From: Gemmatimonadota bacterium
GTDB lineage: Bacteria > Gemmatimonadota > Gemmatimonadetes > Gemmatimonadales > Gemmatimonadaceae
DNA length: 64,000 nt
Direction: 5' to 3'
NCBI GenBank assembly: GCA_040389905.1
Contig: JAZJZK010000030.1
Coordinates: forward strand, 22,085-86,084
Shown here: in pieces, positions 1 to 64,000 of the stretch
How the letters are laid out: the number at the start of each line of letters is the position of its first letter
Position numbering within the stretch: position 1 is the first letter of the stretch
Made by a program: the position numbers and the translations under genes
Notes under the pieces: generated by a model
The model's database searches: none
What the model saw: only the letters and a program-made list of their open reading frames with translations
What the model was told of the DNA's origin: nothing

Positions 1-941
1 ATTCGGTGTTCTTCGCCGGCGGACTGCGCCTCGAACGGAACGACAGCTTCACGGGGTCGAATCGGTATCCGCTGCTGCCAATGGCCGGAGTTGCTGTGGT
101 TCGCGGTATTGGCGAGGCCGAGTTGAAGTGGCGCGCAGCATACGGCAAAGGCATTCGTCCACCGCTGACGCCGGCGCGTGGTGTGGCGTCCGGCTACGCT
201 GGCGGGCTTCAGAATTCGCAACTCAACAATGTGCTTCCAGCGCTCGATCCCGAGGTGCAGTCCGGCTTCGAGGGCGGCATGGAGCTCTATCTTGGCCGCA
301 CCCTCACGCTCCAATTGACGCGCTTCGATCAACTGGCGACGGGACTCATCCAGAACGTCGCGATTGGGGTCGACACGTTCTCCCGCGGCGCGCTGACTGA
401 GCGACGCGTCCGGTACCAATATCAGAACGTGGGCGAGATCAGCAACACGGGTTGGGAAATACAGGGCAATGCCACACAGGGCGCTTTCTCACTTGCGAGC
501 TCCCTCAGCTCCGTCGACAGCCGAGTGCGGGCGACGGCGCTCGGGTATAACGGTGACCTCCGTACCGGCGATCGGATGCTCGCCGTTCCTGCTCGGACCG
601 GAAGCGCAACGCTGTCATATCTGGGAGATTCGTGGTTCGCGTCGCTCGGCGCCAATCGCGCGTGGGACTGGGTCAACTACGACCGCGTGGCCCTCACCGA
701 GTCCTATATCTCGTCGAGTGGGCCACCCATGCGCGACCAGAGTGGAGCGTACTTGCGCTCGTACTGGAAGAAGTATGATGGCGACACGCACGTGCGAATC
801 ACCGCGTCGCGCGATCTCTCACGTGGCGTCGCACTCCTCTTCATTGGTGATAACCTGCTGGGGGGCCAACTTGGCGAACCAGACAACGTGACGATCCGGC
901 CCGGTCGCACCATCACTGGCGGAGTTCGGGCGTCGTTCTAG
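1..941 (+). CDS. TonB-dependent receptor, C-terminal beta-barrel part (5' truncated by window)
   Basis: ORF open from the window edge; amphipathic beta-strand pattern, YQNVGEISNTGWE, C-terminus PGRTITGGVRASF ending in Phe. Confidence 0.8.
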   Translation, partial: SVFFAGGLRLERNDSFTGSNRYPLLPMAGVAVVRGIGEAELKWRAAYGKGIRPPLTPARGVASGYAGGLQNSQLNNVLPALDPEVQSGFEGGMELYLGRTLTLQLTRFDQLATGLIQNVAIGVDTFSRGALTERRVRYQYQNVGEISNTGWEIQGNATQGAFSLASSLSSVDSRVRATALGYNGDLRTGDRMLAVPARTGSATLSYLGDSWFASLGANRAWDWVNYDRVALTESYISSSGPPMRDQSGAYLRSYWKKYDGDTHVRITASRDLSRGVALLFIGDNLLGGQLGEPDNVTIRPGRTITGGVRASF

Positions 942-1039
942 ACTTCCTCGGCGGCGAGACGCATTGAAACGCATGGCGCTTCGATGACGTATTTGAGAAA
1001 AAGCGTTCCGCTTGCCCGAGTGAAACTTCGACCCCCGTC

Positions 1040-1720
1040 ATGATGCAAGAAGCAGGTACTCCCGCGCAGGCAGTTCAGTCAACCGCTAGCAAGACGGGGC
1101 AGGTGACGTCGGCGCCCGCGGGAACTCCGAGCGCAGTCTACAAGGCGTTTCGGGAGCAACGGAGCGAGCTGAAATCCCAGCTCGAAAATCTGGAAGAGAA
1201 GCGGTCGGAAATCCGGCGAGAGATGCGGACGGAAGGAATCAACGCCGTGGACAAGTCCGGGTTGGAGACGCGCATTGTCGAGATCGACAAGCGAATTGCG
1301 GACGTCGAAAAACAAGTTGCGGTCGCGGAATCAAATGTCTCGCAGGCTGCCGGCGTTCCCGGCGCGATCGTCGAGCCACCGCGCTACGTGCGGCAGGGTC
1401 CGCCCGAAGAGGTCTTCGTGTTGGGTGGCTTGTTCATCGTCGTCGTGCTGCTGCCGCTCACGATTGCGTACGCGCGCAGGATCTGGCGCCGCGGCGCGGC
1501 GGCGGCCATCGCGTTCCCACAGGAGCTCGCGGATCGGTTGAGCCGGCTCGACCAGGCGGTCGATTCGATTGCGGTCGAGGTCGAGCGCATCGGTGAAGGG
1601 CAGCGTTTCGTCACGCGCGTGATGTCCGAGACCGGGAAGTCGCTTGGCGCCGGGGCTGCACGCCCGCTCGACCTGAGCATCGGCGAGAAAGCACGCATTC
1701 CGCGCGAAGGGGAACGCTGA
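1040..1720 (+). CDS. Hypothetical coiled-coil protein with one TM segment
   Basis: Heptad-rich N-half, hydrophobic VFVLGGLFIVVVLLPLTIAYA, C-terminal LDQAVDSIAVEVERIGEGQRFVT. Confidence 0.7.
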   Translation: MMQEAGTPAQAVQSTASKTGQVTSAPAGTPSAVYKAFREQRSELKSQLENLEEKRSEIRREMRTEGINAVDKSGLETRIVEIDKRIADVEKQVAVAESNVSQAAGVPGAIVEPPRYVRQGPPEEVFVLGGLFIVVVLLPLTIAYARRIWRRGAAAAIAFPQELADRLSRLDQAVDSIAVEVERIGEGQRFVTRVMSETGKSLGAGAARPLDLSIGEKARIPREGER

Positions 1721-2475
1721 GCGCAGCCGTCGCGCTCGCGGCGAGGGGTGTAACCTGCACCTACGGGCGCACCACCGCGCTCGCCGATATTTCGCTGGAG
1801 GTCGCGGCGGGATCCGCCGTCGCACTCGTCGGCGAAAGTGGTTCTGGAAAGACGACACTCCTTCGGTGTTTCAACCGGATGGTCGTGCCCCTGTCGGGCG
1901 ACGTAATCATCGGCGAAGTTCGCGTCGGCGACGAGGGTGTCGAGGAACTCCGGCGCCGCGTTGGTTATGTCCCGCAGAACGGAGGCTTGCTCCCCCATTG
2001 GCGCGTGCTGCGCAATGTGTCGCTCGTGCCTTCGCTGCTTGGCAGCGCCCACGCCGATGCCGACGCGCGTGCGGCCCTCGACCAGGTCGGCCTCGACCCC
2101 GTTCGTTTCGGTGACCGCTTTCCACATGAGCTCTCCGGCGGTCAGCGCCAACGTGTGGCGATCGCGCGAGCGCTCGCGTCGCGGCCGGGTGTGGTTCTCC
2201 TGGATGAGCCGTTCGGGGCGCTCGATGCGATCACGCGGAGCGAAGTGCAGGGCGCGTTCGCGGAAATGCGCCATGCGTTGGAGACGACCACGCTCCTCGT
2301 GACCCACGATCTCGCGGAGGCCGCGCGACTTGCCGACGAGATCGTGGTGATGCGGAACGGCGTCATCGAGCAGCGGGGCACCCTGGGCGATCTTCGCGAC
2401 ACACCGGCGACGCCGTACGTGCGGGCACTCGTCGAACGGGCGGAAGCGTCCGTAGCTGGACTGGTGTCGGCGTGA
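1717..2475 (+). CDS. Osmoprotectant (glycine betaine/choline) ABC transporter ATP-binding subunit; probable CTG start
   Basis: Walker A GESGSGKT lies in frame upstream of the ORF-track start; LSGGQRQR, LLDEPFGALD, VTHD; CTG at 1717 overlaps the upstream TGA. Confidence 0.9.
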   Translation: MSAAVALAARGVTCTYGRTTALADISLEVAAGSAVALVGESGSGKTTLLRCFNRMVVPLSGDVIIGEVRVGDEGVEELRRRVGYVPQNGGLLPHWRVLRNVSLVPSLLGSAHADADARAALDQVGLDPVRFGDRFPHELSGGQRQRVAIARALASRPGVVLLDEPFGALDAITRSEVQGAFAEMRHALETTTLLVTHDLAEAARLADEIVVMRNGVIEQRGTLGDLRDTPATPYVRALVERAEASVAGLVSA

Positions 2476-4070
2476 AGAAGAACAATGCGATGACGGCGCT
2501 CGTCTGCGTGCTCGTCTGCGTGAGCAACGGCGGGGTCGCCGCGCAGGTCCCTCGCGGCGCACCAACGCCCATCGTGATTGCGTCAAAGCCCTTTGGCGAG
2601 TCGTACCTGCTCTGCGAAATGTTCGCACAACTGCTCGAAGCTCGAGGCATCGAGGTCGAGCGCCGGCCGGGACTGGGCGCAACGGAAATCGCCGTCAGCG
2701 CACTGCGCACCGGAGCGATCGACGTGTATCCCGAATACACGGGGACAGGGCTCGTGGCGGTGCTGCACGATACGCTCACCGATTCGCTCGCCGCAGATCC
2801 CCGACGAGTATTTGCGCGGGTGTCCACCGAGTTTCCACGACGGTTCGGACTCCATTGGGCTCCGCCACTCGGTTTTCAGAACACGTATGCGATCGCTGTC
2901 ACGCGTCCCACAGCTGACCGTTACCATTTGCGGACGCTGAGCGACCTCGCGCGCGCCGCCCCACAGTTGACGGCGGGATTCACGGCGGACTTTATCGGTC
3001 GGCCGGATGGGCTCGTGGGGCTGCGTCGAGTGTACGGCCTCGCGCTCAAAGCGGTGCGGCCGCTGGCGCCGGCGGTGAAGTACCAGGCATTGGCGACTGG
3101 GGCAGTCGACGTCGTCGATGGCTACTCGACAGACGGATTGCTCGCCAAGTACGACCTCGTAGTCCTTGCGGACGACCGGCACTTTTTCCCTCCGTACGAG
3201 GCGGCTGCTCTTGTGTCCCGGCGCGTGGGCGCTGCGCGACCCGACGTCATGGGAACGCTCGCGGAATTGAGTGGGCGACTCGACGAGGACACGATGCGAC
3301 GGCTCAATCGGCGCGTCGAGGTAGATGGCGTCGCCGTCGCTGTGGTGGCCGCCGGCGCGCTGCGGGATCTCCGGCTCATCGGCGGCGTCACCGCGCCATC
3401 GCTCGCATCGGAGAATCCGTCTGATTCCTTTCCTGGATACCTGATCGCGCAACGTTCGCAGATTCTGTCGCTCGCGCTCCGGCACTTAGTGCTTGTCCTG
3501 GTCGCGCTCTTTGCGGCCATCGCGATCGGAGTACCAATCGGTCTCGCGCTCGAGCGGTCGCGCGCGCTGGCAGAACCGGTGATCCGCGTGCTGGGCATGA
3601 TTCAGACGATTCCGAGCATCGCCCTTCTCGCGTTCATGATTCCATTTCTCGGCGTCGGCGTCGTTCCGGCGATCGTCGCCCTGTGGCTGTACGCGCTGCT
3701 GCCGATTGTCCGGGGCACGTTCAACGGGGTTCGCGACGCCGACCCGGACGCCGTCGAGGCAGCTGAGGCATTGGGCATGACCGCTCTGCAGCGCCTGATG
3801 CAGGTTCGGCTGCCGCTCGCGGCGCCCGTGATCATGGCGGGGATCCGCACGGCGGCGGTGATCACAGTCGGGACGGCGACGCTTGCGGCGTTCATCGGGG
3901 CGGGGGGGCTGGGAGAGCCGATCGTCGCGGGGCTGTCACTTGCGGATTCGAGGATGGTGCTATCGGGGGCGCTTCCGGCGGCGCTACTCGCACTCCTCGT
4001 CGACGGGGGGCTCGCGGTGGCAGAAAGAGTGGTGGCGCCGGCGCACCTCCGTTCGTCCGCTCGGCTTTGA
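2472..4070 (+). CDS. Osmoprotectant ABC transporter, fused substrate-binding (OpuAC-type) and permease protein
   Basis: IDVYPEYTGT, FFPPYEA, QTIPSIALLAF, EAA loop EAAEALGM, LAAFIGAGGLG. Confidence 0.9.
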   Translation: MKKNNAMTALVCVLVCVSNGGVAAQVPRGAPTPIVIASKPFGESYLLCEMFAQLLEARGIEVERRPGLGATEIAVSALRTGAIDVYPEYTGTGLVAVLHDTLTDSLAADPRRVFARVSTEFPRRFGLHWAPPLGFQNTYAIAVTRPTADRYHLRTLSDLARAAPQLTAGFTADFIGRPDGLVGLRRVYGLALKAVRPLAPAVKYQALATGAVDVVDGYSTDGLLAKYDLVVLADDRHFFPPYEAAALVSRRVGAARPDVMGTLAELSGRLDEDTMRRLNRRVEVDGVAVAVVAAGALRDLRLIGGVTAPSLASENPSDSFPGYLIAQRSQILSLALRHLVLVLVALFAAIAIGVPIGLALERSRALAEPVIRVLGMIQTIPSIALLAFMIPFLGVGVVPAIVALWLYALLPIVRGTFNGVRDADPDAVEAAEALGMTALQRLMQVRLPLAAPVIMAGIRTAAVITVGTATLAAFIGAGGLGEPIVAGLSLADSRMVLSGALPAALLALLVDGGLAVAERVVAPAHLRSSARL

Positions 4071-4083
4071 GTACGCTACGCCG

Positions 4084-4233
4084 GACATCAGATGTGACAG
4101 GTGCCCAGTGATCAGCCGCAGCGAACGGAGCAACAGGGGGTGTGGCGTAAGCAGTGCGATGCACCTGATCGCCACACCCCCTGAGAACCTGCAGGCTGCG
4201 GCTGACTACTGAGCACCTGTCTCATCTGATGTC
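4084..4233. repeat. Long imperfect inverted repeat (150-nt rod hairpin)
   Basis: GACATCAGATGTGACAGGTGCCCAGT pairs with ACTGAGCACCTGTCTCATCTGATGTC (2 mismatches); inner perfect 14-bp stem 4134-4147/4170-4183. Confidence 0.85.
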
Positions 4234-4370
4234 GGAGCATAACAGTGGTGACCCAGGTGCCGGTCCTTCACTCGCCTGCAAGCGGAAGTACCGGCGGCTT
4301 CACCTCGCATTGCTCGCACACTGTGACCACGTTTATCTGGCCACAGACTGCACCCTAACCTGCTGTTCAC

Positions 4371-6020
4371 ATGAGCCTCGACCCCCACGCCGGCGAGCTA
4401 CCCGCGCAGGCTAAGCTCGCGAACGTCCCACGTCTCGTCTCGGCGTACTATACCGAGCGCCCCGATCCGAGCGTCCGGGCACAGCGTGTGAGCTTCGGGA
4501 CCTCTGGCCACCGCGGCTCGGCGTTCAATTGCGCGTTCAATGAGTGGCACATCCTCGCGATCACCCAGGCCATTTGCGAGTATCGCGCGACGCAGGGCAC
4601 GAACGGTCCGCTCTTCCTCGGCATCGATACGCACGCGCTGTCGGAGCCGGCATATGCCAGTGCGCTCGAAGTCCTCGCTGCCAACGGCGTCGACGTGATG
4701 ATTGATTCGCGGTCGGGGTTCACCCCCACGCCAGCGGTATCGCATGCGATTCTCGCGTACAATAAGAATCGCGTCTCCGGCCTTGCGGATGGAATTGTCG
4801 TGACGCCGTCGCACAATCCGCCGGAGGACGGCGGCTTCAAGTACAACCCGCCGAACGGCGGGCCTGCGGACACGAGCGCCACCGGCTGGATTCAGGAGAA
4901 GGCGAATGCGTTCATCGCCGGCGGCCTCCGGGACGTGCGACGCATGCCGTTCGACCGAGCGAAGCGCTCGGCAACGACGCACCAACACGACTACGTCAAT
5001 GCGTACGTCGCAGACTTGCCGAGCGTGATCGATCTCGACGTCATCCGCGAATCGAGTTTGACGCTTGGCGTCGATCCGCTGGGGGGTGCGGGTGTCGCGT
5101 ATTGGGGAGAGATCGCGGAGCGCTACAAGTTGCCGCTGACTGTCGTGAGTGATGCGGTCGATCCCACCTTCAGGTTCATGAGCCTCGATTGGGACGGCCG
5201 CATCCGCATGGACTGTTCGTCTCCATACGCGATGCAGCGGTTGATCGGCTCGCGCGAATCGTACGATGTGGCTTGGGCGTGCGACACGGACCACGACCGG
5301 CACGGGATCGTCGCGCGAAGTACGGGTCTCCTCAATCCCAACCACTACCTCGCGGTCAGCAGCTCGTACCTCTTCGCCAATCGCCCGCAGTGGTCGCCCA
5401 CCGCGGGCATCGGCAAGACCATCGTGAGCAGCAGCATGATCAACCGCGCTGCTGAACAAATCGGCCGCCGCGTATTGGAGGTGCCCGTCGGCTTCAAGTG
5501 GTTTGTCGACGGTCTCATGACCGGAGCACTCGGCTTTGTCGGCGAGGAGAGCGCGGGCGCAACGTTCCTCCGTCGCGACGGAACGGTCTGGACGACCGAC
5601 AAGGACGGCCTGATCCTTGGACTTCTAGCCGCGGAGATGACCGCCGTGACGGGAAAGGATCCGGGACAGCTCTATACCGACCTTACCGAACGTCTCGGTG
5701 CTCCAGTATACGAGCGGATCGACGCTCCGGCGACTCCGGAGCAGAAGGCGGTACTCGCCAGGCTTTCGCCCGCCGATGTTTCGGCGTCGGAGCTCGCGGG
5801 GGAACCAATCACGAGCCGAATGACGACGGCGCCTGGGAATGGTGCCTCGATTGGCGGCCTGAAGGTCGAGACGCGCGACGGCTGGTTCGCTGCACGACCA
5901 TCGGGCACCGAAGATGTCTACAAACTCTACGCCGAGAGCTTCCTCGGTGAGTCGCACCTGCGCCAGATCCAGAGTGAAGGGCAGGAGATCATACAGCGCG
6001 CTTTCAACGCCCAGAAATGA
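4371..6020 (+). CDS. pgm: Phosphoglucomutase, alpha-D-glucose-phosphate specific
   Basis: FGTSGHRG, TPSHNP, DTDHDR, GEESAG, RPSGTE. Confidence 0.95.
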   Translation: MSLDPHAGELPAQAKLANVPRLVSAYYTERPDPSVRAQRVSFGTSGHRGSAFNCAFNEWHILAITQAICEYRATQGTNGPLFLGIDTHALSEPAYASALEVLAANGVDVMIDSRSGFTPTPAVSHAILAYNKNRVSGLADGIVVTPSHNPPEDGGFKYNPPNGGPADTSATGWIQEKANAFIAGGLRDVRRMPFDRAKRSATTHQHDYVNAYVADLPSVIDLDVIRESSLTLGVDPLGGAGVAYWGEIAERYKLPLTVVSDAVDPTFRFMSLDWDGRIRMDCSSPYAMQRLIGSRESYDVAWACDTDHDRHGIVARSTGLLNPNHYLAVSSSYLFANRPQWSPTAGIGKTIVSSSMINRAAEQIGRRVLEVPVGFKWFVDGLMTGALGFVGEESAGATFLRRDGTVWTTDKDGLILGLLAAEMTAVTGKDPGQLYTDLTERLGAPVYERIDAPATPEQKAVLARLSPADVSASELAGEPITSRMTTAPGNGASIGGLKVETRDGWFAARPSGTEDVYKLYAESFLGESHLRQIQSEGQEIIQRAFNAQK

Positions 6021-7141
6021 AAGACCTCACGACTCTCGACGCATTGGACACTCCCGCCCTCGTCGTGGACCTCGACCGCATGGAGCGGAATCTCGCGCGC
6101 GCGGCGAGCTACGCTGCGGAACACGGCCTCGCCCTGCGGCCGCACGTGAAGACGCACAAGTCGTCGCGCGTTGCGTCGCAGCAGATCGCGCTCGGCGCCG
6201 TCGGCGTGACGTGTGCGACGCCCAATGAGGCGCTCGTGATGTCGCAGGTGGCCAATGACATCCTCGTCGCGTACCCGCCCGTTGGTGGAGGACGTGCTGC
6301 CAGGCTCGCCGCGCTTCCGTCCAACGTGCGGCTCACCGTCGCCCTTGATTCAGAGCGTGCGGCAGCCGACATGGCCGCAGCAGCCGAAGCCGCCGCCAGA
6401 ACAGTTCACGTGTATGTCGAGCTCGATCTCGGCATGCATCGCGTGGGGTTGCCCGTCGTCGCCGACGCGATCGCACTCGCGAAGCGGGTGCGCAGGGAAC
6501 CCTCGCTCGAATTCGCGGGAATCATGTTCTATCCCGGGCACGTCCGCGAGTCGGTCGGCGACCAGGACGCCAAGCTGCACGAGCTTAGGGCATCGCTCCG
6601 CACGGCCATCGCCGCCTTTGTAGCGGAAGGCGTCGCGCCAACGGTCGTGAGTGGCGGCTCGACACCGACGCTCTGGCGGACGCACGAAATCGATGGCGTC
6701 ACCGAGTTTCGGCCGGGAACCTACGTCTACAACGATCGGACGACGGCCGCCGTCGGCGCGTGTGGTTGGGACGACTGCGCGCTCACCGTGCTCGCCACCG
6801 TGGTGTCGACCGCTGTTCCGGGCCAGGCGGTGATCGACGCCGGCACCAAGGCACTTGGCCGGGAACCGGTGCGTGGTGCCGCCGGAGAAGGGTTCGGCCA
6901 ACTGCTCGAGCATCCGGAGGTCGTTGTCGAGCGGATGTCCGAGGAGCACGGCGTGCTGGACTTGTCGAAGAGTGACTGGCGCCCGCAGGTCGGCGAACGG
7001 GTTCACGTCATTCCGAACCATGTCTGTATCGTCGTGCACCTCAACGACGTGGCATATGGGGTCCGCCACGGGGGCGTGGAGACGAGCTGGCGGATCGATG
7101 CCCGCGGGCGCGGCGAGGACCCACGCCTTCTGTCGCACTGA
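6017..7141 (+). CDS. PLP fold-III enzyme, D-threonine aldolase/D-serine dehydratase (DSD1) family
   Basis: LRPHVKTHK, SGGSTPT, RPGTYVYND, SEEHG, PNHVC. Confidence 0.85.
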   Translation: MKDLTTLDALDTPALVVDLDRMERNLARAASYAAEHGLALRPHVKTHKSSRVASQQIALGAVGVTCATPNEALVMSQVANDILVAYPPVGGGRAARLAALPSNVRLTVALDSERAAADMAAAAEAAARTVHVYVELDLGMHRVGLPVVADAIALAKRVRREPSLEFAGIMFYPGHVRESVGDQDAKLHELRASLRTAIAAFVAEGVAPTVVSGGSTPTLWRTHEIDGVTEFRPGTYVYNDRTTAAVGACGWDDCALTVLATVVSTAVPGQAVIDAGTKALGREPVRGAAGEGFGQLLEHPEVVVERMSEEHGVLDLSKSDWRPQVGERVHVIPNHVCIVVHLNDVAYGVRHGGVETSWRIDARGRGEDPRLLSH

Positions 7142-7297
7142 CTGAAGGGAAGGGCCTGCACCGGCGGTTCGACGCCGTTCCGATGCCATGTGACAATCGT
7201 CACTTGCATGTGGCGCGAGATGGACCATCCTTAACACCATCGCTACTCGAGCGTCGTATCAGGCATCGAGTGGGGTTTCCTCCGAGAGAGAGAGCGC

Positions 7298-8890
7298 ATG
7301 ACCATCCCGGAAGCAACCGTCCCGAATTCGACAGAAGATCCGAATGTCGACGCGGACGGAGCCGGCGACGATTTCGCCGAGCCAACGGCCGAGGTTGAGG
7401 CGCCGCGCTCGCGCCGGGCGCTGTTCGCCGCCGGAGCCGCCGTCCTCGCCGCGTCGATGGCGCCGCGCTCGGCCCGCGCGCAAGGCCTGAAGAAGCCCAA
7501 GCCGGTCACCGGTACTCCCAACATCCCGAACGAGATGCCCGTCGCGCCCGTGGAATGGGCAAGCGACACGATGCGGTTGCTGCGACGGATCACGTATGGT
7601 GTGACCGACGCAGACGTCGCGGCGGTGAAGAAGTACGGCTATCGCGGCTACCTCGAGCGGCAGCTCGACTACACGAATATCGACGATTCCGCCACCCAGG
7701 CGTTCATCGCCGCGAAGTACCCGTTGCTCACGCAGACGAACACCGAACTGTTTGCGGCGAATGCGGCAACAGTCGAACAACAGCTCCAGCAGGCGACGCT
7801 CTATCGCGCGGCGTTCTCCAACCGCCAGTTGTACGAGCGCATGGTCGAATTCTGGTCCGACCATTTCAATATCTCGATCGACAAGGTCGGCTACCTGAAA
7901 GCGACGGACGATCGCGACGTCATCCGCAAATACGCTCTCACGACGTTCCCGAAGCTGCTCATGGCGAGCGCGAAGAGCGGGGCCATGATGTCCTACCTGG
8001 ACCAGAACGCGAGTCGAGTGGGATCGCCGAACCAGAACTACGCGCGCGAGATCATGGAGTTGCACACGCTCGGCGTCGACGGTGGCTATACGCAGAATGA
8101 TGTCGCCGAACTCTCGCGCGTGCTGACCGGGTGGACGATTGCCGGGCGCGGTGATTTCAGCTTCAACGCGAACATCCACGACTGGACGACGAAGACGGTG
8201 ATGACGCTCAAGATTCCAGCGGGTGCGCCCTCGCAGGGGTCCGCGGGAATCCTGGAGGGAGAGCAGGTCATCGCGTATCTCTTGGCGCATGAAAACACGG
8301 CAACGTTCATCAGCACCAAGATGTTGCGGTGGTTCCTCAGCTACGACCCAACCGATGCCCAGGTGGCGGACGTCGTCGCGGTGTACAAGAGCACCGGTGG
8401 CGACATCAAGGCGATGATTCGCACGATCTTGAACTCCGCGTGGCTGCGCGCAGCACCGATGAAGTTCAAACGGCCATTTCACCTCATCGCGTCAGCGTTG
8501 CGCACGACGACACCGACGGTCACGAACGTCGCGGGCGTCAACAATCAGCTTCTGACCACAGGGCAACAGCTCTTCAACTGGGATACGCCTGACGGCTATC
8601 CCGACAAGGTCGAATACTGGGCGGGCAATCTCATGACTCGGTGGAATTTCGCCGCGTACTACACGGCGCTAGCGGCGGGTGAAACCATCTTCGACGTCAA
8701 TGCATTCATGAAGGGCAATACGGCCGATACCACAATTGCCGAGATCGACAAGCGTCTCTTCGCAAGTGAGATCGACCCCGCGTTGCGAACATCGCTGACG
8801 ACGTATCTCAAGGCGCAGACCTACAGCGCGGCTCGTGTGCGCGAGACGCTTGCACTCGCGATGAGCGCGAACTCCTTCCAGTGGTATTGA
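7298..8890 (+). CDS. DUF1800 family protein with Tat-like signal
   Basis: SRRALF...ARAQ, QLYERMVEFWSDHFN, NQNYAREIMELHTLG, FQWY end. Confidence 0.9.
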   Translation: MTIPEATVPNSTEDPNVDADGAGDDFAEPTAEVEAPRSRRALFAAGAAVLAASMAPRSARAQGLKKPKPVTGTPNIPNEMPVAPVEWASDTMRLLRRITYGVTDADVAAVKKYGYRGYLERQLDYTNIDDSATQAFIAAKYPLLTQTNTELFAANAATVEQQLQQATLYRAAFSNRQLYERMVEFWSDHFNISIDKVGYLKATDDRDVIRKYALTTFPKLLMASAKSGAMMSYLDQNASRVGSPNQNYAREIMELHTLGVDGGYTQNDVAELSRVLTGWTIAGRGDFSFNANIHDWTTKTVMTLKIPAGAPSQGSAGILEGEQVIAYLLAHENTATFISTKMLRWFLSYDPTDAQVADVVAVYKSTGGDIKAMIRTILNSAWLRAAPMKFKRPFHLIASALRTTTPTVTNVAGVNNQLLTTGQQLFNWDTPDGYPDKVEYWAGNLMTRWNFAAYYTALAAGETIFDVNAFMKGNTADTTIAEIDKRLFASEIDPALRTSLTTYLKAQTYSAARVRETLALAMSANSFQWY

Positions 8891-8900
8891 GGCAGCGGCA

Positions 8901-10214
8901 ATGACGACCGACCTGCACGACGAGGATTGCGGGTGTCCTGAGTACCGCGAGTTGACGCGACGGCAGTTCGTCGGCGCCGCGGGTGGCACCATGGGTGCGA
9001 TGGCCGCGAGCTATTACCCCGCGTGGTTGCCAAAGGTGGTGTTGGCCGAGACGTATGCGGGCGCGCGCGATGTGTTGCTGTCCGTGTTCATGCGTGGCGG
9101 AGCGGACGGCCTCTCCCTGTGCGTGCCCTTTGGCGATGCGTCCTACTACACGGGGCGCTCGACGATTGCGGTGCCGCGCCCTGACGCTGCCGGCAACACG
9201 GCGACCAAGGGCATCGCGCTCGACAACTTCTTCGCGTTTCCGCAGGCGATGTCCGGCCTCATGACCGCGTACACCGCGAAGGACCTGCTGATCGTTCATG
9301 CGACGGGTCAGTTCAATAATTCGCGTTCGCACTTCGACGCGCAGCGGTACATGGAGGTCGGGAAGCCGCTGGACCCGACGCTCGTGACGGGTTGGTTGGG
9401 TCGCCATCTCGCGAGTGTGCCACCCCTTCGGAGCAACGCACCGTTGCGCGCGCTGGGCCTCTCCAACGGCCTGCCCAAGTCACTGGTGGGCGCGCCGAAG
9501 ACGCTGCCGATCTCGAATCCAGCGAACTTTGCCCTCAGCGGCACCGCGGCGACGGCGGCCTCGCGACTCGCATTTCTCGCCTCGGACTTCGCGACCGCCA
9601 GCGAGCCGGTGCATTCCTCGGCACTCGACGCGACCAACACGGTGGCGTTGCTGCAAGCCGTCGGCATTGCGGCATACAAGCCAGCAAATGGCGCGGTCTA
9701 TCCAACAACGAATTTCGGCAATGCGCTCAAGTCTGTCGCCGCGTTGATCAAGGCAGATATCGGGATCGAGGCGGCGCAGGTGGACATCGGCGGTTGGGAT
9801 ACGCATTCGGCGCAAGACCCGCTCGCCGGCTCCATGTTCCGCACGATGCAGGATTTCTCGAACTCGCTCGCGGCGTTCTATCTGGACTGCGTCACCACGG
9901 CGACGACCAATGGTGTCACCGCTGTCGCCGTGTCCGAATTCGGGAGGAATGCGAAGGAAAACGGGAGTGCCGGCACCGATCACGGGCGAGGCACGGTGAT
10001 GTTTGCCATGGGGAAGAACATCGCCGGCGGTCGCGTGATGGTGAATAACTGGCCCGGCCTAGCGATTCAGAATCTCGAGAACGGGCAAGATCTCAAGGTG
10101 ACGATCGACTACCGCGACATTCTCGCGGAAATCGTCAAGAACCGGCTGGACAACGCGGCGCTCGACGTGGTGTTCCCGGGCTGGAATACGACGATCCGCG
10201 GGGCGACGCGATAA
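8901..10214 (+). CDS. DUF1501 family protein
   Basis: TRRQF, RGGADGL, RSHFDAQ, GGWDTH, SEFGR, GTDHG; usual partner of DUF1800. Confidence 0.9.
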   Translation: MTTDLHDEDCGCPEYRELTRRQFVGAAGGTMGAMAASYYPAWLPKVVLAETYAGARDVLLSVFMRGGADGLSLCVPFGDASYYTGRSTIAVPRPDAAGNTATKGIALDNFFAFPQAMSGLMTAYTAKDLLIVHATGQFNNSRSHFDAQRYMEVGKPLDPTLVTGWLGRHLASVPPLRSNAPLRALGLSNGLPKSLVGAPKTLPISNPANFALSGTAATAASRLAFLASDFATASEPVHSSALDATNTVALLQAVGIAAYKPANGAVYPTTNFGNALKSVAALIKADIGIEAAQVDIGGWDTHSAQDPLAGSMFRTMQDFSNSLAAFYLDCVTTATTNGVTAVAVSEFGRNAKENGSAGTDHGRGTVMFAMGKNIAGGRVMVNNWPGLAIQNLENGQDLKVTIDYRDILAEIVKNRLDNAALDVVFPGWNTTIRGATR

Positions 10215-10240
10215 TCCGCATTGACGAGGAACCGCAAGAA

Positions 10241-10313
10241 GCATTTACCACAGAGGACACAGAGGACTGCGTACTCTCTTCTCCGTGACCTCTGTGTCCT
10301 CTGTGGTTAATGC
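10241..10313. repeat. Palindromic element with 9-nt periodic arms between convergent genes
   Basis: ACCACAGAGGACACAGAGG (10247-10265) is the exact reverse complement of CCTCTGTGTCCTCTGTGGT (10289-10307). Confidence 0.9.
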
Positions 10314-10324
10314 AGTTCCGTTCT

Positions 10325-10942
10325 CTACTGAACCGTCACGATCCCAGTCATCTCGGGATGCGTCGGACAGGTGAATGCGAAATCCCCCGAACTGGGAAAC
10401 GAGACCGTGAAGTACTTGGACGTACTCACGGGGATGTAGGCTGGCGAGCCCGTCTTCGTCGCGAACTGCACGTCGTGCCCGATGCCATCGAAGCCCAGCG
10501 CGAACACGAGTGAGCCACCCTTTTGGACGGTCACGAAGTTGGGACTGAAGGCGCGACCGACAGTAAAAATCGTATCTATTTTCTCGGAAGGAACTGGGTT
10601 GGCAACCGTCAACCCATAGCTGCCCGCGATTCCGGAAATCGTGGCCGAGATCTGCACTTGCCCATTCGCCACGCCCGTCACTTTTCCATTTTGGTCCACG
10701 GTTGCGACGGCATTCGCACTCGAGCTCCAAACGAATGTGCCCGGAGTGGCGATTGGCGCCCCCGCCGCATCCGTCGCGGCCGCGATCAACTGCACGGCCT
10801 GGCCGGGCTGAATCGTGGTCACCGTGCCCGTGATCGTGACCTTGGCGACGACGCGTTGCGGCGTCGTCGTCGTGCCTTGGTCACCGCCACAGCCCGCAGC
10901 GAATGCGAGCGCGACGACGAGTGTGATGTGGCGTGGGCGCAT
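10325..10942 (-). CDS. Lipoprotein with Ig-like (Big_2) and cupredoxin-like domains
   Basis: Lipobox AAGC, WSSSANAVATVDQNGKVTGV, GHDV and CPTHPEM copper-site-like motif. Confidence 0.8.
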   Translation of the reverse strand: MRPRHITLVVALAFAAGCGGDQGTTTTPQRVVAKVTITGTVTTIQPGQAVQLIAAATDAAGAPIATPGTFVWSSSANAVATVDQNGKVTGVANGQVQISATISGIAGSYGLTVANPVPSEKIDTIFTVGRAFSPNFVTVQKGGSLVFALGFDGIGHDVQFATKTGSPAYIPVSTSKYFTVSFPSSGDFAFTCPTHPEMTGIVTVQ

Positions 10943-11135
10943 AACGGATCGTGGATTGCTGGAAGCGGCGTGAACAAATGGGTCAACTTCCTGTGCGACG
11001 TGCCGCATTCGCGAACGTTACTGTTGGCGCAGGGCAGAGGAAAGGCAACCGAGACACTTGGAGTTGTGTGTGTGCGTGGGCATCTTTCGTGGCGGCCGGG
11101 CGACCGCACGGCTGAGGTCCTCCGTCAGTTACTTC

Positions 11136-11615
11136 ATGCCGAACGCTACCCGCCAAACTCAATCTGCCCCGCCGCACGATCCCATGGCGGCAGTGCGTGC
11201 CTGCGCCGACGCCATGTACCGTGGCGCGATGGAATGCTGCCGACAACATGATCGTGCCGCGAAAATATCCGGCGCCGAAGAACCCGAGCTCGAGCACAAG
11301 CACCTCGACGCGCTGTGCGCCATGTGTGATGGCTCGCTCGGCGAGTTGACGGACGCGTATACCGCCGCGGCGGCGCACGTCCATCCGGACCGCGACGAAG
11401 CCTGGTGGCACAAGGCGAATGCGCTCTGGCACGCTAGCCGCGAGTACGCGCGGCGCCATGCCGGTTGCGACCGCCTCGCCAAGGGCGTCTCGAGCAAGCA
11501 TAGCCCGGAAAACCTCAAAGCCATGCAATTGGAGTACGAGTTGGAGGCATCATCGCTGTTGGCGCTCAAGCACGCCGCCACGGTGTACCAGAAAACGCGG
11601 CCTGGTCTGATCTGA
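11136..11615 (+). CDS. Hypothetical Cys/His-rich helical protein
   Basis: Host-like codon usage; stop overlaps the next ATG (TGATG); start uncertain. Confidence 0.65.
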   Translation: MPNATRQTQSAPPHDPMAAVRACADAMYRGAMECCRQHDRAAKISGAEEPELEHKHLDALCAMCDGSLGELTDAYTAAAAHVHPDRDEAWWHKANALWHASREYARRHAGCDRLAKGVSSKHSPENLKAMQLEYELEASSLLALKHAATVYQKTRPGLI

Positions 11616-12193
11616 TGGCAGCAAGGAAACGATCCGGTACCACGTCGACATCGGCGAAGCGGCCGAGCAAAGCAGTGAAGACGAAGGCGAAGCGAGTCGC
11701 AAAGCGGGGCATCCTCGCTCGCTATCCATGGAAGGAAGACCCCAACCCGTACGTCGAGTTGCGGACGTCCTCGATCCAGGGCACCGGCGCATTCGCCACC
11801 CGCGCGATCAAGAAAGGCACGCGGATCATTGAGTATCTTGGGCAGCGTATTTCCTGGCGGACTGCGGACAAACGGTACGATGACGACAAGATGGGGCGTC
11901 ATCACACCTTTCTCTTCACCGTCGATGACAAGGTCTGCATCGACGGCGCGGTGAAGGGGAATGCGGCGCGCTTTCTCAACCACTCGTGCGACGGCAATTG
12001 CGAGGCGATCAACGACCGGAAGCGCATTTTCATCGACGCCCGGCGGAACATCAAGGCGGGCGAGGAGCTGCTGTACGACTACCAGTACGAACGAACCGAC
12101 GAGCACACGGAAGAAGACGAGAAGTTCTACGCATGCCGGTGCGGTGCGAAGAAATGCCGGGGATCCATCCTCGCACCGAAATCGACAAGCTGA
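11615..12193 (+). CDS. SET-domain protein-lysine N-methyltransferase
   Basis: IQGTGAFA, ARFLNHSC, GEELLYDY, post-SET CRCGAKKCRG. Confidence 0.92.
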   Translation: MAARKRSGTTSTSAKRPSKAVKTKAKRVAKRGILARYPWKEDPNPYVELRTSSIQGTGAFATRAIKKGTRIIEYLGQRISWRTADKRYDDDKMGRHHTFLFTVDDKVCIDGAVKGNAARFLNHSCDGNCEAINDRKRIFIDARRNIKAGEELLYDYQYERTDEHTEEDEKFYACRCGAKKCRGSILAPKSTS

Positions 12194-12197
12194 CGCG

Positions 12198-13085
12198 ATG
12201 TCGTCCGTGACGATGCGCGCACTGCTCGCCGAGTCGATCGACTACGCGGGTCTGTTCCCGCCGGCGGCGCAGTCGATGCGCGCGGTCGTTGCGAACTACG
12301 ATGCGTACCGGCGCTCGACGGATGCGTGGGCATTGGGGCGACTGATCGTCCCCGCCGTGCGCCTCACCGAGTTGTGGGAACGCGGGTCCCAGCTCGAGCG
12401 GGGCCACGGGCCAACATGGCGCGTGAGCGCGGTCAGTGGTGGCGATGTGGCGAAGGACTCCGAACAGATCGCCGCCTTCAACGCGGTGGCGGACGGAGCG
12501 ATGCTCGTTGACGTTGCCGAGGTGCGCGCGAGCTCCGTGGCGGAAATTCGCGCCGTGACACGCGCATTCGCCGAATTCTCGTCGGTGTTCATCGAGATCC
12601 CATTGACGCACGAGCTGCCGACGCTCCTCGATGCCATCGTCAGCGGAGGCGCAAAGGCAAAGATTCGCGCCGGTGGGACCGTGCAAGATGCATTTCCATC
12701 GCCCGTCGACGTTGGGCGCTTTCTCCGCGGATGCGTCGAGCGAGCATTGCCCTTCAAGGCCACGGCGGGACTGCATCATCCGCTGCGTGGCGCGTATCCG
12801 CTGACGTATGAGCGCAACGCGGCGTGCGCAACGATGTTCGGCTTTCTCAACATGTTGCTTGCCGCGTCACTCGCGCGCGCCGGTGCCGACGAGTCCACAA
12901 TCATCGAGATGCTGGGCGAGAGCGATCGCGCAGCCCTCACGTTCGATGACGAGGGCGCGACGTGGCGTGGAATGCGCATTCCACGCGTGGCCATCGCAGA
13001 CACGCGCACGAAGTCGTGCTTGTCCTTCGGCTCGTGCTCCTTTCGTGAGCCCCTCGATGAACTTCTCACGCTGGGCATGCTGTGA
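12198..13085 (+). CDS. Conserved hypothetical protein coupled to fumarylacetoacetase
   Basis: DYAGLFPPA, PFKATAGLHHP, GFLN, SFGSCSFREP; GTGA overlap with fahA. Confidence 0.75.
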   Translation: MSSVTMRALLAESIDYAGLFPPAAQSMRAVVANYDAYRRSTDAWALGRLIVPAVRLTELWERGSQLERGHGPTWRVSAVSGGDVAKDSEQIAAFNAVADGAMLVDVAEVRASSVAEIRAVTRAFAEFSSVFIEIPLTHELPTLLDAIVSGGAKAKIRAGGTVQDAFPSPVDVGRFLRGCVERALPFKATAGLHHPLRGAYPLTYERNAACATMFGFLNMLLAASLARAGADESTIIEMLGESDRAALTFDDEGATWRGMRIPRVAIADTRTKSCLSFGSCSFREPLDELLTLGML

Positions 13086-14422
13086 CACGAACGGCGCTTG
13101 ACGAAACGCGCATCGCGGGACTCGTCTCGTGGGTTGAATCTGCACAGGATTCCGCGAGTGATTTTCCGATTCAAAACCTGCCGCTCGGCATGTTCAGCGT
13201 CGAGCGTGCAACGTGTCGCCCATGTGTCGCCATTGGCGATCAGGTGCTGGACCTGTGCGCGGCTGAACAGCAGGGGCTCCTGAGCGACGCCCTGGGCTCA
13301 ACGGTCTGGGAGTGCGCACGCGGTGGATCCCTCAATGCGCTCCTGCACGAAGGACGCGCGGCGATCTCCGCGCTTCGCGTCCGGGTGAGCGAACTCCTTC
13401 GCGCCGACACGCACGTGGGCGTCCGCGCAAAGGCGATGCGCTCGGCGTTGCTGAAACCGGCTGCATCGGTGAACCTTGGCCTTCCGTCGCGCGCCGGCGA
13501 CTACACCGATTTCTACGCGTCGATCCATCACGCCACGAACGTCGGGAGCATGTTTCGTCCGGACAACCCGCTGCTTCCCAACTACAAGTGGGTGCCAATC
13601 GGGTATCATGGTCGCGCGTCGTCGCTGGTTCCCAGCGGTTCCCTGATTGCGCGCCCGAGTGGACAGACGCGCGACGAGACTGCGGCCGCTCCCGCGTTCG
13701 GGCCGACGCGACGGCTCGACTATGAACTCGAAGTGGGGGCGATCATTGCAGGCGGAAATGCACGGGGTCGCGCGATCCCGATAGCCGACGCGGAGTCGTT
13801 CGTCGCCGGTTTGTGTCTGGTGAACGACTGGTCGGCGCGCGACGTGCAGGCGTGGGAATACCAACCGCTCGGGCCATTCCTCGCGAAGAATTTTGCTACC
13901 ACCGTTTCGCCGTGGCTCGTTACGCTCGATGCGCTGTCGCCCTTCCGTTCTCCCGCGTTCGCGCGCGCCGAGGGTGATCCGGCGCCGCTGCCGTACCTGG
14001 ACAGTGATGACAACGCGCGCGCCGGAGGCTTCGACATCAGTCTCGAAGTGCTCCTCTCGTCCGCGAGAATGCGCGCGGAGCAGGTTGCGCCGATGCGCGT
14101 GACTATCGGGAACTTCACGACGATGTACTGGACGGTCGCGCAGCTGGTCACGCACCACGCGAGCAACGGATGCAACCTCGTCGCCGGTGACCTCATCGCC
14201 AGCGGAACGGTGAGCGGCGCGGAGAAAGAGTCGCGCGGCTGTCTTCTCGAGCGAACGTGGCGCGGTACCGAGCCGCTCACGTTGCCCAGTGGTGAAACGC
14301 GCACGTTTCTCGAGGATGGCGACGAGGTAATCCTTCGTGGCTGGTGCGAGCGGGACGGGTATCGCCGGATCGGATTTGGGGAATGTCGTGGTATCGTCAT
14401 TCCGGCCGAACTCCCCCGCTAA
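13082..14422 (+). CDS. fahA: Fumarylacetoacetase
   Basis: FPIQNLP, GDYTDFY, YHGRASS, LDYELE, NDWSARD, WEYQPLGPF. Confidence 0.95.
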   Translation: MTRTALDETRIAGLVSWVESAQDSASDFPIQNLPLGMFSVERATCRPCVAIGDQVLDLCAAEQQGLLSDALGSTVWECARGGSLNALLHEGRAAISALRVRVSELLRADTHVGVRAKAMRSALLKPAASVNLGLPSRAGDYTDFYASIHHATNVGSMFRPDNPLLPNYKWVPIGYHGRASSLVPSGSLIARPSGQTRDETAAAPAFGPTRRLDYELEVGAIIAGGNARGRAIPIADAESFVAGLCLVNDWSARDVQAWEYQPLGPFLAKNFATTVSPWLVTLDALSPFRSPAFARAEGDPAPLPYLDSDDNARAGGFDISLEVLLSSARMRAEQVAPMRVTIGNFTTMYWTVAQLVTHHASNGCNLVAGDLIASGTVSGAEKESRGCLLERTWRGTEPLTLPSGETRTFLEDGDEVILRGWCERDGYRRIGFGECRGIVIPAELPR

Positions 14423-14456
14423 ACGTCGCTGCTGAGCCAACTATCCGTAGATTGAA

Positions 14457-14542
14457 GAGCGGATTTCACGGATGCGACGGAACGACCAGATCGTGCTCAT
14501 CGAGCATCAGGAAGCTTCCGTGCAGATCCGTCTGACCCGCTC
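14457..14542. repeat. Imperfect palindrome with CGGAT 9-nt periodic arms
   Basis: GAGCGGATTTCACGGATGCGACGGAA ... TTCCGTGCAGATCCGTCTGACCCGCTC; same style as 59829-60002. Confidence 0.6.
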
Positions 14543-14549
14543 CTAAATC

Positions 14550-14692
14550 CAATGCTGTTCAGTGAGGCTGTCGTCCCGAGCGAAGTCGAGGGATCTGCAC
14601 TTGCCGCCTGTATGCGGGGTGCAGACCCTTCGACTCGCTTCGCTCGCTCAGGGTGACAATCATAGCCATGCCCGCCTAACTGAACAGCATTG
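14550..14692. mobile_element. 143-bp MITE with IS4-family-like terminal inverted repeats and 10-bp target-site duplication
   Basis: TIRs CAATGCTGTTCAGTGAGGC / GCCTAACTGAACAGCATTG (18 of 19 match); CTCCTAAATC at 14540-14549 and 14693-14702. Confidence 0.88.
14569..14658. repeat. REP-like palindrome (TGTC...GAGCGAAG...CTTCGCTC...GACA) inside the MITE
   Basis: Self-complementary arms; homologous to 51136-51254 in the opposite orientation. Confidence 0.85.
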
Positions 14693-14711
14693 CTCCTAAA
14701 TCCATGAGTGC

Positions 14712-16127
14712 ATGACGTCACGATTGACACTGCGCGGCGGAGCAGCATCAGGGAGCGGATCTCGCCTGTGGCTTGGCGTGTTCCTCGTACTCAACGCCTG
14801 CGGCGGCGGACTGCAGGTTCCCGAGCCGGGGCTCGAGCCACGCGCCGGCCCAGTGCTCCCGCCAGCGGAGCCAGCGGTCATCGCGCTCCCGATTTCCATT
14901 TCACTGGGCAAGATTCGCAGTGCGCTCTCCGCGCAGTTTCCTGCGGGCGACTCGCTGACGCAGGCGCAATGCGTGTCATTGGGTGGTGCCGTGTGTCACC
15001 AATACGTGTACCGGCGCGACTCACTCGAGCTGCACATGAGTGGCGATCGCATCGACCTGCTTGCGCGGTTGCGCTATCGCGGGCGCGTTGCGCTGGGTGG
15101 CGTGGCGGGACTCGCGAGCTGCGGCTATGCACCGGAGTCGATGAAGCGCGCTGAATTGCGCGCCGCGACCGCGCTGTACTGGCGGAACGATTGGCGGCTC
15201 GCGTCGCGCAACACGTCACTTGGCGTGACGCTGCCGGATCCCTGTCAGGTGACACTGCTCAAGGTCGACGCGACTCCCTTGATGAAGCGGATCGTCGATG
15301 GCCAGGCGGAGCGGTTGAAGCAGCAGCTCGACAGCGTGATTCCGGCGCTCGCGGATCTGCGTCCGTCGGCCGACTCACTGTGGCGCGCACTGCTCAAGCC
15401 CATCGCGCTCGATTCTGCCAGCACGGTGTGGCTCTCGATGAATCCCGAGAACGTCGCGCTCGCACGCCCACTCGGCCGCGGCGATGCGTTGACGACCGCC
15501 GTCGTCATCACGGCTCGGCCGAAAGCGGTGATTGGCGCGGCGCCCGCCAGGGATCGTCGCGCGCTCCCCACACTTGGTCTTGCCACGACGGCGAGCGGTA
15601 TCCACGTGCCGGTCGACATCGAATTGCCATTCCTGTCACTCAGCGCGCGAGTGACGCAGTTGATGAAGGGCGAGATTCCCGAGGCGAACGTCACCGTGGA
15701 CAGCGTACGGATCTGGGGCGTCGCTGACACGATGGTGGTCCGCGTATCCGTGCGTGGCACCGTCAACGGTGACCTCTTCGCACTCGGCCGCGTGCAATAC
15801 GATTCGGTGAACCGGCACCTGCTCGTCTCGGATCTCAAGTACACGTTGGCAAGCGACAGTCGAATGAGCCGCTTCAAGGCCACGATCGGCTCGTATCGAA
15901 TCAAACGGGCGCTCGATCAGGCGACGGGGCACGGGCAACTCGATATCGGCACGCAGCTGGACTCGCTGCGCCGGCAACTCACGGCGCAGCTCAATCGGCC
16001 ATTGGCACCAGGTGTGTCCGTGAGCGGCAGCGTGAATGACATCCGTATCTCGCGGCTCGCGACGTCGAACACCGCCTTCGTGCTGCGTGTCGTACTCGAC
16101 GGGGCTGCCAGGCTCCTTGTTCAATAG
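14712..16127 (+). CDS. Putative lipoprotein, DUF4403-like
   Basis: LNAC lipobox, long beta-rich ORF; family call from overall pattern only. Confidence 0.6.
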   Translation: MTSRLTLRGGAASGSGSRLWLGVFLVLNACGGGLQVPEPGLEPRAGPVLPPAEPAVIALPISISLGKIRSALSAQFPAGDSLTQAQCVSLGGAVCHQYVYRRDSLELHMSGDRIDLLARLRYRGRVALGGVAGLASCGYAPESMKRAELRAATALYWRNDWRLASRNTSLGVTLPDPCQVTLLKVDATPLMKRIVDGQAERLKQQLDSVIPALADLRPSADSLWRALLKPIALDSASTVWLSMNPENVALARPLGRGDALTTAVVITARPKAVIGAAPARDRRALPTLGLATTASGIHVPVDIELPFLSLSARVTQLMKGEIPEANVTVDSVRIWGVADTMVVRVSVRGTVNGDLFALGRVQYDSVNRHLLVSDLKYTLASDSRMSRFKATIGSYRIKRALDQATGHGQLDIGTQLDSLRRQLTAQLNRPLAPGVSVSGSVNDIRISRLATSNTAFVLRVVLDGAARLLVQ

Positions 16128-16134
16128 AGCAGCG

Positions 16135-16340
16135 AACTGACGTACGAGGTACCCGGAACCGTGTACCCGGACTGGCATCCAACCCAAGAAGAGCCATCGA
16201 CACGGTCGATCGCATCGACCCGACGCCAAACGCCGTCCCGAGGTTCGAGGACGGCGTTCTTCGTGACACCACTCTCGATGGCTCCTTTTGGCCGTTATGC
16301 CAGTCAGGGTACCGGAGCCCGGGTCCTTCGTACGTCTGTT
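16135..16340. repeat. About 210-bp rod-hairpin repeat, copy 1
   Basis: Ends AACTGACGTACGAGGTACCC ... GGGTCCTTCGTACGTCTGTT; homologous to 27156-27367. Confidence 0.85.
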
Positions 16341-16342
16341 AG

Positions 16343-17263
16343 TTACCGCCTGACGGAGTCGGGTACCACGCCAGCCGGGTAGGGAACCGGCTCTTTCGTC
16401 AGCCCCTTCACCTTGATCGACTGGCCGATCTTGATGCGGTCGCCCACAATGCCGTTGAGTGCCCGCACCGCTTCGGGCGTGGTGTTGTACATCTTCGCCA
16501 CGGACGCAAGCGCCTGTCCGGGCCGCACCGTGTGGTACCACTCGCGACGACCATTGTGGATGGCCACCAGACGGGCGCGATCCTTCGCGCGTCGCGCTTC
16601 GCGACGTTGCCAGCCGACCGCACGCAGGCTGCCGTACTTCTTGGCGACGGCGGCAAGCAATTTGTCCGCGTCGGCCGACGCGCCGGACGGGATGCCAAGC
16701 GTCAATGTGCCGGCCGGAGCCCGAATCCGAACGGCGCGCGACAACCACATGAGCGTACGCGCTGGCGTAACCATGGCCAGCGTGTCGATCGGCCAGTCGC
16801 GCTGATCGAATGTTGGGGGTGCGTCCGCAGGGCTGAGTGGATCGCGCGGTTGCAGCCCGAGATAGAGCAGGCGACCGCCAACGGGATGCGTCGAATCCGG
16901 GCTCGCATCGGTGAGGACGAGCAGCCCGCGTGTGGGCCGAAAATAGTCCACTGCGGGCCGCTGCCACACGCTGACCTCCGCGAGAATCCGCTCGCCGGAC
17001 TTGAGCGCGCTGAGTCGCAGTTCCCGTTCCGTGAAGACGCGCGCGTCCCTCGGATCCGACCGCACGGCGTGATACGCGATTTGTACGACGATCAGGAGTG
17101 CGGCGAGACCGACGCACCAGCCGAGGTACTTGAGCCAGACCGGGTAGGCTCCGCGCCGTCTGCGACGACGGTTTCGGCGGGGCATGACGTCCCAGTTGGG
17201 CAGGTTGCTGGTGTCGCCTGTCCAGACGCCATCGGTTTGGATTGGGATCGGTGCATTGCTCAC
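16343..17263 (-). CDS. Membrane-anchored LysM-domain protein
   Basis: One TM segment; C-terminal YHTVRPGQALASVAKMYNTTPEAVRALNGI. Confidence 0.85.
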   Translation of the reverse strand: MSNAPIPIQTDGVWTGDTSNLPNWDVMPRRNRRRRRRGAYPVWLKYLGWCVGLAALLIVVQIAYHAVRSDPRDARVFTERELRLSALKSGERILAEVSVWQRPAVDYFRPTRGLLVLTDASPDSTHPVGGRLLYLGLQPRDPLSPADAPPTFDQRDWPIDTLAMVTPARTLMWLSRAVRIRAPAGTLTLGIPSGASADADKLLAAVAKKYGSLRAVGWQRREARRAKDRARLVAIHNGRREWYHTVRPGQALASVAKMYNTTPEAVRALNGIVGDRIKIGQSIKVKGLTKEPVPYPAGVVPDSVRR

Positions 17264-17447
17264 GCGATTCTGTATGGGAAGAACAGTGCCGCGGCGTCAG
17301 CCGAACCACGCAACTTGTGATGTAACAAATGTTGCAGAAGAGCTTGTCATAAGCTGTAACCCTTGTTACCCTCAGTGCACTACCGTTGGTGCCGTTTTCC
17401 CACGTGCGCCTGCCTCGGCCCGTCGTTCTGCATGACCGGAGGCTCGT

Positions 17448-18320
17448 ATTCGCGTCGTCCCGATAGCCCGCCAGCTCGCGGTTGCAGTTGTTGCCGCGGC
17501 CACCGTCGTGTTCACCGCGTCGCAGGTGCACCCCGTTTTTCTCGGGCAAGCGCCCGTGGCAGGTCGGGTGCTCGCGGCCGCGTACCTGGAGTCGTCCGCC
17601 GTGCGTGCGCCATGGCTCAGCCTCCCAGAGGCGCTGGCCCTTCGACACCCGCAATTCCAGCGAGATGTCAACGCCTTCGCGTCGGATCTCCGGCGCACGG
17701 GGCGTATCGACCCCGACCGAGCTGATTCCATCGCCCAGGTGGCGGTGCGGGAAGCGTACCACCGTCGCGTCCCGCCGGCGCTTGTGCTCGGCGTGATGCT
17801 CACCGAGAACGACGCATTCAAGTCGAAGGCACGCTCGAACGTCGGGGCGCTTGGACTCATGCAGATCATGCCACGACTGTGGGCTCCGAACCTCGGACCG
17901 ATCCTTGGCCGGAATCTTCGCGACGATGAGACGAACGTAAGGTACGGCGTCTATATCCTGAAGCATTTCGCGAAGCGCACCGCCGATACACTCGATGCCG
18001 ACGACCTGACACGCGACGCGTTGCTCAGTTACAACGGGTGCGTGCGCGGATCGAATACGCCGGACTGCAAGGCGTACCCGAAGAAGGTCCAGCGCCACGT
18101 GGAGCGAAGCGCGCTCGCCTCGTGTGATGGCAGGCCGTTCCTGGATTGTGTGGCACTCCCACTGTGGGCAGCTGTTCGGGATACCACGCCACCGCCGATG
18201 CCCTCGGCGGCGATTGCGAGCGCGTTGCCCGTGGTGTCGACAGACCGCGAGCGCGCGACCGGACGCGCCGCGCCATTCGCCGGGCGACTAGGACACTGGC
18301 TGACTGTACGCGGCAACTAA
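17448..18320 (+). CDS. Lytic transglycosylase (SLT domain); probable ATT start at 17448 (alternative GTG 17508)
   Basis: VMLTEND, GALGLMQIMP, NVRYGVYIL, ALLSYNG; GGAGG 5 nt before an in-frame ATT. Confidence 0.85.
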   Translation: MRVVPIARQLAVAVVAAATVVFTASQVHPVFLGQAPVAGRVLAAAYLESSAVRAPWLSLPEALALRHPQFQRDVNAFASDLRRTGRIDPDRADSIAQVAVREAYHRRVPPALVLGVMLTENDAFKSKARSNVGALGLMQIMPRLWAPNLGPILGRNLRDDETNVRYGVYILKHFAKRTADTLDADDLTRDALLSYNGCVRGSNTPDCKAYPKKVQRHVERSALASCDGRPFLDCVALPLWAAVRDTTPPPMPSAAIASALPVVSTDRERATGRAAPFAGRLGHWLTVRGN

Positions 18321-18380
18321 GCGATCCCCCAGACGGCTAAAGCGCGGCAGTTTCCGTCAAGCGAGCGTCAGCGAGCGGCT

Positions 18381-19181
18381 TCACTTGATCGGCTCCACTC
18401 TCGTCTGAACGGTTTGCTTCACGCCCATCTGCATGTTCTGCGGCATCATCGTGACCTTCGTGGTCACGTCATCCGTCGACGTTCCGCCGAGGTAGCTGCC
18501 GCGCGCCGTGACGAAGAAGGTGCCTGTTCCAGAGCTCACCAGATCGACGTTGAGCGAGTTGGCTTGCATGTTTCCGCCACCCGACGCGCTCGAGGTGGTG
18601 GTGCGCCGAATGCGAAAGGCCTTCTGTCCAGCAACGACGGTATCCCCGGTCACCTTGTAACTTGATACGGTCGTGCGGTCCATCTGCATGCCCTGCATTG
18701 TCACCTTGCCCGTCGTGGTATCGGACCATGACGCCCCGTTGGCGAGGTTCGAGCGGACTGATGGGACCAACCGCACGACGCCGTCGGTGAATTGCTCCAT
18801 CATCGGATCCATTCTCGTGCCACTCCGAGAGGAATAGAACCTCCCCGTGGGGGACATCAACGTCGTGAATTTCGCGCCATTGAGCTCGCTCATGTCCGAA
18901 GGCACGCCGGTGGTCATTTGCACGGCGATCGAGTCGAGCACCATGTTCGCCGTCACTGTGTCACGCGTGCGCTTGTTCAGGTCGACGGTGACGAACTGTC
19001 GCATCTCCACGTCGAAATCGGCGTTCCCGAAGGGGCTGGTCTGCGTGGCCTTCGTGTTCATCGTGATCTTGTAGCGCGATGTGCCCATCGCGTACTCGAA
19101 GCCCTGTGCCCGTAGGGACGTTCCGCTGAGGAGCATCCCCACCGCAAGAGGAAGTGGCGCGAGAATCCGCAAAGACGGCAT
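18381..19181 (-). CDS. Secreted beta-rich hypothetical protein
   Basis: Signal peptide MPSLRILAPLPLAVGMLLSGTSLRAQ; Thr/Met-rich beta strands. Confidence 0.7.
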   Translation of the reverse strand: MPSLRILAPLPLAVGMLLSGTSLRAQGFEYAMGTSRYKITMNTKATQTSPFGNADFDVEMRQFVTVDLNKRTRDTVTANMVLDSIAVQMTTGVPSDMSELNGAKFTTLMSPTGRFYSSRSGTRMDPMMEQFTDGVVRLVPSVRSNLANGASWSDTTTGKVTMQGMQMDRTTVSSYKVTGDTVVAGQKAFRIRRTTTSSASGGGNMQANSLNVDLVSSGTGTFFVTARGSYLGGTSTDDVTTKVTMMPQNMQMGVKQTVQTRVEPIK

Positions 19182-19331
19182 GTGTACCTGGCTCCAGTTG
19201 GGGGACGACTCAGCAGATTCGCCGGCGTTCATCTTCATACGCGCTATCGCGCTGAATGTTACCGAGTTGCAAGCTGGCATGAGGCCACTCGTCGAGTAGG
19301 TTGCACTGCCTCCACCCTCCCACAATACGAC

Positions 19332-19874
19332 ATGACAGACGCGACCGCCGCGCAACCGTTCCCCAGTGACGAAGTACTGATCGAACGACTTCATGACGAC
19401 GTCGTCATTCCGCGCCGCGCGACAGCGGGGTCGGCAGGGCAGGATCTCCACGCCTATTTGCGAGGCCGATCGGTTCGCACGTCAGATGGCACGCAACAGT
19501 CCGACGTGCCGGCGTCCGAGCTGGATGGGAGTTGGGGAGTGACCCTCCAGCCGCGAGAGATGGCCCTCATCCCCCTTGGATTTCGCACGCGTATGCCACA
19601 CGGAATCGAAGCGCAAATCCGGCCGCGCAGTGGTCAAGCATTCAAGAACGCGCTGACCGTTCCGAACGCGCCCGGGACCATCGACGCCGACTATGCGGAG
19701 GAGTGGATGGTGATTGTACGAAACGATGCTCCGGTTGCGCGGCGGATCATCCACGGGGAACGGATCGCGCAGGTGGTCTTCGCGCGTTATGCGATGCCGG
19801 CGTTCGTTGACGGCTCCGTTTCCCGCACGACCGAAAGGGAAGGGGGTTTTGGAAGCACAGGGACGGGACGCTGA
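19332..19874 (+). CDS. dut: dUTP diphosphatase
   Basis: GSAGQDL, QIRPRSG, PGTIDADY, GERIAQ, REGGFGSTG. Confidence 0.95.
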   Translation: MTDATAAQPFPSDEVLIERLHDDVVIPRRATAGSAGQDLHAYLRGRSVRTSDGTQQSDVPASELDGSWGVTLQPREMALIPLGFRTRMPHGIEAQIRPRSGQAFKNALTVPNAPGTIDADYAEEWMVIVRNDAPVARRIIHGERIAQVVFARYAMPAFVDGSVSRTTEREGGFGSTGTGR

Positions 19875-19913
19875 AACAAAGAGCGGCAGAGCCCGCGAAG
19901 GCTCTGCCGCTCT
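19875..19913 (-). terminator. Intrinsic terminator with its T-tract on the minus strand (possibly bidirectional)
   Basis: 14-bp stem AGAGCGGCAGAGCC/GGCTCTGCCGCTCT followed by TTGTTT on the minus strand. Confidence 0.8.
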
Positions 19914-20004
19914 CTATCGTCAACGTGGTCCCAGCCCTGTTACCTGGTGCTCACGAAAACGAAACCGGACCGCAAGACCGCCGATCCGCGTAAACCGTTG
20001 AAAG

Positions 20005-20049
20005 TTAACGGGTTACGGTGATCTTGCTGGTCCGAGGCTGACTAGACAA
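20005..20049 (-). other. Displaced copy of a 14-codon small ORF (MSSQPRTSKITVTR), now without RBS
   Basis: TTG...TAA, same length and register as 26217-26261. Confidence 0.55.
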
Positions 20050-20054
20050 TTGAT
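20039..20054. repeat. att core, left
   Basis: TGACTAGACAATTGAT, identical to 26251-26266. Confidence 0.88.
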
Positions 20055-20245
20055 GAAGTTCAAACTCATTCCATAATCATTACAAGAGGGAATAAGAGGG
20101 TTTAATATGATATGATTTTGGTTCTAAACCATTGTCAAACAATAACTTATTGCAATTCGAAGTAAACATTTTGTTGGGATACGGCAAGCTCTAGGAACAT
20201 TCTGAGGGATTCATGTACAGCAGATCGTACACGACAAAGTGTAAC

Positions 20246-20280
20246 TTGACAAATGTACATAAATGCTATATATTTAGCAC
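20246..20280 (+). promoter_or_regulatory. Sigma70-type promoter for the integrase (leaderless) with overlapping palindrome
   Basis: TTGACA-17 nt-TATATT-6 nt-ATG; TGCTA-N6-TAGCA brackets the -10. Confidence 0.7.
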
Positions 20281-21477
20281 ATGCCAAGAAAGAAGACACG
20301 TCACCACCGACCGAAGAACGGGGCAACGTTTTATGTAAACCGTCGATTTCCGCAATACGGCGTTCCACGGCTGTGCCGGTCAAGCGGCACAAACGACGAA
20401 AAGGTGTTTGACGACATCCAACGCCTGCTCGACCAACTCGGACAATTGGGAAGTCCGGAGGCAGCAAAGATCATCCAAGGGATTCACAAGAAGCGACTTA
20501 CCTTCGTCGATGCCCTTGGCGCGCACCAAGGTGAAGGCCGTCAGGGCATTATCAGGCTCGCTGAAGATGATGCTCCCATTGACGAGCGGTCCTTCCAAGC
20601 TTGGCTGGCAGTGCACGACGTAACCCAAAGCACTCGAACTTCATACAGGAACGCCTTCAAAGCGCTGGAAAAATTCGTGAAATCCGGCGACACGATGAAA
20701 TCGCTTCCCGCCGTGCTCGGGCGGTATCGGGATGACTGTGTGAAGCTCGGGAGGAACCGTAGGGCCTTCGACATCGCGCTCGCTGTCGCGCAGGCATGGG
20801 TCAAAAAAACAATCGGCCCGGCCTCAATGCCCTACCGCGACGTGCGGCTCGTCCAGCGGTTCAACGACAAGCCCGATGCCCGAAAGAGCAAGTACTTCAG
20901 CCCCCGTGACATCATGAATATTGCGCAGAGGCTCCCGGCACCGCTGGATGACGTCCTCTTCGCGACCGCATCTTATGGAACCAATCCGAAAGAGTATTTC
21001 AGCGACGGGTTCACGGTGACACCGGATGGCGTTGAAATTCATGGAGAGAAATCCAAGCACCGGAAGCGCATAGTTCCGCTCCTTCGAAATTTTCCGCCCG
21101 TAATACCGCCAGCATGGATCAATTATCGAAGATGGTGGCGGTATGTGACAATGGCATCAAATGGAGAGATGCTTCCTGACGATGCAAGGAAGTCATTTGC
21201 GCGCTGGATGTCAGAGGCGGGTATCCCCTTCAACCGCGCCGAACAATATCAAGGTCACGCTGAAACCACGCAGACGGCGACGTATTTCTATCACGTTGCG
21301 ACGGCGGGACAATTGAGAACAGATGGGCTGCTCCTCAACGATTGGATCAAAAAGAACCTTGAGCAGGAGCCCCCGAATCCAGCTGGGCGAGTCATAGCAA
21401 TTCGCCCGCGCGACGCAAAATACGAAAAGGGGATGCTGGTCCGGCCGCCGAAGCGAGCGTTGTGGCGGGAGGAATAG
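20281..21477 (+). CDS. Divergent tyrosine recombinase/integrase
   Basis: EKSKHRKRIVPL, DDARKSFARW, QGH, TATY; first catalytic Arg position reads YGTNPKE. Confidence 0.8.
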   Translation: MPRKKTRHHRPKNGATFYVNRRFPQYGVPRLCRSSGTNDEKVFDDIQRLLDQLGQLGSPEAAKIIQGIHKKRLTFVDALGAHQGEGRQGIIRLAEDDAPIDERSFQAWLAVHDVTQSTRTSYRNAFKALEKFVKSGDTMKSLPAVLGRYRDDCVKLGRNRRAFDIALAVAQAWVKKTIGPASMPYRDVRLVQRFNDKPDARKSKYFSPRDIMNIAQRLPAPLDDVLFATASYGTNPKEYFSDGFTVTPDGVEIHGEKSKHRKRIVPLLRNFPPVIPPAWINYRRWWRYVTMASNGEMLPDDARKSFARWMSEAGIPFNRAEQYQGHAETTQTATYFYHVATAGQLRTDGLLLNDWIKKNLEQEPPNPAGRVIAIRPRDAKYEKGMLVRPPKRALWREE

Positions 21478-21537
21478 GTGAAAGCCGAGCAACCCCTTTC
21501 ATCATTAATTCCACCTGAACTGTAGAGGCGACCACAA

Positions 21538-22014
21538 GTGCCGGAATTAAGTGTTTATCGCGGCGCAGTGTACTGGATGATTTCTGATTATGGATATCAA
21601 ACCTTGAACGAACCGGGCGACGCGGATAATGATATTCGCTTTCAATGCACCGCTAAGTCAGGGCGCTCCTATCGATCCCAATTTCTGCTATATCCAATCC
21701 AGCGCATTGCTAGAGTTGTCATTCATTTTGACCTGAGATATCACCCGAACCGAAGACTGTTCTTTGCGGAGGTAGTGCACCGTCTCAATGATTCCGTCGC
21801 TGTGCTCGGACATTTTGAATTTCACTGGGATTCCGGTCAGACGAGTTTCGTCTTTGGTGCCGAGGTGACGGACCCTGATCCCGAAACATTTGCGACGATG
21901 ATGAATCGCTGTGCTTACGCCATTGAGGTATGGGAGGCGGCGTCAGGATTCTTTAGCGGCAGACTCGGTGCGGACGGTGTCGTGTCCGTCGCTCAGATGT
22001 TGACAGAAGTCTAA
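21538..22014 (+). CDS. Hypothetical protein, YbjN/T3SS-chaperone-like fold
   Basis: 158-aa ORF; AEVVHRLNDSVAVLGHFEFHWDSG resembles YbjN-type domains. Confidence 0.5.
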   Translation: MPELSVYRGAVYWMISDYGYQTLNEPGDADNDIRFQCTAKSGRSYRSQFLLYPIQRIARVVIHFDLRYHPNRRLFFAEVVHRLNDSVAVLGHFEFHWDSGQTSFVFGAEVTDPDPETFATMMNRCAYAIEVWEAASGFFSGRLGADGVVSVAQMLTEV

Positions 22015-22105
22015 TGGGAATATCATATCATTTTGTTGCCGGAATCCCGAAAGCAGAAGGGATATTTTGGCGGTCGTATGCTTGGTCGGAATGCTGAATG
22101 ATCCT

Positions 22106-22345
22106 TCAGAGTTCCGGCAGGAAATACGCTATCGGTTTTCGGTACGCCACGGCCAAATCGCAAAGTTCCACAGGGTCAATTCGAATTTCTCCCTGTTCGA
22201 TCTTCGAAATGCGGCCTTGTGTAGTTCCGAGCCGTCCCGCGACCTGTACCTGAGTCAACCCAGCAGCCAAGCGGGCTTCACGGAGTTTGCGGAGCATCTC
22301 CCGGTATCGCGGATCGTGAATTGACCGGGGTTTTCGAGCGGGCAC
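22106..22345 (-). CDS. XRE-family HTH transcriptional regulator
   Basis: LREARLAAGLTQVQVAGRLGTTQGRISKIEQG. Confidence 0.92.
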   Translation of the reverse strand: MPARKPRSIHDPRYREMLRKLREARLAAGLTQVQVAGRLGTTQGRISKIEQGEIRIDPVELCDLAVAYRKPIAYFLPEL

Positions 22346-22459
22346 GGGCGGGTCGGTGAAGGACCCGCTGAAGATTTATTCCGTTTGCGAATACTCCGAA
22401 TAAGAATAATATTGCGGGCCGCTCGTGGTTCACTCCGCACCCCTCCAACACTCCACACA

Positions 22460-22732
22460 ATGCCACGCACCATCATCGCACTCGCCTTCACGATGGCAGC
22501 CTGTGCGAATTCATCTCGCCGAGAAGTTCAAGTTGACCAAATCACGGCGGCCTGCGAAACGAGGGAGCAGCTCAAGGCGTATCAAGGGTTCCACCGCATC
22601 AATGATGGCTGCGACTTCCTTGGGCTGAGTAGCGGCACAGTCACCGGGAAGCTTGCGGACCAAGGCGACACCTGGGCGAAGGTTGAGATAGGTGGTCGGA
22701 CTGTCTACGTAAGCCGAAGCGCAATTCACTAA
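22460..22732 (+). CDS. Small lipoprotein, possible SH3-like C-terminus
   Basis: [15 protein letters not shown] lipobox; [13 protein letters not shown]. Confidence 0.65.
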
Positions 22733-23466
22733 CCCACAACCGGCAAGTTCTCATGAAGAAATGCCCATGGTGTGCGGAGGAAATACAAGATGCAGCAATC
22801 CTGTGTCGATATTGTGGGCAAAGTACACTTCCGCAGAATATGCCGCCGAGTCCCGCGACCACGGCAAGTACAACAACGGCTTCCGATCACCAACCTGCCC
22901 CGGAGTACCCAGCAGATCCAGATAGCGTGAAACGCCGGCTGGGAGAGTTCGGTGGATCAATCGCAGGGGAATGCCGTGCATGCACGTACAAGGGTCAGAT
23001 CGGAGTGGACACTACGAACATCGGACCCTTCGCCGGATTGGGCCTTCCTGTGTTTTTCTTTGCGTGGACGTCTCTTGGACTTTTCATGTCGCTATTCCTT
23101 GGAGCGTTGACATCCATCGTCATGATTCTGGTCAAAGGCACCAAGGTTGTAACGTGCCCTCAGTGTGATCGCGCCAGCACTGTCGCAGTACATGTTTCGC
23201 ACTATGCTATTCCAATAGACGCGTTAGCCCGTACGCCAAGTGCCAGATCATAGCTGGTCAGGGGCATTGTTGAACCAACCGATTGCCGGGAACCTTGCGG
23301 ACCAAGGCGACACTTGGGCGAAGGTTGAAATAGGTGGACGGACCGTGTACGTAAGCCGAAGCGCAATTCACTAACCCACGACCGGCAAGTTCTCATGAAG
23401 AAATGCCCGTGGTGTGCGGAGGAAATACAAGATGCAGCAATCCTGTGTCGATATTGTGGGCAAAGT
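22644..23466 (+). repeat. 181-bp imperfect direct repeat (22644-22824 and 23286-23466)
   Basis: Covers the lipoprotein 3' end, the spacer and the first 24 codons of both zinc-ribbon genes. Confidence 0.95.
22753..23253 (+). CDS. Zinc-ribbon (UPF0547-like) membrane protein, cassette 1
   Basis: [26 protein letters not shown] - TM hairpin - CPQC. Confidence 0.8.
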
Positions 23467-23811
23467 TCCCGACCGCAAGACATGCCATCCACGCATCCCT
23501 CGGTAGCGGCAGGGATGGCCACGGGCATACGCGATGCCACAGGCAAACTGAATTGGAACAAAGTAGCAGAGCAAATGACACGGTGTATCCATTGCCAGTC
23601 AATGGACACTGGGGTCAAGTACACCCTCTGGCATTGGCTCGTCGGAATCGGCTGGTTCCCGATCGGAACCGTATTCGCCATGTTGTTTCCAGCACGGCGC
23701 TGCAATGAATGCGGGAAGTGTTTCGGTCCAGCATACGAAGGAATGAAGACAGTGGTCACCCTTTCGCTGATTTGCCTATCCTTGCTCGCCATCTTCATAT
23801 TCGTCATTTGA
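23395..23811 (+). CDS. Zinc-ribbon (UPF0547-like) membrane protein, cassette 2
   Basis: Same N-terminus; CIHC - hydrophobic segment - CNEC; C-terminal TM. Confidence 0.8.
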
Positions 23812-24002
23812 TGATATGAAGCGAGGCCCCAAGGCAGACGGTCTTTTTCTTAGTGGCCAAAGACGCTGGAGAAAGCCTCATGGTGCGCGCCGGATAAAAC
23901 AATATCGGAGCCATATTGTTATGCTGGACGCCTTCCGCCAACCACCGACAAATCCCGGCATCGCTCCTATTTATGGATTGACCCATAAATTGGAGAATTA
24001 TC

Positions 24003-24221
24003 ATGCAGGATCAATTACTTACGACAGCAGAAGTGTGCGAAATATTCCGTTGCAGCGAGCGTAGTGTTAACAGGATGGTGGCGGATGGAATTCTGAACCC
24101 TCTGCGTTTGCGGGGGCTGGTTCGTTTTCGGCAGTCGGAACTCGATGAATTGATTGAGGCGCTTGACTTGAACCCGGATGAATGTCAGTGCGATGGCCAG
24201 TGTGAATGCGTGAAAGAGTAG
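24003..24221 (+). CDS. Excisionase-like HTH (HTH_17/MerR-like) protein
   Basis: LLTTAEVCEIFRCSERSVNRMVADGIL...VRFRQSELD; GGAG RBS. Confidence 0.85.
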   Translation: MQDQLLTTAEVCEIFRCSERSVNRMVADGILNPLRLRGLVRFRQSELDELIEALDLNPDECQCDGQCECVKE

Positions 24222-24302
24222 TGCAGGTCACAGGCCCTTGATCCAACTAAAAACGTTCAACCGCTGTCTGCCACGTCGGTCTCTCATGCAGGTACAAAAG
24301 TG

Positions 24303-24343
24303 AAAAGCTCCCCATCCGGCTTTGCTGCCGGGGGGAGCCTTTT
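24303..24343. terminator. Bidirectional intrinsic terminator between xis and the polymerase gene
   Basis: AAAA-GCTCCCC..CCGGC loop GCCGG GGGGAGC-CTTTT. Confidence 0.75.
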
Positions 24344-24419
24344 GTATCACAAATAGCTTACCTGAACACTATAAAGGGTAACGGAAGAAGTTATGATATT
24401 GTTGGGCGCCCTTTCCACT

Positions 24420-25844
24420 TCATAGCTGTTCCCCCTTCAACCTCAATCCAATATCAAAGGCAAATGCCTGAATGGATGATTTACTGAGTGAGTGTTCAAG
24501 AAACGCTATATCAAACGGTTCTTTCGAGATCCATCCGTCATGCATTGGTACAAGAATATCTGAACGGTTGGCACAGCATATGTTCAACGCCCAAGCTTCG
24601 TATCCCAGCATGATGAAGGACAAGAGTCTCTTGCGGGGGTAATTCTTGCCGTCTGATTTCCGCAGGGGGTGAATCTTTCCGGCAGCGTTCCTGACATGGG
24701 TGAATCTCCTTCCCGTTCGAACCCTGTGGGCATTTATGAGTGTTTTCCTTGCTGACCGAATTTCGAGTTGAATCATGTGATAATACGGGTCGGCTAGGAT
24801 GCGCTCGGCTCCCAATTGTCCGGCAATGTCTACAAGCGTGGAGTATTTTCGATGTGAGGAACGACGGACTCCAAAGAAGGCTGCCAAGATTACTATTTTC
24901 ACCTTGTCCTTCGAAATCATCCATCTCCCGGAAAGCTCCTGCTGTCTTTCGGACAAGTGTGTGAGATAGTCACGAATGACGCACACGGGCCTGCCATAGT
25001 GTTTCCCAAGGCTGAAGAACAGTGATGGATGACATGCGTTGAAGTCATAGTTCCACCAGCCAGTATCTTTATACAGTTTCGCTCGTGCGCCCCGCTCCAT
25101 GCGTTGAAGGGAACATTCCCCGAGTCCCATGAGCCGCCCGGGGCCAGTGTGCGGCTCGCTCTCGGGTTTGAAGTCATGGTATAGGTTCGGGACGCCCCCC
25201 GCGACGCGAATCCATTGGCGGACCTTGTACAGCGAACGCAGCCCTTCCACGGACTGGTTCGACGCTCGCGATGCCTTCGCTGCGATTTCTGCCTCAAAAT
25301 CAGCAATCAGCGTGTCCACCCGCTGCGTGTCAAACGGAATCACGGATGGAACACTGAATTGAAAAAATGATGTCCGGAGAATGCCATCAGCGGGGAAGTG
25401 CTGTGCGCCCGATTCCCACGCAATGCTAGCGGTCTTGTCCCGCCAACAATCTGTAAGGAGTATCTCGACAGGGCGGCACAGAAAATATGCTTTTGTATAT
25501 CGCCCCTCCTCGTACCCGTCGTCCCCATCCGGGAAATGCCACAGATTCCGGAGATACTTCTTGTAGTCTGACTCGCTGCCCCCAAGATGTTTCCTCAACC
25601 TGCGTTCGATGAAGCTCGACCCACGGGCGATTTGCGGTCCAATATGGTGTGCTGCCAAAGCGGATGGGATTGGGTGCGTGTGCGGGCGGGAGAGGAAGTA
25701 CGACATGTTCAGATACTTCACGAGATGTCGCACTTTCCGATCTATTTCCCGCTGTCGCTTCATCTGGGCGCGTACGTGGGCCTCCACGAAAGCGTCAAGC
25801 TCGGGGAGTCGCAGTCGTGGTGCTGCTTCGAGAACAGTGGACAT
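24420..25844 (-). CDS. Stand-alone family-A-like polymerase (TV-Pol-like), no recognisable exonuclease domain
   Basis: GRLMG...SLQRM, motif A YDFNACHP, motif B KDKVKIVILAAFFG, motif C PMHDGW, in PolA order. Confidence 0.7.
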   Translation of the reverse strand: MSTVLEAAPRLRLPELDAFVEAHVRAQMKRQREIDRKVRHLVKYLNMSYFLSRPHTHPIPSALAAHHIGPQIARGSSFIERRLRKHLGGSESDYKKYLRNLWHFPDGDDGYEEGRYTKAYFLCRPVEILLTDCWRDKTASIAWESGAQHFPADGILRTSFFQFSVPSVIPFDTQRVDTLIADFEAEIAAKASRASNQSVEGLRSLYKVRQWIRVAGGVPNLYHDFKPESEPHTGPGRLMGLGECSLQRMERGARAKLYKDTGWWNYDFNACHPSLFFSLGKHYGRPVCVIRDYLTHLSERQQELSGRWMISKDKVKIVILAAFFGVRRSSHRKYSTLVDIAGQLGAERILADPYYHMIQLEIRSARKTLINAHRVRTGRRFTHVRNAAGKIHPLRKSDGKNYPRKRLLSFIMLGYEAWALNICCANRSDILVPMHDGWISKEPFDIAFLEHSLSKSSIQAFAFDIGLRLKGEQL

Positions 25845-25874
25845 AAAAAAACCTCATACGGTTAGGGTATGAGG
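25845..25874 (-). promoter_or_regulatory. Terminator/RBS-sequestering hairpin directly abutting the polymerase ATG
   Basis: Minus strand CCTCATAC-CCTAACC-GTATGAGG-TTTTTTT-ATG. Confidence 0.7.
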
Positions 25875-26216
25875 AGCCGTCGTACTGAATGTGCTTCGCT
25901 GATAGGGGTTACTCCCGATCGTTCCAGCCGCTCGCTACGTCGCCTCCAACATGGTTACCATTGCACAAAGCATCATTCGGGCAAAATCGTCAAGGGGTCT
26001 TCAATCCCGCCAATTCAAAACATGATTTTGAGCTTGAAGGGACGGATGCACCCCGACGAGCGGGAACTATCAATACTAGAAACGACGAGAGCGACAGCAG
26101 GCCCGATGCCAACTGTCGCTCTCTGTCATTGTGACGGTTTCCGGCCCTGTGCACAGGAATCCGTACATCAATGTTTCGGACTAGCTCAAGGCCAATCCTA
26201 CGTAAGCCGTTGAAAG

Positions 26217-26261
26217 TTATAAGCTTACGGTGACCCTGAAAAGCCGAAAATGACTAGACAA
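26217..26261 (-). CDS. 14-aa small ORF (MSSHFRLFRVTVSL) reconstituted across the right att site
   Basis: Perfect SD AAGGAGGTGATC (26264-26275) with AGGAGG 7 nt before TTG; homolog at 20005-20049. Confidence 0.55.
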   Translation of the reverse strand: MSSHFRLFRVTVSL

Positions 26262-26266
26262 TTGAT
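26251..26266. repeat. att core, right
   Basis: TGACTAGACAATTGAT. Confidence 0.88.
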
Positions 26267-26394
26267 CACCTCCTTCGTTTCGGGGTTGTACTTGAGGGCG
26301 AACGGAATCTCATACTCAAATTGAAACGTAGAGTTCCTTGGCGCAAGCGTCAGCGGAGAATTTCCGAGCGCGCCCAAGAGCTCAACTGGAGCAC

Positions 26395-27147
26395 ATGCCG
26401 AACAAATCGATCTCCGCGTTGAAAGCCGACGCCAGAAGCTATTGGACGCTCAGCCGCTCTCATCGCTACAGTCTGCTGTTTGCGTTGCCGCTGCTGCTCC
26501 TCTACGAGTTCCTCGAAGCCGTTGCACCCGTGCGAGAGCGCGGCGGCGTGGTGCGGAATGGCGCGGATGTCGTGCTCACGGGCTTGTCCACCTGGCTGAT
26601 CGGCCCGCGCGGACCCCTGGTCTTCATGGGGATCGTGATCGGCGTATCGCTCTGGCTCATTTATCGAGATCGCGGCGCGGGCCGCGTTCGCGTCAGCATG
26701 TTCGGTGCGATGTTTGGCGAATCGGTCGTGCTCGCGCTTGTCTTCGGGCTGGTCGTCGGCATGGTGACCGTCCAGGTCCTTGGTCCCTTGCGCGCGTTGG
26801 CGGCTGGCGGCGCGGTGCCCGGATCCTCTATCGCGCGACTCACGCTGTCGCTCGGCGCGGGGCTGTATGAGGAGCTGCTGTTTCGCGTCGTCATCGTGGC
26901 GCTGCTGGCTAATGCGTTCCGCTTGCTCGGCGCCGGGCGCCTCTCGGCCGGCATCGTGGCCACAGTCATCGGCGCGTTGCTCTTCTCGGCGTTTCACTAT
27001 ATCGGCGCACTGGGCGATCCGTTTACGCTCGAGTCGTTTGTGTTCCGCGCTATTGCCGGGCTGGCGTTTAGCGCACTGTATCTCACGCGTGGTTTCGGCA
27101 TTACCGCGTGGACGCACGCGCTCTATGACGTGGCGGTACTGATGTAG
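26395..27147 (+). CDS. CPBP (Abi/CAAX) family intramembrane glutamic endopeptidase
   Basis: EELLFR, FSAFH, HALYD; multiple TM segments. Confidence 0.9.
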   Translation: MPNKSISALKADARSYWTLSRSHRYSLLFALPLLLLYEFLEAVAPVRERGGVVRNGADVVLTGLSTWLIGPRGPLVFMGIVIGVSLWLIYRDRGAGRVRVSMFGAMFGESVVLALVFGLVVGMVTVQVLGPLRALAAGGAVPGSSIARLTLSLGAGLYEELLFRVVIVALLANAFRLLGAGRLSAGIVATVIGALLFSAFHYIGALGDPFTLESFVFRAIAGLAFSALYLTRGFGITAWTHALYDVAVLM

Positions 27148-27155
27148 GTCCCTTC

Positions 27156-27367
27156 AACAGACGTACGAGGTACCCTGAACCTGGTACCCGGATTGGCATC
27201 CAACCCAGAGGAGCCATCGACACGTTCGATGGCATCCTACGCTCCGCAGGGGCCAGCTTGGGCCGCGTGTGAGGCAAGACGTTCGTAGTGCGACACAGCC
27301 ATCTATGGCTCCTCTCGGCAAGCGGGCCAGTCCGGATACCAACGTCCTGGTACCTCGTACGTCAGTT
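27156..27367. repeat. About 210-bp rod-hairpin repeat, copy 2
   Basis: AACAGACGTACGAGGTACC ... GGTACCTCGTACGTCAGTT; arms homologous to 16135-16340. Confidence 0.85.
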
Positions 27368-27387
27368 GTATGGTTTCGGCGAGGGTT

Positions 27388-28254
27388 CTAGAGCTTCCCT
27401 CTCAGCATTGAAGAGAACAGCTCGACGGCTCGCGGATCCGAACTCTGTCCCAGTTGGTACAGCGCCGCGACGCGAGCATCGCGATGCGGATTCGACTTCG
27501 CAATGTCGAGCAGCGTCGGCACCGAATCTTCGTACTTGTCGCGCTGCCGCACCAATCCGTTGACTGCTTCACGCCGAATCGCGCGCGTGGCCTCGTCGGT
27601 GTTCGCCTCAGGCGGCAGCGTGTTCGCCGCGGCGCGCGCCAATAGATCGCTCGCGCGCCGGCGATATTTGAGCAGCTTCGTCGAGTCCTTGGCGATGGAC
27701 TCCAACACCTGCCAACGTGGTGTCGAGTCGAGCAGGATCAGCGGCATGAAGGCCTGAGACGATGTGCGTCCGTCCCCCGCACGCGCGAGCGCCTGGAAGT
27801 ATGCGCCCGCTTCTGCCGCCGAGACAGTGCCAAGGTCCTGGACGGTATCGCCGAGCGTTGGCAGCGGTCCGACTGCGATCTTGATCCAGCTCGCCGTGCC
27901 GTCGACCATCCGCACGATGGCGCGCAGAGGACCCTTCTCACACGGCGCGATGCGCGTATCCCATGGCTCGGTCGTCAGCAGCATCACACCGTCGTAGGAC
28001 GTGTAGCTGTACGAATCAGAGCTGTAGGAGATGTTGCTGAAGCTGTTGATGCCCTCGAAGAATCGCGTATTCGGCCCGCCCAGCCCGTCGCTGTACGACG
28101 TCTTGCCATCGCCGCAGACCTCGGGACGCGTGCGCGCCGAGAAGGCCACGGTACGGGTTCCTGCCGCGCGCAGGCGTTCGGCCAGTGGCCGCTGCGCCTG
28201 CGCGATACTTGGAGCGATGAGGAGCGCGAGTGCGAACCCTGTTGCCGGCCGCAT
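27388..28254 (-). CDS. Secreted HEAT-repeat protein
   Basis: Signal peptide ...AQAQ; ARVAALYQLGQSSDPRA. Confidence 0.75.
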   Translation of the reverse strand: MRPATGFALALLIAPSIAQAQRPLAERLRAAGTRTVAFSARTRPEVCGDGKTSYSDGLGGPNTRFFEGINSFSNISYSSDSYSYTSYDGVMLLTTEPWDTRIAPCEKGPLRAIVRMVDGTASWIKIAVGPLPTLGDTVQDLGTVSAAEAGAYFQALARAGDGRTSSQAFMPLILLDSTPRWQVLESIAKDSTKLLKYRRRASDLLARAAANTLPPEANTDEATRAIRREAVNGLVRQRDKYEDSVPTLLDIAKSNPHRDARVAALYQLGQSSDPRAVELFSSMLRGKL

Positions 28255-28262
28255 GATCGACC

Positions 28263-29936
28263 TCACGGGTTGAGGATGTCGAGGAGGATCTGTTTGACTC
28301 TCGGGTCTTTGCGCTGGCCCAGCCACAGGATCGCCTTCTTCCGCAACTCCGTGTTCTTCTCATTCTTGGCAATCTGAATGAGTTTGTCGGTCGCTTCGGT
28401 TTCGCGGCGTTCCTTGTAGACGTAGAGCATCTGGTCCTGCATCTCCACATCGCCACTGAAGTCGTCGTACAGGCTGAGAAGGTCCTTGAGCTCGCTGCCC
28501 TGACCGGCTTGGTAGAGCGCCTGCTTTCGGACAGCGATCTCCTGATTCTTGTCGCGCGCGATACCCAGTAGCCAGGTACTCCGATCCGGCGTCTTGAGAT
28601 TCGCGAAGCTTCGGATGACCGCTTCACGCAATTCGGGACTTGCCGTCTTGTTGAACAGTCCGCGCAGGTAGTCGGCTTCGTCACCACTGCGGCGGCCATT
28701 GGCGATGGAATAGATCGCGCGAGCGCGCAGGTCGGTGGGCACATTGGTCTGCTCGGCGAAGCGACGGAGTGACGCACGCGCCGACGGACTACCGTGCTGC
28801 GACAACGCGTTCAGCGCACGGTCACGCATGTCGGCGTCGCCGGTGGAGAAGAGAATCGAGTCGAGCGCCCGCGCTGCGCGTTCCGTCTTTACAGACGACA
28901 GCCACTGGATGGACTCGCGACGCACTTCGGCATTCGGATCGGTGCTGGCGACGCGCAGCAGGATGTCCGCGCGCTCTTCCTCCTTCGTTTGCGCGACCAT
29001 GTAGACGGCGCGCTTGCGCAATCGCACGGAGCATTCGTCGGTGCGCGCCAGCAGTTTCTGGAGCACGGGAATGACCTGATCCGGATCCATCTGGACGATG
29101 CCGTTCAGCGCGGTGAGGCGCATGTCGTCATCATCGGTTGGGCAGCGATTCTCGTTTCGGAGCGTCGTGGCCCCCCTGGCAATTTCCGAGGCAGCGTCGC
29201 TGTCCCCGCGCCGCGCCTGCTCTGAAATGATGCTCGCGCGGAGCTGCTTGGCATCGTTCAGCGTATTTGCCTTCGGGTAGCGCGTCGTCTGCCGGTCGAG
29301 GGCAAGCACAGCGGCCCTCAGCTCACTGGGGCTGCCGCTCTTGAAGAGCGCATATGCGCGATAGTAGAGCGCGTCCGGTGCGAACTCGGAGTCCGGATAC
29401 CGCTCGGACACCGTGGCAAAGATGGTCGCGGCCTTCTTGTAGTCGCCGTCCGTCAGGGCAGAGCGACCGAGGCGATAGAGCGAGTCCGCCGCGTCGACCG
29501 GGCGTGCGCTGCGTGGAGCGGGAAGCACCGGCGCAGGAACGTTGTAGCTCGCAGGGTTGGCGTAGCCGCGCGGTTCGTAGTCGAAGAAACCCGCGCGGTC
29601 ACCGGCATCGAAGCCGGCGATCATCGCATTGTTCGCGATCGAGGTCGTCAGCCCGCTCAGCAGGTGTTGGCCGCCGGCCATTGCAAGATCGGCGTTCAGG
29701 TTGTTGAGCAGGTGCTGGCCACCCGCCAGCGCCAGGTCGGCGTTGATCGTGGTGAGCAGGTGCTGGCCGGCGTTCATCGCCATATCGGCCGACATCAGCG
29801 TGTGCGCCGTCGTCGCGGTCGTGACGTTGGTAACGATGTCCGCCACCTTGGGCGTGACAATGGTGACGGTCTGCTGCGCACCGGCGACAGCGCCGGACAC
29901 CAGCAGAATCGATGAAACGAAAGTGAGTGTGCGCAT
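28263..29936 (-). CDS. Secreted TPR + HEAT-repeat protein
   Basis: YPDSEFAPDALYYRAYA; repeated VRRESIQWLS/VRKQALYQAG/LRKKAILWLGQ. Confidence 0.85.
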   Translation of the reverse strand: MRTLTFVSSILLVSGAVAGAQQTVTIVTPKVADIVTNVTTATTAHTLMSADMAMNAGQHLLTTINADLALAGGQHLLNNLNADLAMAGGQHLLSGLTTSIANNAMIAGFDAGDRAGFFDYEPRGYANPASYNVPAPVLPAPRSARPVDAADSLYRLGRSALTDGDYKKAATIFATVSERYPDSEFAPDALYYRAYALFKSGSPSELRAAVLALDRQTTRYPKANTLNDAKQLRASIISEQARRGDSDAASEIARGATTLRNENRCPTDDDDMRLTALNGIVQMDPDQVIPVLQKLLARTDECSVRLRKRAVYMVAQTKEEERADILLRVASTDPNAEVRRESIQWLSSVKTERAARALDSILFSTGDADMRDRALNALSQHGSPSARASLRRFAEQTNVPTDLRARAIYSIANGRRSGDEADYLRGLFNKTASPELREAVIRSFANLKTPDRSTWLLGIARDKNQEIAVRKQALYQAGQGSELKDLLSLYDDFSGDVEMQDQMLYVYKERRETEATDKLIQIAKNEKNTELRKKAILWLGQRKDPRVKQILLDILNP

Positions 29937-29945
29937 GGTCGTTGT

Positions 29946-30752
29946 TTACTCGGTGCCGGCCGACGCGGAGACGCCGGCAGGAATGGTGGAACGAAGCTTC
30001 GGAAGCACGTTGCGCTTTTCGAGCGACTGGTTGATTGCGTCGAGATCGGTGCGGCGGCCGTCGGCCGCGTACTGTGAGAGTTGCATGAGGATGAGCTCGA
30101 GGTCCTCGAGCAGCCGCGTAATTGCTGGGTCGTCTCCGCGCCGAGTGGCGAGCAACAGACGCGTGGTGCCGAGCAACTCACGCGAGAGGGAGGCGAACTG
30201 TGCGTCGACCCGAGCATCGCCTCCGGAGCGCGCCTGCGCGCGGAAACCAGTGAGGAGCACTTCGGTGCGCGTCAGATGCTCGACGACCGCGAGACGGTAC
30301 GCGGTCTGGTCGGCACTCCGGTCGCTGGCCGACTGCGACGCCGCCGAGCCACCCTTTGGCGCGCGTTGCGCGAGTTCTCGGCGCACGTTCGTTGGTGGGC
30401 GCGACGCCGGACCAGGGCCATAAGAAGCAGCAGACGGTCCGTTCGAGGCGGCGGGCACATTCGAATCGGTTCCGGTGGCAGGTGCTACCGGATTTGCCGT
30501 TGCGACGGTGCTCGATGTGGCCGGCTGTTCTTTCGACGCCCGCCCGATTGCGATGCCGACGACGAGCACCGCGGCGATCCCGGCGGCCGCCGAGATCCAG
30601 CGCTGGCCCTGGCGTGCGGCTGCGATGGGGGCTGCGGCGGCCTCGGCGCGTGCGCGGCTGATCGCCTCCCACATCGCTTCGCGCGGCACCACCGGCGGCA
30701 CGTTGTAGGTGCGCTTCGCGTCATTGATCAGATCATCGAATTCGTCGTTCAT
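29946..30752 (-). CDS. Putative membrane anti-sigma factor
   Basis: Coupled to the ECF gene (ATGA overlap), single TM, PREAMWEAI. Confidence 0.7.
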   Translation of the reverse strand: MNDEFDDLINDAKRTYNVPPVVPREAMWEAISRARAEAAAAPIAAARQGQRWISAAAGIAAVLVVGIAIGRASKEQPATSSTVATANPVAPATGTDSNVPAASNGPSAASYGPGPASRPPTNVRRELAQRAPKGGSAASQSASDRSADQTAYRLAVVEHLTRTEVLLTGFRAQARSGGDARVDAQFASLSRELLGTTRLLLATRRGDDPAITRLLEDLELILMQLSQYAADGRRTDLDAINQSLEKRNVLPKLRSTIPAGVSASAGTE

Positions 30753-31294
30753 GCGGTCGAATCTCCTGCAAAGAGTGCGAGCGCGGCGCGCAGCTTGGCG
30801 CGGGCGTCGAACAACCGGGCCTTCGAGGTCCCCACCGGAATGCCGAGCGTGCCGGCGATTTCTTCGTGCGTGTATCCCTCGACGTCGTGCATTACGAACA
30901 CCGGCTTGAGCTTGACGGACAAAGCATCGATGGAGGCGTGCAGCCGTTCGCGCAGATCGTGTGGCGCGGTGCGGACACCGGTCGCCGGCAGCTCACCGGC
31001 GTCATCGATCGACGTCGAGCGTGCACGGAGTCGCGTGACCGACCGCATCCCGTTGAGCGAGACGCTCGTCGCGATGGTGTGCAGCCAGGTGGCGAGTGAC
31101 GCGTCGCCGCGATACTGCGAAAGCCGGCCGAATGCACGAATGAACGTCTCCTGAGTGAAGTCCTGCGCCAGATCCGCATCCCCAGCAAGCCGGTAGGCCA
31201 ACCGGTACACGCGCTCCACGTGCGCGTCGTACAACGCACGCTCCGCTTTGTCGTCGCCGGCGAGACATCGAGCTACGAGCTGCTTATCGGTCAC
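30749..31294 (-). CDS. ECF RNA polymerase sigma factor
   Basis: AQDFTQETFIRAF, TWLHTIA, HDVEGYTHEEIAGTLGIPVGTSKARL. Confidence 0.95.
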   Translation of the reverse strand: MTDKQLVARCLAGDDKAERALYDAHVERVYRLAYRLAGDADLAQDFTQETFIRAFGRLSQYRGDASLATWLHTIATSVSLNGMRSVTRLRARSTSIDDAGELPATGVRTAPHDLRERLHASIDALSVKLKPVFVMHDVEGYTHEEIAGTLGIPVGTSKARLFDARAKLRAALALFAGDSTA

Positions 31295-31511
31295 GTTGCC
31301 GTCAGGTGGCGTTCAGGCATTGTGCTTCGTAGACACAGATGGTGTGGGAAGGGTTGGGTTGTCGCGGCGCTCACTCGGGGTGACAACCTTACAATCACGT
31401 TTCAACACGACCACGAACGAGCAAACGCTACTGGCCGCCATCCGCAATTGGAGAACCGCCCGCTACCTTTCATGGTTCTGCACTCTCTCTCGCACCAGTT
31501 CAGCACTCGAA

Positions 31512-32954
31512 ATGCCTTTCGCCCGTCTCAAGATTCATCCCGATCTCCTCCGCGGCACCAGGGAGCTTGGATTCACACGAGCCACGCCAATTCAGGAGCA
31601 GGCCATTCCCCCCGCCATGGAGGGACGTGACGTCCTGGCCTGTGCCATGACGGGAAGCGGGAAGACAGCCGCATTTCTGCTGCCCATCCTGCACCGGCTC
31701 ATGGGGAAGCCGCGCGGAACGACGCGCGCCCTGGTTTTGACGCCCACGCGTGAGCTCGCGGCACAGATCGAGGAACACCTCAGACAGCTGGCCGTTCACA
31801 CGCCGCTGTCGGGTGCCGCCGTTTTCGGCGGCGTGGGTATGGGCCCGCAGGAGCACGCGTTTCGCACCGGAGTTGACGTTCTCATCGCGACGCCGGGTCG
31901 GCTCCTCGATCACTTCAAGCAGCCGTACGCCAAGCTCTCCGGCCTCGAGGTTCTCGTGCTCGACGAGGCCGACCGCATGCTGGACATGGGCTTCCTGCCG
32001 GACATCAAGCGCGTCCTCAAGCATCTGCCCGCGAAACGCCAGACGCTCTTCTTTTCGGCGACGATGCCCGGTCCGATCATGGGACTCACGAAGGAACTGC
32101 TGCACAATCCGGCGCTGATCAACCTCGAGCGGAAGTCGGCGCCAGCGGTCGGAATCCGGCAAGCCGTGTACGCGGTGCGCGAGGAGCTGAAGCCGGCCCT
32201 GTTCGTCGAATTGATGCGCCGAGGCGACATCGGTAGCGTCATCGTGTTCACGCGGACGAAGCATCGCGCGAACCGGCTCGCGGATTACCTCGCCAGCGAA
32301 GGCATTCCGAACGCCAAGATTCACGGCAATCGCTCGCAGGCGCAGCGGACCGAGGCGCTCGACGGGTTCAAGACAGGCCGCTACCGCTGCCTCGTCGCCA
32401 CGGACATCGTGGCGCGCGGCATCGACGTCGAGCAACTCGAGCACGTCGTGAACTTCGATGTCCCGCATCTTCCGGAGGACTACATCCACCGGGTTGGTCG
32501 CACGGCACGTGCGGACGCGACTGGCGATGCCTTTACCTTCGTATCGCCCGACGAGGAGACGGATCTCGCCGCGATCGAGCGGGCCATCTCGAAACGGCTA
32601 CCGCGCGTCGTCGTTTCTGGTTTCGACTATGCGAGCAAGCCCAAACAGCGATTCGAGGTGCCCATTGCCGAGCGGATCGCCGAAATCCGGGCGCGCAAGG
32701 CGGAAGAGCGGAAGCGCGCGAAGGAAAAGGCGGAACGTCGGGCGGCCCACGGTGGCGGCGGTGCCGCAGCGCCAAAATCGCCGGCTGCAAGACCCGCGGC
32801 ATCGCCCTCCCGAGCGCCGCATGGACCCAGAGCGCAGACCGCGGCTCCAAGCACGGCGAATGCCGACCCGCGTCGACGCCAGGGCAGCGGCCGGCGGCGA
32901 GGTGGAAGCCGCCCCGGGGGTCCCTCGTCCGGAGGTGGAAGCCCAAGCAGGTAG
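31512..32954 (+). CDS. DEAD-box RNA helicase (RhlE-like)
   Basis: TGSGKT, PTRELA, DEAD, SAT, HRVGRTAR, basic C-tail. Confidence 0.95.
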   Translation: MPFARLKIHPDLLRGTRELGFTRATPIQEQAIPPAMEGRDVLACAMTGSGKTAAFLLPILHRLMGKPRGTTRALVLTPTRELAAQIEEHLRQLAVHTPLSGAAVFGGVGMGPQEHAFRTGVDVLIATPGRLLDHFKQPYAKLSGLEVLVLDEADRMLDMGFLPDIKRVLKHLPAKRQTLFFSATMPGPIMGLTKELLHNPALINLERKSAPAVGIRQAVYAVREELKPALFVELMRRGDIGSVIVFTRTKHRANRLADYLASEGIPNAKIHGNRSQAQRTEALDGFKTGRYRCLVATDIVARGIDVEQLEHVVNFDVPHLPEDYIHRVGRTARADATGDAFTFVSPDEETDLAAIERAISKRLPRVVVSGFDYASKPKQRFEVPIAERIAEIRARKAEERKRAKEKAERRAAHGGGGAAAPKSPAARPAASPSRAPHGPRAQTAAPSTANADPRRRQGSGRRRGGSRPGGPSSGGGSPSR

Positions 32955-33056
32955 TGATCTGCTCTGTTTTCGCGCTGTGCCCGATCCGATACTGTACGTC
33001 GCAGCCGAGAACACAGGAAGGGCAACCCGAAGCGTCGTATCGCCTTTTACTTCGGA

Positions 33057-34217
33057 ATGACTATGGACGTGGTAAACCGCCTCACCGGCCAACGAGTGCT
33101 TGTGGTGGACGACTCGCGAGCCATTCGCGCGTTTCTGCTCGAGTTGCTCGAGCCACATGTCAAGACGGTCAGCATCGCGGCCGACGGCGCTGAGGCGAAA
33201 ACCGCCTTCGGCAGCGGCGGAGCGTTTGACCTGTTGCTGCTCGACCTCGTCCTTCCGGACATCGACGGCATGGAACTCCTTCGCGAGCTCCGGCGACGGG
33301 ATACGGATTGCGCGATCGTGATGATTACCGGGGCCGGCGGGGTGAGTTCCGCCACGGCCGCGGTGCTGGACGGCGCTGACGGCTACATCGAAAAGCAGCA
33401 CCTCACGACGGCAGGTGAGAACGCGCAATTCTTCTACGCGCTTGCGCAGGCGGTCGAGCATCGCGCTGGCATGGTCGCGGCCAGGCGCCTCGAAGCCATG
33501 AAGGCCGATTTCTACTCGATGATTACGCATGATCTCCGGAACCCCGCCGGCAACGTGCTCGTCTCGTTGAAGATGTTGCTCTCCGGCAAAGCGGGTCCTC
33601 TGGAGGGCAAGCAGGCGAGTCTCGTGCAGCTGGCATACCGGTCGGCTGAGAAATTCGTGAACCTGATCAACGACTACCTCGACTATGCGAAGATCGACGC
33701 CGGCTATTTGCGACTCGATCCAGCGGATGCGGACCTCGGTGAAGTCGTGCGCGATTCAGTCGAGCAGGCTCGCACCCAGGCGGACCTGAAGCGCCAGGCC
33801 ATTACGCTCGACTGTCCGCCGTCGATCCCCGCGTTCGTGGATGCCACCAAGCTGGAGCAGGTGCTCGACAACCTCATATCGAACGCCATCAAGTACACAC
33901 CGGAAGACGGGTCGATCGCGGTCAACGTGGCGATCGCGGACGAAATGGCGATCATCTCCGTATCGGACACCGGCAGCGGCATAGCGCCGGAGAACCTTGG
34001 CAACCTCTTCTCGAAGTATCATCGCGTGCCGGGCCAGCAGGTTGCGCAGATACGCGGTACCGGGCTGGGACTGCTGATCATCAAGGAGATCGTCGAAGCC
34101 CACGGCGGCAACGTGCGCGCAGAGTCGGATGGCATTGCGGGCCATGGCAGCACCTTCACCGTCGAGCTGCCGCTGCGCGCGAATGCCACAGTTCCCTCCG
34201 AGTCATCCGCCGCGTAG
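33057..34217 (+). CDS. Hybrid receiver-histidine kinase
   Basis: REC VVDD..LLDLVLPD; THDLRNP; NLISNAIKYT; GTGLGL. Confidence 0.92.
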   Translation: MTMDVVNRLTGQRVLVVDDSRAIRAFLLELLEPHVKTVSIAADGAEAKTAFGSGGAFDLLLLDLVLPDIDGMELLRELRRRDTDCAIVMITGAGGVSSATAAVLDGADGYIEKQHLTTAGENAQFFYALAQAVEHRAGMVAARRLEAMKADFYSMITHDLRNPAGNVLVSLKMLLSGKAGPLEGKQASLVQLAYRSAEKFVNLINDYLDYAKIDAGYLRLDPADADLGEVVRDSVEQARTQADLKRQAITLDCPPSIPAFVDATKLEQVLDNLISNAIKYTPEDGSIAVNVAIADEMAIISVSDTGSGIAPENLGNLFSKYHRVPGQQVAQIRGTGLGLLIIKEIVEAHGGNVRAESDGIAGHGSTFTVELPLRANATVPSESSAA

Positions 34218-34222
34218 GCGCG

Positions 34223-34678
34223 ATGGAGGCACTCCTGTTCACAGTCGATGAGCGCCGCTGCGCGATTCCGCTTGCACGGGTCGCGGAAGTGGTGCCCGCC
34301 GTGAACGTCCAGGCGGTGCCAGACTCGCCGGACATCCTGGAAGGCGTCGTCAACGTGCGAGGTGAGATCCTGCCGGTCCTGTCGCTGCGGTCCCGGCTGG
34401 GATTTGCCCCGCGCGCCGTCGCATCGACCGAATATCTGATCATCGTCCACGCGGCTTCGCGGCGCGTCCTCTTCCGAAGCGATACTGCACCGGAGATCGC
34501 GGCGCTGCCGGAGCCAGACGCCATCGATCCAGCGTTCGAGGGCATGGATCGCGCGCTCGCGGGCGTCATCCCGCTGCCAGACGGCCTCGCGCTGCTGCAG
34601 GACGTCGACGCGTTCATGGCCACAGTTGGTAGTGCAGCGCTCGCGGCCGCCGACGCGGAACATGCGGCGCACGCATGA
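34223..34678 (+). CDS. cheW: CheW-like coupling protein (WspB-like)
   Basis: EGVVNVRGEILPV. Confidence 0.85.
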   Translation: MEALLFTVDERRCAIPLARVAEVVPAVNVQAVPDSPDILEGVVNVRGEILPVLSLRSRLGFAPRAVASTEYLIIVHAASRRVLFRSDTAPEIAALPEPDAIDPAFEGMDRALAGVIPLPDGLALLQDVDAFMATVGSAALAAADAEHAAHA

Positions 34679-36189
34679 TCGCACCTGCCGCAGACCCGCC
34701 GGCGCGATGGAGTAACCCCGCTTTCGAGCGAGTCGTGCGCCTCGCTGGCACGAAAGCGGGCCTCACCTTTCCGGACAACCGACGCGAAATCACCGAAGCG
34801 GCTCTGCGTCGCGCCATGCTCCACATCGGGATCAGTGACCCGGTTGCGTTCGCCGACCGCGTCACCTCCGACGTGGACGCATACGCGACGGCGCTCACTG
34901 AGCTGACCGTTGGCGAGACGTACTTCTTTCGCGACCCGGGGCAGTGGGACCTCATTCGGAGGATCCTCGTCCCCTCACTGCTCGAGCAGCATCCGGATGG
35001 ACACGGTGTGCGCGCCTGGAGCGCCGGCTGCGCGAGCGGCGAAGAAGCGTACAGCCTCGCCATCGTCCTTTCGGAGTCGGGATGCATTCGCCCCTCCGTT
35101 GTCGGCACAGACCTCTGCGAGCACCGCCTCGGTCGCGCGGCCCGCGGCGTTTACACCAAGTGGTCGATGCGCGGCGTGGACGATGTGACGCGCCACCGGT
35201 ATTTCACGGAGTCGGCGCAAAATTTTCACCTGCGCCCCGAGTTTCGCGACGTCCAATTTCGGCAGCTCAACCTCGCGGAGCAGGGCTATGGCGCCCCGGG
35301 CCAGGCGCTATCGGAGCTGGATCTGATCCTGTGTCGCAATGTGCTCATCTATATCGATCCGCCAACGGTCGCGGATATCTTCACGCGGCTTGTCGATGCG
35401 CTCCGTGAGGGTGGGTGGCTGATGATCGCCGCATCCGACCCACAGCCGGATCCGGAGCTTCCGCTGGAAGTCGTCGTGACGGATTCCGGGTTGTTGTTTC
35501 GCAAGAATTCGTCGTGTGCGGGGCGCCATTCGCTGCCGGATCTCACGGCAATCACGTCCGCCGCGCCTGCGGTGGCAGCGCCACCGCCGAGACGATTCTC
35601 CCTGACACCAACTCGGCCCGCCGCCCGCATCGCTCCAGCACCGCCTGCGCGCGTGATCCCTCCGCCGCGCGCTCCGGACACCGCGGTCGGCCCTCTCGAG
35701 GCATACCGCGCCGGCAAGTACACTGACGCCATCGCTATGGCCGAGGCACGCGTTCGGGCAGAGCGAGACGATGCCGCGACGTGGATCGTGCTGGCACGCG
35801 CGAATGCGAATCGTGGGGACCTCGATGCGGCCGCGAGGGCCTGCGCCTTCGGCATTGCCCGGCATCCCGGCGCGGCGGAACTGTACATCGTGGAGAGCGC
35901 GATCGAGACGCAGCGTGAGCGTTACGCCGCGGCGGCGGAGGCTGCGCGCCGCGCCCTGTACATCGATCGCGGGCTGGTCGTGGCGCATCTCGCATTGGGC
36001 ACCGCATTGCTTCGGCTGGGTGACTCGGCCGCGGCGGACCGCGCACTCCGTGCGGCTGAGCGTGGGCTCGTCGCACTGGGTCACTCCGAGGTTGTGCCCG
36101 CCAGCGACGGTGCGCTCGCGCAGCCGCTCCTGAACGTCGTGCGCGCACATCGCGCCATGCTCGAACGCCGAGGTGACAATGGCGGATGA
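34675..36189 (+). CDS. cheR: CheR methyltransferase with TPR (WspC-like)
   Basis: ETYFFRD, WSAGCASGEEAYS, ILCRNVLIY, C-terminal TPR. Confidence 0.92.
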   Translation: MIAPAADPPARWSNPAFERVVRLAGTKAGLTFPDNRREITEAALRRAMLHIGISDPVAFADRVTSDVDAYATALTELTVGETYFFRDPGQWDLIRRILVPSLLEQHPDGHGVRAWSAGCASGEEAYSLAIVLSESGCIRPSVVGTDLCEHRLGRAARGVYTKWSMRGVDDVTRHRYFTESAQNFHLRPEFRDVQFRQLNLAEQGYGAPGQALSELDLILCRNVLIYIDPPTVADIFTRLVDALREGGWLMIAASDPQPDPELPLEVVVTDSGLLFRKNSSCAGRHSLPDLTAITSAAPAVAAPPPRRFSLTPTRPAARIAPAPPARVIPPPRAPDTAVGPLEAYRAGKYTDAIAMAEARVRAERDDAATWIVLARANANRGDLDAAARACAFGIARHPGAAELYIVESAIETQRERYAAAAEAARRALYIDRGLVVAHLALGTALLRLGDSAAADRALRAAERGLVALGHSEVVPASDGALAQPLLNVVRAHRAMLERRGDNGG

Positions 36190-36667
36190 CGGACAAGTCA
36201 TCCTCGACCGCCGAACGCGCGAACTCGCTCGGCCGGTGCAAGCGTCCACCCGGAGAGCGGGGCGGCTCGTCGTGCACTTCACCCTCGGTGGCGAACGGCT
36301 TGTCATCGAGGCGAAGTGGCTGCTTGGCGTGGCGAAGATCGCGACGCTAGCGTCGCTCCCGGGCTCCGAACCGCCGGTGCGCGGGGTCACCGTCTGGCGC
36401 GGCGACCTCCTGACCGTGCTCGATATCAGGCCTGTCCTCGGCATTTCAACCGCTGCGTTGAGCGATATGACCCGCGTTCTCGTCGTCGGCGAGCGACGCG
36501 CGCGCTTCGGCCTGCTCGTCGACGCGGTGGGTGAGGCCGTAGACCTTTCGGACGTCGGGCTCCTGCCGACGCCCGCGAATTCGATGTCCCGCGAATACCT
36601 GATCGGTGTGACCGCGGATGCCGGGCTCGTGCTCGACGGCGCCCGGCTTCTGCAACTCTTCGACTGA
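36179..36667 (+). CDS. cheW: CheW-like coupling protein (WspD-like)
   Basis: [33 protein letters not shown]. Confidence 0.85.
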
Positions 36668-36677
36668 GGAACTGCTC

Positions 36678-38147
36678 GTGCGTGGTTCGATCATTCAGAA
36701 AATCGTCATGGGGTTCGGGGGCGTCTTGCTCCTTGCGCTGGTGATAGCCGCCGTGGGCATTACCGCGCTCAACCGTGAGACAAAGTCGAACGAGACGATC
36801 GCAGGCCAGGTGCTCGTCGATGACGTCCTCGCCAGCAGCGCGGAATCACATTTCCTGCGTGCGGATCAAAACTTCCTGCGCGCGCTGCTCGAACCCGGGG
36901 AGTCGCGCTACCGCGCGGCTGTGGACGCCGAGATCAAGGCATCCTACTCGGACATCGCGACGCTGCACGATTCCGTTGATGACGAGGAGGCAAAGCGTAT
37001 CTGGGCGGGGGTCGATACCGACCTGCACGCCTGGCATGCCGCCACTGAGCGCGCCGTCGCCAGTGCGGTGGCCGGCAAGCGCGACGAGGCGCTCGCGATT
37101 CGCAATCGGGATGTTCTGCCGCTCGTCGAACGCGTCGAAGCCGACCTCACCAAAGGCGTCAAGATCGAACAAACGCAGACCAAGCGCACGATTGAAACCG
37201 CACAAGCCAGCATCCGTTTCGCGACTCAGGCGCTCTGGGTCGTGGCACTGCTGACCTTGCTCGCAGGCGTGGTCTTCTCGTACCTCGTGACGCAATCCAT
37301 CACGAAACCGCTTCGCGAATCGACCGGGGTGCTCGCGACGAGTTCCGCTGAAATCCTCGCAGCGACATCAGAACAAGCCAGCGGCGCGAACGAGTCCATG
37401 GCCGCAGTGGCGCAAACGGCGGCGACGGTGGATCAGGTCGCGCAGACCACGGAACAGGCGGCACAACGCGCACGCAGCGTGGCCGAGGGTTCACAGCGGG
37501 CGATGGAGGTGAGCCGAAATGGTCGCGCGGCGGTCGATGCGTCCATCGCCGTGATGGGGCGCGTCGTAGAGCAGGTGGACTCCATGCGTTCCGGAATCCG
37601 TGCCCTCTCCGAACAGGCCGAACTCATCCGAGGTATCACGACGACCGTGGATGATATCGCCGAACGCTCCAACCTCCTCGCGTTGAATGCGGCGATCGAG
37701 GCGGCCCGTGCTGGCGAGGAGGGGCGTGGCTTCGCCGTGGTCGCCGGTGAGATTCGGAGTCTCGCGGAGCAGTCCAAACGGGCAACCGTCGAGGTTCGCG
37801 GCATTCTGGGCGACATCCAACGCGCTGCCGCGTCCGCAGTGTCCGTGGCGGAGGAGGGGGCAAAGCAAGCGAGCGAGAGCGCCCGCACGGTCACGGAGGC
37901 CGGGGAGACCATTCGCCAACTCGGTGAAACGATGAGCGATGCCTCGCAGGCCGCCGCGCAGATCGCCGCGTCCGCGGGCCAGCAGGCGACCGGCATGGCG
38001 CAGATTCGTCAGGCGATGCGCAACATCCGCGAGGTCACCCAGCAGAATCTGGTGGCGACCCAGCAGACAGAGCGCGCCGCCAAGGATCTCGCGACCATCG
38101 GCAGCACGCTGATCTCGATGGTTGGCGGCCGGTCGAAGGGCGACTAG
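36678..38147 (+). CDS. Methyl-accepting chemotaxis protein (WspA/FrzCD-like signalling domain)
   Basis: Two TM segments, periplasmic helical domain, [26 protein letters not shown]. Confidence 0.95.
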
Positions 38148-40363
38148 TGAGCAAGCCGGGGCTCGCCGCTCGGCTGCGCGCCGCCTTTCTGGGTGACTTG
38201 GAGGAGCAACTCGCGTCCCTCAACGTCGCGCTGCTGTCGCTCGAGCACGATGCGACGAATCCGGAACCGTTGAAGGCGGTGTTTCGCGTCATGCACACGT
38301 TGAAGGGGGCGGCGCATGCCACGGACCAGCCACTCGTGCAGCGCGCGTGTCATCATCTGGAGGCGCTCCTGGTGGAGGCGCGCGAAGGCCGCACGGTGCT
38401 CGGAACATATCAATTTAAATTGTTATTTGCCGCCGCAGATGCACTGTCCGACACCGCGGCGCAACTCGCCGCGGGAAACGACCTGTCGGAGGACAGTGCG
38501 ATTGGCCGGCTCGTTCTCCGGCTGGAGGGAAGGGAAGAGCCCGCCGAGGAGACGAGCGCGCCTCCTGTCGCCGAGCCCGTCGCGATTCCGCCTCAAGCGC
38601 CGGCACACGCACCGGAAGGTGTCGTGCAGCCAGCTGGCGCCGCACCCGCCCCGGCTGCAGCGCCTGCGGAAGGAGCAGTCCGCGTTGCTGCAGACAAGCT
38701 GGACAACCTTTTGTCCGAGGTCGGGCGGCTGCTGGCGACCCGAGCGCGCATCGGCGAGCACGCATCGACCGCCTCGAGCATTCAGGACGCTGTCCACGAC
38801 GCACATGCCACGATTCGACGCCTGCTCGCTCGCCACGGCGCGCGCCTCCCCGCCGACGTGGGCGATGCAATTCGGGAAGTCGAACTGGGGCTCAGGGAGG
38901 CGAGTGTACAGGCGGGGTCCGTCGCCACGAATGCACTCGGCGATGTCCGGGAGTTGGCGGAAGTGGGTGATGCGCTCGCCGACAGTGTCCGCCGAGTACG
39001 CATGCTCCCATTTTCCAGCGCGTGCGAACCGCTGCCGCGGCTGGTTCGGGATGTCGGCTCGGAAACAGGCAAGCCAGCGCGGCTCGTGGTAAGTGGGGGT
39101 GACGTCGAAGCGGATCGGCCGGTACTCGATGCGCTGAAGGACTCGCTGCTGCACCTCGCGCGCAACGCTATCGATCACGGCATCGAACCTTCCGCGGAAC
39201 GAGCGGCGCTCGGCAAGGCGGCGGTGGCGACGGTGACGGTGAAGGCTGCGCTGCATGGCGAGCGGCTGACCGTCACGGTGTCCGACGATGGCGCCGGTCT
39301 CGACGTTGGCGCCATTCGCGCGAAGCTTCACCAGCAGGGGCGGGAGGTGCCGGAGGACGACGCGGATGTCGTTCGCGCGCTCTTCGAATCGGGCTTCTCG
39401 ACGCGATCCGTGACCACGACGATCTCCGGCCGAGGGGTTGGTTTGGATGCTGTCGAGGCCGCGATGCTGCGGGTGCGTGGGAGCGTGTCCGTTTCCTGGG
39501 TGCGAGGTCAGGGCACGACGTTCACCCTGGAGTGCCCACTCACACTGGCCGCCATCCGTGCGGTACTGGTCCGGAGCTCTGGCCAGTCGCTCGCCCTTCC
39601 GACATCGAACGTCGAACAGCTGGTACGTATCAAGGCCTCGGATGTCCGGCGAGCGGAGGGCCGTGACGTCATCCTTACCGGTTCGGTGCCCATTCCACTT
39701 GTTTCGCTCGCGACCGTGCTTGGCCCGCCATTCACGGCGGCTCCGCACGCGGACATTTTTCCGGCCCTGATCGTCAGCGCTGGTGAGCGGCGCGTTGCAC
39801 TGGTCGTGGACGCGGTGGAGACCGAACAGGAACTGATCATTCGCCCGATCCCGCGCGGCCAATCGTCCATGCCGCACGTGAGTGGCGGCGCCCTGCTCGG
39901 AACAGGCCAACTCGTCATCGTGCTCAACCCGGTGTCGCTCGTGCACTCCGCGCTCGGCAGCAGGCTCTCGTCAGGTGTGACGGCGGGCGCGCGGAAGCAA
40001 TTGCGCGTCATTGTCGTGGACGATTCCATGACCACGAGAGCACTCGAGCAGGGTGTGCTCGAGGCAGCGGGCTATCAGGTGACGACGGCGGTCGACGGCC
40101 TGGATGCATGGCGACAAATTCAAGAGTTTGGCGCGGACCTCGTGGTGTCGGACATCGAGATGCCGAACATGGACGGCCTATCGCTCTGCCGAACAATCAG
40201 AGCTTCAGCGCAGTTCGCGAATCTGCCGGTCGTGCTCGTGACATCGCTCGACAGTCCCGAGGATCGCGCTCGCGGCATGTCCGCTGGGGCGGACGCATAC
40301 GTCGGCAAGGCGTCGGCGGGACAGGCGGGCCTCCTCAATACCGTGCGGGAACTCCTCGCGTGA
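38147..40363 (+). CDS. cheA: CheA-receiver hybrid kinase (WspE-like)
   Basis: HTLKGAA, HLARNAIDHG, SGRGVGLD, CheW domain, C-terminal REC. Confidence 0.93.
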   Translation: MSKPGLAARLRAAFLGDLEEQLASLNVALLSLEHDATNPEPLKAVFRVMHTLKGAAHATDQPLVQRACHHLEALLVEAREGRTVLGTYQFKLLFAAADALSDTAAQLAAGNDLSEDSAIGRLVLRLEGREEPAEETSAPPVAEPVAIPPQAPAHAPEGVVQPAGAAPAPAAAPAEGAVRVAADKLDNLLSEVGRLLATRARIGEHASTASSIQDAVHDAHATIRRLLARHGARLPADVGDAIREVELGLREASVQAGSVATNALGDVRELAEVGDALADSVRRVRMLPFSSACEPLPRLVRDVGSETGKPARLVVSGGDVEADRPVLDALKDSLLHLARNAIDHGIEPSAERAALGKAAVATVTVKAALHGERLTVTVSDDGAGLDVGAIRAKLHQQGREVPEDDADVVRALFESGFSTRSVTTTISGRGVGLDAVEAAMLRVRGSVSVSWVRGQGTTFTLECPLTLAAIRAVLVRSSGQSLALPTSNVEQLVRIKASDVRRAEGRDVILTGSVPIPLVSLATVLGPPFTAAPHADIFPALIVSAGERRVALVVDAVETEQELIIRPIPRGQSSMPHVSGGALLGTGQLVIVLNPVSLVHSALGSRLSSGVTAGARKQLRVIVVDDSMTTRALEQGVLEAAGYQVTTAVDGLDAWRQIQEFGADLVVSDIEMPNMDGLSLCRTIRASAQFANLPVVLVTSLDSPEDRARGMSAGADAYVGKASAGQAGLLNTVRELLA

Positions 40364-41484
40364 TCCGGGTGCTCGTAGCGGAGGATTCGCACGCGGTCCG
40401 GCTGTTCCTCATCTCTCTGCTCGAGAGTGATGCGGAAATTCAGGTCGTGGGACAGGTGGCGGACGGGCAGTCAGCCGTGGACTCCGTGCGTCTGCTCCGG
40501 CCGGACGTGATCACGATGGACATCCATATGCCGAAGCTGGACGGGCTCGAGGCAACTGCCCGGATCATGCACGAGGTGCCGACGCCCATTGTCGTCGTGT
40601 CCTCGACCGTGGATGCGAGGGACGTCGCGTCGTCGTTCGATGCGATGAAGGCGGGGGCGCTCGTCGCCTTACCGAAGCCTGGTGCGAGCTCGGACCGGCA
40701 GGCCGAGTACGACCGCCAGAACTTTGTGTCGACGGTGAAGGCGATGTCGAAGGTGAAGGTGGTGCGGCGGTGGAGCGGCGCGTTCAATACGGTGCCACCG
40801 CGGGGGCCCCCCCCCGGTTTGAAAGGTACGGCGACGTCGGCCGACTTCCATCATCATTTCACCGCAGACGGAAGCATTGGAACGCCCAGTTCCGCCGCCC
40901 GCTCGAGCGCATCGGCTCGCCGGTTGCCCGCCGCCCTCATTGCCATCGCGGCATCTACTGGCGGCCCGAGTGCGCTCCAGCGCGTGCTGTCCGCGCTACC
41001 TGGGACCTTTCCCGCGCCCATCATTCTTGTCCAGCACATAGCCCGGGGCTTCCTGCCAGGCTTCGCCGCCTGGCTGGATTCCGAGTGCGTCTTGCGCGTG
41101 AAGGTTGCCGAAGCACTCGAGCCTCTGCTCGCGGGAACGGTCTACGTGGCTCCAGATGACCACCACCTCGGCGTGTCGGCCAGCCGGCGGGTGCAGCGCA
41201 TCAGCGGAGACCCAGTGAATGGCTTCTGTCCCTCCGCGAGCGTGTTGTTTCAGTCCGCGGCCGACGCGTACGGCGCGTCGCTGGTGAGTGTCATTTTGAC
41301 AGGCATGGGTAGCGACGGAGTGTCCGGCCTGAGGCGCGTCAAGGCGAGAGGCGGGTACGTGATCGCGCAGGATGAGGCGACGTCGCTGATCTACGGGATG
41401 CCTGGCGAAGCGCTCATTGCCGGGGTTACCGACGTGATGCTTCCGATCGATGAGATCGCGGACCACCTGCTGACACTGGTCTGA
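40360..41484 (+). CDS. cheB: CheB methylesterase (WspF-like)
   Basis: REC domain; ASTGGP, VQHI, LTGMGSDG. Confidence 0.93.
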   Translation: MIRVLVAEDSHAVRLFLISLLESDAEIQVVGQVADGQSAVDSVRLLRPDVITMDIHMPKLDGLEATARIMHEVPTPIVVVSSTVDARDVASSFDAMKAGALVALPKPGASSDRQAEYDRQNFVSTVKAMSKVKVVRRWSGAFNTVPPRGPPPGLKGTATSADFHHHFTADGSIGTPSSAARSSASARRLPAALIAIAASTGGPSALQRVLSALPGTFPAPIILVQHIARGFLPGFAAWLDSECVLRVKVAEALEPLLAGTVYVAPDDHHLGVSASRRVQRISGDPVNGFCPSASVLFQSAADAYGASLVSVILTGMGSDGVSGLRRVKARGGYVIAQDEATSLIYGMPGEALIAGVTDVMLPIDEIADHLLTLV

Positions 41485-41767
41485 CTTCGAAATCGGCGGT
41501 CAGCAGACGGGGCAGCAGCAGCGCGCTCTGTCAGTGGATACCAAATTCTGACATGCTGACTGCCGCGGCCGTCGCGTGGAAAATCTGTTAATAAGCTACT
41601 TCATTATGCAGCTTGTAAGTCAATAGCGCATTAATCTTACGCGCATATCACATTTCTGACCATGTGTCGTCAGGCGGTCAGTTCGCGAGTTGGAGACGCC
41701 CGCCGCGACCGACCGCCGAACGGCCGTTGGCCGATTTCCGACAGCCGACACCTCCGATGGCGCGCGC

Positions 41768-44713
41768 TCAAGGCCGTATCGCCAAGGTCACGTAGTACCG
41801 CCATTCTCGCGCGACTGGATCGTCGATGGCCCTCGCGAATCCGGTCAGAATGTCTATGTCAGGCGTGCCAAGCGCGGCGACCGCCGGCACGCGCTCGCGG
41901 AACTCCAACCCGTAGCTCCGGAGTGACGTCCGAAGGAAATCGGGACTCGCGCCCGCATAGAACAGTTCGAACGGCGGATATGGCAGGGCGATACGGAACG
42001 ACGTAAACGACGTCGTCGTGACGCTGCCAACCGGGTACGCGGGTGCGTCGACCCGGCGTCCGTCCAGAACAGGGTCGATCAGAGGCGACGCGAATCCGCC
42101 AATCGCAAAGCGTTCGCGCACGAGGCCGTCAGACCCACCCAGCGTGCCAACCGCGACGCGCAACGTGGTCAGCGGCGCTGAATGCGGTCCCACGCCCAGG
42201 AGCAACGCACTCCGCTGACGGATATACGACTGCCCGTCAAGCCAACCGGCCTCGGCCACTACCGCAAGCTGTTGTTGATAGCGGGCATCGTCGTCGCGTT
42301 GTCTGGTGACGATGCTGAGCGTCCCGATGGTGGCGAGGCGGCTGAACGACTCGGCTCCTGACGGTTCGTGATGCTCGAGCACAGTCCCGAGCGACGTGAC
42401 AATCTCGCCCCCGTCGCTGGCGTTGGAGCGCTGGATCCGAAGGGCGCCACCAAAGCGGCTCAAGTCCAGACCGTACTCCAACGCGGGACCAAACGCGCGT
42501 GAGGGCGCCTCGTGTGACACCCACCCCTGTGCCACGAGCACGTTCCTCGATCTCCTCGACGCGACCGTGAATCCGAGCCCACCCGGCAGTGCGCCTGCGC
42601 CCACGGACCCGATCAGCATCCCGGTCAAACGGCCCACCGGATCGGTTCTCAGGAACGCGAGCTGCACGTTGGACCCGCCGTACCCCGAGGTCACGCCAGG
42701 GACGTACCGAATACGATCCGGCCCTGTGCCGTACGGTCGCTCCTCGCCGACCTGGGCAACGGCCGGACGGCGGCTGGAATCCGCTGCGTTCGGTGAGCGT
42801 CGCGGGGGAAGTATTGCGGAAAGCGAGTCGAGGAGGGCGAAGTGCCCCGGGTCCATCCCCATGCGCACGCGTCGGATGCTTTCGCTATCGGGGCGGAAGC
42901 GCCTGAGGTCGTATCCCCCAGCATGCAGCGACAGAAACCAAAGCGTTCCGTCGCCGGCCACGTCCCCACCAACCGCGGCGCCAGTAACCGATGTGAGCCG
43001 AGTTGGAAGGTTATTGGTTCCGATGCGCTCGAGATTGGCGATGCCGCCAGCCTCGGAGGTCGTGATGATCGTGCTCCCATCGATGTCATAGGTGGCGTCG
43101 TAGCGGGTCGCGCCATCATCCGGGTCGGCGTAGCGCAGTGAACCGTCGTCGCTGCGCACCCGCGCAATGCGCCAGCGATCACCCGACTGCTCGGCCACGA
43201 CGATTTCGCCGGTACGCTTCGAAACGCGCGGACGGTAGAAATTGCGATCGAGGTTTCCGGCGATGATGGTCTGCACGGCACCGGTTGCGAGATCGAGACG
43301 GACGAGATCACACCACCCGCTATCGCACCGAACGCCCGCGGCCCAGCGCCCGTCGGCCGACGGGTCGACATCGCGCAATCCAGCACCGACCGTGATCCGC
43401 GCCAGTGAGCCGTCTTCCGCATTCCACATGAAAACGTCGGGCACGACAGAGCCGTCGGCCATCGGCATTCGGCGGGTCACCAGGAGATGCCGGTTGTCGG
43501 GCATCCACCGCGGCGATTCGTACGACGCGCCATCGGCCGCAGCCAGGGCGACGATCACTCGCTTCGGCGGCGGGTAGAAGCTTCGATCCGGCACGTCATC
43601 CGGGTCCCTCCGCGCCTGCTGCTCCCGACGGCGCGACGATAGCGTGTCCGGCTCGTCGGCCGTGAGCCACACCACGACCTGACTTGGCGCTTCCGCGCGC
43701 CGGACTGTCAGGGCAACGAATCGCCCGTCTGGGGAGATCGCCGGGTCGCCAGTGTTCCGGTAGAGTCGTTGTACGAGCCTCCCGGACACCAGCGCATCAC
43801 GCGAGAAACTCCGCTCGAATGCCATGGCGTCGGCGGTGAGTTCCGCCACGAATCGCCCGTAGAGATCTGCCGGAGGGTCGCCGAAAACACCGATGAAGGC
43901 CTCTGGGAAGGAGCGCGTCGTCTTCGCGGTCATTCGTCTCCACAGGGCGGTGACGCTCGAGTCACCGTCGCGCCGCGCCAGCCATTCGAGAAAGGCGGAG
44001 CCGGCGAGGTATGCAAAATTCCCCGTTTCCCACGGGCCCGTTGCGCTCAACTGGGTGTAACCGGGAAGGCGGCCCTCCAAGGCGAACTGCCGGAGCACCG
44101 CCGCGCGCCACGCGTGATTCGGCCGACCGGTGCCGGAAATGCGCCCTTCGACGTACGTGGCGTACCCCTCGATCACCCACCGTGGTGCTTCGATGGCAAT
44201 GGGACCGAGTGGCACAGGTGAGACCGACCAGAGGAGACGCTGCAGCGCGTTTCTCGATGGACGCGTGAGATGCGCCACGTGCGCAAATTCATGCGTCGCG
44301 AGTAGCTCGCCCCACGAGCGGAAGTTACCGATGTCCTCGCGCGGATCCGGGGGGGTAGGCCAGAGGACGATCGTTGGCTCGTCGAGCGGCGTGAACGCGA
44401 CGCCATTCGCTTCGTTGCTCGGGTCGTCCACCACGACGGTGACTTTTCCATCGGGGACGAACCCGACGACTCCGGCGACCTGTGTCCGGACGCCTTCCAT
44501 TCGGGAGGCCAATGCGACCGTCCAGGTACGATAGCGCTCCGGGAAATGAAAGACGAAGTGCTCCGTTTCGACCGTTCGCCAGTTCAGCCAGGGCCGCGGC
44601 GCCTGCGATTGCGTCGTACCGGGGGCGAGAACGCTCGCGCCTGTGAGCAGCGCGACCAGCCCCAGGCGCGAAATCGTGCGCACCGGGCGAAAAAAGGGAA
44701 GGGACGCGTGCAT
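41768..44713 (-). CDS. Large secreted protein: gluzincin-like domain, PD40/TolB-like propeller and putative beta-barrel
   Basis: HEFAH, WVIEGYATYVE, PAISPDGR, PRWMPD; start uncertain. Confidence 0.75.
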   Translation of the reverse strand: MHASLPFFRPVRTISRLGLVALLTGASVLAPGTTQSQAPRPWLNWRTVETEHFVFHFPERYRTWTVALASRMEGVRTQVAGVVGFVPDGKVTVVVDDPSNEANGVAFTPLDEPTIVLWPTPPDPREDIGNFRSWGELLATHEFAHVAHLTRPSRNALQRLLWSVSPVPLGPIAIEAPRWVIEGYATYVEGRISGTGRPNHAWRAAVLRQFALEGRLPGYTQLSATGPWETGNFAYLAGSAFLEWLARRDGDSSVTALWRRMTAKTTRSFPEAFIGVFGDPPADLYGRFVAELTADAMAFERSFSRDALVSGRLVQRLYRNTGDPAISPDGRFVALTVRRAEAPSQVVVWLTADEPDTLSSRRREQQARRDPDDVPDRSFYPPPKRVIVALAAADGASYESPRWMPDNRHLLVTRRMPMADGSVVPDVFMWNAEDGSLARITVGAGLRDVDPSADGRWAAGVRCDSGWCDLVRLDLATGAVQTIIAGNLDRNFYRPRVSKRTGEIVVAEQSGDRWRIARVRSDDGSLRYADPDDGATRYDATYDIDGSTIITTSEAGGIANLERIGTNNLPTRLTSVTGAAVGGDVAGDGTLWFLSLHAGGYDLRRFRPDSESIRRVRMGMDPGHFALLDSLSAILPPRRSPNAADSSRRPAVAQVGEERPYGTGPDRIRYVPGVTSGYGGSNVQLAFLRTDPVGRLTGMLIGSVGAGALPGGLGFTVASRRSRNVLVAQGWVSHEAPSRAFGPALEYGLDLSRFGGALRIQRSNASDGGEIVTSLGTVLEHHEPSGAESFSRLATIGTLSIVTRQRDDDARYQQQLAVVAEAGWLDGQSYIRQRSALLLGVGPHSAPLTTLRVAVGTLGGSDGLVRERFAIGGFASPLIDPVLDGRRVDAPAYPVGSVTTTSFTSFRIALPYPPFELFYAGASPDFLRTSLRSYGLEFRERVPAVAALGTPDIDILTGFARAIDDPVAREWRYYVTLAIRP

Positions 44714-44762
44714 GCTGCGCGCGTCCCTCACCCTGAAGAATCGAGAAAGTGTCTCGTTGCGA

Positions 44763-44936
44763 TCAACCACGCGCGGGGGACTTCCCGCGCACTCGATCCT
44801 GCAACCAAGTGAGCGGGACGATGAACAGCGGTGTAAGAACAACGCCGAGCAACGTATTGATCCAGACGAGCGCGATGTAGAATGCGCAGAGGCCGAGACC
44901 GACCCAAAGGGTGCCGAGCGGGCCGTGAGTTTCCAA
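44763..44936 (-). CDS. 57-aa small membrane protein (below the ORF-track cutoff)
   Basis: AGGAG then TTG; METHGPLGTLWVGLGLCAFYIALVWINTLLGVVLTPLFIVPLTWLQDRVRGKSPARG. Confidence 0.65.
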   Translation of the reverse strand: METHGPLGTLWVGLGLCAFYIALVWINTLLGVVLTPLFIVPLTWLQDRVRGKSPARG

Positions 44937-45055
44937 GAGTTCGCTCCTGTCGCCGTGATTCAGTGGTAACGCGCGGAAGATAGTGCGGGGTTCGAAGGGG
45001 AGCCAGAGGTCCGCTGAAGCGAAAGTAAGGGATGTGCGTGGCTATATTTGTCGTC

Positions 45056-46387
45056 ATGCAATGCGATTCCGCGCGTGCTGTGGAGCGGGCGGCCCTGACT
45101 TCGGTCCAAGGGGAAGCGGCGCCCCTGCTCCTGGCGGTTTCAGGTGGGCTCGACTCCATGGCGCTCATGCGCGCCATGGCCTCGGTTGCGCGCGAACGGA
45201 TCGCCGGCGTCGCCACCTTCGACCACGGAACCGGGCCCGCTGCGCGGTTGGCGGTCGAACTCGTTCGGGCGTGTGCCGCGGCGCTCGGGCTGTCAGTCTC
45301 GTGGGGGCGCTTTTCCGGCCAGCTCGACGCCCGCAATGGTAGCGAGGCCGCGTGGCGAGCGGCGCGGCACCGCTTCCTCGACGACACTGCGGCGCGCCTC
45401 CGGGCAAGGGTGGCGACGGCGCACACGGAAGACGATCAGCTCGAAACCGTCCTCATGCGCACGATGCGTGGCAGTGGCGCGCGCGGCCTTGCCGCGCTGT
45501 ACGCGCCGTCGCCCAATGTTCGGCCATTCCTTGGCACGCGACGGGCCGTGATTCACGACTATGTGCGGGGAGCGGGCATTCAATGGGTCGAGGATCCGAG
45601 CAATGCGTTGCCTGCCTTCACGAGGAATCGGGTCCGTCATGATCTGCTTCCGGCCCTCCGGCGTGTGGATCCTGAGATCGACCGCGCGTTGCTTGCCGTC
45701 GCGCGTCGAGCGGAGCGACTCCGGAGCGACGTCGAACGCTTCGTCTCGGAGCGGCTACGCCCCGAGCGGACCGGCGCGGGGCAGCTCATCGTTGCCTCGC
45801 GGGAACTGTCCGGCTATGATCGAGATTCCCTAGCAGTGCTGTGGGGCGCGCTGGCTGGCCGGGCAGGCCTGGCTCTGGACAGGCGCGGAACAGAGCGGAT
45901 CGCGGCGTTTACAATGAATCGGCCCCGCGATGGGAGCATTCCATTGTCGGGAGGTTGGTGCCTCGAAGCCGCGCGCGACGTCTACATTCTCCATCAGCGG
46001 GCGGTGACGAATGTCCTTGCGGCCGAGTTGCCGCGGTCTGGCTCGCTGGAGTGGGGACGTTTTCGTTTTCGGGTCGTTGGCGAAGACCCTCGGGGTCGTG
46101 TCGATGGCGACACGGAATGGAGCGCCACGATTCCGGTTGGCGTCACGGGTTTGATTCGCGCGTGGGACGCCGGCGATCGGCTGGAGGCCTCGAGGGGCCA
46201 GCCGATAAGGCGCGTCACGCGTTATCTCTCGGATACGGGGTTGCAGGGGAGCGAGCGCCGAAACTGGCCTGTGGTGGTCGCTGGAGATGATATCGTTTGG
46301 ATTCCGGGAGTGCGCCGCAGTGACGCGGCAACCGATCGGTCCGGCAGACCGGTACGACACTATCTCTGTGAGCGCATCGATCGCTGA
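45056..46387 (+). CDS. tilS: tRNA(Ile)-lysidine synthetase
   Basis: AVSGGLDSM, AHTEDDQLET, EDPSN, RNRVR; tilS-hpt-ftsH synteny. Confidence 0.92.
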   Translation: MQCDSARAVERAALTSVQGEAAPLLLAVSGGLDSMALMRAMASVARERIAGVATFDHGTGPAARLAVELVRACAAALGLSVSWGRFSGQLDARNGSEAAWRAARHRFLDDTAARLRARVATAHTEDDQLETVLMRTMRGSGARGLAALYAPSPNVRPFLGTRRAVIHDYVRGAGIQWVEDPSNALPAFTRNRVRHDLLPALRRVDPEIDRALLAVARRAERLRSDVERFVSERLRPERTGAGQLIVASRELSGYDRDSLAVLWGALAGRAGLALDRRGTERIAAFTMNRPRDGSIPLSGGWCLEAARDVYILHQRAVTNVLAAELPRSGSLEWGRFRFRVVGEDPRGRVDGDTEWSATIPVGVTGLIRAWDAGDRLEASRGQPIRRVTRYLSDTGLQGSERRNWPVVVAGDDIVWIPGVRRSDAATDRSGRPVRHYLCERIDR

Positions 46388-46919
46388 TCCACGACTTGAA
46401 GGCCGGGCACTACGTCGCGTCGTCTATGATGCGGAGGGCATCGCGACGCGTGTGGGCCAGTTGGGCGCGGAAATCACCGCCGCCTATCCGGATGGCGACC
46501 TGCTCGTGCTCGGTTTGCTGAAGGGAAGCTTTATATTTCTCAGCGACCTCGTGCGGCAGATCAATCGTCCGCTTCACGTGGACTTCCTCGTCGCCTCGAG
46601 CTACGGCGAGGGAACGGTATCGAGCGGGAACGTCCGACTGGTGTACGATCCGGAAACCAGCCTGGAAGGGAAGCACATTCTGCTGGTCGAGGACATTGTC
46701 GATACGGGGCGCACCCTCAACCGGCTGATGGATTTACTGAAGGCACGAAATCCGCGTTCTCTCGAGATTTGCGCCTTGTTGCACAAGCATATTGCCGACG
46801 AGCTCAAGTACGAAACGAAGTTCATCGGTTACGACGCACCGCACGAGTTCCTTGTCGGCTACGGATTGGATCACGCCGAGAGTTTCCGGCACCTGCCTTA
46901 TATCGCGAGCTTGCTGTAA
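46368..46919 (+). CDS. hpt: Hypoxanthine phosphoribosyltransferase
   Basis: LKGSFIF, VEDIVDTGRT, VGYGLD. Confidence 0.95.
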   Translation: MSASIADPRLEGRALRRVVYDAEGIATRVGQLGAEITAAYPDGDLLVLGLLKGSFIFLSDLVRQINRPLHVDFLVASSYGEGTVSSGNVRLVYDPETSLEGKHILLVEDIVDTGRTLNRLMDLLKARNPRSLEICALLHKHIADELKYETKFIGYDAPHEFLVGYGLDHAESFRHLPYIASLL

Positions 46920-48907
46920 TGCCTCCACAAACACCGAAGAAAGACGGAAATCCGGGATTCAACTGGGGGCGCTTTTCGAAGACGCTCTCGTTCTGGATCC
47001 TCATCATCCTGATTCCCTTCGCGCTGATCCAGATCAGCGGCGCGAGAGCGGAGTCGGCCGCCGACATTTCCTACACGCAGTACAAGCAGGAGCTCGAGAA
47101 AAACAACATCGCCGAGCTCACCATGACTGGTGGGAAGGATGTCGTGGGCACCTTCCGCGAGCCGACCACGGTGAGCGGCAAGACGGCGCGCCGCTTCACG
47201 ACGCAGCTGCCCATGGCGAATTCACAGTCCGCGCTCGACGCGCTGGATTCGAAGGGCGTGAAGGTGACGTCCCAGAATCCTCGACCGAGCATGATGACGT
47301 GGATCGTCAACTTCCTGCCGTGGCTGCTCCTGATCGGCTTTTATCTGTTCCTCTTCCGTCAGATGCAGGCGGGGGGAAACAAGGCGTTCTCCTTCGGCAA
47401 GTCGAAGGCGAAGCTGCTCACCGGGGACACCCCCAAGGTGACCTTCGCCGACGTGGCGGGCGCTGACGAAGCGAAGCAGGAGCTCGAGGAGATCATCGAG
47501 TTCCTCAAGGACCCGCAGAAGTACACCAAGCTCGGTGGCCGACTTCCAAAGGGCTGCCTGCTGGTGGGGCCGCCGGGAACTGGCAAGACGCTGCTCGCGC
47601 GCGCGGTTGCCGGTGAGGCGGGACGCCCGTTCTTCTCGATGTCCGGTTCGGACTTTGTCGAGATGTTCGTCGGCGTGGGTGCGAGCCGCGTCCGCGACCT
47701 GTTCGAACAGGGCAAGGCGCAGGCGCCATGCATCATCTTCATCGACGAGATCGATGCGGTGGGTCGTCATCGCGGTGCCGGGCTCGGCGGCGGTCATGAC
47801 GAGCGGGAGCAGACGCTGAACCAACTCCTCGTCGAGATGGACGGCTTCGAGAGCAACGACGGCGTCATCCTGATCGCGGCCACGAACCGTCCGGATGTGC
47901 TCGATCCCGCGCTGCTGCGCCCTGGCCGTTTCGATCGCCAGATCGTGGTGGACGCGCCGGATCTTCGCGGGCGCGAAGGCATCCTCAAGGTGCACCTGCG
48001 TAACAAGCCCGTCGGCGAGAACGTGGACATCACGACCCTCGCACGTGGCACCCCGGGCATGGCCGGCGCCGATCTCGCGAACCTCGTCAATGAGGCCGCG
48101 CTGCTTGCCGTTCGCCGCAATCACGACAAGATCTACATGGACGACCTCGAGGACGCGAAGGACAAGGTCATGCTCGGCGCCGAGCGGAAGTCCATGGTCA
48201 TGAAGGAAGAGGAGCGTCGCCTGACGGCGTACCACGAGGCAGGTCACGCGCTCTGTGCAATGAAGGTGGTCGGCAACGATCCGCTGCATAAGGTCACGAT
48301 CGTGCCGCGTGGTCGCGCGCTTGGATTGGCGTTCACGTTGCCGGAGGACGACCGCGTTTCGATCACGCGCATGCAACTCGAGGCGTTGCTCGTCATGACG
48401 TACGGTGGCCGGACCGCCGAAGAGCTTGTGTTCGGATACGATCGGGTCACCACCGGGGCGTCGAGCGATATCCAGAAGGCAACGAGCATCGCGCGCCGCT
48501 ACGTGACGCAGTGGGGTTTGTCCGACGCGATCGGACCGATTCTCGTCGGCGACAATGAGCAGGAGGTTTTCCTCGGGCGCGACATCCAGAGCCGGCGCGA
48601 AGTGAGTGAGCAGACGGCACAGCTCGTGGACGCCGAGGTCAAGCGCGTGATCACCAAGGCCTATGATCGCGCGAAGACGGTGCTCGCCGAGAATCTGGAG
48701 CTGCTCCACATCATCGCCGGCGCTCTGCTGGAGCGCGAAACGCTGACGGCGGAAGACATCAAGATGATTGGCCGCGGCGAGTCGTTGCCGCCGCGCTTGA
48801 GTGGTGTTCCCGCGGCGGCACCAATCGCGCCGCCGCCGCCTCCTTCGTCGATTGTCGAGCCGTGGCGCAAGCCGCTGCTCGGTGGCCCGGAGCCGTCGCC
48901 GGCGTAA
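46919..48907 (+). CDS. ftsH: ATP-dependent zinc metalloprotease FtsH
   Basis: [25 protein letters not shown]. Confidence 0.97.
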
Positions 48908-48980
48908 ACGCGCCGAGAGAAACAGAACAGACAAAGCAGTTGAACGCAGAGGGTTGCCGTTACGCTGTTATCTTCACCGA

Positions 48981-49844
48981 ATGAACGCTACTTGGAGCGT
49001 CCGGGGGCGAACCGTTGATGTAACGCGTCCCCTGATCATGGGGATCGTGAATGTTACCCCCGACAGCTTTAGCGACGGCGGAAGCTTCTTTTCCCCTGGT
49101 GCCGCGCTGGCGCACTGCGCGCAGTTGATCGCGGAGGGCGCGGACATCCTCGATATCGGCGGCGAGTCCACGCGCCCACAGGGCGCGGAAGCCGTGTCGG
49201 CGGAGGAAGAAATACGGCGCGTCTTGCCCGTGTTTCGAGCACTTGCTGCCGAGCGTCCGGAGGTGCTGCTTTCCGCGGATACGGTGAAGAGCGTTGTTGC
49301 CGATGCAGCACTCGGCGCCGGCGCACACATCGTCAACGATGTCTCCGGCATGCGGCTCGACCCCGAGATGGCTGAATTGTGCGCCAGCCACGAGGCGGGT
49401 GTTGTCCTCATGCATTCGCGCGGCGGCGTGACCGACATGGCCACCTATGCGCACGCCACGTTCCATGGTGATCCGGTCGATGCCGTGATGACGGAACTCG
49501 AGGAGCGGATCGCGTTCGCGCGCGAGTGGGGAATCGCGAGCGAGCGGATTGCCATCGATCCCGGCATTGGATTCGGGAAGCGCAGCGCACATTCGCTCCG
49601 GCTCCTCGGCTGCCTCGAACGTCTTGTCGCATGGGGACACCCGGTCGTGATCGGGGCATCGCGAAAGCGATTCATCGGAGAGATTACGCATGTCCTCGAG
49701 CCGCGCGAGCGAGTCATGGGAAGCATCGGCGCCGCCGTGGCCGCCTTCGAGCGGGGCGCTCGCATTTTCCGTGTGCATGACGTGCGCGCGACGCGCCAAG
49801 CGCTCGATGTCGCTGCCGCGATTCGTGATGCGGGGCTCGCCTGA
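48981..49844 (+). CDS. folP: Dihydropteroate synthase
   Basis: NVTPDSFSDGG, GGESTRP, DPGIGFGK, SRKRF, RVHDV. Confidence 0.96.
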   Translation: MNATWSVRGRTVDVTRPLIMGIVNVTPDSFSDGGSFFSPGAALAHCAQLIAEGADILDIGGESTRPQGAEAVSAEEEIRRVLPVFRALAAERPEVLLSADTVKSVVADAALGAGAHIVNDVSGMRLDPEMAELCASHEAGVVLMHSRGGVTDMATYAHATFHGDPVDAVMTELEERIAFAREWGIASERIAIDPGIGFGKRSAHSLRLLGCLERLVAWGHPVVIGASRKRFIGEITHVLEPRERVMGSIGAAVAAFERGARIFRVHDVRATRQALDVAAAIRDAGLA

Positions 49845-50656
49845 TGGAGGCGGTGCTGTTGCACGCGCTCGGCTGGCGTGAGTGGCTCGAGCTTCTGCTC
49901 ATCGGGTACGCCACCTATCGCATCCTGCGCAAATTCCACGGGACGCGGGTGCTGCGAATCGTTGCGGGAATGGCCATCCTCGCTGCGATCTACGCGGCCG
50001 CATGGTTGCTTCATTTATCCCTGATCACCTATCTGCTCGGACTCGGATTCCAGTATGGCGCAATTGCCTTGCTGATCGTGTTCGCACCGGAGTTGCGGGC
50101 GGGCCTGGCGCACCTCGGAGAGGCGAGGTTCGCGCGGTTGTTCACGACTATGGAACAGCGGGAAGTCTCGGATGAAATCTATGACGCGGTCGAGCGATTG
50201 AGCCGCTCGAGCATCGGGGCGATCGTAGCGATTGAGCGTGAGGTTCCCCTGGATGGATTTGCCGAGTCAGGCTCGGCGATGGACGCGAAGGTTTCCGCCG
50301 ATCTGGTCACCACAATTTTCACCCCGTACTCGCCGCTCCACGACGGCGCCGTGATCATTCGCGGCGATACGATCATTGCGGCGGGATGCATCCTTCCACT
50401 CTCCCAGAAGGCTATCGTGGACCGGGCGCTCGGGACGCGCCATCGCGCCGCCTTGGGCTTGTCCGAAGAGTCCGATGCCCTTGTACTCGTCGTGAGCGAG
50501 GAGCGTGCGACGATCTCGATTGCGGAGCGCGGCCGGCTCTGGCGCGATTTGTCGCCGCTGGAGGTCCGCGGAGTGCTTGCCGGTCGAGTACCGTCGCGCG
50601 ACCCGGTGGGCGGGGAAGGGGCGGCGGCGGCAACTCCGTTGCGGAGCCTTCCCTGA
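49844..50656 (+). CDS. cdaA: Diadenylate cyclase CdaA/DacA
   Basis: Three TM segments, LHDGA, GTRHRAA, VSEE. Confidence 0.93.
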   Translation: MEAVLLHALGWREWLELLLIGYATYRILRKFHGTRVLRIVAGMAILAAIYAAAWLLHLSLITYLLGLGFQYGAIALLIVFAPELRAGLAHLGEARFARLFTTMEQREVSDEIYDAVERLSRSSIGAIVAIEREVPLDGFAESGSAMDAKVSADLVTTIFTPYSPLHDGAVIIRGDTIIAAGCILPLSQKAIVDRALGTRHRAALGLSEESDALVLVVSEERATISIAERGRLWRDLSPLEVRGVLAGRVPSRDPVGGEGAAAATPLRSLP

Positions 50657-50688
50657 ACCGGTTCGGTGCGGGTACGACGAGCCGGGGA

Positions 50689-52809
50689 ATGACCGCGACG
50701 CGCGCGCCGGTGACTGTGTTCGTGGTGCTACTTACGGTGTACGTCGTTACGCTGGCGCCGGGTGTCACGTTCTGGGATGCCGGCGAGCTCATTTCGGCGG
50801 TTCACACCCTTGGCATTCCGCATCCTCCCGGGACGCCGCTATTCGTCGTGCTCGGCCATGTGTGGAGTTGGTGTCTCAGCGGCGCGCTCGGCGTCGCGCG
50901 GTCACTCAACCTCTTTTCCGCTGTGTGCACCGCAGGTGCGGCCGCAGCGTGTGCGTGGCTCGTCGGGCGCGAATCATCTGCCGAGGGAACGCACTGGGGG
51001 GCGCTTGCGGGTGCCCTCTGCGCGGGCCTCATGTCGAGCGCGTGGGCCAATGCGACAGAGACGGAGTTGTATGCGTTTTCGCTCCTTCACGTGGCGCTGA
51101 TGCTCGTCGCGGCGGCGCAATCGAACGGCGAGGGTTGTCACCCCGAGCGAGCGGAGCAGTATGCCCTCGAGGAGTGCAAGCGACGAGGGGAGGGGTCTGC
51201 AGCTGAACCCACCGTAACCGCAGGTGCAGGCCCTTCGCTCCGCTCAGGGCGACAAAACGAGCGTGCGTGGCTGCTTCTTACGGTCTATCTCATTGCCCTC
51301 GCGCCGGCGGTGCATCTCAGCGCACTCGTCGGCGCGCCGGCGGCTATCGTAATGGCGTCACGTCGGCGCGACCACGGGTGGTACCTCGATCGCGTGTTGC
51401 TGCTCGGCGGCGCGATGGTCGCGGCCGCAGGCGTCGGTCGTATGTCCTGGCCACTCGTACTGGTGGGAGCCGCGCTGGCGTGTGGGCCGATCGTGGTGTG
51501 TGCTGGAAATCGGTGGCCTCGCGTGCGACAATCCCTGGCCGCGGTTGGCCTCGCGGCGGTCGCGGCGAGCGCGCTGCTGATTCTGATGCTGCGGGCGCGG
51601 CACGATCCCATGATCAATCAGGGCAACCCATCGACGCTGACGACGCTCGCAGACGTCGTCGCGCGCCGACAATACGAAGTCGCTCCGATGTGGCCGCGGC
51701 GCGCACCCATCTGGCTGCAGATCACAAATGTGATTCAGTATCTCGATTGGCAATTCGCCTATGCGTGGGGAAGGGGGATCATCGCGTCCCCCGCGCGGAT
51801 TCTCGTGACGTTGCTGTTCATCGGGCTTGGCATTTCCGGTCATAGTGCCATGCGACGCGATGCACGACGGGTTGCCGAGGCGCTCCTCGCGCTCGGACTG
51901 TGCGGAACGGTGGGCGTCTGCGCCTACCTGAACCTCAAGTCCGGGGCATCGATCGGATACGGTTTCGTGCCCGCTGACGCTCACGAGGCGCGAGAGCGCG
52001 ACTATTTCTTCGTGCTCGGCTTCTGGGCGTGGGGTCTATTCGCCGGGTATGGCGCGCTGGCCTTCGTCAAGGCACATCGTTGGCCACGCTCGCTGGCGAC
52101 GGCGGTCGCGTTGGTGCCGCTCGCCGGCAACGTCGCAGCAAACGATCGCGCTCATCGCGCGGAGTCAACGGCTCCCCGCAGCATCGCGCTGTCACTCCTC
52201 GAGAGCGCGCCACGCAATGCCGTGCTGTTCCTTGCCGGCGACAACGACACGTATCCCATCTGGTACGCGCAGTCCGTCGAAGGGGTTCGGCTCGACGTCA
52301 CCACGGTCACGTTGCCGTTGCTGCCGGCCGACTGGTACGCGGCGGAGGTCGAGCGACGAACGGGTCTCCATTGGAGCGTGTCGCAGGCGGTTCCCGGCGC
52401 CAACTGGTTGCATGAGCAACGCGCAGCACTGATCGCTGCGGCTGCGCGAGCCGCCGGCCGTCCCATCGCTGCCACCACGCAGATGGCCGCGCGCGACCGA
52501 TCGCTCCTTGGTTCGTCCTGGCGCCTTTCTGGAACCGTGTATGTATCTGAGTCGCCGGCGGACGGAGCTGTTGGCGTCCCGCGCATCGACGCTCTAGCCC
52601 GGATTTCTCACAATAGACGTGGTGAGAAATCCGGGCTAGCGGGGCCAATCGGCGCACGCCCTGCGCCGGCGCGCCAAAGTGGCCAACATCTACCCGACGA
52701 CGTGAGTGCGTACATGCTGGAAATCTTTGAATGTCCGCGTCTCGCGAAGCTGTCGCCGAGCGATTCTGTCGCGCGGAAGTCGCTTGAAGTGAGCTGCAAC
52801 CTTCGGTAA
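50689..52809 (+). CDS. DUF2723 (TMEM260-like, GT-C) membrane protein
   Basis: FWDAGE, LGIPHPPGTPLF, RERDYFF, GDNDTYPIWY. Confidence 0.88.
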   Translation: MTATRAPVTVFVVLLTVYVVTLAPGVTFWDAGELISAVHTLGIPHPPGTPLFVVLGHVWSWCLSGALGVARSLNLFSAVCTAGAAAACAWLVGRESSAEGTHWGALAGALCAGLMSSAWANATETELYAFSLLHVALMLVAAAQSNGEGCHPERAEQYALEECKRRGEGSAAEPTVTAGAGPSLRSGRQNERAWLLLTVYLIALAPAVHLSALVGAPAAIVMASRRRDHGWYLDRVLLLGGAMVAAAGVGRMSWPLVLVGAALACGPIVVCAGNRWPRVRQSLAAVGLAAVAASALLILMLRARHDPMINQGNPSTLTTLADVVARRQYEVAPMWPRRAPIWLQITNVIQYLDWQFAYAWGRGIIASPARILVTLLFIGLGISGHSAMRRDARRVAEALLALGLCGTVGVCAYLNLKSGASIGYGFVPADAHEARERDYFFVLGFWAWGLFAGYGALAFVKAHRWPRSLATAVALVPLAGNVAANDRAHRAESTAPRSIALSLLESAPRNAVLFLAGDNDTYPIWYAQSVEGVRLDVTTVTLPLLPADWYAAEVERRTGLHWSVSQAVPGANWLHEQRAALIAAAARAAGRPIAATTQMAARDRSLLGSSWRLSGTVYVSESPADGAVGVPRIDALARISHNRRGEKSGLAGPIGARPAPARQSGQHLPDDVSAYMLEIFECPRLAKLSPSDSVARKSLEVSCNLR
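51136..51254. repeat. REP-like palindrome lying in frame inside the DUF2723 gene
   Basis: TGTCACCCCGAGCGAGCGGAGC...CCCTTCGCTCCGCTCAGGGCGACA; matches the reverse complement of 14569-14658. Confidence 0.85.
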
Positions 52810-52820
52810 ATTCTCATGTT

Positions 52821-53504
52821 ATGCCTTTTCAGGACCTACCGGCTCGGCTCGCTCAGGTGCGCGAAAAAATCGAGCGTGCGAGAACGCGGGGTGGATTTGG
52901 CCAAGATGTTACGATTGTCGCAGTAACGAAGACGTATGGTCCGGATGCGCCGGTTGCCGCGTGGGACGCCGGATTGCGGGACATAGGAGAGAACAAGGTG
53001 CAGGAGGCAGCCTCCAAGATGCCGGAGGTTGCGGTACCCCTCCGATGGCATCTCATCGGACATCTGCAGCGCAACAAGGTGAAGCAGCTCGATCCGTTTC
53101 ACCTCATTCACTCCATGGACAGTGCCCGGCTTGCCGATGCGCTGGCAGCACGCGGTGTCGAGCGTGGGCGGCCGATGGACGTTCTGCTGCAGGTCAATGT
53201 GTCGGGAGAGGGAACGAAGGGCGGATACGGACCGGACGACGTTCCTCGCGAAGCAGATCGGCTGCGCGCGTTGGCGGGGTTGAGGGTGCTTGGAGTGATG
53301 ACGATGGCCCCGTTCGATGCAGACGAAGCGACGCTTCGCATAGTGTTTCGGGGGGCTCGGACGGCGACGGAGACGCTGAGACGGGCAGGGCACGAGGTGA
53401 CCGAACTGTCGATGGGGATGTCGGGTGACTACGAAGTCGCAGTAGAAGAGGGCGCCACCCTGGTGCGCCTCGGAACGGTGCTGTTCGGAGCGAGATCCGC
53501 CTAA
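52821..53504 (+). CDS. yggS: PLP homeostasis protein
   Basis: VAVTKT, GENKVQE, HLIGHLQRNK, LSMGMSGD. Confidence 0.95.
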   Translation: MPFQDLPARLAQVREKIERARTRGGFGQDVTIVAVTKTYGPDAPVAAWDAGLRDIGENKVQEAASKMPEVAVPLRWHLIGHLQRNKVKQLDPFHLIHSMDSARLADALAARGVERGRPMDVLLQVNVSGEGTKGGYGPDDVPREADRLRALAGLRVLGVMTMAPFDADEATLRIVFRGARTATETLRRAGHEVTELSMGMSGDYEVAVEEGATLVRLGTVLFGARSA

Positions 53505-54061
53505 TGGACGAGACCTTTCATCTCACGCCGCTCGATGTTCGCCGCTACGACTTCGGCAAGTCGCTTCGCGGCTATGATCCCGAGCGGGTCGAGCAGTTTC
53601 GCACGCAGGTCGCCGATGAGATGGAGCGTTTGGCGCGCACCGCCGCCGACTTCGAACAGAAGGCGAAGGGTTTTCACGAGCAGTTGCGCGCATTCCGCGA
53701 ACGCGACAAGGCATTGAACGATGCGCTTGTGAGCGCACAGCAGCTCCGCACGGAAATCCGCGAGTCCTCGGAGCGTGAGGCAGCCCTGATCATTCGCGAA
53801 GCGCAGGTTGAGGCCGAGCGACAGATCGAAGTGGCACGCAATGAAATCAGGATGCTCGAGGCCCACCTGGCGGAGCTCGATCGATCCAGGCGCAACCACT
53901 TGACACAGCTGCGAATCGCGACCGAGCGCCAGCTTGCCGAGATCAGCGCCGCCGAGAACGCGCCCGGTCCGCAGTTCACGCCGTCCCAGCGCCAGACAGG
54001 CCGCTTCGCGGAGGGCGCCGATTTCCCGCGGGCGTCGACAGGAGTACCCGTTTCGGAATGA
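53504..54061 (+). CDS. divIVA: DivIVA domain protein
   Basis: [19 protein letters not shown] followed by a coiled coil. Confidence 0.88.
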
Positions 54062-54912
54062 CGTCTGCCTCATTGTCGTCCATCTCTGCCAGCGCGCACA
54101 CGCTCGAAGCCGTCGAGGCGGCTGCCGCCGCGGTTCGCACGCGCTTCGTCCCTGCGCCCGACGTTGCCATCGTTTTGGGCACGGGGCTCGGCGGGCTCGC
54201 GCGTGAGATCGCCGTCGAGGAGACCATCGAGTACGCGGATATTCCCGGTTTTCCGCCCTCGACGGTGGAAAGCCACGCCGGCCGGTTGCTTTGCGGAACC
54301 CTTGGCGGCAAGACCGTCGTTGCCATGCAGGGTCGGTTTCACAGGTACGAGGGCTACTCCCTTCAGCAGGTGACCTTCCCGGTGCGCGTGCTCCACGCGC
54401 TTGGCGCCACCGATCTGATCGTGTCGAACGCGTGCGGTGGAATGAACCCGCTGTGGCAGGCGGGCGATCTCATGCTGATCGCCGATCACATCAGCCTGCT
54501 TGGCGATAGTCCGCTCATCGGTCACAACGACGACCGGCTGGGTGCGCGATTTCCGGATATGTCGGCGGTGTACGACGAAACGCTTCGAGCGCTGGCGCGG
54601 GGCGTGGCCATCGACCAGAAGATCGCGCTTCGCGAGGGAGTGTATGTCGCGGTGCAGGGTCCGAATCTCGAGACCCGAGCGGAGTACCGGATGCTCCGGG
54701 CCCTGGGCGCCGACGTCGTCGGCATGAGCACCGTTCCCGAAGCGGTCGTCGCGGTGCACGCCGGTATGCGTGTGCTCGGCCTGTCGATCATTACCGACCT
54801 GTGTCTGCCCGATGCGCTGGAACCGGCGGAGCTCTCCACCATCCTCGCGGTCGCCGGCCGCGCAGAGCCGCAGTTGACGTCGCTCGTGCGCGGCGTGCTG
54901 GAGCGTCTATGA
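54058..54912 (+). CDS. Purine-nucleoside phosphorylase (trimeric family)
   Basis: [31 protein letters not shown]. Confidence 0.93.
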
Positions 54913-57900
54913 GTGCGTCCAGCGCGCCGACGCCGCGCTTCGCGCTCCTGCCGGCTGATCAACCCGCGAAGGAGCTCGAGGAAGCGCTGATCGAGCGGTG
55001 GCGTTCGGAGAACCTGTTCGCGCAAACGATCGACGGGCGCGAAGCCGCGGAGCCCTTCGTGTTTTTCGAAGGCCCGCCCACGGCAAATGGACGGCCGGGC
55101 ATCCATCACGTGTTCGCGCGGACGATCAAGGATCTCTTCTGCCGGCATCGTGCGATGAAGGGATATCGCGTCGATCGCAAGGCTGGATGGGACACGCATG
55201 GCCTGCCGGTGGAAATCGAGGTCGAGAAGCGACTCGGCATCAGCGGCAAGCAGGATATCGAAACGCTCGGCGTCGCCGAATTCAATCGGCTGTGCCGAGA
55301 GAGCGTGTTCACGTATCGCGGCGAGTTCGAGTCGTTGAGTGAGCGGATCGGCTACTGGCTCGACTATGAGCATCCGTACGTCACGTACACGAACGACTAC
55401 ATCGAGAGCGTCTGGTGGTCGCTGTCGGTGCTGTTCAAGAAGGGGCTGCTCTTCAAGGGCCACAAGATTCTGCCCTATTGCCCTCGTTGCGGAACATCGC
55501 TGTCGAGCCACGAGGTGGCGCAGGGATACGAGGACGTGGACGATCCGAGCGTCTACATCGCGCTCGATCTGGGCAGCGTCGGCGGCGAAGTCGTGGAGGA
55601 TGCGGCGGATATGCCCGGCCGAACGGCGCGCCGAATCCTCGTGTGGACGACGACGCCGTGGACGCTTGTGTCGAACACGGCGCTTGCGGTGCATCCCGAG
55701 CTCGCGTACGCCGAGCTGCGAAAGACGGGCAGCGCCGACACGCGCACGATCATCATCGCCGAAGCGCGAGTCGCCGCCGTGCTGGGCGAGGACTACAACA
55801 GTCGTTGGACGCGCGTCGGTACGGTGACGGGCGCGGAGCTTGTCGGCGCGCGGTACCGTCGTCCGCTCGATTGGCTCGAGTATCCGGAGGGCACGACTCA
55901 CGAGATCATCATCGGCGAAAGCTTCGTGAGCGCGGATGACGGGTCGGGTGTGGTGCATATGTCGCCCGCGTTCGGCGCGGACGATTACGCGGCCGGGCGC
56001 CGGCACAATCTCGCGTTTCTGCTGCCCGTGAACTCACGCGGCGAGTTCGACGCGGAGGTGCCGCTCGTCGGCGGACAGTTCGTGAAGAAGGCAGATCCCG
56101 AACTGATCGAGGAGCTCAAGCGTCGTGGTGTGCTCTGGAAGGCAGGGACGATCAATCACTCGTATCCGCACTGCTGGCGCTGCCGCACCCCGTTGTTGTA
56201 TTACGCGCGGTCATCGTGGTTCGTGCGTACGTCGTCGTACAAGGACGAAATGCTTGCGCGGAACGCGCAGGTGAACTGGAATCCGCGCGACGTTGGCGAA
56301 GGGCGCTTTGGTGAATGGCTGGAGAACAACATCGACTGGGCCGTGTCGCGCGATCGCTATTGGGGCACGCCGTTGCCGCTCTGGGTATGCGATCAAGACG
56401 CGGCGCACATCGATGTGATCGGAAGCTTCGAGGAACTCGCGTCGCGAAGTGGGACGACGCTGGCCGGCGACTTCGATCCGCACAAGCCGTTCATCGATTC
56501 CTATTCGTGGAACTGCTCCGCTGCGGGTTGTGGCGGCACGATGAGCCGGACGCCGGAGGTGATCGACGCGTGGTACGACTCGGGTTCGATGCCGTTTGCA
56601 CAGTGGCATTATCCCTTCGAAAACGACGAGGAGATGAACCGGCAGTACCCCGGCGATTTCATCGCGGAGGGGCTCGACCAGACACGGGGTTGGTTCTACT
56701 CGTTGCTGGCGATTGCGGCGGGACTCGGAGACGCGCTGCCGAATAATGCGAGTGGGACGGCAGCGCCCTACCGCGCCGTGATGGTGAACGGCACGGTCCG
56801 CGACGCCGAGGGCAAGAAGATGTCGAAAAGCCGCGGCAACGTCGTGGAGCCGTTCGGCGTGATCGAGCGGAATGGCGCGGATGCCGTGCGGCTCTTCCTG
56901 GTGAGCAGCAGCAAGGCGTGGGAGCCGAGGTCATTCGACGAAGGGGTATTGAAGCAGGGTGCCGGGCGCTTTCTCCGCACGCTGAAAAACATCTACAGCG
57001 GGATGTTCGCGAACTATGCGAACTTCGGCTGGACGCCATCTGCCGCCGATCCCGCCGTTGCCGACCGCTCGGTGATGGACCGGTGGATTCTGTCGCGGCT
57101 TTCTACCGTCGAGCGGACCGCGGATGCATTCATGATGGCCTATGATGCCTCCGGCGCCGCGCGCGCGGTCATGGAGTTCGTGGACGAAGACCTCGCCAAC
57201 TGGTACGTGCGCCAGTCGCGCGCGCGGCTCTGGGCGACCAACAACGTGTTCAGCGACGACACGAATGCGGCCTTCGCCACACTTTATGAGGTGCTCGTCG
57301 TCGTCTCGCGCCTGCTCGCTCCCTTCGCGCCGTTCGTGACTGATGAGCTGCACCGTGAGCTCACGGGGACCTCGGTGCACCTTGCGCCGTACGTTCGCGC
57401 CCCGGCGGACCAATACGCGGATGGTGATCTCGAGGCGGAGATGTTGACGATCCGCACCCTGGCGACCCTCGGCCGAGCGGCGCGCGAGCGCGTTGGCATC
57501 AACGTGCGGCAGCCGTTGTCGCGGATGGTGTGCGTGGCGCCCGGCGTCGCTGAGGCGAGGTTGGGCGCGCTGCTGCCGATACTTCGGTCCGAGCTCAACG
57601 TAAAGCAGATCGACCTGGCCTCGAGTGGCGATAGTCTCGTCACGCTGGAGGCGAAGCCGAACTTCCGCGCGCTGGGCAAGAAATTCGGAAAGAAGACACC
57701 AATGGCGGCGGATGCGGTGTCTCAGTTCACCAGTGAGCACCTGCGCCAGTTCGAGGCGGGGGGTGAGCTGGTGGTGACTGTGGACGGCCAAACGCACGGG
57801 TTGGACGCTGAGGATATCACAATTCTGAGCCGGGCATCCGGCACGTTGATCGTGGAACATCTGGGGACCCTGTTCGCGGCCATCGATCCAACAGTGACCC

Positions 57901-58184
57901 CGGAGTTGAAGCGTGAAGGAGTGGCACGAGAGCTCATCAGCAGGGTACAGCGTATGCGAAAGGAGTCTGGACTTGCGGTGAGTGACCGGATCCGGCTCTG
58001 GGTGGGGGGCGATGCGCAGTTGCTCGAGTCCGTGAGCGAGCATCGCGAATGGATTGCCGATGAGGTCTTGGCAACGAGTGTCGCAATCGGCGAAGCAGGT
58101 CCGGCGACTGAGAAAATGCTGGCGAGGCAGCAGGTGGATCTCGACGGGATCCGTGCCGACCTTGCCCTAACCAAGGACGAGTAG
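54909..58184 (+). CDS. ileS: Isoleucine-tRNA ligase, type 2
   Basis: [43 protein letters not shown]; IleRS2-like C-terminus. Confidence 0.96.
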
Positions 58185-58186
58185 CA

Positions 58187-58615
58187 ATGGCCACGTCAGA
58201 GAGCGCGACCAAGGCAGTGAAGCCGAAGGCGATGCCCAAGAAGCATCTCCAGCACTTCGAGAAGCGGCTCCTCGAGGAGCGGAAACGGGTCCTCAAGGAG
58301 CTCGGGCACTACGACGAGGCATTCGGCGCCACGTCGCAAGAGTCGGACGGCGATCTCAGCAGCTATTCGTTCCACATGGCCGATCAGGGCACCGATGCGA
58401 TGGAGCGGGAGAAGGCATTTCTCTTCGCGAGCCAGGAGGGGCGTTTCCTCTGGCACATCGATGAAGCCCTTCGCCGGTTGTATCGCTCCCCGGAGACCTT
58501 TGGCAAATGCCACAACTGCGGGCAGGAGATTGCGTTCGAGCGCCTGGATGCGCTCCCGCACGCGCGCTTCTGCATCCAATGCAAGCAGCGCGAGGAAGAT
58601 GCAAAGTCGAAGTAA
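58187..58615 (+). CDS. TraR/DksA C4 zinc-finger protein
   Basis: HMADQGTD, CHNC...ERLDALP...CIQC. Confidence 0.92.
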   Translation: MATSESATKAVKPKAMPKKHLQHFEKRLLEERKRVLKELGHYDEAFGATSQESDGDLSSYSFHMADQGTDAMEREKAFLFASQEGRFLWHIDEALRRLYRSPETFGKCHNCGQEIAFERLDALPHARFCIQCKQREEDAKSK

Positions 58616-59159
58616 CGGCGTGCTCTTCTGGCCGGTTCTGGCCTTCGTTGCCACGATCGATGTGGTAACGAAGGCCATGGCCGAACGGGCACTCGCGCCG
58701 CAACGAATCCCGCATGACGTAGTCGGTAGCACGGTGCGGTTCACGCTCGTGTACAATCCCGGCGCCGCGTTCGGCCTGAACCTCGGGCCGCAATCGCGCT
58801 GGATTTTCACCGCGCTCACGATCGTGGCGCTTGTCATTCTTGCGCGGTTGTACCGGTCGACGCTGCGCGGCGACCTCCCGCGTACGCTTGCGCTCTCGCT
58901 GGTCTGCGCCGGCGCTCTGGGAAATTTGCTGGACCGCCTGCGGTCCGGTGCGGGCGTCGTTGATTTCCTGGATATCGGAATCAATGAGACGACGCGCTGG
59001 CCGACCTTCAATGTGGCAGACATGGCTGTGAGTTGCGGTGCCGTGCTGCTTGCGTTTGTGCTCTGGCGGGAAGACCGTGTTGCCAGCTCGGAGACTGACG
59101 GTCGTGCGCACGCGCCTGCCATCGCGACCGGCCCGGTCGAGCAGGGAGAACTCGTCTGA
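58599..59159 (+). CDS. lspA: Lipoprotein signal peptidase II, copy 1
   Basis: NPGAAFG, GNLLDR, VVDF, FNVAD. Confidence 0.93.
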   Translation: MQSRSNGVLFWPVLAFVATIDVVTKAMAERALAPQRIPHDVVGSTVRFTLVYNPGAAFGLNLGPQSRWIFTALTIVALVILARLYRSTLRGDLPRTLALSLVCAGALGNLLDRLRSGAGVVDFLDIGINETTRWPTFNVADMAVSCGAVLLAFVLWREDRVASSETDGRAHAPAIATGPVEQGELV

Positions 59160-59755
59160 CGACACCCGTCTCCCCGCGTCGGAACGGAGCCTTCCTGTTC
59201 TGGGGCATCGCCGCGATCATCATCGCCTCCGATTTCGCATCGAAGGTCGTCGCCGAGCGCCTGCTCGCCCCCCGATATGTTCCGCATCGGGTGATTGGCG
59301 ACGTCGTGCGCTTTACGCTCGCCTACAACCCCGGCGCGGCATTCAGCATGTCGCTCGGTGAGTATTCACGATACATCTTCGGCGCCTTTGCCCTTGTTGC
59401 GCTCGTGGTGCTGTGGCGCCTGTACAAGATGTCGGGCACGGGCTCGCGCGCTGGTGACGGACTGCGTATCTCGGCGCTTGGGCTCGCGTGGGGCGGCGCC
59501 GCCGGCAATCTCATCGATCGGTTCCGATCACCCCTTGGTGTTGTCGACTTCATCGACATCGGCGTTGGTGATGTGCGCTTCTGGACATTCAATGTCGCCG
59601 ATAGCGCGGTTACCGTGGGCGCGCTGATCCTCGCGTGGTCGCTGTCCAAGGAGGACATCGAGATGCGACGGGCCGCGGCGGCAGCGCCGGTAGTGTCCCC
59701 AGTGGATGAGGCCTTTCCGGCTTCTGCGCCCGAGGCGAGTACTGATCGCGTCTAG
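59156..59755 (+). CDS. lspA: Lipoprotein signal peptidase II, copy 2; probable CTG start
   Basis: NPGAAFS, GNLIDR, VVDFI, FNVAD; first TM with DFASK lies upstream of the ORF-track start. Confidence 0.9.
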   Translation: MTTPVSPRRNGAFLFWGIAAIIIASDFASKVVAERLLAPRYVPHRVIGDVVRFTLAYNPGAAFSMSLGEYSRYIFGAFALVALVVLWRLYKMSGTGSRAGDGLRISALGLAWGGAAGNLIDRFRSPLGVVDFIDIGVGDVRFWTFNVADSAVTVGALILAWSLSKEDIEMRRAAAAAPVVSPVDEAFPASAPEASTDRV

Positions 59756-59828
59756 ATGTGGTGGCGACGGTTCGTCTGCCGGACGATGTGAGTGTGCCTT
59801 GCTGGCCACACCCGACGAAGGGAAACGA

Positions 59829-60002
59829 TGCGGATTTGACGGATCTAGCGGATTTTCCGGGATGCCACTACTGCGCGAGATGCGTCCCGGCGACATCAAA
59901 ACAGCATGACTGCTTTTAGATTCCACCAGAGAGATTTGGTGCACCGATACTCTCTCATCCGCGGAGTCATCCGTCGAATCCGCTAAATCCGCAGAATCCG
60001 CA
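59829..60002. repeat. Palindromic element with CGGAT 9-nt periodic arms
   Basis: TGCGGATTTGACGGATCTAGCGGATTTTCCGGGATG ... CATCCGTCGAATCCGCTAAATCCGCAGAATCCGCA. Confidence 0.8.
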
Positions 60003-60019
60003 AATGAAACTGGGGCGTT

Positions 60020-61030
60020 GTGGCTAGTGCTGGCGAGTTGACCCCACCAACGCGAGACACCACGCACGAACTCAGGGTGCCCGCAGACGACCAACGGCTT
60101 GACCTGTTCATCGCCGCAGCCTTGGGCATCTCACGCACCCAATCCGCCACACTCATTGCCACCGGCCATGTGAAGGTCGGCGGCCGCTCTGAGCGCGCCA
60201 GCTATCGTCCAACCAAAGGCGAAATCGTCTGCGTCCATATTCCCGCGCCAACTTCGCGCCCAGTTGAAGGCGAAGACATCCCGATCGCGGTGGTCTTCGA
60301 GGATGAGGAGGTGCTCGTTGTGGACAAGCCGGCAGGCATGGTCGTGCATCCGGCCCCTGGAAACTGGAACGGCACGCTGGTGAACGCGCTCAAGGGGCGT
60401 GGCGGCCCGCTGTCGGACCTCGGCGGAGAGGAGCGAGAAGGCATCGTGCACCGCCTGGACAAGGAAACGTCGGGGCTTCTGCTCGTCGCCAAGACCGACC
60501 GTGCGCACCGCGTGCTCGGCGCGGCAATGGCCCGGCGAGAGATCGTCCGGCGCTACGCGGCGATGTCGTGGGGGCACCTCGACGCCGACCGGGTGACGGT
60601 CGAGAAGCCGATCGGGCGCGACCCACGAGACCGAAAGCGTATGGCAGTCGTCACTACAGGACGGGCTGCTCGCACGGACTTCGTGCGGTTGGCGCGTTTC
60701 GATGCCGTGGACCTGTTGCGCGCGCACCTGCACAGCGGGCGAACGCATCAGATCCGTGTGCACCTGTCGTCCATCGGGCACCCTGTGGCCGGTGACGACA
60801 CATATGGAGGAGGGGGAGGGCGGAGGCTCGTATCCTTGCCGCCGAAGCGACATTTTTTGCACGCCGCGTGGTTGCGCTTCAAGCATCCCGCGTCCGGAGC
60901 GCTGATTGACCTTCGGTCGGCGCTTCCGGAGGAGTTGGTTCGGTCGCTCACGAGCGCGGCCGGACCTGATGTGAAGTTTGCCGACACTGATCCACTGGAG
61001 TACTTTGGCTTTTTCCGCGACGATTCCTGA
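60020..61030 (+). CDS. rluD: RluA-family pseudouridine synthase (RluD-like)
   Basis: S4 domain, DKPAGMVVHP, HRLDKETSG, GRTHQIR. Confidence 0.92.
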   Translation: MASAGELTPPTRDTTHELRVPADDQRLDLFIAAALGISRTQSATLIATGHVKVGGRSERASYRPTKGEIVCVHIPAPTSRPVEGEDIPIAVVFEDEEVLVVDKPAGMVVHPAPGNWNGTLVNALKGRGGPLSDLGGEEREGIVHRLDKETSGLLLVAKTDRAHRVLGAAMARREIVRRYAAMSWGHLDADRVTVEKPIGRDPRDRKRMAVVTTGRAARTDFVRLARFDAVDLLRAHLHSGRTHQIRVHLSSIGHPVAGDDTYGGGGGRRLVSLPPKRHFLHAAWLRFKHPASGALIDLRSALPEELVRSLTSAAGPDVKFADTDPLEYFGFFRDDS

Positions 61031-61454
61031 GACACCAGCTGCTGCACGGACGTTACTGTTCCGTGTGGCGGGGCGCGTGTATGGCTGCGACATCGATGCC
61101 GTCCGGGAGATCATTCCCTACCGGCGCGCCACGCGATTGCCTGGCGCGCCGCGGTACGTCCAGGGTTTGATCAACCTGCGCGGCACGATCGTTACGGTAC
61201 TCGATCTCGGGGCCCGACTCGACGCGCAGCGGGATGCAGTTCGCGAGGGGTCGATTATCCTCGCGACATATGGTGCGCGGGTGGTTGGTGTGGCAGTGGA
61301 CGAGGTAATGGACGTACAGGCAATCGTCGAAGAGCCGATTGCCGCAAGTGGGGAGGAAAGCTCCCGCGGACTCGTCCGCGGGCTCGGCCAACTGGACGAC
61401 GGTGTTGTCGTTCTGGTGGACATTCATGCACTGGTCACGCAGGTCCTGCTCTAA
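61005..61454 (+). CDS. cheW: CheW (start uncertain)
   Basis: GLINLRGTIVTVLDL. Confidence 0.88.
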   Translation: MAFSATIPETPAAARTLLFRVAGRVYGCDIDAVREIIPYRRATRLPGAPRYVQGLINLRGTIVTVLDLGARLDAQRDAVREGSIILATYGARVVGVAVDEVMDVQAIVEEPIAASGEESSRGLVRGLGQLDDGVVVLVDIHALVTQVLL

Positions 61455-61465
61455 GGGGGCAACGA

Positions 61466-61828
61466 GTGAGTCACACAGTTCTCATCTGCGACGACGCCAT
61501 CTTCATGCGCACGATGGTCGGCGACATTCTGCAACAGGCGGGATTCGAGATCGTCGGCGAGGCGGAGACGGGGGTGCAAGCCGTAGAGAAGTACAAGCAG
61601 TTGCGTCCGGATCTCGTCACGATGGACATCGTGATGCCGGACATGGGGGGCATCGACGCGGTCCGCGAGATTACCAAGTTCGATCCGGGTGCCAAGGTCC
61701 TCATGTGCAGCGCCATGGGGCAGCAGGCGCTGGTCGTCGAAGCGATCCAGGCGGGGGCGAAGGACTTCGTCGTGAAGCCGTTCCAGCCGAGTCGAGTGCT
61801 GGAGGCCGTTCAGCGAGTGCTCGGGTGA
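61466..61828 (+). CDS. cheY: CheY-like response regulator
   Basis: DDAIFMR, MDIVMP, CSAMGQ, VKPF. Confidence 0.93.
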   Translation: MSHTVLICDDAIFMRTMVGDILQQAGFEIVGEAETGVQAVEKYKQLRPDLVTMDIVMPDMGGIDAVREITKFDPGAKVLMCSAMGQQALVVEAIQAGAKDFVVKPFQPSRVLEAVQRVLG

Positions 61829-61892
61829 GCGCCGCGAGCGCGCGGAGCGCGCTCGCCAGGCGCTCACTCGTCGCACCCGCCCCTCGCGCGCG

Positions 61893-63860
61893 GTGAGCGA
61901 GCACCGCGAGCGACCGGAATACGCGGAGCTCTTTCTGACCGAGAGCCGCGAGCACGTGTCGTCGATCAACCACTCGCTGCTCGAGCTGGAGCGCGGAGGC
62001 GGTGTCGGCGGAGCGGACTCCGTCGGTGCCATCTTCCGCTCGGTACACACGATCAAGGGAATGAGCGCGACGATGGGCTATGCGTCCGTCGCCACGCTAT
62101 CGCACGAGTTGGAGACATTGCTCGACGGCATGCGTCGCGGCACGCGGTTGGTCGATCCGGCGCTCATGCAGTTGCTCTTCCAGTCGGCGGACGTGCTCGA
62201 GCAGGCGATCGAGGCGGCCGTCGGTGGCGGTCCGTCGATCGACGTCTCCGCGATCGTGGAGCGGCTCCGTGGTGATGATGCGCCGCCCGCTCCCATGGGG
62301 CGGGCGACGGTTGCGATCACCAATGTCGAGTGGACGGCAGACGCACCGGACGGCGAGGGGCTGCTGGTGCGCATCCGTCTGGTGCAGGGCACGCCGCTCA
62401 AGGGCGTGCGCGCGTTCCTCGTCATCCAGGCCGCGAAGAAGCTCGGCGAGGTCGTTGCCTGCTCCCCCGAACTCTCGAGGCTCCAGTCGGACGAGTTCGA
62501 TCACGATTTCGCGATTCGGTTGGCAAGCGATCGGTCGCAGGGCGAGATCACGACCGCGCTTCGCAATGCCGGCGACGTCTCCGAAGTGCGCCTGGGCGAG
62601 GACGCACTCGACCAGATTCCACACGGCACGATGGAGTTCAATGTCGCGGAGTTGGCCGGTGGGGTCCAATTGGCCACGAGCGTGCCGGCGCCGACCGCAG
62701 CAGGCGGAACCGTCGCGCCGCAGCAGCGCAGCGTTCGCATCGACCTGCGGCGGCTGGACAACTTGATGAATCTCATCGGCGAACTGGTCATCACGCGCGG
62801 CCGGTTGAACGCCATCGCTGGGTCGAGCGATGACCAGGCGCTCGTCGAGACGGTCGCACAGGCGTCACGGCTGGTGGCGGATCTGCAGGACGAGATCATG
62901 ACGAGCCGGATGGTGCCGGTCTGGCAGGTGTTCGACCGCTTTCCCCGCCTCGTGCGCGACGCGGCGCGATCGGTGGACAAGCAGGTGGAGTTCGCCATCG
63001 AAGGCAAGGACGTCGAACTCGATCGTTCCATGCTCGAGGAAGTGGGCGATCCCATCGTCCACCTGCTTCGCAATGCGGTCGACCATGGCCTCGAACCGCC
63101 GGCGGAGCGTCTCGCGCGTGGCAAGTCGGCCACGGGACGGCTGACGCTGAGCGCCATTCGCGACCGCTCCGCCGTGGCCATCCGCGTCATGGATGACGGC
63201 CGTGGCATCAATCGCGAACGCGTGCTTGCGCGCGCGAGAGAAAATGGCCTCGTGGACGCCGGCAAGACGGAGCTTTCTGACGATGAACTGGTCAAGCTGA
63301 TTGCCCGCGCCGGCTTCTCCACAGCCGAGCGGGTGACGGACCTGTCAGGACGAGGGGTCGGCGTCGACGCGGTCTACAACCGTGTGCGGGCGCTCGGCGG
63401 CTCGGTGGATATCCGAAGTGTGCAGGGGCAGGGAACCACGGTCACGCTGCGACTTCCGTTGACGCTGGCCATCGTTCGGTCGCTGTTGGCACGTATCGGG
63501 GACGAGACGTACGCCATCCCCATGACTCATGTCAGCGAGACGGTGGAGTTGCGCCCCTCTGTGAAGCGCTCGGTGCAGGGCAAGGATGTGCTGGTGCTGC
63601 GTGAGGAAGTCCTGCCGCTCGTGCGGCTCCGCAAGCTGGTGGAGTATGACGGCGTCGCGCCTCGTGGCCTCGAACAGGTCATCATCGTCGAGCTCGCGGA
63701 GCGACGTGCGGCCCTTGTTGTGGATGCGTTGATTGGCCAACAGGAAATCGTCGTCAAGCAGTTTGACGGCGTGCACGATGCGCGATCGCTGTTCGGCGGC
63801 GCTACCATTCTGGGTGATGGTGCGCCGGCGTTGATCATCGATGTCAGCAGTCTCCTTTAA
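61893..63860 (+). CDS. cheA: Chemotaxis histidine kinase with P2 domain
   Basis: HTIKGMSATMG, LDNLMNLIGELVI, HLLRNAVDHG, SGRGVGVD. Confidence 0.95.
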   Translation: MSEHRERPEYAELFLTESREHVSSINHSLLELERGGGVGGADSVGAIFRSVHTIKGMSATMGYASVATLSHELETLLDGMRRGTRLVDPALMQLLFQSADVLEQAIEAAVGGGPSIDVSAIVERLRGDDAPPAPMGRATVAITNVEWTADAPDGEGLLVRIRLVQGTPLKGVRAFLVIQAAKKLGEVVACSPELSRLQSDEFDHDFAIRLASDRSQGEITTALRNAGDVSEVRLGEDALDQIPHGTMEFNVAELAGGVQLATSVPAPTAAGGTVAPQQRSVRIDLRRLDNLMNLIGELVITRGRLNAIAGSSDDQALVETVAQASRLVADLQDEIMTSRMVPVWQVFDRFPRLVRDAARSVDKQVEFAIEGKDVELDRSMLEEVGDPIVHLLRNAVDHGLEPPAERLARGKSATGRLTLSAIRDRSAVAIRVMDDGRGINRERVLARARENGLVDAGKTELSDDELVKLIARAGFSTAERVTDLSGRGVGVDAVYNRVRALGGSVDIRSVQGQGTTVTLRLPLTLAIVRSLLARIGDETYAIPMTHVSETVELRPSVKRSVQGKDVLVLREEVLPLVRLRKLVEYDGVAPRGLEQVIIVELAERRAALVVDALIGQQEIVVKQFDGVHDARSLFGGATILGDGAPALIIDVSSLL

Positions 63861-63872
63861 CGTAAACGTGGA

Positions 63873-64000
63873 ATGGACGACATTCGGACCTTGAAGGCGC
63901 TGCAGCTCGACGCGTTGCGCGAGGTCGCCAACATCGGGGCCGGTCACGCGGCGACGGCGCTCTCGCAGATGATCAACAGCACCATCATGATCAGCGTGCC
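63873..64000 (+). CDS. cheC: CheC-family phosphatase (3' truncated by window)
   Basis: MDDIRTLKALQLDALREVANIGAGHAATALSQM. Confidence 0.88.
   Translation, partial: MDDIRTLKALQLDALREVANIGAGHAATALSQMINSTIMISV

Follow-up and report, generated by a model that had tools for sequence, protein, structure and literature searches.

A tyrosine-integrase element interrupts a small rre/CC2171-like RNA gene and carries a diverged replacement of its 3' part

What does a mobile element break when it integrates between two annotated genes, and what does it put back? The question arises on a Gemmatimonadota contig of which we analysed one stretch of 64,000 nt, hereafter the window. A preliminary description had placed an integrated element between dut (dUTPase; 19182..19874, plus strand; PF00692, E 2.9e-17) and the gene of a CPBP/Rce1-like intramembrane protease (26338..27147, plus strand; PF02517, E 5.6e-10), with a hidden 14-codon ORF as its target. 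We find that a tyrosine-integrase mobile element of about 6.2 kb interrupts a small, unannotated and conserved RNA gene on the minus strand, convergent with dut and divergent from the protease gene.

By sequence comparison, the two junctions are copies of an ungapped 66-nt direct repeat, 77% identical and 6,212 bp apart, and contain a perfect 16-bp att core. The core was initially thought to cover just the first three codons of the ORF; it does include them, together with two further bases. Its integrase-side copy (20039..20054) matches with all 16 letters both sides of the joint in RNA runs X5 and X18, and its copy at the host-promoter side (26251..26266) is defined by the direct repeat and RNA-library contigs. 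The empty site is present in public data: contigs from X5 and X18, restricted to the RNA gene and showing neither strand nor ends, pass directly from 26251 to 20038, leaving out 6,212 bp and inserting no letters. Contigs of runs X7, X20 and X12 depart at 26251 into the host allele. Since the left-junction peptide is common in relatives and public contigs run from 26251 into the host allele, this peptide is the ancestral one. The excision joint is absent from the contigs of run X1, the possible source run, and such contigs drop rare forms. Contigs of eight RNA runs hold no long piece of the element's copy except in X1; the largest piece elsewhere is a 19-nt terminator piece, which is not evidence of absence. 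Contigs of run X19 gave no alignment.

The element has the layout of target-restoring elements: the integrase adjoins one junction, an excisionase-like gene lies inside, the direct-repeat core stands at both ends and relatives show the empty site. The integrase (20281..21477, plus strand, 398 aa) is divergent, matching PF00589 below the curated cut-off (E 7.5e-5) and the PHROG integrase family phrog_1 (E 7.4e-7); its nearest protein is 47% identical. It is followed by a cargo block (21538..23811) with a 158-aa unknown ORF, an HTH regulator (22106-22345, minus strand), a 115-aa ORF and two zinc-ribbon proteins (22753-23253 and 23395-23811) whose genes have duplicated 5' ends. Next come the excisionase-like HTH_17 protein (24003..24221, plus strand; PF12728, E 1.2e-12; phrog_66) and a 474-aa protein (24420..25844, minus strand) with no Pfam or PHROG match, for which Atlas structure rows hint weakly at a family A DNA polymerase fold (TM 0.50-0.53). 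Among 21 distant integrase relatives (24-35% identity, the remote ones incompletely sampled), tRNAs occur in 12 loci, and in 8 of the 11 loci within the phylum; neither the core nor an RNA copy was found at these 21 loci.

The interrupted locus is laid out like a stand-alone gene. It starts with a conserved promoter-like motif (26312..26346, minus strand; TTGC, GGAAC, then GTA), which a sigma-70 consensus scan did not detect; among the upstream regions listed, TTGC is present in 29/29 and exact GGAAC in 25/29. The conserved 5' leader (26276..26310, minus strand) contains a GCCC (26295-26299), a possible pairing partner for the GGGC loop in the 3' domain. The 12-nt Shine-Dalgarno (SD) sequence (26264..26275, minus strand), correctly recognised from the start as a full anti-SD complement, pairs over 12 nt with the 3' end of the genome's own 16S rRNA and leads to a TTG-started ORF of 14 codons. 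Across the element, the displaced host ORF (20005..20049, minus strand) now stands without an SD. The displaced 3' part (19914..20038, minus strand; codons 4-14, long stem and hairpin) is 79-84% identical to most close alleles and contains an internal anti-SD (20017-20023, minus strand) and a hairpin with a GGGC loop (19934-19938, minus strand); the fold z-score for 19872-20054 is -7.8. Behind this fragment stands the host terminator hairpin (19880..19913), a 14-bp perfect inverted repeat with homologous hairpins in relatives, likely common to the RNA gene and dut.

That the host locus is functional had been proposed. A conserved gene does exist there: relatives keep its SD, start codon, reading frame and stop position, the SD motif adjoins the same CPBP gene in 27/29 of them, and promoter motif, SD, ORF, stems and terminator are kept as a unit in genomes without any element. 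Features of a separate transcript are the promoter-like motif, the terminator hairpins and RNA-library contigs within the gene, whose strand and ends are not shown. Of 97 pattern matches, false ones counted as well, 96 start with TTG or GTG; in the scan of the phylum, 11 of 70 inspected loci were false matches within coding sequence. The gene may be dispensable, because neither pattern found it in G026 (97% complete), the strict pattern matched 120 of 301 phylum genomes, and overexpression of the similar rreB left growth unaffected (PMC5711450). ARAGORN found no tRNA or tmRNA in the window, a tmRNA being present elsewhere in the genome, and 6S RNA gave no match in the genome at E<=1. We rejected an attenuator, there being no downstream gene on the same strand, and a type I toxin, the host peptides being polar and variable. 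The small RNA gene of the preliminary description stood, although its class is not a blank: on sequence and layout it resembles the rre small mRNAs and Rfam CC2171, while falling short of formal thresholds.

The element is a single case, because the 54 other genomes of the genus contain no second occupied site and a search for close integrase relatives with DNA found none. Four of these genomes show two core-like matches: in G005 (6% contaminated) they are two whole genes, each adjoining dut, and in the other three unrelated sequence. At CC2171 itself, junction-like breaks occur in four alphaproteobacterial records, one with both ends; the junction L268 has no recognisable replacement. In a further candidate, G445, CC2171 and an integrase lie at opposite ends and have no common junction repeat. 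We found no CC2171-type attP in isolated phages; plasmid matches are whole or partial chromosome-like copies, and 13 of 21 viral matches were rejected as RNA genes, being strong SDs of ordinary genes. Our literature search found no report of integration into rre/CC2171 genes; Mageeney et al. 2020 may list such sites.

What the element puts back is a second 3' part, much as proposed by analogy with tRNA-targeting elements. This replacement (26080..26250, minus strand), in register with the core, runs from codon 4 through the terminator and is about 170 nt long and 71% identical to the displaced part. DNA similarity past the stop codon had already been seen; profile searches extend it through the terminator. 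Searched against the 5.08-Mb genome, a profile of 14 alleles from other genomes matched four times at E<=1, in every case at one of the two junction copies (135 and 58 bits; the two remaining weak matches lie on the opposite strand, on the hairpins of the host copy). On the element's copy, a profile restricted to the distal part scored 45 bits (E 1.7e-11). The replacement has its own anti-SD (26229-26235), long-stem partner (26185-26194), GGGC loop (26144-26148) and terminator (26087-26124), all on the minus strand. Judged by this homology, replacement goes beyond the ORF and takes in the entire structured 3' domain as far as the terminator. A recombinant 14-codon ORF with a TTG start (26217..26261, minus strand) stands behind the host SD; both ORFs, their peptides and the SD were verified at the positions first described.

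The two 3' parts have predicted folds with matched changes on both strands of the long stem, as seen by strand-swap folding: cognate strands pair at -27.7 (host) and -21.3 kcal/mol (element), crossed host/element strands at -15.7 and -12.4 kcal/mol. Shuffled strands paired equally well in 6 of 5,000 cases, and the cognate partner outpairs the mean non-cognate one in 39 of 41 alleles. The matching of both strands could date from a donor chromosome outside our sample. For the long stem we disregarded the pairs counted in alignment A2, where MAFFT shifted the 3' strand of the element by one column. When the element allele is folded at full length, another fold has the minimum energy and the long stem lies 1.8 kcal/mol above it; the pair probability of the long stem is 0.06 when folded from the SD and 0.83 from codon 6. 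The alternative is the anti-SD pairing: SD and start codon lie inside a predicted conserved hairpin (consensus fold and anti-SD test), and a 7-bp anti-SD match with at least six Watson-Crick pairs occurs in 86 of 203 RNAs, against 5% in shuffles. The internal anti-SD keeps one offset per lineage and differs in reading frame between lineages: types of 11 and 14 codons have it in frame 2, those of 17 and 20 codons and many of 21-22 codons in frame 0. The energy gap between the closed and the open fold is 0.8 kcal/mol for the element allele and 3.6 for the empty site as computed; over 13 other alleles it ranges from 0.2 to 7.0.

We propose the following course of events. After integration, the host promoter and SD would likely drive the rebuilt RNA. 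Two pairings are predicted for the ORF strand: one with the SD/start region would give the closed state, the other, with a downstream strand, would leave the SD open. A 30S subunit that docks on the long SD and translates the mini-ORF slowly might drive the switch between the two, as the near-equal predicted energies of both pairings suggest. Docking and translation would probably drive RNA turnover as well, as is reported for rreB. The element may keep the unit working because the host benefits.

On balance we judge it probable that an element recombining at a core overlapping the start codon of an rre/CC2171-like gene carries a diverged copy of the whole displaced 3' part, and that the predicted two-state fold and the open frame are maintained, not the peptide. 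A known repair logic likely meets a new target here, RNA fold and open frame being the selected unit rather than the peptide. The preliminary description had instead read the residues outside the core (R6, T11 and V12 identical; K/R, I/V and T/S conservative) as conserved at the peptide level, which the substitutions do not support. Over codons 4-14 host and element differ at 14 nucleotides with a pN/pS of about 2; eight of the 11 codons outside the core change, with no purely synonymous codon difference, and changes include P to F, S to F and the near-invariant last R to L. Residues that agree are encoded by the same codons, K/R and I/V each result from one A-to-G change at a paired position that keeps the base pair, and the conserved residues fall on the anti-SD and stems. 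Between Gemmatimonadota lineages the peptides vary in length (11-25 codons) and sequence. Within the family pN/pS is 0.89, 0.66 and 0.82, noisy figures from 11-13 codons of related sequences. Constraint on the peptide is weak by these comparisons, and a 14-aa product for which the element substitutes a more hydrophobic variant of altered activity is quite improbable, even though frame and stop position persist while the stop at codon 15 alternates between TAA, TAG and TGA. Also in favour of a peptide are the pN/pS of 0.66 in the ARIA group, the conservation of rre peptides within clades, RreB itself being weakly made (PMC5711450), and the ribosome footprints on the Caulobacter ORF, which go from 0 RPKM in rich medium to 2,049 RPKM in minimal medium. 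Integration does swap the peptide sequence, as first suggested; the change is likely a by-product. That the similarity reflects recombination sites in DNA, with no RNA gene, is largely refuted and very improbable: the unit persists in element-free genomes, is present in RNA libraries and resembles an experimentally verified RNA. An identical 13-nt stretch in host and element (19991-20003 and 26203-26215) is an IHF-like site with one mismatch, a level matched by 3 of 41 alleles as the site varies among relatives; IHF may still act in a secondary role on the element-borne copy.

The RNA-level similarity might also be inherited passively, the 3' fragment having been taken from an earlier host by imprecise excision, with a fold shaped there and no present selection for repair. 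Such a relic would fit the single occurrence, the failure to find the gene in some near-complete genomes, the less stable long stem of the element allele, the L268 junction and a terminator tail nearest to the chromosomal allele of G032, from the same genus. However, 300 family genomes hold no chromosomal near copy of the element allele, their sole other match being a 29-nt terminator-like stretch. None of the 14 alleles is more than 76% identical to the copy, which has the GC of the element (0.52, against 0.59 in the host allele) and yet preserves, in exact register with the core, its frame, stop, anti-SD, loop, terminator and both folds. We consider a relic unlikely and continue with maintenance of fold and frame.

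The pair of alleles matters since rre/CC2171 RNAs, ribosome-binding and found widely, are without an assigned function, and either the RNA or the peptide could be what counts. With eight of 11 residues changed and frame, stop, anti-SD and both predicted folds kept, the locus amounts to a natural allele-swap experiment that points to the RNA; host and element provide a ready allele pair for testing. More generally, 'intergenic' att sites can conceal genes, and divergence can hide replacement segments from methods based on identity blocks. One could go further and see rre/CC2171-type RNAs as cross-phylum, ribosome-operated two-state switches, valuable enough to have been repeatedly adopted as landing sites and rebuilt by unrelated integrases, with this element's allele going beyond neutral repair to retune a ribosome-sensing host RNA toward the SD-closed state and so reprogram it; we regard this as a speculative and rather doubtful extension.

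How does the gene compare with known systems? The rre small mRNAs, rreB of Bradyrhizobiaceae and rreR of Rhodobacterales (Hahn et al., PMC5711450), are ribosome-bound (co-sedimenting with 30S), weakly translated and subject to start-codon-dependent decay. Our gene shares with them the layout of a putative stand-alone small RNA, the short ORF (here 14 codons) with a non-ATG start straight after an extended SD, Ser as second codon, SD and start in a predicted hairpin, the terminator, and lineages without mutual peptide similarity. It differs in its 12-nt SD pairing (16-17 nt in rre, where at least 16 nt is the criterion), its TTG start and its Gemmatimonadota-type locus, PMC5711450 reporting Alphaproteobacteria only, with no mention of a second, alternative fold or of integration into the gene. 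With Rfam RF01867 CC2171 (the Caulobacter CCNA_R0051 region) it has in common a 19-nt SD-start motif. Ribosome profiling maps an ORF in the Caulobacter CC2171-region RNA (PMC4117421). The best match of the RF01867 model is this locus type in four of five Gemmatimonadota genomes tested, and 7 of 20 tested loci with the motif pass the gathering score. That score is 75 bits; our locus reaches 19.1, and loci of this type in three further genomes reach 22-26 bits; Rfam at gathering scores gave no match in the window. The 3' body differs in sequence and helix layout, and homology is shown for the 5' motif only.

As for target-restoring elements, PMC10111431 gives replacement as the rule for gene-internal att sites and, with PMC12540744, describes restoring attP sites for tRNA, tmRNA and icd, and a partial one at ffs in phage phiEf11. 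Like the elements covered there, ours has a tyrosine integrase, a short core inside a gene and a replacement adjoining the core. Unlike them, its target is an unannotated mini-ORF RNA, and its replacement, 71% identical without a long identity block, spans ORF, structured domain and terminator, with similarity kept at the level of pairing.

A 66-nt repeat joins the two junctions, 6,212 bp apart; it is ungapped, 77% identical and encloses a perfect core of 16 bp. Re-reading the sequence bore out the junctions at both ends as given in the preliminary description. GC content is 0.53 between the junctions versus 0.64 in the flanks, where dut lies on one side and a CPBP protease gene on the other. 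A divergent tyrosine integrase (20281-21477) adjoins the left junction, and the cargo comprises an excisionase-like gene, an HTH regulator, two zinc-ribbon proteins and a 474-aa protein without a named family. Searches of the window for tRNA, tmRNA and Rfam families (at gathering scores) returned no match.

The usual first catalytic Arg motif is missing from the integrase and from both of its closest relatives, which read G-x-x-P-K-E-Y there; all three have the later catalytic-type K, R, H and Y residues in common. Since distant relatives are located at tRNAs, the target of this integrase clade may have shifted. The 474-aa protein (24420-25844) belongs to unnamed phage-rich clusters and weakly resembles family A DNA polymerases in fold (TM 0.50-0.53); it is a possible replication protein of the element. 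A 201-nt duplication (22644-22844 and 23286-23486, 93%) takes in, for each of two genes, the sequence upstream and the zinc-ribbon N-terminus; the C-termini of the two are unrelated, a cassette-like arrangement. At the element end, two sigma-70-like sites lie back to back, one (20246-20274, plus strand) and the other (20224-20252, minus strand) pointing at the integrase and at the displaced host RNA fragment, respectively; from the latter site the fragment, although cut off from its SD, may continue to be transcribed.

The host locus is conserved: among relatives' loci fetched via CPBP, 27 of 29 have the SD motif beside it, one of the other two being truncated by a contig end and the other, in G026, having dut directly adjoining CPBP. 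The core pattern was matched in 43 of 55 genus genomes (control 2). In two metatranscriptome runs, each from a separate study, contigs pass from 26251 directly to 20038 without extra letters; they span only the RNA gene, and neither strand nor expression level can be read from them. Contigs of three further RNA runs also break away from the right junction at 26251, and they carry on with the allele of the left junction. The left-junction ORF (20005-20049, minus strand) is therefore the ancestral allele, and the crossover lies inside the core. The relatives' SD-motif, genus core-pattern and phylum SD-start tallies include unpublished genomes G012 or G103, and no claim depends on these alone; both were excluded from the alignment of alleles and from the pN/pS, profile, anti-SD/two-fold and cognate-stem comparisons.

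That the element carries a replacement 3' part, as first proposed, was upheld by a profile of 14 other alleles, which within the genome matched only the two junction copies, its distal half scoring the element copy 45 bits. This copy (26080-26250, minus strand) is about 170 nt long, reaches its own terminator, and is diverged: it shares 71% identity with the displaced part and 62-76% with the 14 alleles, and no near copy was found in 300 family genomes. As both the displaced ORF and an excised circle would lack the SD before TTG, the element copy is predicted to be translatable only when integrated. Host and element copies agree fully over 13 nt of a loop that contains an IHF-like site (19991-20003 and 26203-26215), although this stretch varies among relatives; the agreement could stem from a close donor, from gene conversion or from a role in recombination.

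The shared residues had been read as peptide conservation. Frame and stop position are indeed conserved, but the residue pattern does not carry that reading. Host and element differ at 14 positions over codons 4-14; Nei-Gojobori counting assigns 2 of these differences to 8.5 synonymous sites and 12 to 24.5 non-synonymous sites. For distinct 14-codon ORFs, pN/pS was 0.89 (9 sequences), 0.66 (23) and 0.82 (all 34, including one alphaproteobacterial row), and the stop at codon 15 exchanges among all three stop codons. These comparisons indicate an open frame of fixed length that is kept and a peptide that is weakly constrained. The K to R and I to V exchanges are A-to-G changes within long-stem or anti-SD pairings, and in the modelled folds it is the RNA that accounts for the conservation pattern.

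Two such folds are predicted. In the open one, a long stem, the ORF strand pairs with its downstream strand at -27.7 (host) and -21.3 (element) kcal/mol versus -15.7 and -12.4 kcal/mol for the crossed strands; 6 of 5,000 shuffles reached the element's cognate value. The cognate strand beats the mean non-cognate in 39 of 41 alleles, ranking first or second in only 10. Folded from the SD, the element allele adopts the long stem only as a minor form, which counts against the RNA reading. The ORF strand also carries a 7-nt anti-SD able to close SD and start, and this closed form is the consensus fold of 16 sequences. The anti-SD is constant in position within lineages and shifts in reading frame between them; a strict match occurs in 86 of 203 RNAs versus 5% of shuffles. 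The closed and open folds are near in energy in all 15 alleles folded (element, -32.1 and -31.3). With moderate support, GCCC in the leader could also form pairs with a GGGC loop, which the element has kept. A promoter-like motif is conserved upstream of the RNA gene (26312-26346); across the genus, two overlapping motifs are conserved there, one sigma-70-like and one GGAAC-type, whose GGAAC and GTA we take to resemble alternative-sigma promoters.

With site, core, empty allele, full-length diverged replacement and conserved SD, start and stop established, a mechanism can be proposed. A rebuilt RNA of ~230 nt would be transcribed from the host promoter; 30S docking and slow translation would switch it between the two folds and set its turnover. 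The element would keep the unit because it benefits the host. Our best guess for the cellular output is sensing or buffering of translation initiation under stress.

Across the phylum, 120 of 301 genomes contained a match to an 18-nt SD-start pattern, nearly always a single one (reversed control 0); 59 of 70 inspected loci were the RNA and 11 were false hits. Its ORFs in the phylum have 11-25 codons and lineage-specific peptides. With a 19-nt version, an estimated 3,800 stored GTDB stretches matched; the 120 matches listed were by title mostly Alphaproteobacteria and Gemmatimonadota, with one planctomycete, and 118 had an ORF of 10-30 codons. Seven of 20 loci tested from this pattern passed the Rfam CC2171 threshold, and in four of five Gemmatimonadota genomes the best CC2171-model hit was this locus type (19-26 bits).

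Eight of 21 viral-contig matches were rre-like or short-ORF units. The alphaproteobacterial record G443, complete at 44 kb and encoding an integrase, has pieces of CC2171 at each of its ends, with a 10-bp core in common. Behind the host promoter lies a 13-codon ATG ORF whose first three residues are the same, together with one hairpin at the SD and a second, GC-rich one (13 bits, E 0.036); the other end still holds the host ORF. This prophage appears split at CC2171 (L300:425-560 and the end of L301), where one junction bears the mini-ORF look-alike and the other a sequence like the host promoter region. The same right end recurs in G444; in G442 and G446, the CC2171 5' part ends abruptly beside an integrase, and a second junction was not found. 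These four cases are suggestive of insertions at CC2171; within Gemmatimonadota, no second case was found. In a complete phage record (L273, G447:C1:49956 region), the SD-start motif recurs with a Lys/Pro-rich ORF of 11 codons; motif and structured DNA precede a probable capsid-region gene, far from the phage integrase, and the unit is a possible phage-borne mimic.

PMC10111431 describes it as usual that an element with its att site inside a tRNA gene, or inside a protein gene such as icd, brings replacement sequence along, and PMC12540744 describes partial restoration for ffs. A literature search, with the TIGER study outside its reach, found no paper describing integration into rre or CC2171 RNAs. 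6S RNA gave no match at E<=1 in the 85%-complete genome of the window. The rre class is published for Alphaproteobacteria (PMC5711450): the rreB-type RNA measures 165 nt, with an SD of 17 nt and a 14-codon ORF that opens at GTG; it co-sediments with 30S, shows weak translation, becomes more stable once the start codon is removed and has no function known. In Caulobacter, CCNA_R0051, between CC_2171 and CC_2172, contains CCNA_03965, a new ORF mapped by ribosome profiling, with 2,049 RPKM in minimal medium against 0 in rich medium (PMC4117421). For this RNA, PMC6237742 and PMC5988900 give a non-specific 4.4-fold rise after mitomycin C and a G1 bias, and a preprint confirms CC2171 by Northern in Methylorubrum. 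The window locus seems to resemble rre in its workings, yet we do not class it as an rre or CC2171 member, because its SD pairing spans 12 nt versus 16-17 and it falls below the Rfam threshold. What is new relative to these systems is the target gene, the depth of replacement divergence and the use of the replacement as evidence for fold over peptide.

Follow-up and report, generated by a model that had tools for sequence, protein, structure and literature searches.

Boundaries and gene content of the element

The window, a 64,000-nucleotide stretch of a Gemmatimonadota contig (JAZJZK010000030.1), contains a 6212-bp site-specific integrative element that sits in a conserved 14-codon mini-gene between the host genes for dUTPase (dut, 19332..19874, plus strand; PF00692, E 3e-17) and a CPBP/Rce1-like protease (26338..27147, plus strand; PF02517, E 6e-10). 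Both ends carry the 16-bp direct repeat TGACTAGACAATTGAT as att cores (left, 20039..20054; right, 26251..26266), with some 0.02 exact 16-mer pairs expected by chance in 10.5 kb. An earlier note on this DNA had described this repeat: it is indeed exact and spaced by 6212 bp, but the 16 bp are the 3′ end of a longer repeat of 66–76 nt at 76–77% identity (blastn, own genome, E 2.5e-6), which arises because the element brings a replacement 3′ half of its own target. The AT-richer interior was confirmed: its GC content is 52.5%, whereas the 6-kb flanks have 63.4% and 63.9% and the genome as a whole 63.4%. The note had read the region as an integrative element, and this was borne out: an uninterrupted (empty) site, adjoined by dut and holding a single copy of the core, is present at 20 of 24 relative loci, so that both att cores and the empty attB expected of a tyrosine-integrase element were found, and the opposite case, relatives carrying the region without an empty site, was not encountered. 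Neither the integrase nor the polymerase was found in 54 congeners. The circle junction that the note had proposed to look for did not appear: in run X1, probably the source sample and the only run containing the element, contigs span both element junctions and neither a circle nor an empty-site joint was seen, X1 consisting of contigs only, from which rare forms drop out; runs X2 and X3 yielded nothing, and no RNA data set containing the element came up.

The genes named in the note were largely recovered. A tyrosine integrase of 398 aa (20281..21477, plus strand; PF00589 at E 7.5e-5, below the curated cut-off; phrog_1, E 7e-7) is followed by a 158-aa gene (21538..22014, plus strand), which had been counted among four small cargo genes. 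Its product, which presumably has a YbjN-like look, gave no Pfam or PHROG match, and since L068, a sister element, also has this gene beside its integrase (32% identity, E 1e-18), it is probably core rather than cargo. The other three stood as small cargo genes: one with a weak SH3_3 match (22385..22732, plus strand; E 0.02), whose true start probably lies downstream of 22385, and two for zinc-ribbon proteins (22753..23253, plus strand, Zn_ribbon_3 at E 1.6e-4, with a hydrophobic C-terminal part; and 23395..23811, plus strand), which have in common a 201-bp duplication of 93% identity (22644-22844 and 23286-23486). An XRE-family regulator of 79 aa (22106..22345, minus strand; HTH_3, E 2e-12) and an excisionase (Xis)-like HTH_17 protein of 72 aa (24003..24221, plus strand; E 1e-12; phrog_66) are present as described; homologues of the latter adjoin the polymerase gene in L068 (38%) and L030. 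The polymerase gene itself (24420..25844, minus strand) encodes 474 aa.

As the note had stated, no capsid, terminase, relaxase, helicase, primase or Rep family was matched among the 9–10 element ORFs scanned. Element ORFs of at least 150 aa contain no Walker A motif, a profile of the SSB/MP partner from the plasmid branch of the polymerase family finds nothing in the element, and no replication origin was identified in it. Phage satellites (PICI, cf-PICI, P4-like) carry Pri/Rep together with packaging or capsid-size genes, whereas nine element ORFs gave no PHROG match to such genes below E 1e-3; four head-gene queries for a possible helper matched nothing in the element's own genome (85% complete).

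The target is a mini-gene RNA

The element is inserted in a conserved 14-codon ORF that lies in a structured RNA for which Rfam gave no match, either on the split locus or on eight empty sites. The original 3′ part of the host's target, displaced by the insertion, lies at the left end (19958..20054, minus strand), comprising codons 1–14 without a Shine-Dalgarno sequence (20005-20049) and a long hairpin, and up to 94–99% identical to the uninterrupted site of relatives. At the right end the host 5′ part, a conserved upstream block with an extended Shine-Dalgarno sequence (26266..26350, minus strand; Shine-Dalgarno at 26266-26275), is joined to an element-borne 3′ half (26175..26250, minus strand) that supplies codons 4–14, a stop codon and a hairpin and matches the host part at 76% identity across 76 nt. 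Read from the sequence, this replacement preserves the frame and yields a predicted 14-codon ORF with a TTG start (26217..26261, minus strand), altering 8 of the 14 residues of the host-type peptide. Shuffled sequences fold about as well as the reconstituted RNA (z -1.35); an empty site gave z -4.4 over a stretch that includes a terminator.

Known RNAs were considered as the target and set aside. A tRNA or tmRNA is ruled out. 6S RNA was rejected, with 6S-like candidates lying elsewhere in four of five relatives, all below the cut-off, and none found in the own genome; SRP RNA was rejected as it is located elsewhere; and RNase P RNA was rejected for want of any match to the target, RNase P not being found in the own genome (85% complete). 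A full-text literature search, whose coverage leaves out most subscription papers, returned no paper on the target RNA. The arrangement resembles that of tRNA/tmRNA-targeting islands (Islander, PMC4383910), where a tyrosine integrase splits the gene, island DNA restores it and the displaced fragment is left behind. It differs from them in two respects: the RNA that is entered is structured but no tRNA and contains a 14-codon ORF, and restoration alters 8 of the 14 residues of the product.

The integrase lacks the first catalytic arginine

In the integrase the first catalytic Arg is replaced by Asn and the His of HxxR by Asp; K257, R303, H326 and Y335 are kept, leaving the R-K-H-R-H-Y active site incomplete. 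The first Arg is missing in 7 of 14 members of the integrase clade, that is, in 6 of 13 relatives of the element's enzyme, and also in P0155 and P0156. Many clade members have N or G at this position and D or S at that of the HxxR His; a stop interrupts 4 of the 14 clade matches. A tRNA gene adjoins the integrase in 7 of the 13 relatives, and none of the 13 other genomes holding the clade (same 401-genome draw) gave a polymerase match.

The polymerase has a family A fold and is TV-Pol-like

The note had taken the 474-aa ORF to be family-A-like and the only replication-like gene, and the predicted structure agrees. In the AF2 model (pLDDT 92.7) the best solved matches are family A polymerases, among them KlenTaq (Foldseek, E 2.5e-7) and Pol nu (VIA, Z 15.3, rmsd 4.1, 287 aligned); in VIA, family A chains reach Z 13–15, T7 RNA polymerase Z 11.3 and family B chains 6–7 over the palm only. 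By sequence the protein matches nothing in Pfam, PHROG, NCBIfam or PDB, and 0 of 51 alignment members match Pfam DNA_pol_A. Among 130 homologues R237, D267 and K316 are invariant and D436, like E416, is kept in 129, so that both catalytic Asp residues are retained and the conserved positions are consistent with an active polymerase. The polymerase match lies in residues 145–474; the N-terminal domain (1–145) has short strands, and residues 1–144 folded alone match no exonuclease. This domain is weakly winged-helix-like (MarR/MotA-type rows, Z 3.5–4.5, within background), and on its own it produced no clear fold (Z 5.3 at best; no Foldseek match at E 1e-3). The thumb (173–215) consists of helices 173–189 and 196–215 in the AF2 model, a segment that also matches coiled coils; R237 lies in a GRL motif before motif A, where DSSP assigns only short strands. 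The residue four before K316 is Arg in 3 of 130 homologues and Lys in the element's protein, and in the fingers no Asp between motifs A and C is conserved in as many as 70%. At the D+5 position, which we take to be where PolA has its steric-gate Glu, 115 of 130 homologues carry His.

This architecture brings the protein close to the TV-Pols of Iyer, Abhiman and Aravind 2008 (PMC2579912), who found a subset of such genes, with an N-terminal TV-PolN domain, beside lambda integrases, resolvases or transposases and proposed that these are replicative mobile elements. The note had not recognised the combination as a named class; that view was not supported, as integrase plus TV-Pol is already known as a computational prediction of 2008. 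Shared with TV-Pols are a nuclease-free minimal family A core of 400–600 aa with an extra N-terminal domain, a thumb of two antiparallel helices N-terminal to the palm, the absolutely conserved Arg of a beta-hairpin (R237), an RRM-like palm with two catalytic Asp (D267 and D436), and linkage to a D5 helicase or a lambda integrase, resolvase or transposase. Because the Arg of the RxxxK motif of the fingers is missing, the protein is TV-Pol-like, a variant and not a member. Further differences are that TV-PolN was predicted to be all-helical, whereas the domain here has short strands, that our element comes with defined att sites at both ends and a defined empty site, and that it targets a mini-gene RNA. 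In phage Ma-LMM01, whose genome is named in the 2008 paper, the sole profile match is ORF30 (E 1.2e-6; hhalign probability 95.7), which adjoins two transposases and which we infer to be the TV-Pol gene of that paper; it also lacks the RxxxK Arg, having Val there. No paper testing a helicase-free TV-Pol element was found in the full-text literature search, within the same coverage.

The CCPol-MP/PolA-SSB primases of SCCmec-like elements (PMC7581432; 10.1101/2022.12.02.518924) are likewise exonuclease-less family A enzymes on an integrative element, and the plasmid branch of our polymerase family has a small SSB-like gene upstream. As presented in those papers, CCPol closely resembles bacterial Pol I and depends on MP and on the Cch2 helicase, with SSB/MP adjacent and the helicase in the operon, whereas the element's polymerase has no DNA_pol_A match and neither partner gene was found in the element. 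Pipolins (PMC5695915, PMC11551731) are, in those accounts, also integrative, with a recombinase, their own polymerase, variable cargo and direct-repeat bounds, but their primer-independent polymerase belongs to family B. The divPolA2 proteins of Caudoviricetes (Yutin et al. 2024, PMC11348598) share the family A palm, the lack of an exonuclease and an N-terminal globular domain of undefined kind; unlike our protein they occur in 80-kb-class phages that also encode PolB, and our profile finds nothing in MG592441, the genome of the divPolA2 representative.

Homologues recur in diverse mobile elements

At 50% identity the polymerase family falls into 450 clusters (E up to 1e-3). The co-occurrence of integrase and polymerase homologues anticipated in the note was found in small repeat-bounded islands (L030, L044, L068), and homologues were not confined to full prophages, as a decayed prophage would have it. 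The sister element L068, which adjoins a tRNA end, shares the integrase (25%), the 158-aa gene, the polymerase (35%) and Xis. Polymerase homologues lie beside rep, SSB-like, par, int and xis genes across unrelated elements, with an integrase as neighbour also in L050 and L055 and resolvases in L033-35, L041, L043, L052 and L060-62; defence-type cargo is found in L068 (Schlafen/AlbA), L037 (TIR/TPR) and L048 (AbiE). Replication contexts include a fusion to a DUF5906 (D5-like NTPase) domain in L064, a position directly upstream of repA in the RepA plasmid pW9NP1, and, just upstream of the polymerase gene at eight loci (seven distinct), a gene matching the NF046043 phage replication protein below cut-off (E 1e-9 to 8e-11), which is presumably SSB-like. 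A reading of the small plasmid gene upstream as a free-standing version of the N-terminal domain was rejected. In L058 and L061, terminally repeated 11-kb contigs with head genes, the homologue is the sole replication-like gene recognised. Searches with tblastn against named phages gave no match for the 474-aa protein and only weak ones for P0054 (E 0.01–0.09), and viral contigs yielded no member of the close clade; six of nine metagenome loci of one search were weak 42-residue matches and were left out.

On plasmids the homologues can be accessory, because the REP modules of pH8NP1 (11,169-1,508) and pW9NP1 (1,512-2,612) replicated in Polaromonas, and that of pH8NP1 also in Variovorax (PMC6015842), and the polymerase gene lies outside both.

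Candidate regulatory signals

A candidate sigma70-like promoter (20246..20274, plus strand; 11/12 consensus match only) ends 6 nt before the integrase ATG, so that the mRNA would be leaderless; promoter-like sites in the region number 6 against 4.8 in shuffles, no excess. A terminator-like hairpin with a U run (25845..25874, minus strand) ends at the polymerase start codon, and its 3′ arm contains the only SD-like GAGG, an arrangement by which polymerase expression may be attenuated. Terminator-like sites show no excess either (5 against 7.3 in shuffles), and the hairpin is not evident in most of 18 relatives, for which start sites are approximate.

Possible role of the polymerase

The reading we favour, to which we give about an even chance, is that the exonuclease-less family A polymerase acts as a primase or initiator that helps the excised circle to be copied. 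The integrase and the Xis-like protein would recombine the two 16-bp cores, giving a circle and a restored host site; the polymerase, kept quiet during integration by the hairpin at its start codon, would bind element DNA through its N-terminal domain and start synthesis with its palm, and host helicase and replicase would carry out the bulk of the copying. Spread would rely on a helper, since the element has no capsid or transfer gene, and integration would hand the target a substitute 3′ half, as in tRNA-targeting islands. This reading is supported by the empty sites of relatives, the absence of integrase and polymerase matches in congeners, the family A fold and conserved residues of the polymerase, the sister element L068, the replication contexts of the homologues (repA of pW9NP1, the NF046043-type gene, the L064 fusion, L058 and L061) and CCPol-MP, which Bebel et al. 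2020 (PMC7581432) present as a primase and as the only TV-Pol biochemically characterised by then. Against it count that CCPol, by the same account, needs MP to prime, while the element has no SSB-like or helicase gene; that the RxxxK Arg and the first catalytic Arg of the integrase are missing; that plasmid REP modules work without the polymerase; that no circle or empty-site joint was seen in the X1 contigs; that the 13 other integrase-clade genomes gave no polymerase match; that no origin was identified; and that the pre-polymerase hairpin is not evident in most of 18 relatives.

Several of these points would suit a plain integrative island whose polymerase is an accessory for gap filling, conversion of ssDNA after transfer, repair or anti-phage synthesis and is dispensable for copying, which we regard as possible, with perhaps one chance in a few. 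The homologue is dispensable in pH8NP1 and pW9NP1, the integrase clade mostly travels without the polymerase, homologues adjoin defence-type cargo, and a repair role was suggested for the similarly built divPolA2 by Yutin et al. (PMC11348598); on the other hand the gene recurs as a core gene beside rep, SSB-like, par, int and xis in unrelated elements and stands as the sole recognised replication-like gene in L058 and L061.

Unlikely, though more far-reaching, is a 6-kb replicon that does without helicase and SSB. A single protein of 474 aa would find its origin, make the primer and copy the circle, which would make it the family A equivalent of a pipolin, and capsid-forming satellites of 11 kb would use it too; an Arg-less tyrosine recombinase would insert the element into a conserved micropeptide RNA, and each integration would switch the sequence of the peptide. 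The polymerase of such a replicon would combine a DNA-binding domain with a minimal family A palm in which the motif B Arg and the usual steric gate are missing. That the 474-aa protein alone is a complete replicase, binding the origin, priming and displacing the strand round the 6.2-kb circle as a family A pipolin counterpart, we consider quite unlikely: the element has no other replication gene, the N-terminal domain shows its weak winged-helix similarity and the circular 11-kb contigs have no recognised Rep or helicase, but proofreading domain and helicase are lacking, the polymerase is dispensable in two plasmids, the N-terminal fold match lies within background, and the products of CCPol-MP are reported to be short (PMC7581432). 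Very improbable is a stranded element that integrated once and lost movement through a dead integrase; the R-to-N and H-to-D changes and the lack of a circle in the X1 contigs would fit, yet the same positions vary likewise in many clade members (a comparison to be read with the stops in 4 of 14 matches in mind), every gene has an open frame, the two cores match exactly and the GC content has not moved to the host level. A small T7-like RNA polymerase transcribing the element genes is scarcely credible: His at the presumed steric-gate position and the T7 RNA polymerase score suggest it, but DNA polymerases score higher, the protein is half the size of T7 RNA polymerase and there are few element genes to transcribe.

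The polymerase belongs to a large family that has no Pfam, PHROG or NCBIfam model, and the integrase clade raises the question of how a tyrosine recombinase can do without its first catalytic Arg. The insertion site brings to light a mini-gene RNA of 14 codons that is conserved but unannotated, and the element, complete at 6.2 kb with its att sites and empty site defined, offers a small, clonable test of priming or replication by a lone family A palm.

Element boundaries and the empty site

The earlier note had described an AT-richer integrative element with integrase, regulator, excisionase, small cargo and polymerase-like genes between exact 16-bp direct repeats (20039..20054 and 26251..26266), and the repeat, its 6212-bp spacing, the composition and the gene set all agree with that account. 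The window lies on contig C30 of a genome of 5.08 Mb and 85% completeness. Logan contigs from the only sequencing run holding the element (X1) cross both junctions without differences and hence an assembly artefact is unlikely, with the caveat that this run may be the source sample. The comparison with relatives that the earlier note had proposed yielded the empty site: a query composed of dut and the left junction returned 24 non-self loci from 61 genomes searched, 20 of which were uninterrupted. The CPBP gene lay beside the uninterrupted site within the locus in 6 of those 20, and in five loci (L002, L003, L005, L013 and L022) the exact 16-bp core was joined to the left and right host arms of the window genome. 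One empty-site locus (L009) comes from an unpublished genome (G012), and our conclusions are independent of it. Searches of the 54 remaining genomes in the genus turned up no copy of the integrase or of the polymerase.

Further repeats and insertions were seen at this locus. Locus L077 (G033:C32:2360-10260) carries ~8 kb with two large ORFs between dut and an intact target, and thus the neighbourhood accepts other insertions too. A 48-nt inverted repeat resembling the REP type follows the CPBP gene (27150-27197 and 27326-27373), with related copies on other contigs in run X1. In both copies of a 201-bp duplication within the element (22644-22844 and 23286-23486; 93% identical), the end of the SH3-like gene runs into the beginning of a zinc-ribbon gene. 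L031 and L069, two loci with polymerase relatives, carry small cargo repeated in a similar way.

The target mini-gene

The 16-bp core falls within a unit conserved on the minus strand next to dut, in which an upstream block and an extended Shine-Dalgarno (SD) sequence are followed by a TTG start codon and, 14 codons on, by a stop (window 19958-20054 and 26175-26350; relatives L002-L025 and L077-L085). The motif was present in 27 of 31 relative loci scanned, with exactly 14 codons in 25 and with 21 and 22 codons in the remaining two, which were left out of the alignment of 25 relatives and the window (26 rows). All 26 rows retain a stem of 7 bp between the SD end and the ORF, with no double changes. 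A second, alternative stem of 11 bp lies further 3'. In the same alignment its pairing amounts to 81.7% and double changes fill 41 cells; none of 500 shuffles reached the observed level and slid controls gave 31-63%. This covariation supports the second stem but does not prove it, because the stem was drawn from the same sequences, which form a few related groups. The unit, a conserved and structured RNA, has no match in Rfam, and a DNA search matched it in 52 of 301 family genomes (a tally including the unpublished G540). We take the long SD sequence and its blocking stem to be reminiscent of type I toxin mRNAs; the peptide of the mini-gene, in contrast to theirs, is basic and not hydrophobic.

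The element brings a substitute for the 3' half of its target that is 76% identical, and therefore the frame after integration once more runs for 14 codons before a stop, with 8 altered residues. Incoming islands that rebuild the gene they split are known for tRNA genes (in the part of PMC4383910 covered here); the target of the element is instead a mini-gene.

Genomic contexts of the polymerase

The polymerase (24420..25844, minus strand; 474 aa) was found in 4/401 genomes in a draw from the phylum and in 6/401 in a draw from the family, two of these being partial and one in the unpublished G666. One locus (L068) is a true sister element: next to a tRNA end it carries an integrase of the same clade, the 158-aa gene (window 21538..22014), polymerase, xis and, as cargo, Schlafen. 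Other relatives include a 7.9-kb tRNA-Ser island with a 42-bp repeat, integrase, polymerase and xis (L030), a polymerase adjoining a large serine recombinase (L032) and a 7.1-kb imperfect repeat enclosing the polymerase, inside which no integrase was recognised (L031). Among 23 loci from other phyla, two are 7-8-kb tRNA-Arg islands, with an integrase seen in L044 and not in L038; in L035, L041, L046 and plasmids pW9NP1 and pH8NP1 a small gene lies upstream of the polymerase, accompanied by one or more of RepA_C, ParA and resolvase; and in L040 it lies downstream of a helicase and a Toprim gene. Seven viral contigs also carry relatives. Two are terminally repeated (L058, 10,864 bp; L061, 11,062 bp) and encode HK97-type head genes, ParA or resolvase and the polymerase, the only replication-like gene recognised in either; no tail, Rep or helicase gene was seen among the ORFs scanned (12/14 and 13/15).

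These two contigs look like plasmid-type capsid-forming satellites. The plasmid branch (L033, L034, L035, L041, L045, L046/L047 and L060) shows a conserved ~125-aa gene immediately upstream of the polymerase with a weak match to NF046043; together the two genes may form an independent primase pair of the PolA-SSB type outside Firmicutes. L069 has an exact 24-bp repeat (4290-4313 and 5967-5990) just after the polymerase homologue; this repeat looks dif-like, and L069 may be a Xer-exploiting element. In Nitrosospira, a 7.1-kb repeat-bounded unit with polymerase and TIR/TPR genes (L037; 2853-2954 and 9969-10070) adjoins an umuDC-like and SRAP cluster.

The best reading, to which we give about even odds, is that the predicted activities of Int and Xis (24003..24221, plus strand) would cut the element out as a circle and that the polymerase would prime or initiate its copying, aided by the host; spread would require a helper, and head-gene queries of the 85%-complete genome found none. 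Candidate stretches for an origin are 25845-26250 and 20055-20280. That the polymerase is instead an accessory on a plain island is a weaker though serious alternative: in the covered part of PMC6015842, REP fragments of pH8NP1 and pW9NP1 excluding the polymerase replicated without it, yet the contexts of the relatives point to replication. A lone replicase appears improbable.

The integrase

Both profile and fold identify Int (20281..21477, plus strand) as a tyrosine recombinase; Asn takes the place of its first catalytic Arg, and Asp that of the His of HxxR. A stranded element with a dead Int is nevertheless quite unlikely: the clade occurs in 14/401 genomes of the family draw, and the change of the first Arg is a clade trait, as 7 of these 14 lack it. 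Among the clade members L089-L102, P0155 and P0156, most of which lie next to tRNA genes, Gly or Asn is frequent at the position of the first Arg, and Asp or Ser replaces the His. Since a tRNA gene adjoins the integrase in 7 of the 13 other clade genomes, the element probably derives from tRNA-targeting ancestors. None of these 13 has a polymerase match in the family draw, and hence int and pol are modular partners.

The polymerase and known systems

The 474-aa protein had no family-library match and 450 relatives among 50%-identity representatives. Its AF2 model (pLDDT 92.7) drew only family A DNA polymerases among the Foldseek PDB matches listed, and VIA on residues 145-474 gave Z 15.3 for Pol nu, 14.8 for Klenow, 11.3 for T7 RNAP and 6-7 for family B; that it is a T7-like RNA polymerase is very unlikely. 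R237, D267 and K316 are invariant across 130 full-length relatives, and D436 and E416 are each conserved in 129. Departures from PolA are the RxxxK Arg, found in 3/130, and His at the D+5 position in 115/130. Residues 1-144 modelled alone (pLDDT 83) draw many winged-helix proteins at Z 3.5-4.5, within background.

The earlier note had not recognised the polymerase and integrase combination as a named class; the pairing is not new, having been described by Iyer et al. 2008, who defined TV-Pol, reported that a subset with an N-terminal domain adjoins lambda integrases, resolvases or transposases, and proposed this subset as replicative mobile elements. In phage Ma-LMM01, which they list, the only match of our polymerase profile is ORF30, which lies beside two transposases, and thus the element would work like a TV-Pol element. 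It is filed as a TV-Pol-like variant and not as a member, because the RxxxK signature did not hold when tested. A homologue of ORF30 also lies on a small cyanobacterial plasmid (AP018296.1, Calothrix, 13.7 kb; 12635-13570). Tests for CCPol-MP (on the covered parts of PMC7581432 and Rice 2022), for pipolins (on the covered parts of their sources) and for satellites came out negative, and the covered passages of the family A reclassification (PMC10201439) do not mention TV-Pol. The element is real, complete and very small, of a class predicted but barely tested, and what is new in the finding is the mini-gene as target, the exchange of its peptide sequence and an integrase lacking the first catalytic Arg.
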